DNA of 52,687 nucleotides from Candidatus Binatia bacterium. Lineage in GTDB: Bacteria > Desulfobacterota > Binatia > HRBIN30. The position numbers were made by a program, and so were the translations under genes. Under the pieces are notes generated by a model. It worked only from the letters and a program-made list of their open reading frames with translations. It did not search any database and was not told the DNA's origin. The stretch lies in assembly GCA_046757585.1 (NCBI GenBank), contig JBHHYR010000003.1:1-52687 (forward strand), in the 5' to 3' direction. This document shows, in pieces, positions 1-52,687 of this stretch; position 1 is the first letter of the stretch, and each line of letters starts with the position of its first letter.

Positions 1-2
1 GG

Positions 3-1046
3 CATCTCATCGAGGGTGCGCGCCAGCTGGGTTTGTTCGGCCTCAGTATTTCCCCGGAGTACGGGGGCCTCGGCCTGTCGGTACTCCAGAAAACGCTGGT
101 ACACGAAATGCTGGGGCGCGGCCCGTGGGGACTGGCGAGCTTCATCAGCGTGCACACGGGCATCGGCTGTGTCGGCATTACGCGGTTCGGCTCGGAGGCG
201 CAGAAGCGTCGCTACCTACCGAAAATGGCAACCGGGGAGTGGCTCGGTTCCTTCGCGCTCACGGAACCGGGCGCAGGTTCCGACGCCGCCGCCTTGCAGA
301 CACGCGCCGAACGGCGCGGCGACTGCTACATCTTGAATGGCCGCAAGACTTTCATCACGAACGCTCCCAAGGCCCATCAGCTGTTCCTGTTCGCGCGCAC
401 GGAGAAGGGTATCACCGCATTCATCGTCGATACCGATTCGCCTGGGCTGAGCATCGGAGCCGTGTTCGATACGCTCGGCCATCAAGGATCACGCATCTCG
501 GAGGTCGTGCTCGAGGAGTGCCGCATTCCGATCGAGGCCCGTGTCGGCGAGGAGGGGCACGGGTTCGAGTACGCCAAGCGCACGTTGGCGGAAGGGCGCA
601 CCACCTTGGCTGCGCGGTGCGTGGGCGCGGGGCAAAAGGCGCTGGAGCTGGCGCTCGCGTACGCGAATGAACGACACACGTTCGGCCAGCCCCTGGCGGA
701 ACACCAGTCGATCGCGTTCCGCCTGGCGCAGATGAGTGCGCGCGTCGAGGCAGCACGGTTGTTGGTGTACCGCAGCGCGTGGCTGCTCGATCGAGGTCAG
801 CCGGCGATACGCGAGTCTTCCACGGCCAAGCTCGTTGCGGCAGAACACGGTTGGCAGACGGTAGATGACGGCCTCCAGATCTTCGGCGGCAACGGCTACG
901 TCCGCGCCGAGTACATGATCGAGCGCATCTGGCGCGACCTACGCGTCGCACGCGTCTACGACGGGTCCAGCGAAGTACAACAGATGGTCATCGCGCGCCG
1001 GTTGCGCAGAGGCGATATCGCAACCGCTCTCGGCACCGAATCTTAA
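3..1046 (+). CDS. Acyl-CoA dehydrogenase (5'-partial)
   Basis: Frame open from the window edge; motifs FALTEPGAGSDA, LNGRKTFITN, R-x-x-FG-x-PL, QIFGGNGY, RVYDGSSEVQ. Confidence 0.95.
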   Translation, partial: HLIEGARQLGLFGLSISPEYGGLGLSVLQKTLVHEMLGRGPWGLASFISVHTGIGCVGITRFGSEAQKRRYLPKMATGEWLGSFALTEPGAGSDAAALQTRAERRGDCYILNGRKTFITNAPKAHQLFLFARTEKGITAFIVDTDSPGLSIGAVFDTLGHQGSRISEVVLEECRIPIEARVGEEGHGFEYAKRTLAEGRTTLAARCVGAGQKALELALAYANERHTFGQPLAEHQSIAFRLAQMSARVEAARLLVYRSAWLLDRGQPAIRESSTAKLVAAEHGWQTVDDGLQIFGGNGYVRAEYMIERIWRDLRVARVYDGSSEVQQMVIARRLRRGDIATALGTES

Positions 1047-1066
1047 GCACGGAGACGGCCCGCAAC

Positions 1067-1864
1067 TCAGCCCGCGGAGCCGAGCTTTCCGTGCCGCCGC
1101 AGCAGCTCAATGATGGGCGCATGGAGCCGCCCGTTGCTGGCGATGATCCCGGGCTGCCGGGTGTCGGGTTGGTTGAAGCGGAGCAGGTCTCCGTAACGGT
1201 TGGTGATCCGCCCCCCCGCCTCGGTGATCAGGCCTGCACCCGCACAGATGTCCCATTCGTTCTTCGGTGTCAGGCTGAAGGTGGCGTCACCGCGTCCTGC
1301 AGCGATCAACGCCAACTTGTATGCCACGCTACCGGTGAGTTCGACTTGCAGACTCGTCTGGAAGGCATCCCACTCCCCGCGTGCCGCCTCGGAGCGGCTG
1401 GCAAGAACGCGAGCCGTGGCGAGATCGCCCGCGTCACTGACATGCACCGGCGTCCGGTTGTAGGTCACCCCCGAGCCGCGCTCCGCCGCGAACAGTTCGT
1501 CACGTATCGGATTGTAGCACACGCCGAGCACGGGAACGCCGTGCTCGACGAGCGCGATGCTGACACAGAATTCCGGGATATGGTGGATGAACTCTTTCGT
1601 CCCGTCCAGCGGGTCGACCACCCATACGCGTGCCTTGCCGAGACGCTCCGGGGAATCTCGCGTCTCCTCCGACAGCCAGCCGTCGTGGGTGAACGCGCCA
1701 CGAATCAGTGCCTGAATACGCCGGTCGGCGTCCGTATCGGCTTCCGTAACCGGGCTGTCGCGTCCTTTTTCGCGGACGCTGTACGAGCCTTCGTACCGCG
1801 CCCGGATGATAGCACCAGCGGCGTGTGCCGCCTCGATTGCTGCTGTGAGCTCGCGCGAAGCCAT
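1067..1864 (-). CDS. cysQ: 3'(2'),5'-bisphosphate nucleotidase CysQ-like / inositol monophosphatase family
   Basis: SPVTEAD, LSEE, WVVDPLDGTKEF, ASRS, EWDICAG motifs; start placed at ATG 1864 (MASRELT). Confidence 0.8.
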   Translation of the reverse strand: MASRELTAAIEAAHAAGAIIRARYEGSYSVREKGRDSPVTEADTDADRRIQALIRGAFTHDGWLSEETRDSPERLGKARVWVVDPLDGTKEFIHHIPEFCVSIALVEHGVPVLGVCYNPIRDELFAAERGSGVTYNRTPVHVSDAGDLATARVLASRSEAARGEWDAFQTSLQVELTGSVAYKLALIAAGRGDATFSLTPKNEWDICAGAGLITEAGGRITNRYGDLLRFNQPDTRQPGIIASNGRLHAPIIELLRRHGKLGSAG

Positions 1865-2106
1865 GGGTGACCCAGCGGTGATGCCAGGTCCGTGGAGGGG
1901 ATGCCTATCAGCCTCCCTGGCGTGAATCAATCTCGCCCGCGCACCGCAACGCCCACGTTGCAAGGGCTGGATTCCCTTGACTCCCCGCTGGGCATCATGC
2001 AGGGTCAGTCGGGCCGGCGTCGCAGCTCCGCCACGTCACAGATGGCGCACACATGCCCGCAGGGGAAACGCGCCGGGACTGACGCCCGCTACGGAAGGGA
2101 GGCAGC

Positions 2107-2988
2107 ATGATCTCCGCGCAAGAGCGATATCCCAAGAAGCGCGCCCAAGTGCTGGGGACGCAGATGGCTTACGTCGAGGCGGGTGCCGGGCAGCCGATTG
2201 TCTTCCTCCACGGGAATCCGACATCGTCGTACCTGTGGCGGAATGTCATTCCACACATGGAGACCCTTGGGCGTTGCATTGCCCCCGATCTCATCGGCAT
2301 GGGTGATTCGGCCAAGCTCGACCATAGTGGCCCCGGCAGTTACCGCTTCGTCGAACATCGCCGATATCTCGATGCGCTGTTGGCCCACCTCGGCGTCACG
2401 CGTGACGTCACGTTCGTCATCCACGACTGGGGCTCCGCGCTCGGCTTCGATTGGGCCAACCGGCACCGCGAGGCGGTCAAGGGGATTGCGTATATGGAGG
2501 CCATTGTGACACCTATGACTTGGGACCAGTGGCCGAAGGCCGTCGCGCCTATCTTCCAGGCCCTGCGCTCGCCAGCGGGCGAGCAGATGATCCTGGAGCA
2601 GAACATGTTCGTCGAGCAGATCCTGCCGGGAGCCGTCCTACGCCAGCTCACCGAGGAAGAGATGCAGGCCTATCGGCGACCGTTTGCCCAGCCGGGCGAG
2701 GGCCGGCGACCCATGCTGACGTGGCCGCGGGAGATCCCCATAGACGGCGAGCCGGCGGACGTGGCGGCAATCGTCACCGCCTATGGGGCGTGGCTCAAGA
2801 CTTGCGACGTCCCGAAGCTCTGCATTGAGGCGGAGCCCGGCGCGATCCTGCGCGGCCCTGCGCGTGAGTTCTGCCGCACCTGGGCCCACCAGTCCGAAGC
2901 GAAAGTCAAAGGCGTTCACTTCGTGCAGGAAGATTCGCCCGACGAGGTTGGCGCAGCCGTCGCGCACTGGCTCAAGTCTCTGGGCTGA
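2107..2988 (+). CDS. dhaA: Haloalkane dehalogenase (LinB/DhaA subfamily, alpha/beta hydrolase)
   Basis: HGNPTSSYLWRN, nucleophile HDWGSALG, YMEA (Glu), GVHFVQED (His); RBS GGAGG upstream. Confidence 0.93.
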   Translation: MISAQERYPKKRAQVLGTQMAYVEAGAGQPIVFLHGNPTSSYLWRNVIPHMETLGRCIAPDLIGMGDSAKLDHSGPGSYRFVEHRRYLDALLAHLGVTRDVTFVIHDWGSALGFDWANRHREAVKGIAYMEAIVTPMTWDQWPKAVAPIFQALRSPAGEQMILEQNMFVEQILPGAVLRQLTEEEMQAYRRPFAQPGEGRRPMLTWPREIPIDGEPADVAAIVTAYGAWLKTCDVPKLCIEAEPGAILRGPAREFCRTWAHQSEAKVKGVHFVQEDSPDEVGAAVAHWLKSLG

Positions 2989-3180
2989 CACGCGCTGACC
3001 CAATGACGAGGTGAAGACTCGCGAGGTCGGCCCCAACCGGTCATTGCACCCCCCTCTTCTGCCGTGCGGTGTGCGCAAGGCAGACGGAACAGCGGGGAGA
3101 GTTCTGCCTGCACACCGCCGTACCGAACGGCGCCGATCCAGCCCCTCGACGCGCTGTTCACAACAGCTGCACGTGTTCTT

Positions 3181-4101
3181 GTGGACCAGGTGGTCCATGG
3201 CACGGGGAGGAGAGCAACGGGACCATCGATCGTTCTGACGGCATTGTTGCTGTTCTCCAACGTCAACATGTTGGAGGGGCATGGCGTGCAGCAACCGACG
3301 AAGCGTCTCCTCCGGCACAAACCGCCGGCTCAGCAGGCACGCACGCAACGCCTGATCACGTACCGGCTAGAGGCACGGGTGGCGAACCGTGGAAACCTAT
3401 GGCGTCGGTTCACCGAACGGCAACTGCGGTTGCTCGAGCTCCTCAACCGCTGCGACCTCAACCATCTGACACGGCAGGCCCGCCTGGTCGTTCCAGACCG
3501 CTGGAACCTCGACCCGCTCGCCTACAGCCCGCTCCCCCGGCGTTACGCCTGGGCCGAGCCGTACCCGAAAGTCCTCGTTGTCCATCAGCCGTCACAGGCT
3601 TTCGGCGGCTACGAACGCGGGAACCTCATCCGCTGGGGACCGGTGAGTTCGGGGCGGGCGCAGTATCCGACGCCCACGGGTCTCTTCCACCTGAATTGGA
3701 AGTCCCGCGGGCGCCAGAGCACGCTGAACCCCCACTGGTTCCTCAAATGGTACTTCAACTTCTCCAACGTGCGTGGCATCTCGTTCCACGCCTACGGCCT
3801 GCCAGGCTTCCCCGCAAGTCACGCCTGCGTGCGACTGCTGGACCGGGATGCACGGTGGCTATTCACCTGGGGCGAGCAGTGGCAGCTAGGACCGCGGGGT
3901 ATTTCCATTCTGCGGCCTGGTACCCCTGTGCGCATAGTGGGGCGCTATCAGTTCAACGCGCCGCCCCCTTGGCGCTCGCTGCCGTGGTTGCAGCGGGGTG
4001 CTGACCTCCCCGAGGGTGCGCCTCTCCTTGAGACCAGTTCCATTACGGCTCTGCGGCCTCCTCCGCTCCGGGGCAGCGGGCGACCACCTCTCCCCCAGTG
4101 A
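3181..4101 (+). CDS. L,D-transpeptidase family protein (start uncertain, 3064-3268)
   Basis: GPVSSG...PTPTG and catalytic ISFH...PASHACVRL; hydrophobic N-terminal segment; convergent 59-nt overlap with the Rieske gene. Confidence 0.85.
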   Translation: MDQVVHGTGRRATGPSIVLTALLLFSNVNMLEGHGVQQPTKRLLRHKPPAQQARTQRLITYRLEARVANRGNLWRRFTERQLRLLELLNRCDLNHLTRQARLVVPDRWNLDPLAYSPLPRRYAWAEPYPKVLVVHQPSQAFGGYERGNLIRWGPVSSGRAQYPTPTGLFHLNWKSRGRQSTLNPHWFLKWYFNFSNVRGISFHAYGLPGFPASHACVRLLDRDARWLFTWGEQWQLGPRGISILRPGTPVRIVGRYQFNAPPPWRSLPWLQRGADLPEGAPLLETSSITALRPPPLRGSGRPPLPQ

Positions 4102-4420
4102 CGGTCAGGGGCACCACGGTCAGGAACTGGCCGGCAGGCGGGCCCGTCACACACTCACCGGTATCCGCGCGGTAGCAGGCGCCGTGAGTGGCGCACTGGA
4201 TGTACTCCTTGTCGTCGGTGAAAAACTGATTCTCGATCCAATCCAGGGTCATCGGGACGTGGCAGCAGCGATTGACGTACGCGTAAAGCGTGCCGCCGTG
4301 ATTCACCACGAAGCACTCTTCCTCACGGTTGCCACACTGCAGGAAGAATTTCTTGGACTGCCCCGGCTGCAGCTCACCGGCGCGGGCGACCACGACCGAC
4401 CCGTTCTTTTTACCGGTCAT
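4043..4420 (-). CDS. Rieske [2Fe-2S] ferredoxin
   Basis: C-C-H (NRCCH) and CATHGA Rieske motifs, G-x-C-x-x-GP. Confidence 0.9.
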   Translation of the reverse strand: MTGKKNGSVVVARAGELQPGQSKKFFLQCGNREEECFVVNHGGTLYAYVNRCCHVPMTLDWIENQFFTDDKEYIQCATHGACYRADTGECVTGPPAGQFLTVVPLTVTGGEVVARCPGAEEAAEP

Positions 4421-4427
4421 GGCCGCC

Positions 4428-4436
4428 ACGTTACCA
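4428..4436 (-). promoter_or_regulatory. Extended -10 (TGGTAACGT), leaderless promoter of the Rieske gene
   Basis: TGnTAnnnT ends 7 nt before ATG 4420; no Shine-Dalgarno. Confidence 0.5.
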
Positions 4437-4516
4437 CACGCCAGGTGCGGATTGAACTTCGCCGCAGGGGTGACGGCCGGGCAAGCAGCGACGTGGCCCG
4501 CGAGCAGGCTGCCTCG

Positions 4517-7366
4517 TTACGCCTGGCCCGACCGTTCCTCCGCCACCTTGGTGACTTGAACTCGTGTGCCCCGCGGGCAATAGCAGGGGGCAGCAAGGCC
4601 GGTTCGATAGTGCAGCTGGCCGTAGTCGCCGACCAGGTGGAGTGATTTGAGCGGAGAGGGGATCGAATTCTGACTGCTCTGCCAATCCGCGAACTGATAC
4701 GGTTCCCAGGCGTGATAGATGATTACCTGCCCTGGTTGCACGGCGGGCGATAGCTTGACGGATACCCGGAAATTGCCGCTGTCATTTTGAACCAGCGCCG
4801 TGTTGTGGTCGGCGATCTCCCGCACCGCGGCATCGGTTGGGTTCATGTACATAACCGGCGTGCCCCGCTGGAGCCGGAGCATGTGTCGTTCATCCCGCCA
4901 GATGGCATGGATGGACCAGCGGGTGTGGCCGCCGGTCAGGCTGAGCGGATAACGTCCGCCCACCGCAGGCAAGGCTTTGTAGCACGGGAGTTCCTCGCCA
5001 GCGCTCAGAAACCAGGGGTGGTCGAGGTAAAACTGCTGGCGCCCGGTGAGCGTCGGCCAGGGCTCCTTGTGCTCGACGAACCACTGCGACGGGCTCACCG
5101 TCTGTCCTGGAACGAAATCGCTGCATACGCCGTTCACAGGATTGTACATCCCGAGTGCCCGTATCGGGACCGCGCCCTTCTTTGCCACTTCGGCCCAGTG
5201 AAGGCCTTTGGTGGGTTCGGAATCGGTCACGATGCGCTCGAGTGCCTTCTCTTCATCCTCCACCGGAAACGCTCCCTGGCTGCTCCAGGACTGGTAGAGA
5301 GTCGTGAGGTCATGTTCCATGTCCAGCGCGTCGCGGTACGGTTCCACCGCTCGCGTGACCGCGCGCTCCTGCAGGCGGCGCGCGAGCAGGCCGAAGATTT
5401 CCCACTCACTCTTTGCTTCTGCGAGAGGCTCGACGGCCTTGTCGCCCGCAACGACGTACGGAAGATAGCTCTGAGCATACTTGATGCCGCGCTTTTCGTA
5501 ATAGCCGGCAGCCGGTAGGACGATGTCGGATTTCAGAGCGGTCGTGCTGAGGCGGAAGTCCGCCGAGACGACTAGCCTGAGCTTCGGCCACAGATGTTTC
5601 TCCACGATGTGTGGCGCTGGCCAGCGCCGCAGCGGATTGCCGCCGGTGCACACGAGGACCTGGGGATCCTGGCCGGGCCTCGGAAAGACGGGCATCCATC
5701 GTTGGCCGAGGGCCTCCTTGACACGGGATTCCCAGGCGGGGTCGGCCTGGCTGAGCCCGCCGTGGATCGCGAGCCAGAGCAGGGTCGGCGTGAAGAGATA
5801 TCTCTGCCGCATCATTTTCGTCAGGTAGGTTTCGATGGTTCGGGTCGGCGGCCTGAACCAGCGCAACAGCGGAGCGATGTAGAAGGGGGGTTCATAAGCG
5901 CCAGCCAGTGTTTCGAACCCACTCATGCTCCACCACGCCGCTACCCGCAGACCGCCACCGCGTCTTCCCTGATTTCCGGTCAGCGCGAGCAGCAGGATGA
6001 GGGCCCGGTGCAGCAAGTCGCTGTGGTAGTGTTTGCAGGCACCGTAGGAAGCGACAATCATCGCTCTTTTCGCGGCGGCTAGTTGGCGTGCCAGCCGCGT
6101 GATCAGCTCCGCACGCACACCGCTGACCGATTCGGCCCATTGCGGCGTACAGGTGGCAAGGTGTTCCCGTGCGATTTCGCATACCGGCCGCACCACAACC
6201 CTTCGCCCCTCGCGTAAAGTCACCTCGAACTTTCCCTCGAGAGGGGGGGCCGCGTCACCAAGTGTCAGGCGCCGAAACGACCAGTCGCCTTGTGTGCCGG
6301 GTGCCCGCCTCGGCCGACCCCGCTTGGCATCCCAGAAGTAAAAGACGTCGGCGCGCCCGCCATGCCGTAGATCCTGCTCGCGCAGGAGGCGGCCCGTATC
6401 GACGCGTACCAAGAACGGCAGGTCAGTCTGTTCCTTGACGTAGTCGGCGTCGAAGAGCTTCTCATCCAGGATGACTTGTGCCATGGCCAGGGCGAGCGCG
6501 GTATCCGTGCCGACCTTGGGGTTCAGCCAAAGGTCGGCGTGCATGGCGGTTGCATTGTAATCCGGGGTCAGCACAACCAGCCGGGTCCCGTGGTAGCGCG
6601 CCTCGGTCAGGAAGTGGGCATCAGGAATACGCGTGTAGGTCGGATTCATGCACCAGACGAGGAGGATGTCGGCATGCATCCAGTCGTCTGCGGTGCCGTC
6701 CACGAATCCCATGCCCCACGTTTGCACCGCTCCCATCGGCACGTCTCCGACGCCGGCGCCGTTGGAGTCCAGCGTCGTTGCTCCGAGGAGATGGAAGAAG
6801 CGCATTTCCGCCGCCGTATCCGGCCCAAAGCCCACGTTGGTGGTGCCTCCTTCGTAGATGACGCATTCGGACCCGTTGATCAGGCAGGTGTCAATGATCA
6901 CATCGGCGATCTCGGTGAATGCCTGGTCCCAGGAAATCCGCTGCCAGCGCCCACTTCCGCGTGCGCCAAGGCGTCTCAGCGGATACTTGAGCCGCGCCGG
7001 ACTGTACATGAGCGCACTGTAACAGGCGCCCTTCTGGCACCCGCGCGGGTTGAAGTCGGGCAGGGACGGATTCGTTTGCTGGTAGATTGCTGCCTGCTCC
7101 TCACGCCAAACCATCCCGTCCTTGACGTAAACGTCCCACGCACAAGCGGACAAGCAGTTCGCGCGCAGGTGCGTACCCCTGACCACAGCGTCCCATCGCC
7201 ACTGCTGCCGGTAGAGATCCTCCCAGCTGCGGTACGTGTCCCGCCCCGCGGATCCTCGCCGGGGGTCTGCCCGAGCAGGCCGCAGCGAGAGCCGCCGCAA
7301 CGACAATGGCAAGGCCGTGGTTCCTGCCACCTTGAGGAAGGCACGGCGCGTGAACGCAAGCGTCAT
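4517..7366 (-). CDS. Molybdopterin oxidoreductase alpha subunit, DMSO reductase family type II (EbdA / steroid C25 dehydrogenase / NarG-like), Tat-exported
   Basis: Tat motif TRRAFLK; FS0 motif H-x4-C-x3-C-x34-C (THLRANCLSAC...NPRGCQKG); Mo-ligand Asp in GVGDVPMG; SDIVLPAA; TLTGRQQFY; HTRWSIH; YHAW. Confidence 0.92.
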   Translation of the reverse strand: MTLAFTRRAFLKVAGTTALPLSLRRLSLRPARADPRRGSAGRDTYRSWEDLYRQQWRWDAVVRGTHLRANCLSACAWDVYVKDGMVWREEQAAIYQQTNPSLPDFNPRGCQKGACYSALMYSPARLKYPLRRLGARGSGRWQRISWDQAFTEIADVIIDTCLINGSECVIYEGGTTNVGFGPDTAAEMRFFHLLGATTLDSNGAGVGDVPMGAVQTWGMGFVDGTADDWMHADILLVWCMNPTYTRIPDAHFLTEARYHGTRLVVLTPDYNATAMHADLWLNPKVGTDTALALAMAQVILDEKLFDADYVKEQTDLPFLVRVDTGRLLREQDLRHGGRADVFYFWDAKRGRPRRAPGTQGDWSFRRLTLGDAAPPLEGKFEVTLREGRRVVVRPVCEIAREHLATCTPQWAESVSGVRAELITRLARQLAAAKRAMIVASYGACKHYHSDLLHRALILLLALTGNQGRRGGGLRVAAWWSMSGFETLAGAYEPPFYIAPLLRWFRPPTRTIETYLTKMMRQRYLFTPTLLWLAIHGGLSQADPAWESRVKEALGQRWMPVFPRPGQDPQVLVCTGGNPLRRWPAPHIVEKHLWPKLRLVVSADFRLSTTALKSDIVLPAAGYYEKRGIKYAQSYLPYVVAGDKAVEPLAEAKSEWEIFGLLARRLQERAVTRAVEPYRDALDMEHDLTTLYQSWSSQGAFPVEDEEKALERIVTDSEPTKGLHWAEVAKKGAVPIRALGMYNPVNGVCSDFVPGQTVSPSQWFVEHKEPWPTLTGRQQFYLDHPWFLSAGEELPCYKALPAVGGRYPLSLTGGHTRWSIHAIWRDERHMLRLQRGTPVMYMNPTDAAVREIADHNTALVQNDSGNFRVSVKLSPAVQPGQVIIYHAWEPYQFADWQSSQNSIPSPLKSLHLVGDYGQLHYRTGLAAPCYCPRGTRVQVTKVAEERSGQA

Positions 7367-7477
7367 CCTGGAAGCCGACTCGTGCAGCACCCACCACGAG
7401 CCCGTCTGTCTCACCTCCCGCAGTCGATCTCTGACGAATCGAAGAGCTGCAGCCGAGGGCCGAAATCACATTTCAAG

Positions 7478-7491
7478 TTGACGGATGTCAG
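7478..7491. promoter_or_regulatory. FNR/CRP-family-like box TTGAC-GGAT-GTCAG upstream of the molybdoenzyme
   Basis: Similar to TTGAY-N4-RTCAA; adjacent palindrome GAAAT-CAC-ATTTC at 7462-7474. Confidence 0.4.
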
Positions 7492-7527
7492 CACCCACGG
7501 CCTCCGGGCAGGTGGCCGCGGCGCGGC

Positions 7528-9087
7528 CTACCTGTTCAGCGCCCGCAGTGCGCGCTTGTCCACTTTGAACATCGGGGTCAGTGGCAGCTCCGGGAGCACC
7601 GTGAGGCTGTCGGGTCGCTTGAAGCTGGCCAGCTCGGCACCGACGAAAGCGCGGAGCTCAGCAAGCGTCGGCGGCGTCGCCGGATCCCGCGGCACGACGA
7701 ACGCCCACCCTCGTTCGCCGAAGACCTCGTCGGGAACTCCAACGACGGCGGCGCGTGCCACCTTCGGATGCTGGCCGAGGAGATCCTCGATTTCCGCCGG
7801 GTAGACGTTGTAGCCGCCGCGGATGAACATTTCACTCTGACGGCCGCGTAGGTGGAGGTACCCGGCGGCGTCGAGGTAGCCCATGTCGCCCGTGTGGACC
7901 CACCCGTCGCCGTCAATGGCAGCGGCTGTTGCCTCGGGGTTCCGCCAGTAACCGCGCATGGTGGCCGGGGAGCGTATCGTTACCTCGCCCACCTCGTGAG
8001 ACGGCAGCGGCTGGTTACGGTTATTCACGATGCGCAGCTCGACGCCCGGCGTAGGTTTGCCCACCGTCGTTGTCAGGACCTCCGGCGGATCGTCCGGGAG
8101 CGAGGCAGTGGCGATGCCCACTTCCGTCGAGGAGTAGCGTACACTGATCCGCACATGGAGGGTATCCTGGATGCGGCGGATGAGCTCGGGGGACGACGGG
8201 GCCCCGCCAAGCAGCACGGACCGCAGCGACGACAGGTCGCGCCGCGGCCGATCGGGGTGGTCGAGCAGCATCACGATCTGCGTCGGAATGCCGCCCAAGT
8301 GTGTCAGGCGCTCGCGTTCGATGACCTCGAGCACCGCAGCTGGATTGAACGCGTCATGAATCAACGACGCCCCGAGGTGTCCGATCTGAATACCGATACG
8401 TGCCATCGTACCAATGTGAGCAAAGGAAAGTCCCGCAGCCAGATGCTTCTGAAAGGGCATCACGCCAGCCGCGGAGCGCCGCGTGTCAATCTCAGCCAAA
8501 GCGAGCACGTTGCGATGCGTGTACCATGCCCCTTTCGGGGCGCCGGTCGTGCCACTCGTGAAAACGATCGCCACCGGATCATCGGGCTTTACCGGCACGA
8601 ACGCTGGCCGGTCTCCAACGCCGGCGATGTCAGTTACGACTTGCACCGTGGTCATTGCCTGCACGCTGCTCGCGGGTACCCAGAGAACGTCCCGCAGCGC
8701 GGGAAGCTCGCCACGTAGCGGATCGACGGCACCACGGAAGTCGGCTCCGTGCCAGGTATCGACTGCGAGCAGGATGGCCGCGCCCGAGCACCGCAGGATG
8801 TGTGCAATCTCCGTACGGCGGTAACGGGCGTTGATGCCTGTGGTCACTGCACCGAGACGCGCCGCAGCGAGGTAGGTGACGAGATACAGCGGCGTCGACG
8901 GTAGCAGCAGCGCCACCACATCACCCCGCCGGACGCCGTGCGCCCAAAGCGCCGCGGCCATCCCGTCTGCGAGCGTGTCCCAGTCACGGTACGTGAGGCG
9001 CTCCGCGCGGTAGCGGAAGGCTTCCGCGCCAGGCGCCTGGCGTGCCGCGGCCCGCAGCAGATCCGGGAGGGTCGGGGCGACCAGCAT
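7528..9087 (-). CDS. AMP-dependent acyl-CoA ligase (class I adenylate-forming)
   Basis: FTSGTTGAPKG, YSSTE, HTGDMG, GGYNVYPAEIE, C-terminal K. Confidence 0.93.
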   Translation of the reverse strand: MLVAPTLPDLLRAAARQAPGAEAFRYRAERLTYRDWDTLADGMAAALWAHGVRRGDVVALLLPSTPLYLVTYLAAARLGAVTTGINARYRRTEIAHILRCSGAAILLAVDTWHGADFRGAVDPLRGELPALRDVLWVPASSVQAMTTVQVVTDIAGVGDRPAFVPVKPDDPVAIVFTSGTTGAPKGAWYTHRNVLALAEIDTRRSAAGVMPFQKHLAAGLSFAHIGTMARIGIQIGHLGASLIHDAFNPAAVLEVIERERLTHLGGIPTQIVMLLDHPDRPRRDLSSLRSVLLGGAPSSPELIRRIQDTLHVRISVRYSSTEVGIATASLPDDPPEVLTTTVGKPTPGVELRIVNNRNQPLPSHEVGEVTIRSPATMRGYWRNPEATAAAIDGDGWVHTGDMGYLDAAGYLHLRGRQSEMFIRGGYNVYPAEIEDLLGQHPKVARAAVVGVPDEVFGERGWAFVVPRDPATPPTLAELRAFVGAELASFKRPDSLTVLPELPLTPMFKVDKRALRALNR

Positions 9088-9173
9088 GCGCTCACGCGAA
9101 GCACGAGCACGGGTCAAGGTTCACCTGCCAGCCCGCAGACCGTCATCGCCCTTCCACGGCCCCCTGGACGGCC

Positions 9174-12100
9174 TCAGACGACCTGCACCTCGCGCTGCTT
9201 GAAGAGGTGGTCGAGCCACAGCGAGGTGAGCTTCTCCGCGGTGGAATTCTGCCGGAGGCGTTGGTGCAGGAAGGAGAAGTCCACGTGGTCGAGGAGCTGG
9301 TCCTGGTTGAAGCAGCTGAACACCAACGACTCGCGTCCGGTGGCCGGATCGACGTGGCGCTGCAGGCACTGGGAACAGACTTCTTTGAGCATACACTGCA
9401 TCGGGGAATTGATCGAGCCGATACCGACGTGTTCGGCCCGCAGCAGGTCGCGGAGCGTTGTGTGTCGCGCCTGGCGGACAGCGTCCATCATCCGGTCCGA
9501 ACCGATACAGATGATACGATCGACGGTGTTGAGCGCAATGGAGGGATCGCCCAACGCGCCCCGGCCGTACTGCTCCATCGCCTGCACGATGTTTCCCACC
9601 ACGCTGCGATCCTGCGGGCGGTGCGTGACGATGGGGGGACCGTCATCCACGCTCCACACCACCAGGTCGCATGCACCTTCAATGGCGCGGCGTTTGAACA
9701 GATCGCCTGCGTGCTTGTAGCCCGCAAAGTAGATGACGCGATTGTGGCCTGCCTTGAGGGCAGCGGCGATCGAGAAAAGGACCGCATTGCCGAGCCCGCC
9801 ACCGGCCAGGAGGACGGTCTCACCCGCAGGAATCTCCGTTGGGCTGCCGGTTGGACCCATCAGCACGATCTCCTCACCCGGCTCGAGAATGGCACACAGG
9901 CGAGAGGACCCGCCCATCTCCAGTACGATGAGGGAAATTAGGCCGCGTTCAGGATCAGTCCACGCTCCGGTCAGGGCCAGGCCTTCCATAGTGAGGCGGA
10001 TGCCCTCGACGACCTCCGCCGTGCTTTCGTAGTTCTGCAGGCGGTAGAACTGACCGGGCCGGAAATTGCGCGCCGCCATCGGGGCACGGACGATGACCTC
10101 GACGATCCGGTCAGCCAGGCGGATCGCATCGACGACCTCCGCCCGCAGGCCGTCCTCGAGCACCTCGGCGAACCGGACCCACGCGTTCTCGCGTTCGGCT
10201 TGCTCCTCAAGTTCCTGTGCGGCGACCTCGCGTGCGAACAGGCGCGCGATCTGGCTGTACCCCAGCTGCGCCGACGCCATGGCTTTAACCACGTTCCCAG
10301 CGAACACCGGGTGTGCGTCCCCGTAGAAGGAGATGAAGCGGCCGGCCTTTTCATACGAGGTGAAGAAGCCGAGCCCGCCCGGGGGCACGGCTTCGAGCTC
10401 GAACCGGCCGTCACCCGCGTCGACCAGTCGGTGCATCGAGAAGAATTGCCGAGCAGCGTCGAGCTTGAACGTACCGGGGTATTCTTTCTCGTAGATGGTG
10501 TTCGGGTTGGTACCGGCCGCGACCAGCACCGTCCGGGCGGGGAAGTCGACCGTTTCGGCGCTGCTCTGCCATTTCCCGTCCCGGAGGACCATGCGCGTAC
10601 AGCGCAGCGCGCGCACATGCCCGTGCTCGTCCAGCAGGCATTTGGTGGGACTCATGCATTCGGTGAACCCAATGCCTTCCTCGAGGGACTTGATCACCTC
10701 TTCATGATTGAGGCGGTAGGCCGGCGCGTCCAATAGCCGTTTACGATAGACGATGGTCACGCCTCCCCACGAGCGCACGAGCCGAGCGAAATCGGGTGGC
10801 CGGCCGGCGGCGTGCGCGGCCGCCCGCTCCGCCTGCACCATCCGGGCGTGCCGCAACCAGGTGCGCACCGTTTGCGTCTCTTCTTCGTCAAGCCGGGCCC
10901 AGATTGCCGCTTCGCCGATGCGCCGTTTCAGGCGTTCGAACCGCTCGAGGGTCTTCTCGATCTGCGTGACATAATAGGCCTGGATTTCCGTGGCGGCATC
11001 GATTGCCGTCAGTCCGCCGCCAATGACGACGGCTGGTAGCTCCGCCTGCAAGTTCGTCAGCGAGTTCTTGCGATACGCGCCCTGGCCCTGCAACCCCATC
11101 AGGAAGTCCGACGCCTTGCGCACACCGCGGGCGAGGTTGTTCTTCATCCGGACGATCGTGGGCCGCCCCGCTCCCGCCGCGATCGCGATGTGATCGAACC
11201 CAAGGTTCCACGCGTCCTCGATCGTGAGTGTTCCTCCAAACCGTACCCCGTCGAGCAGCCGGAACTTCTTCCGCCGCATCAGGATGACGTAATTGATGTC
11301 CAGGAAGTTCTTGTCCCAGCGGACCGTAATGCCGTACTCGGCGACTCCCCCGAAGCCGAGTGTGGGACGCTCGGAGAGCGGACCGACGATGTCGTCGACG
11401 TCACGGATCGGGCGCGGAACGCGCCGTTTGGCGCCGCGCAGCGCCGGGGCCAGAGGTTCCACCTTGAGACCCTCAATGCCGACCACGCCGAAGCCTTCGT
11501 TTAGCAAGTGCTGCGCCAAGGTGTAGCCGGCCGGGCCCATGCCAACGACGAGCACGTTCTTACCGTTGTAGCGGAGCGGGCAGGGCCGCCGCGCGTTGAG
11601 TGGATTCCAGCGGGTCAGGAGCGAGACGATCTCGAAGCCGTAGGGGAGCTGCAAGACCTGGGTGAGAATACCGGTCTCGATCTGCGGGATGTTCACCGGA
11701 TCCTGCTTCTGGAAGATGCACGATTTCATACAGTCGTTGCAGATGCGATGCCCCGTGCCTGCCAGCATCGGGTTATCAATCATGATCACTGCAAGCGCGC
11801 CGATCGGTTGTCCCTCCCGGTAGAGCTTGATCATTTCGGAGATCTTCTCGTGCAGCGGACACCCGTCGAGCGCAATACCGAGCGGGTTGCGCTGCACGGC
11901 GCCGTCCTTCGTATGCAGGCCGGTGGTACAGGAGTCCTTGCCGCGCTCGTGACATGTCAGGCAATAGTACGCCTCGCCCAGATTCTGCCGCGGCGTGAAG
12001 CGGCGATCGGTCAGATCGAACCCGTCTCGATGCCTGCGGCTCTCCGGGGGTCCCATGAAGAACTCGGGCAGGTCGGCCCGCGGCTGAATGCGAGCGACGA

Positions 12101-12791
12101 GGCTGCCGTAATCCATCTTGTGGGGCACACGAAAACAGGTGAATTGCCGCCGGCGTTCAGCCAAGGCGGGGTGGAAGGCAAGGGCACACACCCAAGCTTC
12201 GACAGCTTGCAGCTGCACCGCAGCCGCGGCACGCGCCGCCCGATCACCCTGCTCGACCGCAGCGAGCAAGGTCATGGTCACCTGCGCCAGCTCGCGCTCG
12301 GGATCTGCGGTGAGGGCGGCGTCGGGCATCAGCACGTCCACGACTTCACGGTAGCCAAACTCCAATGCCACCGCGTCCATCTGCGCCAAGGCTTCTGCGG
12401 TCGGCGGTGCTTTGAGGACACGGCGCTCGATGAATTGCCGTTTCCATTCGAAGACGACCTGGTCCGCCCGTGCCTGTTCGCACAGCGCCACGTGGTCCTT
12501 CTCAATGTGAAAGAGCCGGGCGATGAACGCGCCCACGTGCGGCGCCACGCGGACCAACAGATCCGATTCCTCCCGCCGCGGAAACCCCGCGCCATGCCGT
12601 TTACGATAGTCTTCGAAGGCGGTTGCCAGCGCAGCATCCGCTGTGCGCAACACCTCCAGAAACGTCGCGTCCAACGCGGCCAGTCGTCGGACCCGATTCA
12701 GGTCGGCGTACTTGAAGCCGGGAATGCCGAGCTGCAGGTTCCATGCCCGCGCCTCCTGGCGGGGATTCTCCGGCAAGTGCCTCAGTGCCAT
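9174..12791 (-). CDS. Large FAD/Fe-S oxidoreductase: GltD/NfnB-like domain fused to a C-terminal PyrK/NfnA-like domain
   Basis: CLTC...SC...GCP and ICNDC..SC clusters; GMGPAG and GGGLTAID; C-terminal FRPGQF, MGPTG, GGGLG, SPMQCMLKEVCSQC...FSC. Confidence 0.88.
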   Translation of the reverse strand: MALRHLPENPRQEARAWNLQLGIPGFKYADLNRVRRLAALDATFLEVLRTADAALATAFEDYRKRHGAGFPRREESDLLVRVAPHVGAFIARLFHIEKDHVALCEQARADQVVFEWKRQFIERRVLKAPPTAEALAQMDAVALEFGYREVVDVLMPDAALTADPERELAQVTMTLLAAVEQGDRAARAAAAVQLQAVEAWVCALAFHPALAERRRQFTCFRVPHKMDYGSLVARIQPRADLPEFFMGPPESRRHRDGFDLTDRRFTPRQNLGEAYYCLTCHERGKDSCTTGLHTKDGAVQRNPLGIALDGCPLHEKISEMIKLYREGQPIGALAVIMIDNPMLAGTGHRICNDCMKSCIFQKQDPVNIPQIETGILTQVLQLPYGFEIVSLLTRWNPLNARRPCPLRYNGKNVLVVGMGPAGYTLAQHLLNEGFGVVGIEGLKVEPLAPALRGAKRRVPRPIRDVDDIVGPLSERPTLGFGGVAEYGITVRWDKNFLDINYVILMRRKKFRLLDGVRFGGTLTIEDAWNLGFDHIAIAAGAGRPTIVRMKNNLARGVRKASDFLMGLQGQGAYRKNSLTNLQAELPAVVIGGGLTAIDAATEIQAYYVTQIEKTLERFERLKRRIGEAAIWARLDEEETQTVRTWLRHARMVQAERAAAHAAGRPPDFARLVRSWGGVTIVYRKRLLDAPAYRLNHEEVIKSLEEGIGFTECMSPTKCLLDEHGHVRALRCTRMVLRDGKWQSSAETVDFPARTVLVAAGTNPNTIYEKEYPGTFKLDAARQFFSMHRLVDAGDGRFELEAVPPGGLGFFTSYEKAGRFISFYGDAHPVFAGNVVKAMASAQLGYSQIARLFAREVAAQELEEQAERENAWVRFAEVLEDGLRAEVVDAIRLADRIVEVIVRAPMAARNFRPGQFYRLQNYESTAEVVEGIRLTMEGLALTGAWTDPERGLISLIVLEMGGSSRLCAILEPGEEIVLMGPTGSPTEIPAGETVLLAGGGLGNAVLFSIAAALKAGHNRVIYFAGYKHAGDLFKRRAIEGACDLVVWSVDDGPPIVTHRPQDRSVVGNIVQAMEQYGRGALGDPSIALNTVDRIICIGSDRMMDAVRQARHTTLRDLLRAEHVGIGSINSPMQCMLKEVCSQCLQRHVDPATGRESLVFSCFNQDQLLDHVDFSFLHQRLRQNSTAEKLTSLWLDHLFKQREVQVV

Positions 12792-13003
12792 GGGCGTATT
12801 CTTAGCTTGCCGAGCACCCCTCATGCTAGGGGGCCGCGTGCGAACGCGTCTGAAAACCGCGGCGGCACTCGAGCGGGAAGGCGATCCTGGAAACCTGTGC
12901 CCATAGCGCTCCGAGCCGTGAGACCCACGCCAGCCCTACGGGAGACGCAGTTGGCAACAGCGCTGACTTGACGCCCTGTGCAGCGCCGGGATACAGGGCA
13001 CCC

Positions 13004-13765
13004 ATGCAGCCCCTGGCGGGTCGTGTGGGCGTCGTGACCGGCGCATCAGGCGGGATCGGCGCTGCCGTGGCGCGCGCACTGGCGGAGGCCGGGATGGCGG
13101 TCGTTCTCGGTGCCCGGCGCAGCGATCGGCTCGAGCAAGTGCGTGACGACATCCGGGCTCGGGGGGGAAGAGCCGCCGCAGTGCCAACGGACATGCGTGA
13201 CGACACACAGGTCGAACGCCTGATTAGCACCGCCGTCACGCGCTACGGCCAGATCGATACGTTGGTGAACAACGCCGCAGTCGGCACGCTGCGTCCGGTC
13301 GCGGAGGGACGCACGGACGAGTGGCGGGCCATGGTGGAAACCAATTTTCTTGGTGTGCTGGCGGCGTGCCGCGCGGCCCTGCAACACATGCTCCCACAAC
13401 ATCGCGGTGACATCCTGAGCGTGACCTCGGCCAGCGCCTACGAAGCCTGGCCGTATCTGGCCGTGTATGCTGCGTCAAAAGCAGCGATCCACTCGCTGTC
13501 ACGCGGCTTGCGCGCCGAGGTGGCCGGCCAGGGTGTGCGGGTGATGACCATCGAGGTCCACAACGTTGCCGGCACTGACTTCGCCTCGCACTTCGACCCG
13601 GCGCTCATGCAGGTCGCGGTCAAGCACTGGGAAGCGCTCGGGCTCGTGAGTCGTGCGAGCTCCACCATCACGCCGCACCATGTCGCCCGCGCCGTGGTCT
13701 TCCAGCTCTCACTTCCCGAACCTGCCAGCGTGCACCACCTGACGATCCGGTCGCGGGCCAATTGA
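13004..13765 (+). CDS. Short-chain dehydrogenase/reductase (NADP-type)
   Basis: TGASGGIG, ARR, NNAA, YAASK. Confidence 0.93.
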   Translation: MQPLAGRVGVVTGASGGIGAAVARALAEAGMAVVLGARRSDRLEQVRDDIRARGGRAAAVPTDMRDDTQVERLISTAVTRYGQIDTLVNNAAVGTLRPVAEGRTDEWRAMVETNFLGVLAACRAALQHMLPQHRGDILSVTSASAYEAWPYLAVYAASKAAIHSLSRGLRAEVAGQGVRVMTIEVHNVAGTDFASHFDPALMQVAVKHWEALGLVSRASSTITPHHVARAVVFQLSLPEPASVHHLTIRSRAN

Positions 13766-13813
13766 AGTGCACGCAGGCACGTCCTTGTCAAACTTCCGGG
13801 GCACGGTGGGATC

Positions 13814-14653
13814 ATGAGGGTCACACTATGGGGCACTCGCGGCTCTGTGGCGTCTCCGGGCGCCGAAACGGCACGCTACGGCGGAAACACGTCGTGCGTG
13901 GAAGTGCGCGGTCGCGATGGCACCGTTCTGATCCTCGACGCCGGCACCGGTATTCGGCGCCTGGGGATGGCGCTCCCGCGCTCGCTGCGTCGGGTCAATG
14001 TGCTGCTAACGCATCTGCACATGGACCACATCCAAGGGCTGGGGTTTTTCCCGCCGTTGCACGACCGGGACATAGAAGCGCACGTCTGGGGACCCGCCAG
14101 CACCACGCTCAGTCTCAAGGCACGCCTGCTGCGGTACCTGTCGCCGCCGCTCTTCCCGGTTCGGCTGCGGGATCTACGCTGCCGGCTCTTCCTCCATGAG
14201 GTGCCGTGCGGCAGCTTCGACGTCGGCGAGTTCCACATCTCTTCGGCACTCGTCTGCCACCCGGGACCGACTGTCGGGTATCGGATTGCCACTGCCCGCG
14301 GTGCACTGGCATACTTCCCCGACCACGAGCCAGCCCTGGGTGCGCGGAACTTTCCGGTGAACGCGGAGTGGACGTCAGGTTACGCGATTGCGGCCGGGGC
14401 CGACTTGCTCATCCACGACGCACAGTACAGCAGTGCGGAATATCTGCACCATGTCGGCTGGGGTCATAGTTCCCTGGCACACGCGTTCGAGTTCGCCACG
14501 CTCGCTCGCGTCAAGCGTCTTGTCCCGTTCCATCACGACCCGGCCCACACCGACAGCGACTTGGATCGACTCCTCAGTGAGGCAGCAGGCGCTGCCAAAC
14601 GTCCCTTCAAGGTGACGCCGGGCATCGAGGGAGCCCGCTTCAACGTCCGGTAG
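13814..14653 (+). CDS. MBL-fold metallohydrolase (RNase Z/PhnP-like phosphodiesterase)
   Basis: WGTRGS, YGGNTSC, THLHMDH, DHE, HDAQY, GWGHS, FHHDP. Confidence 0.9.
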   Translation: MRVTLWGTRGSVASPGAETARYGGNTSCVEVRGRDGTVLILDAGTGIRRLGMALPRSLRRVNVLLTHLHMDHIQGLGFFPPLHDRDIEAHVWGPASTTLSLKARLLRYLSPPLFPVRLRDLRCRLFLHEVPCGSFDVGEFHISSALVCHPGPTVGYRIATARGALAYFPDHEPALGARNFPVNAEWTSGYAIAAGADLLIHDAQYSSAEYLHHVGWGHSSLAHAFEFATLARVKRLVPFHHDPAHTDSDLDRLLSEAAGAAKRPFKVTPGIEGARFNVR

Positions 14654-14693
14654 CCAGCGCCGCGTGTCGCTGCAGGGGTAGGGGTTGGCCCCT

Positions 14694-15509
14694 TCACGAC
14701 GGCCCGACACGCAGTGTGATGCCCCCGTCAACGGAGATGGCCTGGCCGGTGATGTTCCGCGCGTCAGCGCTGCTAAGGAATACGGTGAGCTTGCCGATGT
14801 CTTCCGGTGTCTGTTCCCGGCCCAACGGGACGCCACGCTGCACCTGATCCAGGAAGATGTCGCGCGGCTCGCTGTCCGCATATCGAGGCACGCTCATCTT
14901 CAGCAGCATTGCCAGCATTTCCCAGGCGCGGGTCCACAGGAAACCAGGGCAGATGGCGTTGACCCGAATGTGCGACGCCGCAAGCTCCAGCGCCAGACTG
15001 CGGGTCAGCGAAATGACCCCTGCTTTGGCGGCGCCGTACGCCGGAATCGCCACCGTGGGCAGGAGTCCGGCAATCGAGGCAATGTTGACAATGGACCCTC
15101 CGCCGCGTTGTTGGAGGTGCGGGATGGCCGCCTTACTTGCCGCAAACGTGGTGCGCAGGTTCGTGGCAAGCTGATCGTCCCAACCAGCCTGATCGATGTT
15201 CGTGAAGGGATTGCCGATCGCGGTTGCGCTGTTCTGCCCCCCTCCGCCGGCATTGTTGACCAGAATATCCAGGCCACCGAAACGGCGGACGACATCAGCG
15301 GTCGCCGCGCCGATCTGCCGCTCGTCGGAGACATCGGCCGCGAGTCCGACCGCTTCACCGCCGAGGCCGGCGGCTGTTGCCTCGGCGTCGGAGCCGTCGA
15401 GATCGATCAGTGCCAAGCGGGCACCTTCGGTTGCGAGGCAGCGGGCGATGCCAGCCCCGATGCCCCGAGCTCCCCCTGTTACGATCGCCACCGTGTCCTT
15501 CAGCCGCAT
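14694..15509 (-). CDS. Short-chain dehydrogenase/reductase (NAD-type)
   Basis: TGGARGIG, NNAG, YGAAK, VNAICPG, ITGQ..SVDGG; RBS AAGGAGG. Confidence 0.93.
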   Translation of the reverse strand: MRLKDTVAIVTGGARGIGAGIARCLATEGARLALIDLDGSDAEATAAGLGGEAVGLAADVSDERQIGAATADVVRRFGGLDILVNNAGGGGQNSATAIGNPFTNIDQAGWDDQLATNLRTTFAASKAAIPHLQQRGGGSIVNIASIAGLLPTVAIPAYGAAKAGVISLTRSLALELAASHIRVNAICPGFLWTRAWEMLAMLLKMSVPRYADSEPRDIFLDQVQRGVPLGREQTPEDIGKLTVFLSSADARNITGQAISVDGGITLRVGPS

Positions 15510-15678
15510 GCTTGACCCTCCTTAAATAAAGATAAGCCAGCCTTCACAAGCGCCTGGTGTCACAGGCGCATGCATGACGGAATGACCAGTTCTTTTGGTC
15601 GGAGCACTGCCCGGGACGCCCTCTCCCTATTCCAAAGAAACGCGATATTCTTTCGACGGCGAAGACGGGCGGCATGGG

Positions 15679-16518
15679 TCAAGGTCCCCTGCGCCGGTGA
15701 CGCCGCCGGCCGTGGAGCAATGCCAGCGCGGCAGGCAGCAGCAGGAGCCAGCCACTCCCCGCGGCGCCCACGACACTTGTCTGGCACCCCGAGCCGCTGC
15801 CGTCACCAGAGTTTGCCACACTGTTCGGATAGATTGACAAGATCCCGCCGATATCATCGGACTGCAGCCGATCGATATTACCCTCGCGGCTATTCATGAT
15901 CGCGACAACGTCCTGGCCATTGTCGTCGGGGTGATCGAGGCCGAGCACATGTCCGAACTCGTGCAAGAGCACACGGCGGACGTCGTTGAGGACACGGCCG
16001 TTCACGACACGGATGTCCCCGTCGTACGCATTCCAATCCACGTTGGCGTTTACCAAGACCGGCGCATTCAGCAGTGCTCCGCTTGTACGCTCGGCGCAGT
16101 TGTTCGTCAATTCGATCACGTCACCGAACCCGCTGCCGCAGAAGTCGCCCGCGAAGAAGATCGGGTTGTCGCCCACTGGTCCCGTGTTGGGGCACGCATG
16201 ATTCGGCCCGCGGGGCCCGCAGGGGTCGAAGAACTGGCCCCCCACGGTGACCGTAAAGCGGAAGGCGGCCCCGACGCTGTTCCAGTCGTTGGCCGCATTG
16301 ATCGCGTTCTGATCCCAATTGAGGGTCCCGTTGAGTAGCACCGTGCCGGGCGCTGGGCTCCCCAAAAACGCTCGCAACGTGGCACCATGCTGAACCCAGC
16401 GGACGCAACGACCGTTGATCTGCAAACAGGCAAACGCCTGCGCAGCGGTGGCACGTAGCACGACGACCAACACGATGGCAACGCAGGCCAGGTTCCGTGT
16501 GAGGCAGGCTCGGCTCAT
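15679..16518 (-). CDS. Matrixin-family (metzincin) metalloprotease with a C-terminal MYXO-CTERM-like sorting signal
   Basis: Signal peptide (AQA/AFA); HEFGHVLGLDH; Met-turn AIMN; tail GSGSGC + hydrophobic helix + RRRHRRR. Confidence 0.88.
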   Translation of the reverse strand: MSRACLTRNLACVAIVLVVVLRATAAQAFACLQINGRCVRWVQHGATLRAFLGSPAPGTVLLNGTLNWDQNAINAANDWNSVGAAFRFTVTVGGQFFDPCGPRGPNHACPNTGPVGDNPIFFAGDFCGSGFGDVIELTNNCAERTSGALLNAPVLVNANVDWNAYDGDIRVVNGRVLNDVRRVLLHEFGHVLGLDHPDDNGQDVVAIMNSREGNIDRLQSDDIGGILSIYPNSVANSGDGSGSGCQTSVVGAAGSGWLLLLPAALALLHGRRRHRRRGP

Positions 16519-16521
16519 CCG

Positions 16522-17151
16522 TCACCTCGCCACGCCGGCGCCCCCGCTCGGATGCGCCAGCTCGCTGGCGACGAGCTCCAGAAAGCCATCGAGTGTCAAC
16601 GGCGTTGCGGCGCCATCCTGCCCGACCGATCCGCGGCGCAGCTCACGACCGGCCCTGCCGAGCACCGGCGCTCCATCGCTGGCCTCCACGATATCTCTGC
16701 GTCGCTCACGATCGAAGCGCACGTGAAACCGGCCCTGGAAGATCCCAACCAACGGGCAGATATCACGGCCGGTACCCGCAACGAACAACACGTCGCGCTC
16801 GCCGACCGTGAAGGACGGCATGTCCGGAATGTGCACCGCCACATCGCCGGTCGCACCACCATAGAACCGCAGCGTCAGGACCGCCCCGGCATCCCCCTTG
16901 AGGACGTAGAGGTCAGACAAGGTCACCGCAGTCCATGGCGCTCCCACTTCGTCCGTTTCGTGCGTGATCTTGCTCACCGTGCCCACCACGATTTGCTCGG
17001 CCCGCGCCACGAGCTCCGGAAAGTCCCGCTTCACGACCACCATCGCGTTGACACCCTGGGGCGTGGCCAGCAGGATCCCCGCTACGGTGCACCACCCGAT
17101 GCCCGCGCGCACGAGAAACCGCGCCTTCACGGGGTTCAAAGAATACAACAT
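16522..17151 (-). CDS. Secreted hypothetical protein, prodomain/OB-fold-like partner of the matrixin
   Basis: Signal-like N-terminus; ELV..AEQIVVGTV, YGG, P.F..GER.VLF and GIFQGRF pattern resembling N-terminal domains of bacterial matrixins; ends 3 nt before the matrixin start; RBS GGAGG. Confidence 0.7.
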   Translation of the reverse strand: MLYSLNPVKARFLVRAGIGWCTVAGILLATPQGVNAMVVVKRDFPELVARAEQIVVGTVSKITHETDEVGAPWTAVTLSDLYVLKGDAGAVLTLRFYGGATGDVAVHIPDMPSFTVGERDVLFVAGTGRDICPLVGIFQGRFHVRFDRERRRDIVEASDGAPVLGRAGRELRRGSVGQDGAATPLTLDGFLELVASELAHPSGGAGVAR

Positions 17152-17286
17152 GCCATGGCCTCCAGGGAGCGAAACTCCGGCACACGGTAGCAGACGCACC
17201 GAGCTGAGACCACCAGGCAAGAAGCCATGGCCCGCTTGGTCGGGACCTGCAGGCTACGCGCTGCGGTAGCGGGCGGCGCCTGCACG

Positions 17287-18591
17287 TCAGTACGTGTACT
17301 CGATCTGTGTCGTGTAGATCACATCCGCCCGGATGCCGTCACGGTTCACCGGGAACTGAAAGTTGCCAGCGATCACGAACTGGCCGAAGGGGTTGAACTT
17401 GAAGCCCACTGCTGACTGGATCACGTCGTCGTTGATGCCATCCCGCTTGTCGTCGTGGAAGCCAAGGAAGTCGGCGGCCAGCGTGAGCCAGTTCGTGGCA
17501 CGCACATCGGCGCCGGCAATCCATCGCGCCTGACTCACATCTGCACCACTCCGAAAGGAGTAGCCAAGGTTCAGGTGGGGGGAGACGCGGCCAAATCGCT
17601 TGGACGCAATCAACCAGGGGGTAAACGTCGGGTCGCTGAAACCTAGGAAGTCACCGGCATTCCCGGTGGGCAGGGTCAGGACACCGATGGCCGCAAGGTT
17701 TGCGAAAGGCGTATCGTAGAAATGCCACTTGGTACGCAGAAAAAGGTCGCCGGTGCCGAAAGCGGAGGCTTCGAATCGATCCGTGGCGCAGCGAAAGTTG
17801 CCTGCTTCACACAGCCGGCCGGAACCGGCGCTTAGTTCCCGGGTGCGGGGATCCACCAAGAAGGTCCCATTGCCGGGCCGGCCGTCAGGCCTCTGGATCA
17901 TCGTCACGGCGCGACCGCGCATCCGTGCGTGGTTGACCGCCAGTGCCATGCTCACGTCAACGGAGTCGGTGAGCCCGAAGGCGGCGCCAAAGAACAGGAG
18001 ATCAAACGAAAGCTTGAGGTTGAGCCGCGTGCGCAGCCGGTCATCCTTGAGCTTCTCTCGGTCGGAAGGCAATAGGGTGTCCAGGAACGCGGCCGAAAAG
18101 GCGTCCTGCGAGAAGGACAAGCGGTTGATCGAATCCCCCTCCAAGGTGTCGAAGTCGATGCGCGTGTAGGAAAAGCTCAGCGTGCCCGTATGCCGTCCCA
18201 GCGTCTCGGCACGCTCCGCCAGCGGTGCGCCAAGGCTCTGCGGGAGCCGCACGAACGTGTCGAGCTCAGGGTCCCATGCGAAGCGGAACGCGCCGCTGGC
18301 CGAGGGAATCGGGGCCTGCGAGCGCGCCGCAGCCAGCGCCGCCGACAGCGACCGGAACTGGTCAGCGAAGCGCAGCCGGGCCCTCGAGGCACGTTGGTCG
18401 GTTATGGCCGCCGCCGTCGATAGTGTGCCGCCAAAAAGCCCTGGAATCCGGCGATCCAACGGCCTCGCGCCTGCGGGTTCTCCACCCGCACCCAACACGA
18501 GGCAGCTGGCGAGCACCGTTCCAAGTATCCACCGCCACGAACGACACCACCACCCACCAACGTCCACCCTATCGTGCAGCGGGCCACTCAT
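17287..18591 (-). CDS. Outer-membrane beta-barrel 'transporter' (MetA-pathway/SphA-like); start may be GTG 18660
   Basis: Signal peptide; GTGDLFLRTKW, TLPTG, HLNLGY, amphipathic strands; C-terminal aromatic (IEYTY). Confidence 0.75.
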   Translation of the reverse strand: MSGPLHDRVDVGGWWCRSWRWILGTVLASCLVLGAGGEPAGARPLDRRIPGLFGGTLSTAAAITDQRASRARLRFADQFRSLSAALAAARSQAPIPSASGAFRFAWDPELDTFVRLPQSLGAPLAERAETLGRHTGTLSFSYTRIDFDTLEGDSINRLSFSQDAFSAAFLDTLLPSDREKLKDDRLRTRLNLKLSFDLLFFGAAFGLTDSVDVSMALAVNHARMRGRAVTMIQRPDGRPGNGTFLVDPRTRELSAGSGRLCEAGNFRCATDRFEASAFGTGDLFLRTKWHFYDTPFANLAAIGVLTLPTGNAGDFLGFSDPTFTPWLIASKRFGRVSPHLNLGYSFRSGADVSQARWIAGADVRATNWLTLAADFLGFHDDKRDGINDDVIQSAVGFKFNPFGQFVIAGNFQFPVNRDGIRADVIYTTQIEYTY

Positions 18592-18649
18592 GGATCCTGC
18601 GAGCTGGAACGGTGTGAGCCGCCTTCGGCTGACGGCGCCCGCGCAGGGG

Positions 18650-20566
18650 TCATCGGACACCGCCCGCAATCTTCCACTGTCCGGCGTCGCGGACCAGGAT
18701 CTTGGTCAGGCGGACCTCCAAGCGGACCGATTTTCCACTTTGCTGGTCGATGAAGCGATCCCGACGCGTGTACGATACCGCCACACCCTCGGCATGTGGG
18801 GCGATCGTCACGTCACTGAGCTGCACGGTCAACCCTGAGGCATTCTGCAGGTAAGCCCGCAGGGCGTCGCGTCGCCGCGCGGAGAATGACACGTACAGTG
18901 CAGCCAGGCGGTCGACGTCCTTGTCTTCGAGGGCACCCCGGTATTGCTCGAGCACATCGCGTACGTCTGCTTCCACGGTCCCGCGCGTTGGCTCGGCTGC
19001 GTACGCAGCCGCTCCCCACCGGAACGCAAATCTCCAGATGCTCTGTTCCCGACGCGACTGTGGCTCGGCGGTCGGCCCTGGGACCAGCGGCGGGGTCGCG
19101 CGAGCACGTGGCGGGGTTTGGCGCTCAACGACGCCTTCGGTCTCGAGCAGAAGCCGATAGGCGTCAACGTCGGTGTTCGTTTCCGTCCGAATCAGTTTCC
19201 GTTCTTCCGGCGACAACTCGACGGGCAGCCGCCGCAGCATGCTTATCACCAGCTTCTTCTGCAGAGCGAAGAAATCGTCTTGGCGCCCCTCAACGCTATC
19301 GGAACCCTCCTGCACGCCAGTTGTCGCGTTGATGATCCACGCGTCGATGCGGATGGTGTTTCCCACGACGTTGAACGAGCCCGTGACCAACCTGCCGATA
19401 CCGAGTTGCCGCGCGACGTATAGATTGTCCAGGCCGCGGGCTCGGGCAATCCGGTCGATCAGCTCCGGCGAATACACGTGCAGCGCCCGCACTTTGCTCA
19501 GCTCGGTATTGAACGCGACCCGCAGGGCTTTCCCTATCCAGTCGTGTTGCGGGTCGGCACGCAGGTTGCGAAATGCCATCACCCCGATCGAATTGGTTGC
19601 CGGTTCGCTAGCCGGCTCTGGGGCGGCCTGGGCAACCGAGGCTGCAGTGGGAGGAGATCCGGTCGGTTTCGGGCCACGCGGTACCGCCGCGAACATCAAG
19701 TCCGTTCCCTCCATTTTGTGGTACGGATGCTGCTGCGCGCCGGTCAGGCGGGGCACGACTCGGGCAACGTACCCGAAGAGCTCGGACAACGACACCAGAC
19801 CATCGCCGTCGGCGTCGGCCCGGCCCTGCAGGCCTTCGAGCACAGCGTACGTAAAGACGCCGTGCGCCAGCTGCGGTTCCTCCTTCGAGTCCTCACCCGG
19901 TTTCGTAGCGGCGAGCAAAAAAAAGCCCTCACCAACCGACATGCCGAGGTAATCCGCTGAAACCAACCCGTGCGCTGCCAACTGTAGCGCACCGGCGTGG
20001 CAGGTGTCGAGCATAACCACGACGCCGCGCACGTCGCGCCGCAGCACCCGAACCATCTCGTCGAAGTCCGACATGCGCAGCCCAGCGGTTAGCAGATTAT
20101 CGGGCGTCGCCGGGTACGGCAAAAAGTAATAGCTGTTCGTGTTGAGGTCCTGAACGCCATGCCCCGCGAAGAAGATCACTACGACGTCGTTCGGCCCGGC
20201 TCGGCCGAGGAACCGCTCCATGCTGTCGAGGATGCTCTCGCGGGTTACCTTCTCGTCAGTCAAAACCAAAGTCCTGACGCGGTCGTACAGCCGCCGCTTC
20301 CCCTGCCACAACAAGGTCGCGTCAATGGCCCGGGCATCCGAAGCCGCGAACTGGAGGTTGAGATCGGCGTCCTTGTACCGACTCACGCCGATCGCGAGCA
20401 GCCAGAGCGTGGATCTGGCCGGGCCGGACGTGTCTGGTACAGCGACCGCCGGGGCGAACCGTTGGGCCCGCGAATCGGTCTGCCCAGGCCGGTAGACCGC
20501 CCACGTCATGAGCAGACCGGCCACGGCCCCCCCACTGACGACTATCAATAGCCCGCGGAGCGTCAT
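18650..20566 (-). CDS. Caspase-family (peptidase C14) protein: N-terminal TM/signal, C14 domain, TolB-N/FlgO-like domain, C-terminal NTF2/SnoaL-like domain
   Basis: LLAIGVSRY..LNLQFA..DA; catalytic dyad FFAGHG and LDTCHAG; HGVFTYAVLEGL.G.AD.DGDG.VS..EL..YV...V; SIGVMAFRN..DWIG; LEDKD..RL. Confidence 0.9.
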   Translation of the reverse strand: MTLRGLLIVVSGGAVAGLLMTWAVYRPGQTDSRAQRFAPAVAVPDTSGPARSTLWLLAIGVSRYKDADLNLQFAASDARAIDATLLWQGKRRLYDRVRTLVLTDEKVTRESILDSMERFLGRAGPNDVVVIFFAGHGVQDLNTNSYYFLPYPATPDNLLTAGLRMSDFDEMVRVLRRDVRGVVVMLDTCHAGALQLAAHGLVSADYLGMSVGEGFFLLAATKPGEDSKEEPQLAHGVFTYAVLEGLQGRADADGDGLVSLSELFGYVARVVPRLTGAQQHPYHKMEGTDLMFAAVPRGPKPTGSPPTAASVAQAAPEPASEPATNSIGVMAFRNLRADPQHDWIGKALRVAFNTELSKVRALHVYSPELIDRIARARGLDNLYVARQLGIGRLVTGSFNVVGNTIRIDAWIINATTGVQEGSDSVEGRQDDFFALQKKLVISMLRRLPVELSPEERKLIRTETNTDVDAYRLLLETEGVVERQTPPRARATPPLVPGPTAEPQSRREQSIWRFAFRWGAAAYAAEPTRGTVEADVRDVLEQYRGALEDKDVDRLAALYVSFSARRRDALRAYLQNASGLTVQLSDVTIAPHAEGVAVSYTRRDRFIDQQSGKSVRLEVRLTKILVRDAGQWKIAGGVR

Positions 20567-20809
20567 AAAATCACCGTGGACAAATCCTCGCCCATTGCGA
20601 CTGCGGGTTGCAACTGGCATCTGCGCAGAAAGACGGGAGGGGATCAGTCAAGGGAATCCATGGGGTTGGGTCAACCTGTTCGCAACCTGAGTGATTGTCT
20701 GCCTCATCAGAGGCCGGAGTGCAATAAACCGCCTACTTTTTGCATCTCTGGTTGCAGAAGCACATGGCACGGAGAGAGGAGCGGGCGGCGGGAGTCTATG
20801 CCGTAGCGG

Positions 20810-21787
20810 ATGGAGGACCCACGCAGCCAAGCGCGAGAGGCTCGGGAGCTGATTGGCCGCTGCCTCGCCGGAGACGCGCAAGCCGTGCAGCACTTTCAGC
20901 AGGCGTACGGGGAGCTGATCTACGGCTATCCGATCCGCGTCTACCGTACGCCGCCGGAGGACGCCGGTGACTTCTATGTCTTCGCCTTCCAGCAGGGCCG
21001 CATTTTCCGCCGCCTCCGAACGTTCGAAGGCCGGGCCCCCTTACGCGCATATCTGCTGGGTTCCGTCCTCGACGATCTCGTGCTCGAGTGGAAACGTGGC
21101 GAGCGCCGGGTCGAAACGGTCTCCATCGAACGGTTCGGTGATGTCCCCGACCCTGCCGGGCCGGCCAGCCAGACGGCTCCCGAAGCTCCGCCCCGGCCTG
21201 GCGGCGCACCATCGTTGAACGACATGCTGGCGACTGTCCCACCGTCCAAGGCGGTGGTGATGAAATTGCTCTATGTCGAGGATGCCGACTTGAAGGCGCG
21301 GGACATCGAGTACCTCGCGGACGTCTCCGGCCGGAGTGTGCCCGAGGTGCTGGCCGCGGTGGCTGGCATGCGGACCACCGTCCGAGAGCGCGAAGCTGGG
21401 CTGAAACGCCTCGAAGATGCCCTCGAAGCCGTGCAGGCGTGGATCCACCTGTACGAGCGGCAGCTCCGGCGCGTCAGCGAAGATCTGGCCGCCGTGCCCG
21501 CGGAGACCGTGGCGGCCGCCCGGCTACGCGAGGAGGCAGCGCTGCTGGAACACAAGATCCGCCGGCGACACCAGCAACGCGCTCGCCTCTTGGCGCAGGC
21601 GCAGCGACGCAAGGTGACGGCACCATACAAACATATCGCCGCGCTCCTGAACACCAGTGTCGGGAACGTCTGTTCCCAGATCGCTCGGCTTCGCAAGGAG
21701 TTGCTGGCAAAGGCCGGAACCCGGGGACAGGAAACCGGGCTTGAAAAACGAAAGGTAAGAGGTGTAGGGTCAAGTGAGGAGATCTGA
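20810..21787 (+). CDS. ECF-type sigma-70 factor with a long insertion in region 4
   Basis: Sigma2: LI.RCLAGD..A...F...Y, DA.DFY, F.GR.PL..YL; sigma4.1 LATVPPSKAVVMKLLY; sigma4.2 HTH YKHIAALLNTSVGNV.SQI.RLRK.L. Confidence 0.8.
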   Translation: MEDPRSQAREARELIGRCLAGDAQAVQHFQQAYGELIYGYPIRVYRTPPEDAGDFYVFAFQQGRIFRRLRTFEGRAPLRAYLLGSVLDDLVLEWKRGERRVETVSIERFGDVPDPAGPASQTAPEAPPRPGGAPSLNDMLATVPPSKAVVMKLLYVEDADLKARDIEYLADVSGRSVPEVLAAVAGMRTTVREREAGLKRLEDALEAVQAWIHLYERQLRRVSEDLAAVPAETVAAARLREEAALLEHKIRRRHQQRARLLAQAQRRKVTAPYKHIAALLNTSVGNVCSQIARLRKELLAKAGTRGQETGLEKRKVRGVGSSEEI

Positions 21788-21897
21788 GTTAAGCTCACCC
21801 CTCGGGGCGCTGAGGTGAGGGAGAACGTGGCAGGCGCTGCGCAAGCCGGGGAGTGGAACGCGAAACGCGGTCGAAGACCGGAAAGAGGAGAACAGGC

Positions 21898-22722
21898 ATG
21901 GCTGATGCTCGGTATCTGATCTCTGAGTCCAAATCCGCTGAGGTGGGTTCCTGCCCCGAATTTGAGGACCTCTCCCGCTTCGTGGATGGCGAGCTGAGCC
22001 CACGCGAGAGCGCCGATGTCGAAGTGCACCTGAAGCGTTGCGCGTGGTGCTCGGGGCTTACCAAAATGATTAGTGCATGGTTCGACGCCGCAGCCGCTGC
22101 CAGCGCCGAGGAACGTGGCGACGCACGCTGCACCACGACGGAGCTGCTAGTCGGATACTTGACGACAGGCCTCACGGCCAGCGAACGCCGTGACATCGAC
22201 CGTCACGTCCGCGGCTGCGACCAGTGCATCCGAACGTTGACCTTGCTCCAGCGCAGGCTACTGAGCGCCCCGGAAATGGCGGCTCCGGTTCCGGCAGCCG
22301 TTGTCGAACGGGCCAGGGCCGCATCCACACGGGACGTTGGTCATGCCCGGCCTGCGGTGGGCCTGGGCGAGGCGTGGGCGGCCCTCTCGTCGGTCGGCCG
22401 CCGACTCTCGGCGCACATCAAGCTGCCGGTGCTGGTACCTGCGGCCGTCGCCGCTGCCGCGCTGCTCGTTGTCGCGACGGAGCAAACGTGGGTGACACCG
22501 GCGCCGCAGCGAGAACTGACTCGGGCGGTGCCGATGCATCAGACGCTCCGCGTCACCGCGCAGGAGGCGATCGTGCGCAACCAGCCAAGCACACGTACGC
22601 AGATCGTAGGCACACTGCAGCACGGGACGACGATCGAAATCGCTGGTCAGGAAAGAGACTGGTATCGTGTGACCTTGCCCGATGGCACAGAGGGCTGGGT
22701 CGAACGCCGCGCGTTCGAGTAG
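21898..22722 (+). CDS. Anti-sigma factor: two zf-HC2 (ZAS) domains, TM helix, C-terminal bacterial SH3 domain
   Basis: C...HLKRCAWC and C...HVRGCDQC; TM LPVLVPAAVAAAALLVVA; SH3b VRNQPS...G..DWYRV..PDG.EGWV; RBS GAGGAG before ATG 21898. Confidence 0.85.
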   Translation: MADARYLISESKSAEVGSCPEFEDLSRFVDGELSPRESADVEVHLKRCAWCSGLTKMISAWFDAAAAASAEERGDARCTTTELLVGYLTTGLTASERRDIDRHVRGCDQCIRTLTLLQRRLLSAPEMAAPVPAAVVERARAASTRDVGHARPAVGLGEAWAALSSVGRRLSAHIKLPVLVPAAVAAAALLVVATEQTWVTPAPQRELTRAVPMHQTLRVTAQEAIVRNQPSTRTQIVGTLQHGTTIEIAGQERDWYRVTLPDGTEGWVERRAFE

Positions 22723-22743
22723 TTCTCCCGCGGTCGCTCACGA

Positions 22744-24540
22744 ATGTTGCACCGGACGACTGGGGAGGAACGCGGCCCGGCCACGCCGCGGCTCTTGTCC
22801 GGTCGCGCCGCCGTAGTCTGCGCTGCCGCGCTCCTGTTCGCGGCAGCGGTCTGGCTCCCCGTGGCTGCCGCGGAACCACTGGTCTGTGGCGTCCCGCTCG
22901 CACGGCAGCTCAAGTCGGGAGCAACCGATTCATTTCAATTCTCCCTGTCGCCCGGCACGGCTCTTTCACTCGAGGCCGTCGACACGTCCCGAACCATTGA
23001 TTTGCTCAAGATCAGTTTCTCCCCTTCGCAAGAAACGTGTCTCGGCGATCTCGAAATCAGGAGCCCAGGCGAGATGGCCTCCGTCGAGGTGTCCGATTGC
23101 GTCGGCCAGGACGCGGGAGACTACACGATTGCGCTGTCCGTCGTGTCGCCGGGACCGGACAACTGCGGGGTGCCGCTCCCGTGTGGGTCGACGCTGCAGG
23201 GTGAGCGTCTGGACACCCTCGGGGAGGTGGATTCGTATACGTTTCCGGGTATCGAGGCGGACCGAGTGAGGCTGACGGCGACCGACGTGGCAGGCACGAT
23301 TGGTTGCGTGCGTTTGCGAGTCTTCGACCCGGGCGGGTCCCTAGTGGAGGATCTGTTCAATCAGCCTTTCGACGAGCAGTTGACGAGAACAGGTACGTAC
23401 ACTGCCCTGGTGAGTGCATGCGTGGAACCCCGAACAGGGCCGTACACGATCACCTGGCAGCCGTCCAGCTGCCCAGGGGAAGCCGCGCAGGGGCAGCTCG
23501 CGTACGTGGCGAACTCCGACGCGGGCACCGTGAGCCTGATCGACCTGACCGCGCTGGCGACCAGGGCGGTTATCCCGCTTGTGCCCCCCGCACAGGCCAT
23601 GGTCGCCGCCCCCGTGGGCCTCGACATCAGTCCGAACGGCGGGTTTGCATACGCGACGTACGGCACCTCCAGCACCGCCGTACTCATCAACACCACGACC
23701 AACCTGATCGCGGCATCGGTTCCGGTCGGATTGGATGCTGCCGGCGTTGCCTTCACGCCCGACGGCGCCTCGACGTACGTCATCTCCAACGATCTGGGGG
23801 GTATATCGGTCATCGACAACAAGACGAATAGGGTGACTGGTATCATCGCCCCTGACGTCGGGTTCTCCGAAACGATCCAGTTCGCCACGGATGGCGCTAC
23901 GGCTTTCGTTGTGTCCGATGACCTGGGGGGGCTTGCGGGGATCGACACCGCGACGAACGAGATAACCAGCTTCAGCGACCTTGACCTCGGCTTCTTTGAT
24001 GCGTTCGCCATCAGTCCCGACGGTGCTTTTGCGTATGCCGGTGTCCTGGACGGAATCGCCGTGATTGAAACGGCGACGAACACGATCTTCGACATGATCA
24101 CGCTCGACGACGAGCCGTTCGGTATCGCCTTCAGCCCGAGCGGCGGCCGCGCGTACGCCTCGTTACCTGACGAAAGCAAGCTCGCCGTCATCGACACGGA
24201 GTCGAGTCGGGAAATTACCAGGATTCCGGTCGGGGTCGATACGGGGGGCGTTGCCGTTTCAGGGGATGGAGCGCTCGTGTATGTGACGGACTTTACGTCT
24301 GCCGCCACGGATGTCGGATTCTGGGTGATCGACGCGGCGACGAATCGAGTCGTTGGTGGCATTCCGACCATGGGAGACGGCCCTGCGAGCGTGGTGCTGA
24401 CAACGGCACCAGAGGGTCTGTGCGTGGGCGACGCGGAGGGTGAGACGAAGGTGACCGTCGACGAGCTGGTGCGGGGTGTCAACCAGGTTCTCAACGGTTG
24501 TCCAGGCCGTTTCCCGAGGATGTCGGTTCTGGCCCCCTAA
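22744..24540 (+). CDS. Secreted YVTN/YncE-type beta-propeller with N-terminal PPC-like domains and a C-terminal dockerin-like motif
   Basis: Signal AAA-EP; D.Y.F / GPYTI PPC-like units; repeated AYV.N...TVS.ID, SPDG..AY, IPVG; tail CVGDAEGETKVTVDELVRGVNQVLNGC. Confidence 0.85.
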   Translation: MLHRTTGEERGPATPRLLSGRAAVVCAAALLFAAAVWLPVAAAEPLVCGVPLARQLKSGATDSFQFSLSPGTALSLEAVDTSRTIDLLKISFSPSQETCLGDLEIRSPGEMASVEVSDCVGQDAGDYTIALSVVSPGPDNCGVPLPCGSTLQGERLDTLGEVDSYTFPGIEADRVRLTATDVAGTIGCVRLRVFDPGGSLVEDLFNQPFDEQLTRTGTYTALVSACVEPRTGPYTITWQPSSCPGEAAQGQLAYVANSDAGTVSLIDLTALATRAVIPLVPPAQAMVAAPVGLDISPNGGFAYATYGTSSTAVLINTTTNLIAASVPVGLDAAGVAFTPDGASTYVISNDLGGISVIDNKTNRVTGIIAPDVGFSETIQFATDGATAFVVSDDLGGLAGIDTATNEITSFSDLDLGFFDAFAISPDGAFAYAGVLDGIAVIETATNTIFDMITLDDEPFGIAFSPSGGRAYASLPDESKLAVIDTESSREITRIPVGVDTGGVAVSGDGALVYVTDFTSAATDVGFWVIDAATNRVVGGIPTMGDGPASVVLTTAPEGLCVGDAEGETKVTVDELVRGVNQVLNGCPGRFPRMSVLAP

Positions 24541-24573
24541 CCGCACCATCTCGCCGCCGCGCCACTGTGCGCG

Positions 24574-25824
24574 CTAACGTTCCGTACGCCCGGCACGGGC
24601 CGCAGCCGCCGTCGCACCGTTGCGCAGGATGTTGCGGGCAATAAAGCTCGGCTCGACCGCTGCTTGTGCCGCGAGGAGCGCGCTCTTCAGGCTCAACGCT
24701 TCGCTAGCGAGCGCGTCGTCGTCGCTGGCGGCGATGACGAAATCGACGAGGTGTAAGGCAAGCTGAAGATCGCCCGCTTCCTGGAGTGCGCGGGCGCGGC
24801 CGAGGAGCGCGGCGGCACCCGCCAGGGAGGTCACCTCGCGAGCGATGGCTCGCGTGGGCGCAGGAAACAGGTGCGCCGGATTGCCGTCGAACCAGCCCGC
24901 ATACCGCCGCAAGATGCCGTGCACCACGAAGGTGGGGCAACCGTAAATCGGTCTCAGGTACGGCTTGCTGGCCAGAGCGGGGGGGAGCGCATGCACTTCC
25001 GCCAGAATCTGCTCGGCCCACATACCCGCGTTGAGACGGCGGACCACCTCGTCGTGCAGCCACCGCAGCGCACGTGCCGTGTCGAGGCAGGCGTCCCGGA
25101 CCGCGGCGGCGCCAACAATCGCTGGCCCATGCCCAGGCGCCAGCGCCACGGGCTCTCGCGCCGCGATCGCTTCGAGTGCGGCAGCCCACTCCACTTCGTA
25201 GCGCTGGACCTTGAAGGGGTTGCCGATGTTGGGACACGACCAGATGAACAGGTCACCGCTGCAAGCTGTGCGACGTTCAGGAACCCATACCCAGGTGGCG
25301 TCATCGGTCTCGCCCAGCGCGTGCTGCAGATGGAACGTGAGCTGGCCCACACGCAGCACCATCGTGTCGCGATAGAGCACGTCGGGATAGAAGAACTGCT
25401 CGCGGACCACGACCTTGGCCCCAGATGGCAGGGCAAATTGAATGCGATTGATGTGGTCATGCTGCCCGTTCAGTTCGAGATAACGATCGAAGCGCGCTGG
25501 GACCCGCTCATGCGCGACGATTCGCGGTCGCGGATCGCCACGCCGCGCTGCGTCATCAAGCAGCGCCCAGACACCGAAGGCGTGGTCGAAGTGGCCGTGT
25601 GTGTAGATCACGTACCGAATTGGCTGACCGGACACGGCGCGGATCTGTTCCAACAGCCGTGGCCCCATCGGACGCACGCAGGTATCAACGACCACCAGCC
25701 CGTCATCGGTCTCGATCACGGTGGAATTGCCAAAGGCCGAGATCAGGTGAACGCCCTCGGCGATGCGTTCGGGTCGGTCCTGCCAGTAATAGAGCCCCTC
25801 CATCGCAGGAGCTTCAGTTGCCAT
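24574..25824 (-). CDS. Alkyl sulfatase-like MBL hydrolase with dimerization domain (no SCP-2 domain)
   Basis: THGHFDH, GETDDATWVW, GDLF...PN.GNP, PGHG, RRY.GW.DGNPAHL. Confidence 0.88.
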   Translation of the reverse strand: MATEAPAMEGLYYWQDRPERIAEGVHLISAFGNSTVIETDDGLVVVDTCVRPMGPRLLEQIRAVSGQPIRYVIYTHGHFDHAFGVWALLDDAARRGDPRPRIVAHERVPARFDRYLELNGQHDHINRIQFALPSGAKVVVREQFFYPDVLYRDTMVLRVGQLTFHLQHALGETDDATWVWVPERRTACSGDLFIWSCPNIGNPFKVQRYEVEWAAALEAIAAREPVALAPGHGPAIVGAAAVRDACLDTARALRWLHDEVVRRLNAGMWAEQILAEVHALPPALASKPYLRPIYGCPTFVVHGILRRYAGWFDGNPAHLFPAPTRAIAREVTSLAGAAALLGRARALQEAGDLQLALHLVDFVIAASDDDALASEALSLKSALLAAQAAVEPSFIARNILRNGATAAAARAGRTER

Positions 25825-25995
25825 ACGCCCCTCCAGTTTTCTTGTGCCGCCTGCGGCTAGCGCAGTCGGCCGTCATCCGGACCCGCGTTTCTCATAGCTC
25901 GGTCGCGTGGCCGGCCGCAACGACCGGCTTGTCTTTGCGCCGCCGGGGTGAACTGCTATGAAGGGCGCCACTTCAAGTCGTTGGAGGCTATGCTG

Positions 25996-26568
25996 ATGGC
26001 AAGGATCGTTGGAGCCGTAACGCTGGCCGTTCTGCTCACCGGGACGACTGCGCAGGCAGAAGGGAAGCACCCGATGGTACTGATGTCCACATCACTGGGC
26101 GACATCAAGATCGAACTGAACGAAGAGAAGGCGCCGATCACGGTGAAGAATTTTCTCGACTACGTCAACGCGAAGTTCTACGATGGAACCATCTTCCACC
26201 GCGTCATTCCGGGCTTCATGATCCAAGGCGGCGGGTTCGACAAGGACATGAAGCCGAGGCGGACGAGAGCATCGATCAAGAACGAGGCCGGCAATGGCTT
26301 GAAGAACACCGTTGGGACCATTGCGATGGCGCGCACCGGTGTCGTGGATAGCGCCACGGCGCAGTTCTTCATCAACGTGAAGGACAACACCTCCCTCGAT
26401 CATCGCAATGACACCCCGCAAGGGTTCGGGTACGCCGTGTTCGGCAGGGTGGTCGATGGGCTCGATGTCGTGCACAACATCGAACACGTACCGACGACCA
26501 CGAACGGAGCACACCACAACGTGCCCATCAGACCGGTGATCATCTCGTCGGTGACCGTGGTGCAGTGA
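25996..26568 (+). CDS. ppiA: Periplasmic cyclophilin peptidyl-prolyl isomerase
   Basis: Signal AQA; FYDGTIFHRVIPGFMIQGGG, GTIAMART, SATAQFFIN, GYAVFG. Confidence 0.93.
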   Translation: MARIVGAVTLAVLLTGTTAQAEGKHPMVLMSTSLGDIKIELNEEKAPITVKNFLDYVNAKFYDGTIFHRVIPGFMIQGGGFDKDMKPRRTRASIKNEAGNGLKNTVGTIAMARTGVVDSATAQFFINVKDNTSLDHRNDTPQGFGYAVFGRVVDGLDVVHNIEHVPTTTNGAHHNVPIRPVIISSVTVVQ

Positions 26569-27251
26569 ACGCGGCGAACGATCGCCCACGCGGGGGGACG
26601 GCGGTCGTCTTCGACCTGGACGGGGTCCTCATCGACTCCGAGCAGCTCCAGTACAGCGCGTATTCCACTGTCCTGGCCCGTTTCGGCGTTACGGTGTCGG
26701 TTCAGGAATACGCCGCACACTGGATTGCGGCCGGACATGGCCCCGAGTATGCGGTCGAGAGGTATACGCTTTCGCTCGACCCTGACGAGCTACGGGCGCT
26801 GAAGGATCCCGTCTACCACGACCTCCTGCGCCGGCACGTACACCTCATGCCCGGTGTGATGGACGCGCTGACCCGGTTGTCCGCCCGGTTTCCTCTTGCC
26901 ATAGCCACCAACTCGAATCAGCGGGATGTGTCGTTTGTGCTGGATCATTTGGCCGTAAGGCGTTTCTTCACTGCGGTGGTGACACGAGAGGACTATGAGC
27001 ACGCGAAGCCTGCTCCGGATGCTTTCGTCGCTGCCGCTACGCGTCTCGGGGTCCCACCGGGAGGGTGCCTGGTGGTGGAGGATGCGCATAAGGGAGTGGT
27101 CGCCGCCCATCGGGCGGGGGCCAGCGTCGCTGCCGTGCCGAACGCGTTTACCCGTGACAACGACTTCTCTCTGGCCAGCATCGTGTTGCGCAACCTCGAC
27201 GAGCTGACCGTGCAAGTTGTCGACGGCGTGCTGGCGCGACGGCGTGCATGA
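26565..27251 (+). CDS. HAD-family phosphatase (beta-PGM-like)
   Basis: FDLDGVLIDSE, ATNS, KPAPD, VVEDA; 4-nt overlap with ppiA. Confidence 0.92.
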   Translation: MNAANDRPRGGTAVVFDLDGVLIDSEQLQYSAYSTVLARFGVTVSVQEYAAHWIAAGHGPEYAVERYTLSLDPDELRALKDPVYHDLLRRHVHLMPGVMDALTRLSARFPLAIATNSNQRDVSFVLDHLAVRRFFTAVVTREDYEHAKPAPDAFVAAATRLGVPPGGCLVVEDAHKGVVAAHRAGASVAAVPNAFTRDNDFSLASIVLRNLDELTVQVVDGVLARRRA

Positions 27252-27372
27252 GCGCCGTCCGCTCCGTCAAGAGGCCACCTCGCGGCAGCGTATGGGCCGG
27301 GCTGCGGGCCCTCCGCCGTGCGGTGCACGCTGCGAGCGTTCGCCCGCGCCCGCAGCGGGGGCCCGCCGGCTG

Positions 27373-28275
27373 CTAGAGCGTAATACGCAGTCTGCCGCCC
27401 GGTGCGAAGACAGCGGGTGGCTCTTGGATCAGCCCGCTTGCACCGCGGGGGTTCCGCACGGGCCTGTGTCGCAGGCGTGCGGTGCCGGCGCTGTGGACGA
27501 CCGCGGCGCGGTCTGGTTTCGGGACCACGCTGCCCGCCAACAGCGGATTGCCGCGGGTCAGGCTTTCAGCGGCCCCGGCGCCAATGAATTCCATTCCCTG
27601 GATGTACTGGCGGAACAGCGTGTCGGAGAGCCGCCTCGGAGGCCCGGGCAATCGTCCGTGCGGGATGCTCGTGACCTCCCGGGCCGTGATGAAGACGACC
27701 TGGGTGGGGTCGGACACGCCGTGGACTTCTACCCGCCCACTGATACCAACCACCTTGGTGACGTCGTCCCGTGCGGAGTACTGGACCACGAAGTCGGTGC
27801 CGCGCACGCCAGCCACTGCGGTTGCCGTCCTGACTTCGTAGGCAGCGCCCGGCCGGCGGTAGTACTCGCTGACCAGCGCATTCAGCGTGCCGCGAAGCAG
27901 CCCGATCACAGATCTGGCGCTCCCTCGCGTCGGGCGAAAAACCTGCTCGTTCACCACAATGTGCGAGTCGTCGCTGAGCGTCAGTACGGTGTCGTCCTGA
28001 AACACGATGCGCAACCGTCCCGGCCGGCCTGTGCGGATCTCGTCGCCCTGGAAGATCGCGGTGCCATTGGTCGCGGCCGCCCACCTGCCCCCGTGCAGGG
28101 TCTCTGCCGTGCCATCCACCGCGGCGACCGTCCCGACCTCGAGCGCGAAGCTCACGCGGCTGAAGAGCACGAGCAGAGCCAGAAGCGAGAGCGCCAGCGC
28201 GGGCCGGCTCGCGACCGCGGCACCTCCGTGTGCCCCGAGGCGGTGAGCCGTTGAATGGCGCTCGTCCGAGTTCAT
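27373..28275 (-). CDS. FecR-domain protein with signal peptide
   Basis: GDEIRTG...RI.F.D.T.L.L...S, T.TAVAGVRGTDF, G.VEV; SFA-LE cleavage site; RBS AGGAG. Confidence 0.85.
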   Translation of the reverse strand: MNSDERHSTAHRLGAHGGAAVASRPALALSLLALLVLFSRVSFALEVGTVAAVDGTAETLHGGRWAAATNGTAIFQGDEIRTGRPGRLRIVFQDDTVLTLSDDSHIVVNEQVFRPTRGSARSVIGLLRGTLNALVSEYYRRPGAAYEVRTATAVAGVRGTDFVVQYSARDDVTKVVGISGRVEVHGVSDPTQVVFITAREVTSIPHGRLPGPPRRLSDTLFRQYIQGMEFIGAGAAESLTRGNPLLAGSVVPKPDRAAVVHSAGTARLRHRPVRNPRGASGLIQEPPAVFAPGGRLRITL

Positions 28276-28298
28276 GCAACTCCTTCCCAGGCTGAATG

Positions 28299-29834
28299 CT
28301 AATAGAATTCCACTTCCAGCGCCAACGACACGATCTGGCGATCATAGTCGAATTCCCGTTTGTTCGAGTCGTTGAACGAACCGAAGTACGCGACGGTGAG
28401 GGTGAGATAGCTGCTGATTCGCTTGGAGACGCTCACCGTCACCAGGTGCTCGCTGTCCTCGCGCCCGTTGCTCGGAGCGTCAAACTGCTCGTCGCGGAAA
28501 GCATAGGCCGCCTCGACATTGACTCCTGCAGGAAAGGCCCAGCCGATACCTGCATCAGCTTCGTGGCCGTCGTACGCGAACACGTCCCCCGCAGCGTTCA
28601 ACGGGTCCTCGCGATCGAATCGGTAGCCCACCGATACGTAGCGCTCCTGCGACCCCAGATACACGACCTGCCGTATTCCGGGTGCGTGATTAAAGGCGTC
28701 GCGGGTCTTGCTGAATCTGCGCTGCCGGAAGTCGCGGTAGCGCATACGGTAGAACAGTTCCGTGCGTCCCCCGTCGCCTTCCGCGATGGACATCCACGGG
28801 AATCCCGTGGCCGCTTGCAGAAAGCTGTCGTTATCCAAGAGGTAATAGTCGTACTGGGCCAACAGGGCGATCTGCACCCGGCCCGTGCGCATCGCCACTT
28901 GAGCGCTCGGCCGGTGCCCCTGGAGGTCGAAGCCGGTGAGCTCGAAGTGCAGGCTCTGATAGAACTCGTAGCCAACCGAGAGTTCCGCCTGCTCGGCGCG
29001 CCACGGTACGTACCTACCCCCGAGGGTAAACGTCGCACGGCCATCTTGCTGCTTGGTGATGCTCAGCTCGTCCTTGACGACGTCATCCGACGGCGCCAGC
29101 ACGACGTTGCTGTCGTACGCGAATCCGACCGCGCCGTAGAGCTCAACGTTTGGGCGCTTCTCCTGGCGAAGCTTCACCAGAAACTGCGCTGCCTCACGCC
29201 CCAGCGCCGAGTTGGGGTTGGCGCTGGCGACGTACGAGAAATGCTCTTCGGCTTGCACCCATTCGCCCCGCTCAAACGCGATCACGCCGAGGTAGTACCG
29301 CGCCGGCACGCGCAGCGCGGGATCCCGTTTCGCTGCGCGCTCGAAATTGCGGCGGGCCGCGTCGGACCGCCCCAGGCGCAGCTGTGCAATGCCCAGAAAT
29401 TGCGACGCGCGGGCCTCCAGCCTACTTACGCGCTGCGCCTGCTGGAGCCAGGGAATGGCCGGCCGATATCGCCCAGCCTCGACCAGCACGGCTCCAAGCT
29501 CGAGCGTTGCTTGCTGGAGGTCCGGCTTCTTCGCCAGAACTGCCCGCAGGTCCGTGGCCGCTCCCGTAAAATCACCGAGCCGCCCGCGCGTAACGCCGCG
29601 ATAATAGAGGGCCTGCGGATCCTTGGGATCGGCTTTCACAGCCCGCTCGAAGAGCTGCAACGCCTTCGAGAAGTGCCGCGCGTGGAACCGCACGAGGCCA
29701 CGCGAATACAGGCGCTCGGATCGTTCGCTGGCCGTCGCCACGTCGCTCATCGCGACCGAGATGATGGCGACCGCCAGCGCGAGCAAGCAGCTCGCTTTGT
29801 ACTTCAAGAGCAAATTCCATCTGCGGTTCCTCAT
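28299..29834 (-). CDS. TPR repeats plus C-terminal outer-membrane beta-barrel (Slam/DUF560-like)
   Basis: Signal ATA-SE; ~5-6 TPRs (ALYYRG, ARYYLG); G..YDSNV barrel start; amphipathic strands; ends LEVEFY. Confidence 0.82.
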   Translation of the reverse strand: MRNRRWNLLLKYKASCLLALAVAIISVAMSDVATASERSERLYSRGLVRFHARHFSKALQLFERAVKADPKDPQALYYRGVTRGRLGDFTGAATDLRAVLAKKPDLQQATLELGAVLVEAGRYRPAIPWLQQAQRVSRLEARASQFLGIAQLRLGRSDAARRNFERAAKRDPALRVPARYYLGVIAFERGEWVQAEEHFSYVASANPNSALGREAAQFLVKLRQEKRPNVELYGAVGFAYDSNVVLAPSDDVVKDELSITKQQDGRATFTLGGRYVPWRAEQAELSVGYEFYQSLHFELTGFDLQGHRPSAQVAMRTGRVQIALLAQYDYYLLDNDSFLQAATGFPWMSIAEGDGGRTELFYRMRYRDFRQRRFSKTRDAFNHAPGIRQVVYLGSQERYVSVGYRFDREDPLNAAGDVFAYDGHEADAGIGWAFPAGVNVEAAYAFRDEQFDAPSNGREDSEHLVTVSVSKRISSYLTLTVAYFGSFNDSNKREFDYDRQIVSLALEVEFY

Positions 29835-29866
29835 GCCAGCATGCGGTTCAGGCGGCGGCGTGGATG

Positions 29867-31735
29867 TTACGGCCCGGGCGGCGGCGCACCTGCCGGCGGT
29901 ACGGGTGCCAAGAAGTGGTACCCGAGATCGACCGGCGGAATGTCGAGCGTCCCGTCGGTCTGCGTTGTCCGCTGCCCCAACGCATCCACCAGGGCCTCAT
30001 CCGTCTGCGGATCGCCCGCATCGACCGCCGCGCTCGTCGAACCGGCTATGCCCTTCGCTAGACGAAAGTCGCCTATGGTGGGCGCAATAAAGAGCGGGTC
30101 CGCACGTGGCGGGGTGATGTCGTGAACGCCGATCGGCGTGTCCGCCCCGAAACCGTCGGTGTTCAGATTGAAATCAGCTTCGTACCCACTCGTCGACGCG
30201 TCGGCGACAATGCCGGTGGGAACGTTCAGATTGAGGATGTTGTTCTCTACCACCACGGCGTGCGACGGCGTTCCCACGTCGCCGACGAAGATGCCTGTGT
30301 CCCCGCTCTTGTACACGGTATTATTGATCACACGCAGGTCGTTCGTCCCCACCACGCGAATACCCGTTCCCGAGATTGCGGAAATTAGGTTGTTGAAAAG
30401 CAACCCGCCATCGGACCCGTCGAACCGCACACCATCACCGGCGGTACCGCTGATGATACAATTGCGGATTGCGATCCCGCCGCTGCGCGCGACAAGCAAC
30501 CCCGCATCGGTACCCCCTTGGAGCGTGACGCCATCGATCGTGACGCCGGTCTGCTCGGACAACCCGATGGCCGCCGCGCGACCCCGGGCATTGATGACGA
30601 CGTCCGCCGCGGAGCTGTTGGTGAGCAATCCCGTGACGTCGGCGAGCAGCGTCAGCGCGCCCGCAAGGTCCCCCCCGTTCAAGATCACGGGCGCGTAGAC
30701 GCCGGGAGCCAGGATCAGGGTCGAACCTGCAGGTGCTCGCTTGGCCACTTCCGCGATGTTCGCCCCGGGGCGCACGGTGATCACGGCCGGCGCCGGTGTG
30801 GGGCTCGGGGTCACCGGCGCGGCGGCGCGGACCTCGAAGGGGTACGTAAAGTCCAGCGCACGTGATGCCGGCGCAAGGTTGCGCGCCCTGACACGCATCC
30901 GGTTCCGCCCCACGCCAAGAGTCCGCGTGCCACCTGCGACGTGAAAGCCAGTCACGCCGAGCGCGCCGCCGGTGCTGCACGGTGTGTTGCTCGCGTCGTC
31001 ACATGCACTCAGCGCCAAGGGCAGGCCGCTGGCGGATCCTCCACCTTGCGCGACGTCGGCAGCAACCGACCCCGAATCCACCCCCTCGGCGGCGTCACCT
31101 ACTGTGAACGAGAAGGAGACCGGGTTGGCGACCGAGCTGCCCACGGCAGGGCTGGGGTCCAGGAGAAACGGGACCGAGAACACTCGAATCTCCCCGGCGT
31201 CCGTTTCGGTCCCCGTAACAATCGTGACCTGGCGGGGGTCGCTGAGAAAGCTCGGTGTCGCCAGCGGCGACGGATCACATGGCTGGCCAGCTCCCGCGGG
31301 CTCTATGGCGCACATGTCTAGAAAGCCCTCGCTCGGTGCGAAGTCCGTAGCGAACCCGGCGAGCATCACCGTCGCTGGGCCACCGGGCAGCTGGGCGAGC
31401 ACCAGAAAGCGGCGGCCGGACGCTGGATCGGTCGGCAGGCGAGTCGGATCAACGGCGAGACAACACGACCTGCCATTGTCGGAGTTGAAACGGATGCGGA
31501 TGGTCTTGACTGCGGCGGGCAACTCGGGGCCGAAACTCGCCCGTGTGATGGGCACGCCCTGGGCTGCGGCGATACCACCAAACGCATCACGCCCCCTGGC
31601 TGGCTGTTCCCACAGCGCGCGGAAACTGAGGCTGCCCGCGCCGCCGCCGCTTCCGCCTCCACCGCCACCTCCACACCCGACTGTCCCAGCCACGGTCAAC
31701 GCGACCGCGAGACTTTGCAATGAGGTCAGCCTCAT
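29867..31735 (-). CDS. Lipoprotein with a right-handed parallel beta-helix domain
   Basis: Lipobox TVG-C then G8SGGG tether; LAPGVY; repeated GI/NN beta-helix turns; C-terminal DPLF...DFRL...AVDAG...VDLGYH. Confidence 0.8.
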   Translation of the reverse strand: MRLTSLQSLAVALTVAGTVGCGGGGGGGSGGGAGSLSFRALWEQPARGRDAFGGIAAAQGVPITRASFGPELPAAVKTIRIRFNSDNGRSCCLAVDPTRLPTDPASGRRFLVLAQLPGGPATVMLAGFATDFAPSEGFLDMCAIEPAGAGQPCDPSPLATPSFLSDPRQVTIVTGTETDAGEIRVFSVPFLLDPSPAVGSSVANPVSFSFTVGDAAEGVDSGSVAADVAQGGGSASGLPLALSACDDASNTPCSTGGALGVTGFHVAGGTRTLGVGRNRMRVRARNLAPASRALDFTYPFEVRAAAPVTPSPTPAPAVITVRPGANIAEVAKRAPAGSTLILAPGVYAPVILNGGDLAGALTLLADVTGLLTNSSAADVVINARGRAAAIGLSEQTGVTIDGVTLQGGTDAGLLVARSGGIAIRNCIISGTAGDGVRFDGSDGGLLFNNLISAISGTGIRVVGTNDLRVINNTVYKSGDTGIFVGDVGTPSHAVVVENNILNLNVPTGIVADASTSGYEADFNLNTDGFGADTPIGVHDITPPRADPLFIAPTIGDFRLAKGIAGSTSAAVDAGDPQTDEALVDALGQRTTQTDGTLDIPPVDLGYHFLAPVPPAGAPPPGP

Positions 31736-31881
31736 CCTACGCAACGTTGAGTTCACTTGAACTGACCGGCCCCATACCTGATTGCTCGCCTCCTTGTCCA
31801 CCCTCGCCCGACCGCCAGGCAGTGGGTGTGCCAGCGCTCGGCGTAGCACCGGCGAGGAATACAGGCTAAATGGTCGGGCGT

Positions 31882-32652
31882 ATGGACCCGAAACTGGAGG
31901 CAGCCATTGAAGCGGCCCGCGCGGCTGGCAAGGTAGCGCTGCACTACTTTCGTGGAGATTTCCCCATAGAGTACAAAGGAGATCGGTCCCCGGTGACGCC
32001 CGCAGACCGGGAATGTGAAGCGCGGATCGTCGAGGTGCTTCAGCATGCCTTTCCGCAGTACGGCGTCTTGGGCGAAGAACTCGGTGAGCGGCGCGGCAGC
32101 GGAAGCCGGTGGATCATCGATCCGATCGACGGCACCAAGAATTTCATCCGCGGCATTCCCTATTTCGCGACGCTGATCGGCTTGGAGGAAGATGGGGAGG
32201 TGACTGTGGGCGTTGTGTACGCACCCGCAGTGGATGACTTGCTCTACGCCCAACGGGGCCATGGGGCGTTCGACGGCAACGGCCGCCTGGCAGTGTCTCG
32301 CGTTACCACGTTGCAGGATGGCCTGGTCACCTTTGGCGGGGTTGACATCTTCCGGCGGACCGGCCACTGGCGTGGATTCGAGCGCCTGGTGCGCGCCTCG
32401 GGCCGCCAGCGCGGTTTTGGAGATTACTTCGGCCATACGTTCGTCGCGCGTGGGCAGGCGGAAGCGATGGTCGAACTGGATGTCAAACCCTGGGACCTGG
32501 CAGCGATCAAGATTCTCGTCGAGGAAGCCGGTGGGCGGTTCACCGATTTCGATGGCACTCCGACGATCTACGGCGGGAACGCCGTCGCGTCGAACGGTCT
32601 CGTACACGACGACATCGTCGGTTTGCTGCGCGAAACGCCCGAGCCGGATTAG
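31882..32652 (+). CDS. hisN: Inositol monophosphatase family, histidinol-phosphatase HisN-like
   Basis: KGDRSPVT.AD, GEE, WIIDPIDGTKNF.RG.P.FATLIGL, RGFGD, KPWD.AA, EEAGG.FTD. Confidence 0.7.
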   Translation: MDPKLEAAIEAARAAGKVALHYFRGDFPIEYKGDRSPVTPADRECEARIVEVLQHAFPQYGVLGEELGERRGSGSRWIIDPIDGTKNFIRGIPYFATLIGLEEDGEVTVGVVYAPAVDDLLYAQRGHGAFDGNGRLAVSRVTTLQDGLVTFGGVDIFRRTGHWRGFERLVRASGRQRGFGDYFGHTFVARGQAEAMVELDVKPWDLAAIKILVEEAGGRFTDFDGTPTIYGGNAVASNGLVHDDIVGLLRETPEPD

Positions 32653-32683
32653 CGAGGAGTCTGGCGGAGAAAGTCCGTTTGCG

Positions 32684-32718
32684 CCCTTTGCCCTGAGCCC
32701 CTCGACGGGCGGGCTCAG
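32684..32718. repeat. Intergenic hairpin CTGAGCCC-N10-GGGCTCAG, possibly a degenerate REP-like element
   Basis: 8-bp perfect stem at 32693-32718; GCCCTGAGC..TCGA.GGG resembles the dispersed CCTGAGC.TGTCGAAGG palindrome family (recognised from memory). Confidence 0.3.
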
Positions 32719-32774
32719 CGGCCGACGCTGTGAGACCGAGCCGGGTGCCAATGCCAGTCTGTGAAGGATCCGCC

Positions 32775-33782
32775 ATGCGGCCGGCTGTGGTTCGACGAGG
32801 CTCGTGGTGCGTACTGCTCGCCTTGTGCTGCCTGAGCGGCTGCGAGCAAGATCTGCGTGTGCCCTACATTCCCCCGAAGCTGGCGAACTGGCCGCAGCCG
32901 TATCGCGGGATCAGCGGCCTGACCGTGCACGTCTTCAACACGGGCTACGTACGCGTCTCCGAGGCTCTGATCCTACGCGGCGGAAGCCTGACCGAACACC
33001 GTGATCTGCCAGTGCCTGCCTTCGTCATCCAGCATCCGCGGCACGGCCTCATTCTGTTCAATACAGGGCTCAGCCCCAAACCCGACCAGGCATCTCCTTG
33101 GCGCGGCTGGCTGCGCCTGATCGCACCGGAGGTGTCGGCGGGCCACGGCTTGAAGGCCCAGATGGCACACGCTGGTTTGAAGGCCGGCGCGGTGAAATGG
33201 ATCGTGCTGTCCAACATGCGCTTCGACCACACCGGGGAAGTGAAGGCGTTCCCCAACGCGCGCGTAGTGGTAGCGAAGGCAGAGTACGACTATGCGCAGG
33301 GGCGCCGCGACGGGTACGCGTCTCAAACATTCGACGGCGTTGCCAACTGGAAGTTCATCGACTTTCGCTCGGCAAAACCACTCGGCACCTTTCTCGCCCA
33401 CGTGGATCTGTTCGGGGACGGCAGTTGTCTGCTGCTTGAGGCCAGCGGCTCCACACCGGGAACGATGGCCATGCTCGCTCGCCTGCGCCAGGGACCCCTT
33501 CTGCTTGCCGACGATCTGGCCGCGGTGGCGGAAAGCCTCCGCTACGCGGCCAAGCCCGCGTCGGTGTACGACATGGGCCGCTGGTGGGATCACATCTGGC
33601 GACTGAAGCGGTTCAAGGACCTGGTGCCGAACTTGATCGTCTTACCGGGGCACGCCCGTGAACCGATCCTCGCCGCCCGCTCGAAGCAGATCATCGTGCA
33701 CGACTTCCGCCCTCCTGCAGGCCGTCTGTCTCCCGCACCGACGCCCAACCGCTTGCGGCGCCTCATTCCACAACCGTGGTAG
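32775..33782 (+). CDS. AHL-lactonase-like MBL-fold lipoprotein with a degenerate metal site
   Basis: Lipobox LSG-C; I.HP..G.IL, DLFGDGS, LPGH; HxHxDH replaced by NMRFDH. Confidence 0.8.
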   Translation: MRPAVVRRGSWCVLLALCCLSGCEQDLRVPYIPPKLANWPQPYRGISGLTVHVFNTGYVRVSEALILRGGSLTEHRDLPVPAFVIQHPRHGLILFNTGLSPKPDQASPWRGWLRLIAPEVSAGHGLKAQMAHAGLKAGAVKWIVLSNMRFDHTGEVKAFPNARVVVAKAEYDYAQGRRDGYASQTFDGVANWKFIDFRSAKPLGTFLAHVDLFGDGSCLLLEASGSTPGTMAMLARLRQGPLLLADDLAAVAESLRYAAKPASVYDMGRWWDHIWRLKRFKDLVPNLIVLPGHAREPILAARSKQIIVHDFRPPAGRLSPAPTPNRLRRLIPQPW

Positions 33783-33834
33783 ACTGCGGAGGTGAACCTC
33801 GGCGTTCCGGACGTGTGTGGCGGGCCAGCCCGTA

Positions 33835-34305
33835 TCAGGGGGTCGCTTCCAACGCCCGCTTGACGTTGGCAAGGTACTCCTTGACCGCCGCCGCCGCTTC
33901 GCGTTCGACGAACCCTCTGATCAGGCTTTGCAGGAGGCGCGGCACCGGCGTGTCCGGCGCCACCATCTGTCGCAAGACGATGCGCGTCGCGCCGGCTCCG
34001 CTCGGATGGAGTCGAATGGTACCTGACACATCCGTGTTGTCGTGCCTTGCCGCCTCGCTCTGAAAGGTGATCCGATCGACCCCGTTCCCTTCGTAACGCG
34101 CGGTGTAGCGCACCGCGAGGCTGGCCGGCCCGGTGGATCGCTCCTTGTAGAGGAAACGGTACGTCTCCTTGCCCGCCCGTTCACAGGCCTCGATCCCCGG
34201 AATGCAGCGGGACGACCCTACCACGTCCCAGAGAAATTCGTACGCCCGCGCCCGCGGGACACGCACGGTGATCGAGCGCTCCACCTCGGTGGGAAACTTG
34301 GCCAT
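33835..34305 (-). CDS. SRPBCC/CoxG-family lipid-binding protein
   Basis: VERSITV.....AYEFLWD.....CIPG, C-terminal helix YLANVKRALE. Confidence 0.75.
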   Translation of the reverse strand: MAKFPTEVERSITVRVPRARAYEFLWDVVGSSRCIPGIEACERAGKETYRFLYKERSTGPASLAVRYTARYEGNGVDRITFQSEAARHDNTDVSGTIRLHPSGAGATRIVLRQMVAPDTPVPRLLQSLIRGFVEREAAAAVKEYLANVKRALEATP

Positions 34306-34357
34306 GGTGCCGCTTCAGACCCGAATGCTGGGGCTTGTACACCCTCACCCTGCCACG

Positions 34358-35668
34358 TCAAGCACGCCGCACGGACCGGGTAGGTGTGCGCGATGGAGGC
34401 CGGCGCGCTCGGGGCCGTTCCTTCGGACACGCCAGGCCGATCTGCCGTGTGATGTCGAAGACGTGATAGATCTGCGGGTAGACGAGCGGCTTTCCACTGG
34501 TCATCAGAGCCGCGGCCACCTGACGCTCGGGGTCCGCCCAGGATATGATGTTGGTCAGTCCCAAGTGGCCGAAGGCGTACTGGGTGTCTGGGCCGTACGG
34601 ACTGAACCACTTGCCACCCAGCATGAACCCCATCCCGTATCGAAACGGCACACCCAGCGTGAAGTCGATCTCCAGGTACGAGTGCTCGGCGAGCGCGCGG
34701 CGCACTGTTCGTTGGTCGAAGATCCGCGTGCCGTCCAGTTCGCCACCGTTGAGCAGCAATTGGTAAAACCGGCTGAGTTCAGTTGCAGTCGCCACCAGGT
34801 TGCCCGACGGGATGACGGCGGTGAGAAAGCGTGCATCGTTCGACAGGGCTGCCGCCTCACGGAAGCCGAGGCCCAGCGCTCGCTCGAGGATTGTCGAGAA
34901 GGGTGGGAGGGGTGGTGGGCCCGTGAAGTAGTTCCGCGCGACTCGCGTGACGTCACGGCGCCGGACACCGTAGCTCATCCACCGAAAGCGCAGGGGGCGA
35001 CGAATTTCCTCATTGAGCACCACGCGGATGTTCTTGCCGGTGACGCGCCGCACCAGCTCTCCGAGCACAAACCCTCCCGTGATCGCGTGATAGGCCAGCT
35101 GGCGACCGGGTCGCGACGTGGGCTCCGCGGCGCACAAGCTGCGCACGATACCGTCGGGATCCTCCAGCCGGTCGAGGTCCATCAGGGCACGCGGCGGGTT
35201 GGGAATGCCGGCGCGATGCGTGAGGAGGTGCCGGATGGTGATCCACTGCTTCTTGTGAACACCGAACTCGGGAATATACTCGCACACCGGGTCATCCATC
35301 CGGATCAGATTCCGTTGGTCTAGCAGATGTACGATCATCGCTGTGACAGCCTTGGAGGCTGAAAAGATAGTGAACGGTGTGTCGGGTGTCGCAGGCACCC
35401 GCTCCGCGTCGGGGGCGTCGCTGGGTCCGTTGCCCGCTGCGTGACCAATGGCACGGTCGAGCACCACCTGCCCATGCCGGCGCACGCAGAGCTGGACGGC
35501 AGGGTGAATACCGCTCCGGTAGAGCCGCTCAACGGCGCGCCAGATCCGCTCCACACCGCCGGCGACGACACCCACCGTGCGCGGGGGAACCTCCCCACCC
35601 GGCCGGCCCGACGTGACAGAATCTAGCGCCGCCGGCACACGGCAGGTCGTGATGAAAGGTACACGCAC
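34358..35668 (-). CDS. Serine hydrolase, beta-lactamase/LipE-like esterase
   Basis: FSASK (SxxK), LLTHRAG, AYHAITGG, FGHLG, WADPER. Confidence 0.9.
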   Translation of the reverse strand: MRVPFITTCRVPAALDSVTSGRPGGEVPPRTVGVVAGGVERIWRAVERLYRSGIHPAVQLCVRRHGQVVLDRAIGHAAGNGPSDAPDAERVPATPDTPFTIFSASKAVTAMIVHLLDQRNLIRMDDPVCEYIPEFGVHKKQWITIRHLLTHRAGIPNPPRALMDLDRLEDPDGIVRSLCAAEPTSRPGRQLAYHAITGGFVLGELVRRVTGKNIRVVLNEEIRRPLRFRWMSYGVRRRDVTRVARNYFTGPPPLPPFSTILERALGLGFREAAALSNDARFLTAVIPSGNLVATATELSRFYQLLLNGGELDGTRIFDQRTVRRALAEHSYLEIDFTLGVPFRYGMGFMLGGKWFSPYGPDTQYAFGHLGLTNIISWADPERQVAAALMTSGKPLVYPQIYHVFDITRQIGLACPKERPRARRPPSRTPTRSVRRA

Positions 35669-35811
35669 AGACGCCTCGTGATTGGATCACTGAGCAAAGC
35701 ATGCGCACTGGCCCCCATGCGAGCACGCGGTAGGGAGTGGTGGCACTGCCCCTGCGGGACGTACGCGTCCGTGCTCGCTTCGCATGGCCCCGCGCGTCGC
35801 GCCGCAGAGTG

Positions 35812-36084
35812 CTAGGCTCCTGACGAGGGCATCTCCGTCAGGAGCCGGTCGATGGCATGGACAGGGGCCGCCTCGCCGCGCATGAAATGCGCGATGGCGC
35901 CATACACCATTTGCTGCTGCTCGACCATGGACTTACCCGCGAAAGATTCGGCGCTCACACGGATCTCAAAGTGACCGGGACTGCCGGCCTCGACTGTCAC
36001 TCCAGCCCCCGGCAGGGCTGACCGGATGGCGCCACGCAACGCCTCGCACAGGTCGGCGGGGGAGCGCAGGCTTTCAGGTGTCAT
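35812..36084 (-). CDS. BolA/IbaG family protein
   Basis: GHFEIRVS..F.GKS..EQQ.MVY, VHAI; RBS AAAGGAG. Confidence 0.88.
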   Translation of the reverse strand: MTPESLRSPADLCEALRGAIRSALPGAGVTVEAGSPGHFEIRVSAESFAGKSMVEQQQMVYGAIAHFMRGEAAPVHAIDRLLTEMPSSGA

Positions 36085-36202
36085 GAGCTGCTCCTTTCTC
36101 TGCTGATAGAGCTTGGAAGCTGTCAGGCGCCAACATACAGCAAGCGCGGCAGCATACCAATCGGGCCGAGCGATCCCGTGGGGGGGAGCCCGCCGCGGTC
36201 AA

Positions 36203-36844
36203 TCAACCTTGGAACAGGAAGCGCGACACCATGTCGGAGGCCGCCTCGACGGCCGGCTCGATTCGGGCCCCCGCGGTCCCGAGCATGAGACGTGACGCCG
36301 TCCACTCAATCGAGGTGTAGACGATGAAGGCAGCCGTGGGTAAATCAGTCACGCGAAGCCGGCCGTCTCGCTTGAGCGCCTGGAAGAGCTCCACCATCGC
36401 CGAGCGAACGCGGTACTCGATGGCCTGCACGGCAGCGCGGAACTCGGTGTCCGTGAAGTAGCGCTCCCACAGGATGCGCTGCATGCCGGGATTGATCGTG
36501 CGGGTGTGAAACAGTGCACCGATGAGGTGGCGCACGCCGGCGCGAGGATCACCCCGCCGCCATGCATCGGGATCAAGGTTGTGCACCACGTAGTTGGCAA
36601 TCTCATTCACCGTGCCGTCGAGGAGCTCCAAGAGGATGGAGCGCTTGTCGTTGAAATAGCCGTAGAAAGTCCCAACGGCGATGTGTGCCCGGCGGGCAAT
36701 GTGCGCGGTGGTCGTCCGCTCGTATCCCCGTCGTTCGAAGCAGGCGACCGCGGCGTCCAAGATCTTCTGCCGCGTCCGCCGGCTCCGCTCCTGCTGCGGC
36801 CTGCGCAGACAGCCCCGCGGCTTCATTTTCGGCCGACGTTCCAT
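36203..36844 (-). CDS. TetR family transcriptional regulator
   Basis: PQQERS..T...IL.AA...F...GY..TTT..IA.RA..AVGTFY.YF.DK. Confidence 0.92.
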   Translation of the reverse strand: MERRPKMKPRGCLRRPQQERSRRTRQKILDAAVACFERRGYERTTTAHIARRAHIAVGTFYGYFNDKRSILLELLDGTVNEIANYVVHNLDPDAWRRGDPRAGVRHLIGALFHTRTINPGMQRILWERYFTDTEFRAAVQAIEYRVRSAMVELFQALKRDGRLRVTDLPTAAFIVYTSIEWTASRLMLGTAGARIEPAVEAASDMVSRFLFQG

Positions 36845-36851
36845 GATCGCG

Positions 36852-36860
36852 AGCGTACCA
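36852..36860 (-). promoter_or_regulatory. Extended -10 (TGGTACGCT), leaderless promoter of the TetR gene
   Basis: Ends 7 nt before ATG 36844; no Shine-Dalgarno. Confidence 0.5.
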
Positions 36861-36908
36861 CACGCAGCGGCACCACGACAAAAAAGTGAATTCGACGTCA
36901 AGTTCTTG

Positions 36909-36937
36909 TTGACTCCAGGGCTGCCTGCGTCTACGGT
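36909..36937 (+). promoter_or_regulatory. Sigma70-type promoter of the diiron gene
   Basis: TTGACT (36909-14), 17 nt, TACGGT (36932-37). Confidence 0.6.
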
Positions 36938-36996
36938 AGGTCTACGACCAAGTCTAGCTTGTCCGGGGCGGTTCCCGAGCAAGAGGAGCGCACGAT

Positions 36997-38025
36997 ATGG
37001 CGGCAGCAGCGGTTCGCCCGAACGGGCATCACGCCGAGCAGGTGGAGGCGGAGCTTGAGACCATCCTCACGTCTTTCGACACCAATTACGCCTGGAACTA
37101 CGGCAGCGTCAAGGCAGGCCTGCGGGACCTCTACGAGAAGGCCAAACGGGAGCAGTGGAACGGGAGCGAACAGCTCGCGTGGAACACGCCCGTAGACCCG
37201 GAAGGTCCGGTCATCCCGGAATCTTACAATCCCCTTGAAGACTACGGGCCGTACAAGAAGTGTAATGAAAAAGAGGTCGCCCGGTTTCGCCATGCCACAA
37301 TTTCCTGGCAGCTGTCGCAGTTTATGCACGGCGAGCAAGGCGCCCTCATCGTCGCTTCGCAACTGGCAGGCGCCGTTCCCTGGATGGATGCGAAGCTCTA
37401 TGCCGCCACCCAAACCGTCGACGAGGCGCGGCACGTCGAAGTGTTCAGCCGCTATCTGCGCGAGAAGCTCGAATGGGAGTGGCCGATCAATCGGCACCTC
37501 AAGCAGTTGCTCAACACGGTCATTACGGACCACCGCTGGGACTTCAAGTACCTCGGCATGCAGATCCTCGTCGAAGGCCTAGCCATGGCCGCGTTCGCCA
37601 ACATGCACCAGCTCGCGTAAGAGCCCCTCGTGAAGAATCTCGTGCACTACGTCATGAAGGACGAGTCGCGCCATGTGGCCTTTGGAGTGATTTCGCTCAA
37701 GGACTACTACCTGGACATGCCGGAGGGGGAACGTCGTGACCGCGAGGATTTCGTGATCGAGGCCTGCCAGCTCATGCGCGATCGCTTGCTGGCGGAAGAG
37801 GTCTCGCGCTACATGGGTTTCGACGTGAACGAAGTACGGCAGATCGTGCTGGCGTCTCCGGTCATGAAGATGTTTCGGCAGGCGCTGTTCGCCCGGATCG
37901 TGCCGAACATCAAGCGCCTCGGCTTGCTCACACCGCACGTCCGCCGGGCGTTCGAGGCCCTCGAGATCATCCAGTTTGAGGACGCGGATCCCGAAGTCCA
38001 GGATCGAGCAATCGGACTCGGATAG
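36997..38025 (+). pseudogene. Ferritin-like diiron protein (AurF-like) interrupted by an in-frame TAA at 37618-37620
   Basis: HGEQGAL, DEARH, VEGLA before the stop and DESRH after it, same frame; 343 codons in total. Confidence 0.8.
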
Positions 38026-38193
38026 TCCGCTCGCCTCCGCGTCCTCGCTCAGATAGCCGGTTCTGTACACCGTCGGGCTCCGGCCACCGAGCCTCGATTA
38101 CGGCGTTCCGCCGATTGACTCTGCCCACGCCCGCGACTACTCAAGACGCTCGCTGCCCGGCATCAAGTCGGGTGGAGCACGAGGAGGAACCTG

Positions 38194-39096
38194 ATGCCTT
38201 TGCTTGCTGGGAAGGTCGCCGTGGTCACCGGCGGAGGCCGTGGCCTCGGGCGGGAAGAAGCACTGGCGCTCGCTGCGGAAGGCGCACGCGTCGTTGTCAA
38301 CGATATCGGCACCTCGGTGCATGGGGAAGGGGTGGACCAGACGCCAGCGGTCGCGGTGGTGCGGGACATCAGAGCCGCGGGCGGCGAGGCCGTGGCCAAT
38401 TACGAGGACGTCGCGAACTGGGACGGCGCCGAGCGCACGATCGAGCAGGCGTATGATACCTACGGCAGGCTCGACATTCTGGTGAACAACGCGGGCGTGC
38501 TGCGCGACCGGATGAGCTTCAACATGTCGGAAGAAGAGTTCGACCTCGTCCTACGCGTGCACTGCAAGGGTCACTTCGCCATGACCCGGCACGCCTGCGC
38601 GCGCTGGCGCCAGCGGGCCAAGCAAGGCGGGCAGACCCCGGGACGGGTGATCAACACCGCGTCGGAAGCGGGACTCATGGGCTCGGCTGGCAACGCCAAC
38701 TACGCCATGGCAAAAGCGGCCATCGCGGCGCTCACCATTAGCATCGCGCGCGAGATGGGCAAGTACGGTGTCACGGCAAACTTCATCGCGCCGCGCGCGC
38801 GCACGCGCATGACCGAGACGATGGCCAACCGCGACCTCTTCGCGAAACCGGAGAGCGGCTTCGATGTCTTCGCGCCCAAGTGGCCAGCGCAGGTCGTCGT
38901 GTTCCTGGCAAGCGACCAGGCCGCCGATATCAGCGGCCAAGGCTTCGTTGTCTGGGGAGGGGAGGTCGCACTCGTGAAGGGGTGGCATCAGGTTAGTCAG
39001 ATCAGTAAGCCCGGTGCTCCGTTCACGGCGCAGGAACTGATCGCCCGCAAGGACGAGCTGTTCGGGAACCTGGCGCGCCAGCCGACCTCCCTGTAA
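38194..39096 (+). CDS. SDR family oxidoreductase (3-hydroxyacyl-CoA/MFE-2 dehydrogenase-like)
   Basis: TGGGRGLG, VVVND.G, NNAGVLRD, NYAMAK, P.ARTRMT. Confidence 0.92.
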   Translation: MPLLAGKVAVVTGGGRGLGREEALALAAEGARVVVNDIGTSVHGEGVDQTPAVAVVRDIRAAGGEAVANYEDVANWDGAERTIEQAYDTYGRLDILVNNAGVLRDRMSFNMSEEEFDLVLRVHCKGHFAMTRHACARWRQRAKQGGQTPGRVINTASEAGLMGSAGNANYAMAKAAIAALTISIAREMGKYGVTANFIAPRARTRMTETMANRDLFAKPESGFDVFAPKWPAQVVVFLASDQAADISGQGFVVWGGEVALVKGWHQVSQISKPGAPFTAQELIARKDELFGNLARQPTSL

Positions 39097-39155
39097 GCCC
39101 GCGGACGCAGCCTCGGTACGGCTCCGAAAGCGGGATGGTTGACTCGGCGCAACCT

Positions 39156-39164
39156 TGCTATGAT
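39156..39164 (+). promoter_or_regulatory. Extended -10 (TGCTATGAT), leaderless promoter of the GT2 gene
   Basis: Ends 6 nt before GTG 39171. Confidence 0.55.
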
Positions 39165-39170
39165 CTGCCC

Positions 39171-40019
39171 GTGAGGCCGGAGGCGAGACCAAGCGTTTCA
39201 ATCGTCATTCCATGTTACAATGAACAGCTGAACCTCCAGCGCGGCTGCCTCACGCATGTTGCCGCCTACGCCGCACGAGCTGACGATATTCGCGAGGTGC
39301 TCGTCGTCGATGACGGGTCGACCGACGCGAGCCGCCGCTTGGTCACAACCCTTGCCCGGCAGCACGCGAAGCTGCGCCTGCTACCCGAGCCGCACCGCGG
39401 GAAAGCCGGCGCTGTCATTGCCGGAATCATGGCCGCCCAAGGCGCGTATGTGTTGTTCACCGACATGGATCAGGCGACGCCGATCGAAGAGTTCGAGAAG
39501 TTCCGGGCGTACCTGCAGCAGGGCTATGACATCGTCATCGGCTCCCGGCTGGGCCGGCGGGTCGGCGCACCGCTGGTGCGCCAGCTGATGGCAACTGGCT
39601 TCGCGCTGCTGCGACGCGTCATCCTCGATCTCGGACGCCTCGCTGACACGCAGTGTGGCTTCAAGAGTTTGAAGGCCGACGTGGCGCGCGGTCTCTGTGC
39701 ACAGCTGCGTGTGTTCGAACCGGGCCGGCAACACGCGCGTGGAGCAGCGGTGACCGCCGGTTTTGACGCTGAGCTCCTCTTTGTCGCACGACGGATGAAG
39801 GTGCAGATCGCCGAAGTTCCCGTCACCTGGCACTACGTCGGCACACACAGGGTCCATCCTCTGCGAGAGTCGTGGCGCGGGCTTACAGCGCTTCTGCTCA
39901 TCCGCTTGGCCGCACGCCGGGGTGCATACGAGCATGGCTCCATTCCATACGCTCCCCCCGAGGCCGCCGCTGGGGCTTCATCCGAACCGCAGCCTCGTTC
40001 TGCCGCCCGCTCGTCGTAG
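39171..40019 (+). CDS. GT2 glycosyltransferase (dolichyl/polyprenyl-phosphate glucosyltransferase-like)
   Basis: SIVIPCYNE, VVDDGSTD, GK..AV..G, FTDMD, DTQCGFK, FDAELL. Confidence 0.9.
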   Translation: MRPEARPSVSIVIPCYNEQLNLQRGCLTHVAAYAARADDIREVLVVDDGSTDASRRLVTTLARQHAKLRLLPEPHRGKAGAVIAGIMAAQGAYVLFTDMDQATPIEEFEKFRAYLQQGYDIVIGSRLGRRVGAPLVRQLMATGFALLRRVILDLGRLADTQCGFKSLKADVARGLCAQLRVFEPGRQHARGAAVTAGFDAELLFVARRMKVQIAEVPVTWHYVGTHRVHPLRESWRGLTALLLIRLAARRGAYEHGSIPYAPPEAAAGASSEPQPRSAARSS

Positions 40020-40033
40020 CGCCTCGCCGACAC

Positions 40034-40729
40034 TCAGGCGCGGCCCACACGCAGGAAATCGTAGCGGGCAAGCAGGGTCACGATCTTGAGCGCCGCGCCG
40101 ATTGTGCCCCGCATGGTGCCCGAAATCTTCGACACGCCGACGCGCCGGCGGTAGGGCACTGGAACTTCCTGGTAGCGCAAATGGGCACGCGCTGCTTTGA
40201 TCTGCATCTCCACTGTCCAGCCGTAATCACGGTCAGACATGCCGATCGCATCGAGCGCGCTACGACGGATGGCTCGAAAGGGGCCGAGGTCGGTTGCGGG
40301 CAGACCGAAGCGGGCGCGCAACCACCGCGACGCCAGGGCATTCCCGACGCGCTGCGGCCGCGTCAACGCCCCCCGTTCCACCCCGCGCGCGCCCCGGGCC
40401 CCCACGACGAAGTCTGCCTGCCCGTCCGCAATGGGCCGCAGCAGCACCGGGAGCAGTGCGGGTTCGTCACTGCCGTCGGCATCGATGAACACCACGACGT
40501 CGGTATCGGCGGGGAGTTGTCGGATCCCAGCGAGGCAGGCGGATCCGTAACCGCGGCGCGGCTCGACGACCACCTGGGCCCCGGCCCGCCGCGCTGCCTC
40601 GCCGGTCCCATCCGTACTGCCGTTGTCAACGACGAAGACGCTCCGCACCGGTGGTCGTCGGACCGCGTGCACCACGTCCGCGACCGACCTGACCTCATTG
40701 AGCGCGGGGATGATGACGTCTACCCGCAT
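40034..40729 (-). CDS. GT2 glycosyltransferase
   Basis: VIIPALNE, VVDNGSTD, GYGSAC, FIDAD, TDLGPFRAI, YGWTVEMQ, SKISGT; RBS GGAGG. Confidence 0.9.
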   Translation of the reverse strand: MRVDVIIPALNEVRSVADVVHAVRRPPVRSVFVVDNGSTDGTGEAARRAGAQVVVEPRRGYGSACLAGIRQLPADTDVVVFIDADGSDEPALLPVLLRPIADGQADFVVGARGARGVERGALTRPQRVGNALASRWLRARFGLPATDLGPFRAIRRSALDAIGMSDRDYGWTVEMQIKAARAHLRYQEVPVPYRRRVGVSKISGTMRGTIGAALKIVTLLARYDFLRVGRA

Positions 40730-40892
40730 CGTTTTGCCTCCACGTTCGTGTGCTCCGTGCGCACCACCCGGAGCACGCCGCGCGCCGCAGCTGCGCTGCC
40801 CCGGGGTAGACTCCCACGGCCGATCGTGACAGACAGACGTAGGTTTGGGAAGATGCAGCATGTGACGCGTTCGTTGGCGTAAGGAGAAGTCG

Positions 40893-42443
40893 ATGCCCGA
40901 GTACGGTTTCTGGCATCTTGCGCAGAAGGACCCTGGCCGTCTGGCGGTCGTAGAGCCGAACGGCAACCCGCTGACGGCAGGTGAGCTGTTGGCCGCATCG
41001 AACCGTCTGGTCCACGGCTTGCGCCGCCTTGGGCTGAAACAAGGCGACTGCATCGCAACTGTACTGCCCAATGGGGCAGCGATGATCGAGCTGTACCTGG
41101 CGGCGGCCCAGGCCGGGCTGTACCTCACGCCGATCAACCATCACCTGACCGCTCCTGAGATCGCCTACATCCTGCAAGACTGCGAGGCGCACGCCTTCTT
41201 CGGCGGCGAACGCTTCGCGCAGGCTTGCCGTGACGCAGCGGCGGAGGCGGGCCTGGCCACGCGTGCGTGCTTCGCGGTCGGTCGCATTCCCGGCTTTCGA
41301 ACGTACACGGAGCTGACGTACCAGCAGCCCGATACACTCCCGGAGGACCGGGCCGCGGGCCAGGTGATGAACTACACCTCGGGCACCACCGGCCGGCCAA
41401 AGGGCGTGCGCCGCCCGCTGGTCCCCTATGATCCGGACGCCGTCTTTTCCACAATCGCCATGTTCCTGTCGATGTTCGGCGTTGCGCCAGGCGGAGACGG
41501 AGTCCACCTGACAGGCTCGCCGCTGTACCATACTGCCGTATTGATGTTTGCCGGTTCCTCGCTGCACTACGGGCATACCGTGGTCCTGATGGATAAATGG
41601 ACTCCGGAGAGCTCTCTCGCGCTCATCGACCAGTATCGGGTCACCACCACCCACATGGTCCCGACACAGTTTCATCGCCTGCTCGCACTGCCCGCGGAGG
41701 TCAAGAAGCGCTACGATACCTCATCCCTGCGGCACGTCATTCACGCTGCGGCGCCGTGCCCGATCGACGTGAAGCGACGCATGCTCCAGTGGTGGGGTCC
41801 GGTGATCTACGAATACTACGCCGCCAGCGAAGGGGGTGGCACGCTGGTCACGCCCGATGAATGGCTGCAGTATCCGGGTACCGTCGGCCGCGCCTGGCCC
41901 GGTTCTAAGATTCGGGTGCTCGACGATGCGGGCAGAGACTGCCCGGCTGGACGACCTGGCACCGTGTACATGGCGCTGGGCGCCGCCGACTTCGAGTATC
42001 ACAAGGACAAGGCGAAGACCGACGCGAACCGGCGCGAGGGGTTCTTCACCGTCGGCGACGTCGGCTACCTGAACGCGGACGGCTATCTCTTTCTGTGCGA
42101 TCGCAAGATCGACATGATCATCTCCGGCGGCGTCAACATCTATCCCAGCGAGGTGGAGTCGGTGCTCCTCACACATCCCAAGGTCGGGGACGTCGCCGTC
42201 TTCGGAGTGCCCAACGAAGATTGGGGCGAGGAGGTGAAGGCCGTCGTCGAACCGGCGCTCGGCGTTCGCCCCAGTTCGGAGCTGGCCGCGGAAATCCTCG
42301 CTTTCTGCGTGCAGCACACAGCCAAGTACAAGTGTCCCAAGTCGGTCGACTTCATCGAATCGATGCCGCGCGATCCCAACGGGAAGCTCTACAAGCGCAA
42401 GCTCCGTGATCCCTACTGGAAAGGACGGGAGCGGGCGATCTGA
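40893..42443 (+). CDS. Acyl-CoA synthetase (FadD-like)
   Basis: YTSGTTGRPKG, YYAASE, TVGDVG, SGGVNIYP.E.E, GKLYK. Confidence 0.94.
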   Translation: MPEYGFWHLAQKDPGRLAVVEPNGNPLTAGELLAASNRLVHGLRRLGLKQGDCIATVLPNGAAMIELYLAAAQAGLYLTPINHHLTAPEIAYILQDCEAHAFFGGERFAQACRDAAAEAGLATRACFAVGRIPGFRTYTELTYQQPDTLPEDRAAGQVMNYTSGTTGRPKGVRRPLVPYDPDAVFSTIAMFLSMFGVAPGGDGVHLTGSPLYHTAVLMFAGSSLHYGHTVVLMDKWTPESSLALIDQYRVTTTHMVPTQFHRLLALPAEVKKRYDTSSLRHVIHAAAPCPIDVKRRMLQWWGPVIYEYYAASEGGGTLVTPDEWLQYPGTVGRAWPGSKIRVLDDAGRDCPAGRPGTVYMALGAADFEYHKDKAKTDANRREGFFTVGDVGYLNADGYLFLCDRKIDMIISGGVNIYPSEVESVLLTHPKVGDVAVFGVPNEDWGEEVKAVVEPALGVRPSSELAAEILAFCVQHTAKYKCPKSVDFIESMPRDPNGKLYKRKLRDPYWKGRERAI

Positions 42444-42653
42444 TGCAGGGCGACCACGTCTGGAATTGAGGACGCGAGGTAGCTCCGCCCCCCAAGGCTC
42501 CAGCCACGCGCAGCCCGTCACCGCCTGCGCATCCCCCCGTCCCACGAGCACACCCGCCAGTCGCGTGGCGCGTCAGCCCAGCGCCGTGGCCCTTGCGTTC
42601 GACACAGGGGCTCGGGTAGGGTCTTATGGGTAAACGGGGGACGAGGGGTTAGG

Positions 42654-43781
42654 ATGGTGGAGGACGAGCGAAAACGGTGGCGTTCGATGGCTCTGTGCTC
42701 TCTGGTGATCCACTGCGCTTGCCTCGGTAGCGCCGCGGCGCGCCCCGCGGATCTTTCCCTGTCTCCGCCGACATCGTCGGTCCAACGGCCCATTCCCGAC
42801 ACTTCGCCCGACACCGTCATGCGTGGGACACTGCGGCTGGACGTGGAAAAGCGCTACCCGACGCGGCTGGAGATCGAAAGCCGCTACCCGACACTGCTCG
42901 AGGTGGACAGCGCGTACCCAACTGTGCTCGGGGTCGAACGCCGCTACCCCGCCCGGCGGGTGGCCACGGTCGATCGTACGGGCGCACTCGGCCGCGTGCA
43001 CAACAACGGAACGAAAGTCGTGCGGGGTCGCGGGCACGCCGGCCATGCACGCGCGCGAGCCCGCCCGTACGCGGCACCGCCTCCCCGGAACATCGAGGCT
43101 CCCGCCGTGGCCTTGACCTTCGACACCGAGATTCCGCACGGGGAGGAAGCCAGTCACACTCTCACCACGGTGCTTGATACGCTCCGCGACGCTGGCGTGC
43201 GTTCGACGTTCTTCGTTGTGGGATGGTGGGCACGGGCCAATCCGAACATGCTGCGGCGCATGATCGCAGAGGGGCACGAGGTCGCCAGCCACAGCTTTAC
43301 TCATCAGCGCTTCGAAAACCGCTCGGTGTCCGAACTGCGTACCGAGCTTCAACAGGTCGCGGATGTCGTGCTGCGGGAAACGGGATCCCCCATCGCCCCC
43401 CTGTTCCGGCCACCCTACGGGTGTATCGATGCCTCTGCCGTTCGCCTCCTCCAGCAAGACGGCTACCGCTTGGCCGGCTGGACCGCGTCGGGCCGAGACG
43501 CTCGCTCCAAAACGCGCACGCCGCGCGAAGTCGTGGCCGCCGTGAGGGCTGGCCTCCGTCGCGGCGGCGTCCTCCTCCTGCACACCAACCATTGGATTAC
43601 TGCCGCCGCCTTGCCTGAGATTCTGCATCTCATCGATGCACGTGGCTGGAAGGCAGTGACGGTGTCGGAGCTGCTGCGCCGCAATCCGGCTACGGCAACG
43701 CGGCTTGCCCGGAGCGGGCTGCGAGACTGCACTCTCCGCCCGAGGCGCGTAGCCGCAGGCCTGCAAGCCGGAGCCCACTAA
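42654..43781 (+). CDS. Polysaccharide deacetylase (CE4/NodB) with an N-terminal tandem repeat
   Basis: VALTFD, STFFVVG, EGHEVASHSFTH, FRPPYG, VLLLH; signal-like N-terminus. Confidence 0.85.
   Translation: MVEDERKRWRSMALCSLVIHCACLGSAAARPADLSLSPPTSSVQRPIPDTSPDTVMRGTLRLDVEKRYPTRLEIESRYPTLLEVDSAYPTVLGVERRYPARRVATVDRTGALGRVHNNGTKVVRGRGHAGHARARARPYAAPPPRNIEAPAVALTFDTEIPHGEEASHTLTTVLDTLRDAGVRSTFFVVGWWARANPNMLRRMIAEGHEVASHSFTHQRFENRSVSELRTELQQVADVVLRETGSPIAPLFRPPYGCIDASAVRLLQQDGYRLAGWTASGRDARSKTRTPREVVAAVRAGLRRGGVLLLHTNHWITAAALPEILHLIDARGWKAVTVSELLRRNPATATRLARSGLRDCTLRPRRVAAGLQAGAH
42834..42953 (+). repeat. Four tandem 30-nt (10-aa) repeats, xL[DEG][VI][ED]xxYP[TA]
   Basis: RLDVEKRYPT / RLEIESRYPT / LLEVDSAYPT / VLGVERRYPA. 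Confidence 0.9.
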
Positions 43782-43827
43782 CACGAGGGGTGTCGGCCCG
43801 CCCGGTCGCCAGGCTGGCGAATCCGGG

Positions 43828-43986
43828 TCAGCCGACCACTGCCCACGCTGTCCAACCAATCACGCTCCAGAGGAGCAGGCTGATCAGCGAGGCCGTGATA
43901 AAATGCCCCAGCGGAATGCGCAGCGTTGTACCTAGTTCCAGCGCCAGTTGGTCTCCGCAGTTTGTGCGGTCGTAGCCGAGCTGCAT
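43828..43986 (-). CDS. Putative 52-aa membrane protein
   Basis: ATG 43986 preceded by GAGG; C-terminal hydrophobic helix IPLGHFITASLISLLLWSVIGWTAWAVVG; fills an otherwise empty gap. Confidence 0.45.
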   Translation of the reverse strand: MQLGYDRTNCGDQLALELGTTLRIPLGHFITASLISLLLWSVIGWTAWAVVG

Positions 43987-44218
43987 ATGTCCGAGCCTCA
44001 GGGCTGACCGTACGCAATCGCCATGCCCGCGACAGAACGCCGCGAACGGAAGCGGCAGTGGACGACTCGCGGCCCCGCGAAGGTCATTCTCGTACCGGGA
44101 TGCCAATTTGTCCGCGCCTCGGACTCGAAATTGATTGGCTTATACGTGAAATTGGGACAAGTAATTTGAAATGATCACACAGGTGGCTAATAAGGTGGGC
44201 TGAGGGAGGGTGCTGAAC

Positions 44219-44884
44219 GTGGCAGTGCTGGTGCGATTTCTCACGTCAACCATCGGGCGGAAGGTTCTGATGGGGCTGACGGGGTTGTTGCTGATCGGCT
44301 TTCTGGTGGTGCACCTGGCGGGCAACCTCCTGATTTTTTCCGGAGCTCAGACGTTCAACGAGTATAGTGAGAAGCTGGTCTCCAACCCGCTCATCTACCT
44401 CGCGGAGCTGGTCTTGCTCATCCTCTTCGTTGTGCACCTCGCGCTTGGAATCACCGTGACGCGGGGCAACTGGGAAGCGCGGCCGCAGGGTTACGTGAAG
44501 AAGGCGCGGGCACACTACACCAGTCACAAGAGCCTTTCGTCGACAACCATGATTGTGAGCGGCGTCGTCGTGCTCGTCTTCGTGCCGATCCACATCCTGA
44601 CGTTCAAGTTCGGCCCCGATTATCCGTCCGCCGTGCCGCACGTCCGCGACCTGTACCGGCTGGTGATCGAGGTTTTTCGAAGCCCGCTGTACGTTGCGTG
44701 GTACGTCGTCGCCATGGTGGTGATCGGGTTCCACTTGTGGCACGGGTTCGGCAGCGGGTTTGAGTCCCTGGGGTGGAGTTATCGGAAACCGCTGCGGCGG
44801 TTTGGCCAGCTCCTCGCGGTTGTGCTGGCCGGCGGGTTTCTGCTCATCCCGGTTGCGATCTACGTCATGGGAGGTTCCCTGTGA
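44219..44884 (+). CDS. sdhC: Succinate dehydrogenase cytochrome b subunit (b558 family); start 44210 or 44219
   Basis: IGRK..M..TG..L..F...HL.GN; four His in TM helices; HLWHG..S.F.SLG. Confidence 0.92.
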
Positions 44885-46794
44885 TCCTCGACGGCAAGAC
44901 GCCGGGTGGCCCGCTTGAGTCGAAATGGGACCAGCACAAGTTCGCCATGAAGCTGGTGAGCCCGGCGAACCGGCGCAAGTACACCGTGATCGTGGTCGGC
45001 ACCGGCCTAGCCGGAGCCTCTGCAGCGGCGTCGCTGGGTGAGCTCGGCTACAATGTCCTGAGCTTCACCATCCTGGACAGCCCCAGGCGTTCCCACAGCA
45101 TAGCGGCGCAGGGTGGTATCAATGCGGCGAAGAACTACGCGAACGACGGGGACTCGGTCTTTCGGCTGTTCTACGACACCATCAAGGGTGGGGACTTCCG
45201 TTCGCGCGAGGCCAATGTGTACCGGCTGGCGCAAGTCAGCGTCGAGATCATCGATCAGTGCGTGGCGCAGGGGGTGCCATTTGCGCGTGAATACGGGGGC
45301 CTGCTCGCCAACCGTTCCTTTGGTGGCGCCCAGGTCTCCCGCACGTTCTACGCGCGCGGACAGACCGGCCAGCAGCTCCTGCTCGGTGCCTACAGCGCGC
45401 TCATGCGTCAGGTTGACAGCGGCCAAGTGACCATCTTTCCACGGCGCGAGATGTTGGACCTCGTGGTCGTCGACGGCCACGCCCGCGGCATTGTCGCTCG
45501 GAACCTGGTCACCGGTACGCTCGAGCGCTATGCGGCTGACGCAGTGCTCCTGTGTACTGGCGGCTACGGGAACCTCTACTACTTGTCCACTAATGCCGGG
45601 AACAGCAACGTGACTGCCGCCTGGCGTTGTGCCAAACGGGGCGCGTTTTTCGCCAATCCATGCTACGTGCAGATCCACCCGACCTGCATTCCGGTCACCG
45701 GTGACTATCAGGCGAAGCTTACCCTGATGAGTGAGAGCTTACGCAACGACGCACGCGTCTGGGTACCCAAGCGGGCTGGGGACACGCGGCCACCCGACCA
45801 GATTCCAGAGACCGAGCGGGACTACTATCTCGAGCGCCGCTATCCGAGCTTTGGCAATCTCGTGCCCCGTGATGTTGCGTCCCGCAACGCGAAGCTGGTG
45901 TGCGATGAAGGCCGCGGGGTCGGTGCCACGGGTCTGGCCGTGTACCTCGACTTCGCCGACGCCGTGCAGCGCGTCGGCGAAGCCGTCATTCGCGAGCGCT
46001 ACGGCAATTTGTTCGACATGTACGCCAAGATCACCGGCGAGAATCCGTACAAGGTGCCGATGCGGATTTATCCCGCGGTGCATTACGTCATGGGCGGCCT
46101 CTGGGTTGACTACAACCTGATGAGCAACATCCCTGGTTTGTTCGTGCTCGGCGAAGCGAATTTTTCCGACCATGGCGCCAACCGCTTGGGAGCGAGTGCC
46201 CTCATGCAGGGTCTCGCCGACGGCTATTTCATCAGCCCGTACACGTTGGCCAACTACATCGCCAGCACTCCCCTGGAGCCGGTGTCGACCGACCACGCCA
46301 ACTTCAAGGATTCTCAAGCCTCGGTCCAGCAATGGATCGATCAACTCTTTGCGGTGAAGGGCAAGACTCCCGCAACTGAACTGCACCGCAAGTTGGGCAA
46401 GGTCCTGTGGGACAAGGTCGGGATGGCCCGCAATGAAAGGGGTTTGCAGGAGGCGGCACAGGAGGTCCGTGCCCTGCGCGAGGAGTTCTGGGCGGACGTG
46501 AAGGTGCCCGGCGCCCCGCACAACTTGAACAAGAGCCTCGAGCTGTCCCTGCGGATCGCCGACTACATGGAGTTTGCCGAGCTCGTGATTGCCGATGCGC
46601 TGCACCGTACCGAATCGTGCGGCTCCCACTTCCGCGAAGAGAGCGAAACCGCCGAGGGTGAAGCGAAGCGCGACGACGAGCACTTCGCTTACGTGGCAGC
46701 CTGGGAGTTCAAGGGTGCCGGCAAGGATCCTGAGCTGCACAAGGAGCCGCTCAAGTTCGAGTCCGTGCAGCTCACGCAACGCAGCTACAAGTAG
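44881..46794 (+). CDS. sdhA: Succinate dehydrogenase/fumarate reductase flavoprotein subunit
   Basis: GTG start overlaps the sdhC stop; [44 protein letters not shown]. Confidence 0.96.
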
Positions 46795-46805
46795 CGAGGA
46801 CTACC

Positions 46806-47561
46806 GTGGAACGGATGACACTCACGCTCCGGGTGTGGCGCCAAGCCAACCGCACCGCACCCGGCCGGCTGGTCGAATATGTCGCCAGGAACGTCGTGCC
46901 GGACATGTCGTTTCTCGAGATGCTCGACATGGTCAATGAAGAGCTGGTGATGAAGGGCGAGGAACCCATCGCCTTCGACTATGACTGTCGGGAAGGCATC
47001 TGCGGCTCGTGTGGAATGGTGATCAACGGCGTGGCACACGGGCCCGTACGGGGTACCACTGCCTGCCAACTGTTCATGCGTCACTTCAAGAATGGCGAAA
47101 CGATTACCGTCGAACCCTGGCGAGCCAAGGCCTTCCCCGTGATCAAGGACCTGGTCGTGGACCGCAGTGCCTTCGATCGCATCATGGCGGCAGGCGGCTA
47201 CATTTCGATCGCCACCGGCAACGCGCCCGAGGCCAACAACGTGCCGATCCCCAAGGAGGTGGCCGACGATGCCATGGACGCCGCGACCTGCATCGGCTGT
47301 GGTGCATGCGTGGCAGCGTGCAAGAATGCCTCGGCCGTGCTGTTCGTCGGGGCAAAGGTTGCCCACCTGGCACTGCTGCCCCAGGGGGCACCGGAACGGG
47401 AACGCCGCGTGCTCCGTATGGTCGAGCAGATGGAGAAGGAAGGTTTCGGAGCCTGCTCCAATGAGGGCGAGTGCCAAGCCGTGTGCCCGAAGGAGATTCC
47501 GGTTGCCCGCATTTCCCGCCTGAATTGGGAGTACACCCGCGCCGTACTCAAAGGGGGGTAG
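46806..47561 (+). CDS. sdhB: Succinate dehydrogenase/fumarate reductase Fe-S subunit
   Basis: [33 protein letters not shown]. Confidence 0.96.
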
Positions 47562-47613
47562 CCGCGGCCAGCGGGCTCGCCGGCGTGCGTCGCCTGCGAG
47601 CCGCTCCGTCAGC

Positions 47614-49797
47614 CTACCGGGGCACTGGGGCACCGTTCGTACACACGGTGATCGGGAGACTCGTCGCGCCGGTCGCCCCCTGGTCGGTCTTAACCACCAG
47701 CTCGGCCGGTTCGAGGCAGGTGAACGGCCACCGCACCACCAGCATGGTGGGTGTAACGGCTTCGACGGGAGCGCTGACGCCGTTGACCTGCACGCAGTTG
47801 CCACGCAGCGGTACGCAGCGGTTGCGCCCCACCACGTCCGCGCACTTGTCTTCGCTGAAATGGCCGTCGATGACGTTGAAACCGGTGCCGAAGATGCGTA
47901 ACAGTTCACCTTCCCTACCTTTGGTGGGTGCGACGGCAAGGAGTGTCGGTGGCCGCTGCGACCGGTGTGCCTGCGGTGGAACGAAGGTGGTGTGGGCCCC
48001 GTGGTCGCTGAGATCCAGCCCGGCGATCGCCGCGTCGTTGCAGGTCGTCTCCCGCCCGCAGTGCTCCCATTGATCATTGACCGCGCTCACTGGCAAGCTC
48101 GTGGCGTTGCGGAGGTTGGCGCCCCCGACTGGCAGGTTGTTTTGTGCGAAGGCATTGTTTCCCGGACTCCCAAACGCGCCGCCGCCGAGATCGGCACGGG
48201 ACGCGTCGGCCACCACGGCACCATCCACGCCGTTGCACACCGCGCTGGTACCCTCGATGATGGCGGTGGCCGGCGCGCCCACGTCATTGAAGACGCGCAG
48301 GCCGGCAGCGCCATTGGTAGCGAGATAGTCGTCGCGCAAGCGCGCAAACGAGAATCCCCGCACCGACACCCCATTGGCACCGTTGCCACGTGCAATGTTG
48401 CCCCACGAGTCTAGCTCCGAGAAGCCGCTGAGATCGGCACCGTCTCGCGCGTTGGCCGAGAGGCCGTTTTGTGCCGCGCTGCCACGGTTGCGTTCCACAA
48501 CGTTGTGCCACGCCTGCACGTGCCCGCCGAGCGTGGCCTGAATCCCACCGTTGGCGTTGTCATGCACCCAGCAACGTTCGATCCGCGCGTACGCGCCAGT
48601 AGTGACCTTGATGCCCTTGTCGGAAACACCAGTGACTTCGCAATCGCGTATCAGGTTTACCGTGTCACGGAAATCCTTGCCCGCGTGCCGATCAACACCG
48701 ATACCGTCAGCGGACCCCGGCCCTTCGATGATGGACCGCTCGACGATGTTGCCGTCCGCGGCCGGCCCAGAGATGTTGAGGATGTCCCGGTTGTTGCCCC
48801 CGGAGTTCCGCAGACGCAACCCGATGATGTGATTGCGGCCTCCGGTAATGGCCAACGCCCCGATCGGCAATCCATCCGCGTCAATGATCCGATTACCCAC
48901 CGCCCCACTCGCGTCTGTTCCATCGATGGTCACGTCGTCACCTGCCAGCACCGGCAGCTGAGACTTGAGGTGGATCGTGGTTGAGACGCCGGGTGGAAAT
49001 GCCGTCGGCCCGAACTGGACGAGCACTGGCTTCGGCGCTCCCATCGCCGCCTGCAGCACCGCGCGCAAGGAGCCGGCCCCTGCGTTGGCTGTGGTCCGCA
49101 CGGATCTAACGCTGGCAAATACCGTGAAACGTACTTGATCGGGTGTGTCGCCAGCAACGAGCAAGGACGTTTGATGCTGCATCTGTCCCTTCCGGGGTTT
49201 CTTGACGTCGATCGAATGACGCCACCAGCCTGGCGCCAAACCGTCGAGCTGACCGCACGTCACAACGCCAGTGCCGGTACACTCGATTTTCATCTCGTAC
49301 GACGTGGACAGTGAGCCCGGGCGGCATTCTTGGCCGGTGCGCGCTCCGCTGACAACAATGGACACCGGTGAAACGCCGCTCTGATTGTCGATCTGAATCT
49401 GGAGCGCGCTGCCGAAGTTCGGACAAGCACGTGGAGTCGGCGTCATGGTAGCGGTGCCGGTGGGTGTGGCTGTGACCGTTGGAGTCGGGGTGACCTGTGG
49501 CGACCGCGTTGGAGAGGGGTCGGCCGTGGGCTCGGCGGTCGGGCTCCGGGAAGGCACGACGAGCGACAAGACCACGGTTGTCACGTCAGCTGCAGTCACC
49601 ATTCCATCGGCGTTGGCGTCACAGGTCGCACCTGCGTCTCCGCCGGAAAAGAGTGCCACAGTGACCGTTGCCGTGACGGGAGGATCGCCGCAGTCGACTG
49701 GACCGGCCAGCACCGGCCGCAACACGCCGACCAGCACGAGTAACGGTGCCGCTCGCCACGCGCAGGCACTCAACTGCCTCTGAAGCCAGCGGCGCAT
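47614..49797 (-). CDS. Secreted right-handed beta-helix protein with a dockerin-like N-terminus, Pro/Thr linker and C-terminal Ig/IPT-like domain
   Basis: Signal VLA-GP; CDANADGMVTAADV; TPTPTVTATPT linker; G.GSLR.V; repeated N...G[IV] beta-helix turns; L.I.G.GF. Confidence 0.78.
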   Translation of the reverse strand: MRRWLQRQLSACAWRAAPLLVLVGVLRPVLAGPVDCGDPPVTATVTVALFSGGDAGATCDANADGMVTAADVTTVVLSLVVPSRSPTAEPTADPSPTRSPQVTPTPTVTATPTGTATMTPTPRACPNFGSALQIQIDNQSGVSPVSIVVSGARTGQECRPGSLSTSYEMKIECTGTGVVTCGQLDGLAPGWWRHSIDVKKPRKGQMQHQTSLLVAGDTPDQVRFTVFASVRSVRTTANAGAGSLRAVLQAAMGAPKPVLVQFGPTAFPPGVSTTIHLKSQLPVLAGDDVTIDGTDASGAVGNRIIDADGLPIGALAITGGRNHIIGLRLRNSGGNNRDILNISGPAADGNIVERSIIEGPGSADGIGVDRHAGKDFRDTVNLIRDCEVTGVSDKGIKVTTGAYARIERCWVHDNANGGIQATLGGHVQAWHNVVERNRGSAAQNGLSANARDGADLSGFSELDSWGNIARGNGANGVSVRGFSFARLRDDYLATNGAAGLRVFNDVGAPATAIIEGTSAVCNGVDGAVVADASRADLGGGAFGSPGNNAFAQNNLPVGGANLRNATSLPVSAVNDQWEHCGRETTCNDAAIAGLDLSDHGAHTTFVPPQAHRSQRPPTLLAVAPTKGREGELLRIFGTGFNVIDGHFSEDKCADVVGRNRCVPLRGNCVQVNGVSAPVEAVTPTMLVVRWPFTCLEPAELVVKTDQGATGATSLPITVCTNGAPVPR

Positions 49798-49938
49798 GAT
49801 GGCTCCTTGTTGCTTACCGGGAAGCGACGCTGCGATGCAAGGTGATGCGTGCAGGCCCGCGCATGCGTGCGTGGCGCCTCCGACGCGAATGCGCGTGTCG
49901 CGCCGGCCCCCGAGACTCGCCACCGCGCCCCAATCTGA

Positions 49939-50646
49939 CTACGAGACCCTTCGTCCCTTGTGTTTCCGCGCCGTCCTCCGTCCTCCTGGGCCGAGCAATC
50001 GGTAGATTGCCTTTTCCAGGAAGCGCCTTTGCACTGCCAAGGCGCGTGGCGACATCGGCTTGCCGTCTCCAGCTCCCAATGTTTCCAAGGCGCTGGCATT
50101 GATGAAGTAGGAAAACACCATGCCGAACAGACCGAGCGCGAGGTGGGGCACCTCGTCCGGTGCCCAGCCCGCCTCGCGCGCGCTCTCGCGGATCACGGCG
50201 ATCCCCTGCCGGTACAGCGGAGTGAGCCAGCGAGCAATCAGCTTCTGCACACTGCCGCTCTGCTCGAGCAACGCCCGTTGCATGAGACGCGCCAAGTGCG
50301 GATGCACGGCGAGGTGCGCGGTCAGCTTGTCGACCGTGACCCGCATCTGTTCCGGCCGCAGTGCTCCGGGATGCCACGCTTCGGCGACCGCTTCCAAGAT
50401 GGGCCGCAGGCCACGCGCGAGCACCGCGTCGTACAGGTCTTGCTTGCTTGAAAAATGGTTGTAGAGGCTTGGGGCGGTAAGGTGCATCGCGCGCGCCAGG
50501 TCCCGCAGCGCGACCCTGTCGACACCCTGCGCCGCGAACAGCTGTTCAGCAGTATCCAAGATCACCTCACGCGTCGGCGGCGGTGGTTCCGCAGCTACCT
50601 TCCACCGGCGCTGGCGGGTTGTCAGGGTCGCGGCCTTGGGGTGCAC
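49939..50646 (-). CDS. TetR family transcriptional regulator
   Basis: TRE.ILD.A..LFA..G.....LRD.A......PSLYNHF.SKQ.LY. Confidence 0.9.
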   Translation of the reverse strand: MHPKAATLTTRQRRWKVAAEPPPPTREVILDTAEQLFAAQGVDRVALRDLARAMHLTAPSLYNHFSSKQDLYDAVLARGLRPILEAVAEAWHPGALRPEQMRVTVDKLTAHLAVHPHLARLMQRALLEQSGSVQKLIARWLTPLYRQGIAVIRESAREAGWAPDEVPHLALGLFGMVFSYFINASALETLGAGDGKPMSPRALAVQRRFLEKAIYRLLGPGGRRTARKHKGRRVS

Positions 50647-50662
50647 AAGCCTCTAGGTAGCG

Positions 50663-50683
50663 AACGAACGTTAGTTAAGTCAA
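50663..50683 (-). promoter_or_regulatory. -35 TTGACT plus adjacent palindrome AACTAACGTTCGTT (likely TetR operator)
   Basis: 14-bp palindrome with one mismatched pair at 50663-50676, just downstream of TTGACT (50678-83, minus strand) and upstream of the TetR gene. Confidence 0.55.
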
Positions 50684-50692
50684 GCGCACGGA

Positions 50693-51475
50693 TCATGGCG
50701 GCTGCGGCGCCCAACGCGGAAGCCGCTTCTCGATGAAGGCGCGAAGCCCTTCGCGGACTTCATCGGACGCGAGTGACTCGGCAAACATTGGGAAATCAAT
50801 GGCCGGCAACTGGCGGTTGAGGTCACGCTTGAGCGCCGTGCGGGCGCGCGGGCCCGTCTGACGGACCCAGTTGATGGTTTCGGACACCGCAGCCTCGAGC
50901 TGGGCGTGCGGCACCACCCGCGAGATCAGCCCCATCGCGAGCGCCTCCTGCGCGCCGATGTATTGCGCCGTGAACAGCATGTACTTGGCCCGGGCCATGC
51001 CGACGCGACTCGCTAAGCGGGCACCGAGATAGCAGTCGGCGACACCTCGCAGCAGCTCCGGCGCCCGGAACGTCGCGCGCTCGGAAACTATCGAGATGTC
51101 GCTCATCAAGGTCATGTTGAGGCCACCCCCCTGGCACATGCCGTTGATGGCCATCAGGACGATCTTCGGGCAGCGCTCGAACTCCACGAACGGCAGGAGA
51201 TCGAAGCGATCGGTCTCCCGATCCAGCAGCTGCCCACCCTCGTGCTGCCCCGCCATCTCGCCACCGACGCAGAAGTACTCACCGCGACTCGTCACCACCA
51301 ACATGTCAACGGCAGGATCGCGCTCGGCGAGGACAGCGGCCTTCTTCAGCCCATGGTACATCTCGATCGTCAACGCGTTCCGCCGTTCGGGCCGGTCGAT
51401 GACAACCCGAATGATGCCGTTGGCCTTCGTGGCGTGCAGGTACCGTGAGTTGAGATCTACTGTGTCATGCTCCAT
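50693..51475 (-). CDS. Enoyl-CoA hydratase/isomerase (crotonase) family
   Basis: DRPERRNAL, FCVGG, AING.CQGGG, FRAPE, A.EAL.MGL.S.VV, AF.EKR.P. Confidence 0.92.
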   Translation of the reverse strand: MEHDTVDLNSRYLHATKANGIIRVVIDRPERRNALTIEMYHGLKKAAVLAERDPAVDMLVVTSRGEYFCVGGEMAGQHEGGQLLDRETDRFDLLPFVEFERCPKIVLMAINGMCQGGGLNMTLMSDISIVSERATFRAPELLRGVADCYLGARLASRVGMARAKYMLFTAQYIGAQEALAMGLISRVVPHAQLEAAVSETINWVRQTGPRARTALKRDLNRQLPAIDFPMFAESLASDEVREGLRAFIEKRLPRWAPQPP

Positions 51476-51655
51476 CGGTCACCTCGTCTCGACGTCGATC
51501 CTGTACCAGATCCACCTACCCAAGGGCTACCGGTCATGCACGGCTGGCGATCCGGGCCCTGCGCCGGGCCGCTGGCTGTCACCTCCGGCGTTCCGTACTC
51601 GTACTCTAACAACCGCACGTGTCAGACGAGGCCGCGATGCGCTACACGCGACGTG

Positions 51656-52357
51656 TCATGCGCGCCGTTTGAGCAGCGCTTGGCGGATCTCCACTGCCGC
51701 GGCACCGCCGCTGGACACGCCAACTGGGATCCCGCCGATGCGCCGCACACCGGCAAGCCCGGCGACGAACAAGGCGCCATTGAGCGCCACCAGTGCCCAG
51801 AACGTCACGCCGCAGACGGCAGCGGCAGCTACCAGTGTTGGGCCTACCAGTCGCCTGACGAGCCACGCCGCGAGCGGTGACCCGATCGTGCCGGACAGAT
51901 GCAGGACGATTCGCCCCGCGCGCGCAGCCGCCACATAGGTACCGTAACGCATCTTGAACCGCGGCTCGATGCCGCGCAGATATGCGTAGTCGTAGCGGAC
52001 ACCCAGCACCGTCCCCACAAGAAGCTTGAGCAGTGGTTCGAACGTGACGACCCACACCGCAGCAGCCCCCAGCACGGCGGTGCTCGATCGGCTCCGCAGC
52101 CCGACAGCGAGCAGCACCGCCCCCAGTGCCGTTGCCGCCAGCTCCAGCGCCACGGCCACGGCCACGGGTAGCGTCCGGCGTCCGGTACGCCGATGCAGCT
52201 TCTGACTGACCCGACTGATCCCGGCGGCCAGGGCCACACGCTCGCTCCGCGGCCGGTTCTGCACCCGACGCACAAACGTCTGCCACGTCCCAGGCCGGTA
52301 GCCGCCAGCGTCGAGGCTACGCTCGATGCTGGCCAGCTTGGCGCGCAGTTCCTGCAC
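51656..52357 (-). CDS. Hypothetical membrane protein
   Basis: 233-aa ORF with ~4 hydrophobic helices; TATACT -10 element 7 nt before the GTG. Confidence 0.7.
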   Translation of the reverse strand: MQELRAKLASIERSLDAGGYRPGTWQTFVRRVQNRPRSERVALAAGISRVSQKLHRRTGRRTLPVAVAVALELAATALGAVLLAVGLRSRSSTAVLGAAAVWVVTFEPLLKLLVGTVLGVRYDYAYLRGIEPRFKMRYGTYVAAARAGRIVLHLSGTIGSPLAAWLVRRLVGPTLVAAAAVCGVTFWALVALNGALFVAGLAGVRRIGGIPVGVSSGGAAAVEIRQALLKRRA

Positions 52358-52487
52358 GCCGACAAGTATACGCCGTGCGTCCTCCCGCAGTCCATCATGT
52401 TCGCCGTGACAGGCAGGCCAAGTGTCAACCCTGAACGGGTTGCAGCATGCCGCGCTGTCACCTTCACGCTGCGCCCGGGGAGTCGGC

Positions 52488-52517
52488 TTGACACCGAAAG
52501 CTGACGGTTGTTAGCCT
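52488..52517 (+). promoter_or_regulatory. Sigma70-type promoter facing the right end of the window
   Basis: TTGACA (52488-93), 18 nt, TAGCCT (52512-17) with an extended TG. Confidence 0.5.
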
Positions 52518-52650
52518 TGAACTACAAATGAATGGGAGATCGCACGGCAACTTCGGTCAGGAAACGCTGGGCCTTCAACCACGGGTCCGCTTCTTTCGCA
52601 AACTGGTCATGTCCCGCATTTCGTGGCTCTGGACACTGCGGAGCGAAGTT

Positions 52651-52684
52651 CCCCCCTTTGAAAAAGGGGGGCCAGGGGGGATTT
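52651..52684. repeat. REP-like palindromic element CCCCCCTTT-GAA-AAAGGGGGG-CCA-GGGGGGATTT
   Basis: Perfect 9-bp stem at 52651-52671 followed by GGGGGGATTT; lies at the window end, as expected for a dispersed repeat that breaks assemblies. Confidence 0.7.
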
Positions 52685-52687
52685 TCT

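Follow-up and report, generated by a model that had tools for sequence, protein, structure and literature searches.

A conserved cassette of caspase, outer-membrane barrel and sigma/anti-sigma genes in one order of Candidatus Binatia

Known links between proteases and sigma factors

In the RseA/DegS/RseP system two proteases act in turn to remove a membrane anti-sigma factor, a periplasmic site-1 enzyme and then an M50 site-2 protease, and the sigma operon is autoregulated; in this sigma-E pathway porin C-termini trigger the site-1 enzyme, a serine protease of the PDZ type. Craspase (Cas7-11/Csx29-Csx30-sigma), which is RNA-guided, reportedly places an ECF-type sigma under the control of a caspase-fold protease, which cleaves a partner protein. 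The genomic context of ECF54 sigma factors includes CHAT proteins, suspected of sigma control via partner cleavage, and the group is described, in the portion of that paper used here, as being without an anti-sigma factor (PMC8999054). In Myxococcus xanthus the ECF sigma DdvS is held by DdvA, a transmembrane zinc-binding anti-sigma fused to TPR-CHAT, whose periplasmic caspase-fold domain carries a His-Cys dyad and, according to the sections drawn on here, is proposed to cleave itself in a dimer as the first cut before RseP, with DdvS directing a CBASS/CRISPR island (Sci Adv 2024, PMC11506125). Metacaspase operons with sigma-70-family factors were described by Asplund-Samuelsson et al. in 2012; in the operons covered by the part of that study used here, a C14 caspase homolog and a sigma gene are kept together on the same strand in several lineages, namely Myxococcus, Anaeromyxobacter, Haliangium, Sorangium, Ralstonia and Fibrobacter (PMC3501461). 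Finally, the Fap system of Pseudomonas encodes a plugged 12-stranded outer-membrane barrel, FapF, together with a periplasmic cysteine protease, the C39 peptidase FapD; FapF is a gated polypeptide exporter with a trimerising coiled coil, its export requires FapD, and a sigma/anti-sigma pair does not feature in the part of the account relied on here (PMC5557850).

The locus analysed here lies in a window of 52,687 nt (the whole stretch of DNA examined) and holds a five-gene core, encoding a caspase, an outer-membrane barrel, an ECF-like sigma, its putative anti-sigma and a secreted protein with PPC-like domains, which is conserved as a cassette within a single Candidatus Binatia order. A caspase-type protease tied to a sigma factor has precedents in DdvA/DdvS and the metacaspase-sigma operons of 2012, and the sequence-only reading went too far in knowing of no described system. 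Unlike DdvA, the Binatia caspase is a separate, p20-only C14 protein that also has a FlgO-like and a SnoaL-like domain, the anti-sigma has a terminal SH3 domain, the cassette also includes the barrel and the PPC protein, and the proposed output of the sigma is its own operon. Craspase and ECF54 systems are cytoplasmic with TPR-CHAT proteases, whereas the Binatia caspase is a predicted periplasmic C14 enzyme, and the cassette, in contrast to ECF54, has an anti-sigma gene. Compared with sigma-E, the site-1 candidate is a caspase-fold cysteine protease encoded beside its own barrel; M50 proteases occur in this genome too (six matches, the best at 227 bits). Outside Binatia, 40 loci carrying the closest relatives of the caspase domain had no ECF-like gene in the flanks covered, which extended to at most 8 kb, so the cassette is not a simple ortholog.

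The two arms and their products

Seven genes in two divergent arms had been proposed as one system, and all seven open reading frames are present at the positions and on the strands given for them; five form the conserved core, whilst the other two are accessory. The intergenic spacer (20567..20809) measures 243 nt, as first read, if the caspase begins at its likely start, Met19 (20566), but the open frame runs on to 20620, which leaves 189 nt; in relatives it is mostly about 190–400 nt. Signal peptides or TM segments, judged by sequence, bear out the envelope targeting of every product but the sigma, and the flanks are indeed unrelated, consisting of housekeeping genes that differ from genome to genome.

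The caspase (18650..20620, minus strand) matches Peptidase_C14 (PF00656, 9.1e-17, 61.9 bits against a cut-off of 21.4) and, at its C-terminus, SnoaL_3 (PF13474, 3.9e-5). It comprises a p20-type C14 domain (aa 75–302, nt 19715–20398), a FlgO/TolB_N-like middle domain (aa 325–500, nt 19121–19648) and a SnoaL-like domain (aa 584–652, nt 18665–18871). The matches of the middle domain are modules from the periplasmic part of TM cyclases, kinases and TIR proteins. The His-Cys dyad is intact: all 20 aligned homologs keep His154 and Cys207, and D95 and D205 as well, two residues that may belong to an acidic S1 pocket like that of the TbMCA2 structure. The motifs align with GHG and DSCHSG (D-x-C-H-x-G) of yeast metacaspase-1. 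By sequence the protein is a metacaspase-type (p20-only) cysteine protease, predicted to be periplasmic and tethered through a TM or signal segment at its N-terminus.

Such a protease could be an executioner in a conflict or cell-death system, modelled on craspase or caspase-bearing defence islands and released by the sigma switch on phage or competitor attack. A PADLOC caspase model (1.6e-16) and the NCBIfam EACC1-associated caspase model (86.7 bits) do match it, and defence islands can be regulated by sigma/anti-sigma pairs, DdvS/DdvA being an example in the part of the paper used here (PMC11506125). Both matches, however, are confined to the generic protease domain, the 86.7 bits fall short of the 140-bit cut-off set for the NCBIfam model, PADLOC models match none of the other six proteins, the protease is predicted to be periplasmic with envelope proteins for partners, and nuclease, NTPase, CRISPR or toxin genes do not recur in 38 neighbourhoods. 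Taken with inheritance that is vertical within one order rather than patchy, this makes a conflict role highly improbable.

Sequence searches matched the barrel protein (17287..18669, minus strand, ending ...EYTY; likely start Met27 at 18591) to no family, although a PLDxRIPGLFGG motif just after the signal peptide is conserved. An AlphaFold2 model from 20 homologs is a beta-barrel (pLDDT 74.8, pTM 0.70), and its best Foldseek match in the PDB is FapF (5o65, 4.6e-11, target-normalised TM 0.61–0.68). The likeness raises the possibility of a module for maturation and export that brings its own regulator, in which caspase and barrel would process and export the PPC protein, and the matrixin where present, in parallel to the need for FapD in export through FapF; the sigma/anti-sigma pair would only set cargo expression, the SH3 domain would sense cargo or cell wall, and the caspase would leave the anti-sigma untouched. 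Yet the COG4313 small-molecule channel fits the barrel about equally (4rl8, 2.9e-8, TM 0.65), the model shows no FapF-like N-terminal coiled coil, the protease belongs to C14 and not C39, no amyloid-type repeat protein or subunit was noticed in the ORF listings, and a 12-stranded barrel would be unlikely to let a folded propeller pass.

The remaining minus-arm genes encode a 279-aa M10-type metzincin (15679..16518) and a secreted 232-aa protein, p232 (16522..17220, likely start Met24), always found together but in only 6 of 38 loci, so that their place as system members did not stand. The metzincin, with a signal peptide and a visible HEFGHVLGLDH motif, is a Peptidase_M10 (PF00413, 1.6e-8, 35 bits against a cut-off of 24) as had been suggested, but the sorting-signal part of that claim is marginal, the Gly/Cys-TM-Arg-rich tail reaching 20.4 bits on TIGR03901 (MYXO-CTERM) where the cut-off is 20. 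For p232, a prodomain-like label is unsupported, with no match in Pfam, NCBIfam or PDB sequences. Its nearest named Atlas clusters are TIMP/NTR, at only 0.82–0.89, a lead only.

On the plus arm, the 325-aa sigma (20810..21787) is ECF-like, as had been read, but only weakly recognisable (TIGR02937, 34.9 bits, below the 42.9 cut-off). A profile made from 21 homologs finds SigH of M. tuberculosis (7.7e-6), and six ordinary ECF sigmas of this genome, combined into an HMM, recover the cassette sigma in 30 loci (1e-9 to 3e-4). Its sigma-4 region is interrupted by a helical-hairpin insert of ~115 aa (aa 155–270); AlphaFold2 gave blocks for aa 141–300 at pLDDT 82–97, the N-terminal half being modelled poorly.

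The anti-sigma (21853..22722; residues in ORF numbering) carries two zinc-binding ZAS stretches, both matched by zf-HC2 (6.8e-13), at aa 34–66 (nt 21952–22050) and aa 93–125 (nt 22129–22227), then a TM segment (about aa 191–210) and an SH3b domain (aa 239–285, nt 22567–22707; SH3_3, 9.3e-13, 48.6 bits). The first ZAS is optional, an extra N-terminal copy being present in 13 of 26 homologs, whilst in the second H118, C122 and C125 are invariant and C93 is at least 90% conserved; the protein would bind the sigma. In the otherwise variable linker all 26 anti-sigmas keep an R-[A/S/G] motif (one row shifted by one column), here at Arg224 (nt 22522–22524), ~15 residues past the TM and 15 ahead of the start of the Pfam SH3_3 match; in the two most distant copies the residue after the Arg is S (L029) or D (L030). 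Metacaspase substrates and probes carry Arg or Lys before the cut, in the assays covered by the part of PMC9626678 used here, and Arg224 would suit such a cut. The conserved Arg could be structural instead, but an export module leaves it unexplained.

The last gene (22744..24540) encodes the secreted protein, with a signal peptide and six YVTN repeats (TIGR02276, 76.5 bits) forming a beta-propeller at about aa 288–560. A secreted propeller had been correctly recognised, yet this module varies between genomes, and what had been overlooked is a pair of PPC-like domains (aa 48–245, nt 22885–23478), the only part that relatives match. Among ten homologs scanned, PF04151 PPC rose above cut-off in two and EF-hand or dockerin-like tails appeared in eight, mostly below cut-off; the tail here is Cys-flanked and dockerin/EF-hand-like.

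Conservation of the cassette and its promoter-like motif

Co-occurrence of the arms, set beforehand as a refutation test, was scored in 41 related genomes by crossing sigma and caspase lists by hand: a head-to-head pairing with a caspase-family gene was seen for 34 of the 39 sigma-family genes, a further one has its caspase 7.5 kb off on the same contig, and four have no adjoining caspase, which we counted against a signalling reading. The hosts are uncultured soil and sediment bacteria. In a set of 38 loci the barrel gene was present at 36, the sigma gene at 34, that of the anti-sigma at 31 and that of the PPC protein at 29, and no other gene family occurred in more than 11; with the genes of the five-gene core each recurring at 29–36 of these loci, the arrangement is far beyond chance. 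A caspase-barrel pair lacking the sigma arm occurs in four of 37 loci (L050, L051, L065, L067), and in one 97%-complete genome (G006) the caspase is present and the sigma was not found by profile, so the caspase has some role independent of the sigma.

These exceptions bear on whether the arms are functionally separate neighbouring operons, an envelope-stress ECF unit and a protease/porin unit, held together by descent. The arms are apart in three genomes (G004, where they sit on different contigs, G001 and G015), some loci have one arm alone, the window shows no promoter motif common to both arms, and all cassette genomes belong to one order, a sample of 150 other genomes of the phylum having yielded no sigma (E ≤ 1e-15). 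Against this, the head-to-head arrangement is kept in three families while every flanking gene changes, and the caspase/sigma pair persists in the most distant copies, at 33–39% protein identity, two of which (L029, L030) still have a double-ZAS/TM/SH3-like anti-sigma after the sigma. Two genomes have tandem paralogous cassettes whose duplicates are old, each with the full gene set and both arms still joined, and a third point is family f3 of the same order, where each arm is absent from all three genomes. The cassette is inherited vertically within the order, and we judge separate operons improbable.

An ECF-type promoter-like motif faces the sigma gene at 20717..20754 (plus strand), with a -35-like GCAATAAA (20721–20728), a 13-nt spacer and a -10-like GCATC (20742–20746). 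A matrix search found GCAATAAA-N13-GCATC in this orientation in 31 of 32 spacers, mostly ~89 nt ahead of the sigma start; the matrix was built from 25 of the same spacers, and the seven outside it scored 26.6, 23.4, 20.7, 18.3, 17.7, 13.6 and none. In the 4,398,394-bp genome, with both strands counted, the sigma motif (33.3 bits) is the sole site above 19 bits, the next best scoring 18.9, which suggests that the sigma reads it. In the window the sigma-type promoter motif stands ahead of the sigma arm only, no copy at ≥9 bits being found toward the caspase arm; a reverse site (≥14 bits) occurs in only 4 of 32 relatives.

The motif also bears on the export module, since this single strong site precedes only one non-regulatory gene, that of the PPC protein. 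Loci without the sigma (L023, L024, L116) keep large PPC, propeller or dockerin-tailed secreted proteins beside the caspase, and in L023 a 22-bit copy of the motif stands directly before such a gene. With the structural differences from Fap, we regard export as possible but rather unlikely.

A candidate envelope signalling cassette

We tentatively favour a self-contained envelope signalling cassette in which the caspase cuts the anti-sigma to free the sigma, a reading we place somewhat short of an even chance. The plus arm would be an autoregulated operon in which the ZAS anti-sigma holds the ECF-like sigma at the inner membrane, with its SH3 domain as the periplasmic end, and the operon's only non-regulatory product would be the secreted protein with paired PPC domains, to which a YVTN propeller is joined here. 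The minus arm would be the input device, a periplasmic caspase co-transcribed with the FapF-like barrel; the FlgO/TolB_N-like and SnoaL-like domains of this caspase are of kinds that transmembrane signalling proteins typically carry on their periplasmic side.

A cue, presumably at or through the barrel, would activate the protease, which would cut the anti-sigma after Arg224, between membrane and SH3 domain; the earlier proposal of a caspase as site-1 protease is compatible with this conserved juxtamembrane Arg. An RseP-type M50 protease would complete removal of the anti-sigma, the freed sigma would transcribe its own operon from the motif described above, and output of the secreted PPC protein would rise.

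Gene content and linkage of the divergent cassette

All seven open-reading frames described in the sequence-only reading are present in the window at the coordinates claimed for them. The minus-strand arm comprises a metzincin (15679–16518, PF00413), a secreted 232-aa protein which we refer to as p232 (16522–17220), a barrel (17287–18669) and a caspase (18650–20620, Peptidase_C14), and faces a plus-strand arm of a sigma-like protein (20810–21787, weak TIGR02937), an anti-sigma (21853–22722, two zf-HC2 matches and an SH3_3 match) and a secreted 598-aa protein, here termed the PPC protein (22744–24540). Most of the labels proposed are backed by profile searches, the sigma is weakly recognisable, and the barrel and p232 belong to no family by sequence, the fold of the barrel coming from an AlphaFold2 model. 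The original observation is confirmed, and its interpretation as a proteolytic signalling system is partly supported. Rfam gave no match in the whole window, and between 15300 and 24900 one sigma-70-type promoter-like site was found (1.2 expected) and seven terminator-like sites (6.7 expected), all of them uninformative.

Of 41 related genomes belonging to the host's order, ~32 (hand count) have a full-length relative of the caspase, which in three cases is split in two pieces. A one-genome-per-species scan with the caspase returned 78 loci, of which 37 were near-full-length, all in MAGs of Candidatus Binatia or in loosely labelled MAGs; matches in other phyla are to the protease domain alone, and 40 non-Binatia loci fetched via this domain contained no ECF-like open-reading frame in the fetched flanks (up to 8 kb). 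Unlabelled clustering of all open-reading frames in the 37 loci plus the window recovered the caspase in 38 of 38 loci by construction, the barrel in 36, the sigma in 34, the anti-sigma in 31, the PPC protein in 29 and p232 in six, counts which are lower bounds because several loci stop at contig ends. The real families next in frequency are housekeeping genes (methyltransferase, MTHFR, ABC ATPase), none of them seen in more than 11 loci.

A sigma profile, crossed with the caspase matches, recovered 39 sigma genes in 31 of the 41 genomes, and 34 of these lie head-to-head with a caspase gene, so that the proposed co-occurrence of the two arms holds in other genomes. In G015 the arms are on the same contig but 7.5 kb apart, with several open-reading frames of at least 200 aa in between, and four sigma genes have no adjoining caspase (G004:C43, G001:C181, G001:C203 and G017:C639). 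The loci with unlinked arms are L111, L112 and L114 (genomes G004 and G001) and L113 (G015). Both arms are absent from one family of the order, f3 (0 of 3 genomes each), and a search of 150 further genomes drawn from the phylum gave no match to the sigma profile at E ≤ 1e-15. Two genomes carry tandem cassettes in which each copy keeps every gene, the copies being no closer to one another than to those of other genomes, and the caspase/sigma pair is retained in the most divergent copies (33–39% identity); in two loci (L029 and L030) the sigma is followed by a double-ZAS/TM/SH3-like anti-sigma. Pairwise-similarity correlations between cassette proteins (Spearman 0.46–0.76) were not used as evidence, because linked genes share a history and the comparison had no control. 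In G004 one contig has the sigma/anti-sigma/PPC operon and another the caspase/barrel(/p232/M10) operon. An account of the cassette as independent operons that merely adjoin one another is a poorer fit to the data, and we consider it improbable.

The sigma pair and its candidate promoter

The sigma scores below the cut-offs of TIGR02937 (34.9 vs. 42.9 bits) and Sigma70_r4_2 (18.9 vs. 25.7 bits), and the profile search gave no Sigma70_r2 match. Weaker support exists: a profile of 21 homologues retrieved Mycobacterium tuberculosis SigH at 7.7e-6, the match lying in the sigma-4 helix-turn-helix and the sigma-2 alignment being weak, and an HMM made from six of the host genome's ordinary ECF sigmas picked up the cassette sigma at 30 loci in Binatia (1e-9 to 3e-4). 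As it misses the ECF (group 4) cut-offs, we therefore name it ECF-like rather than file it as a member. In the structural model a ~115-residue helical hairpin (aa 155–270) separates the first and second sigma-4 helices; it is antiparallel, with pLDDT blocks of 84–97, and is conserved in 21 of 21 aligned homologues, with the sigma-2-like half modelled poorly. A Foldseek search with the model returned nothing at E ≤ 0.001, coiled coils dominating and sigma-E (1or7) appearing at E 0.77. The hairpin might contact RNA polymerase, a second ZAS module or DNA. We know of no ECF sigma with a comparable sigma-4 insert. The terms ‘insertion’, ‘caspase’, ‘CHAT’ and ‘SH3’ are absent from the main text of the ECF re-classification (PMC7826278), the supplementary context tables of which may contain related cases.

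The anti-sigma begins 66 nt downstream of the sigma, and its zf-HC2 match (48.9 bits vs. 22.2) falls in two stretches alongside SH3_3. Across 26 homologues the constant core is a single ZAS, a TM segment and SH3: H118, C122 and C125 of the H-x3-C-x2-C motif are invariant in 26 of 26 (ORF numbering), C93 is kept in at least 90%, and 13 of 26 have a further ZAS at the N-terminus. The ZAS motif, followed by a TM segment that is visible in the sequence, places it among the zinc-binding, class I anti-sigmas. Its periplasmic part, of ~80 aa, holds a single SH3 domain preceded by an otherwise variable linker in which Arg224, followed by Ala, Ser or Gly, is kept in 26 of 26 homologues, ~15 residues past the TM segment and 15 residues ahead of the SH3_3 match. 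Arg224 can be named as a candidate site-1 cut, the first, periplasmic cut of the anti-sigma, and assays of metacaspase-type enzymes place Arg or Lys before the cut (PMC9626678).

The divergent caspase–sigma spacers are unalignable overall and share one motif in the sigma direction, GCAATAAA-N13-GCATC(C), lying ~89 nt before the sigma start in most of them. With a weight matrix trained on 25 sites, the forward motif was found in 31 of 32 spacers scored; the seven non-training spacers gave 26.6, 23.4, 20.7, 18.3, 17.7 and 13.6 bits and, in one, no site. The reverse motif reached at least 14 bits in 4 of 32 spacers, and the window spacer holds no reverse site of at least 9 bits. Across the whole 4,398,394-bp genome, both strands included, the window site (20717–20754, plus strand) scored 33.3 bits and the next best 18.9; five weaker sites (16.3–18.9 bits) lie in or before unrelated-looking open-reading frames and were not taken as regulon members. 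The motif also stands before sigma arms with no caspase neighbour (L111, 18.2 bits; L112, 17.4 bits). In L023 (genome G006, contig C8), which lacks sigma and anti-sigma, a 22.0-bit motif (11544–11581, plus strand) lies directly before the gene for a secreted 1039-aa PPC protein with a dockerin tail, which faces the caspase, and the sigma profile found no sigma in this 97%-complete genome.

The spacing and shape of the motif fit an ECF-type promoter. ECF sigmas are co-transcribed with a cognate anti-sigma and have a self-directed promoter with −35 and −10 elements ~16–17 nt apart, and judged by sequence the cassette sigma has a putative anti-sigma and promoter of this kind. If the cassette sigma reads the motif, its regulon would be the sigma operon alone, with the PPC protein as the sole non-regulatory product. 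As GGTTGCAA on the caspase arm is restricted to 8–10 of 32 spacers, the search gave no convincing promoter for this arm. An extra conserved CATGGAAGCGCGATGCGG-like stretch was seen in the sigma leader, downstream of the motif, in seven loci (L035, L037, L039, L041, L042, L044 and L061); the window leader shows no unusual fold (z-score −0.40).

The PPC protein had been called a YVTN propeller, and the window copy does contain six such repeats, but the sole part conserved in relatives is aa 48–245, two PPC-like domains (PF04151 above cut-off in 2 of 10 homologues scanned, 16.4 bits in the window copy). The middle region differs between genomes, and the C-termini are EF-hand or dockerin-like in 8 of 10 homologues, mostly below cut-off.

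The caspase, the barrel and the accessory pair

The caspase matches PF00656 over aa 75–302 at 61.9 bits (cut-off 21.4), which assigns it to C14, and carries a C-terminal SnoaL_3 domain. Its dyad, H154 (AGHG) and C207 (DTCHAG), is invariant in 20 of 20 homologues, as are D95 and D205, and aligns with GHG and DSCHSG of yeast metacaspase-1 (4f6o). By analogy with TbMCA2, D95 and D205 may belong to an acidic S1 pocket that would give Arg/Lys specificity. We read the protein as wholly periplasmic because no TM segment follows the N-terminal hydrophobic one. Residues 325–500 resemble a FlgO/TolB_N-like periplasmic module of membrane adenylate cyclases, Ser/Thr kinases and TIR-TPR proteins, and a Binatota adenylate-cyclase cluster ends in the same module plus a SnoaL tail, as in caspase aa 325–652 (18665–19648); this part behaves as a portable periplasmic module. 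Partial matches to aa 320–654 were also seen in many 500–800-aa open-reading frames of related genomes.

The p20 domain contains an EF-hand-like loop, DADGDG (aa 269–274), which is conserved in the family and hints at possible calcium control. The longer stretch at aa 269–285 (19766–19816) reads as an EF-hand-like DADGDGLVSLSELFGYV, with D273 and G274 at least 90% conserved and weak calmodulin-type matches. Orthocaspases consisting of p20 only are described as calcium-independent. PADLOC matched the cassette through its generic caspase model alone. A defence or cell-death system fits the data less well and is, in our view, very improbable.

The barrel model (20 homologues, pLDDT 74.8, pTM 0.70) was closest in the PDB by Foldseek to FapF (4.6e-11, target-normalised TM 0.61–0.68), the plugged barrel of the Fap system, with a COG4313 channel scoring similarly (2.9e-8) and FadL and porins far below both. 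Directly after the signal peptide lies a strongly conserved PLDxRIPGLFGG stretch (aa 68–85, 18400–18470), which might plug the barrel or serve as a strand to which a periplasmic partner docks. This fold brings in the main rival account, in which the cassette is a Fap-like device that exports or matures the PPC protein and the sigma pair is only its regulator, and which we rate as possible though doubtful. FapD offers a precedent (PMC5557850), and PPC proteins remain beside the caspase in loci that lack a sigma. FapF/FapD systems, however, combine an N-terminal periplasmic coiled coil with a C39 protease and genes for amyloid subunits, whereas the sole long N-terminal helix in the barrel model is the signal segment, not a periplasmic coiled coil, the cassette protease is C14, and the 38 neighbourhoods show no further conserved gene family.

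The sequence-only reading also counted the matrixin as a member. The M10 assignment stands (PF00413 at 35 bits, cut-off 24, with the zinc site HExxHxxGxxH present as HEFGHVLGLDH and a marginal MYXO-CTERM tail, TIGR03901 at 20.4 bits, cut-off 20), but the p232/matrixin pair is accessory, p232 being limited to 6 of 38 loci. The two occur together in 6 of 6 loci. Against PDB sequences p232 gave chance-level histone matches only (E > 0.5); its sole named look-alikes are TIMP/NTR clusters (0.82–0.89, below the level at which the tool treats a match as more than a lead), and clusters of look-alikes, 191–204 aa long, are found in Verrucomicrobiota and Acidobacteriota. p232 might inhibit the metalloprotease or act as its chaperone.

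A proposed proteolytic relay and its relation to known systems

We tentatively favour a relay in which the periplasmic caspase and the barrel bring about loss of the anti-sigma and so switch the sigma operon on. With help from the barrel, the caspase would cut the anti-sigma so that its SH3 end is lost, degradation would then be finished by an M50 protease, and the freed sigma would turn on its own operon; the genome has six PF02163 matches (best 227.2 bits) that could supply this second, RseP-type step. The conservation of Arg224 is the most specific support the relay has, at the level of sequence, though its role may be structural. Against the relay, the caspase–barrel pair occurs with no sigma arm in 4 of 37 loci, and in one nearly complete genome the caspase is present and a sigma was not detected. 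A complex prediction of caspase aa 60–656 with the periplasmic part of the anti-sigma scored 0.14 (mark 0.32) and was weighed neither way. The relay and Fap-like export can both be partly true.

A more detailed version is less assured, and we advance it as speculative. In this split, caspase-driven anti-sigma proteolysis, a dedicated FapF-like outer-membrane channel would transmit a cue from the cell surface to a p20-only metacaspase in the periplasm, maybe calcium-sensitive through its DADGDG loop, which would act as a private site-1 protease, cut the SH3-capped anti-sigma after one conserved Arg and free an ECF-like sigma with a unique 115-residue sigma-4 coiled-coil hairpin, a sigma whose entire regulon would comprise the operon it belongs to and a single secreted PPC protein. 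It would be the first such pathway.

The sequence-only reading knew of no described system of this composition; a caspase-fold protease making the site-1 cut in the periplasm has, however, already been proposed in print for DdvA/DdvS (PMC11506125). In DdvA the anti-sigma itself carries a fused TPR-CHAT domain, for which self-cleavage has been proposed, whereas the Binatia protease is a separate C14 gene and not CHAT, and the anti-sigma is not of the DdvA type. Metacaspase operons with sigma factors were reported in 2012 from several myxobacteria, Ralstonia and Fibrobacter (PMC3501461, whose Table S2 may hold related entries), and ECF54 has CHAT-domain neighbours (PMC8999054). Since the 40 non-Binatia caspase loci showed no ECF-like open-reading frame in their fetched flanks, the Binatia cassette is not a plain orthologue of such operons. 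In the library searched, neither caspase nor sigma factor was found together with Binatia or Binatota in any paper, though supplementary context tables may hold related entries. New in the cassette are a C14 protease that is encoded separately and carries FlgO-like and SnoaL-like domains, the SH3-capped anti-sigma, the FapF-like barrel, the sigma-4 hairpin insert and a predicted one-operon regulon. The cassette is a conserved, undescribed, lineage-specific version of a known theme, and the mechanism proposed for it is plausible and sharply testable.

To our knowledge, the first cut of most ECF anti-sigmas is unknown beyond a few model pathways, and of the numerous bacterial caspase homologues we know of almost none with an identified substrate. 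With five genes, one putative promoter and one output gene, the cassette is a small and strongly conserved system in which to test such steps, and the relay makes a concrete prediction, that Cys207 cuts after Arg224, for which the uncultured host need not be grown. If true, a separate caspase-fold enzyme would gain a defined periplasmic signalling role, and the DdvA idea, of a self-cleaving domain fused to the anti-sigma, would be widened to a relay of two proteins coupled to an outer-membrane channel. If the Fap-like reading is true instead, the cassette would represent a new way of exporting surface proteins in Binatia, one that depends on a protease.
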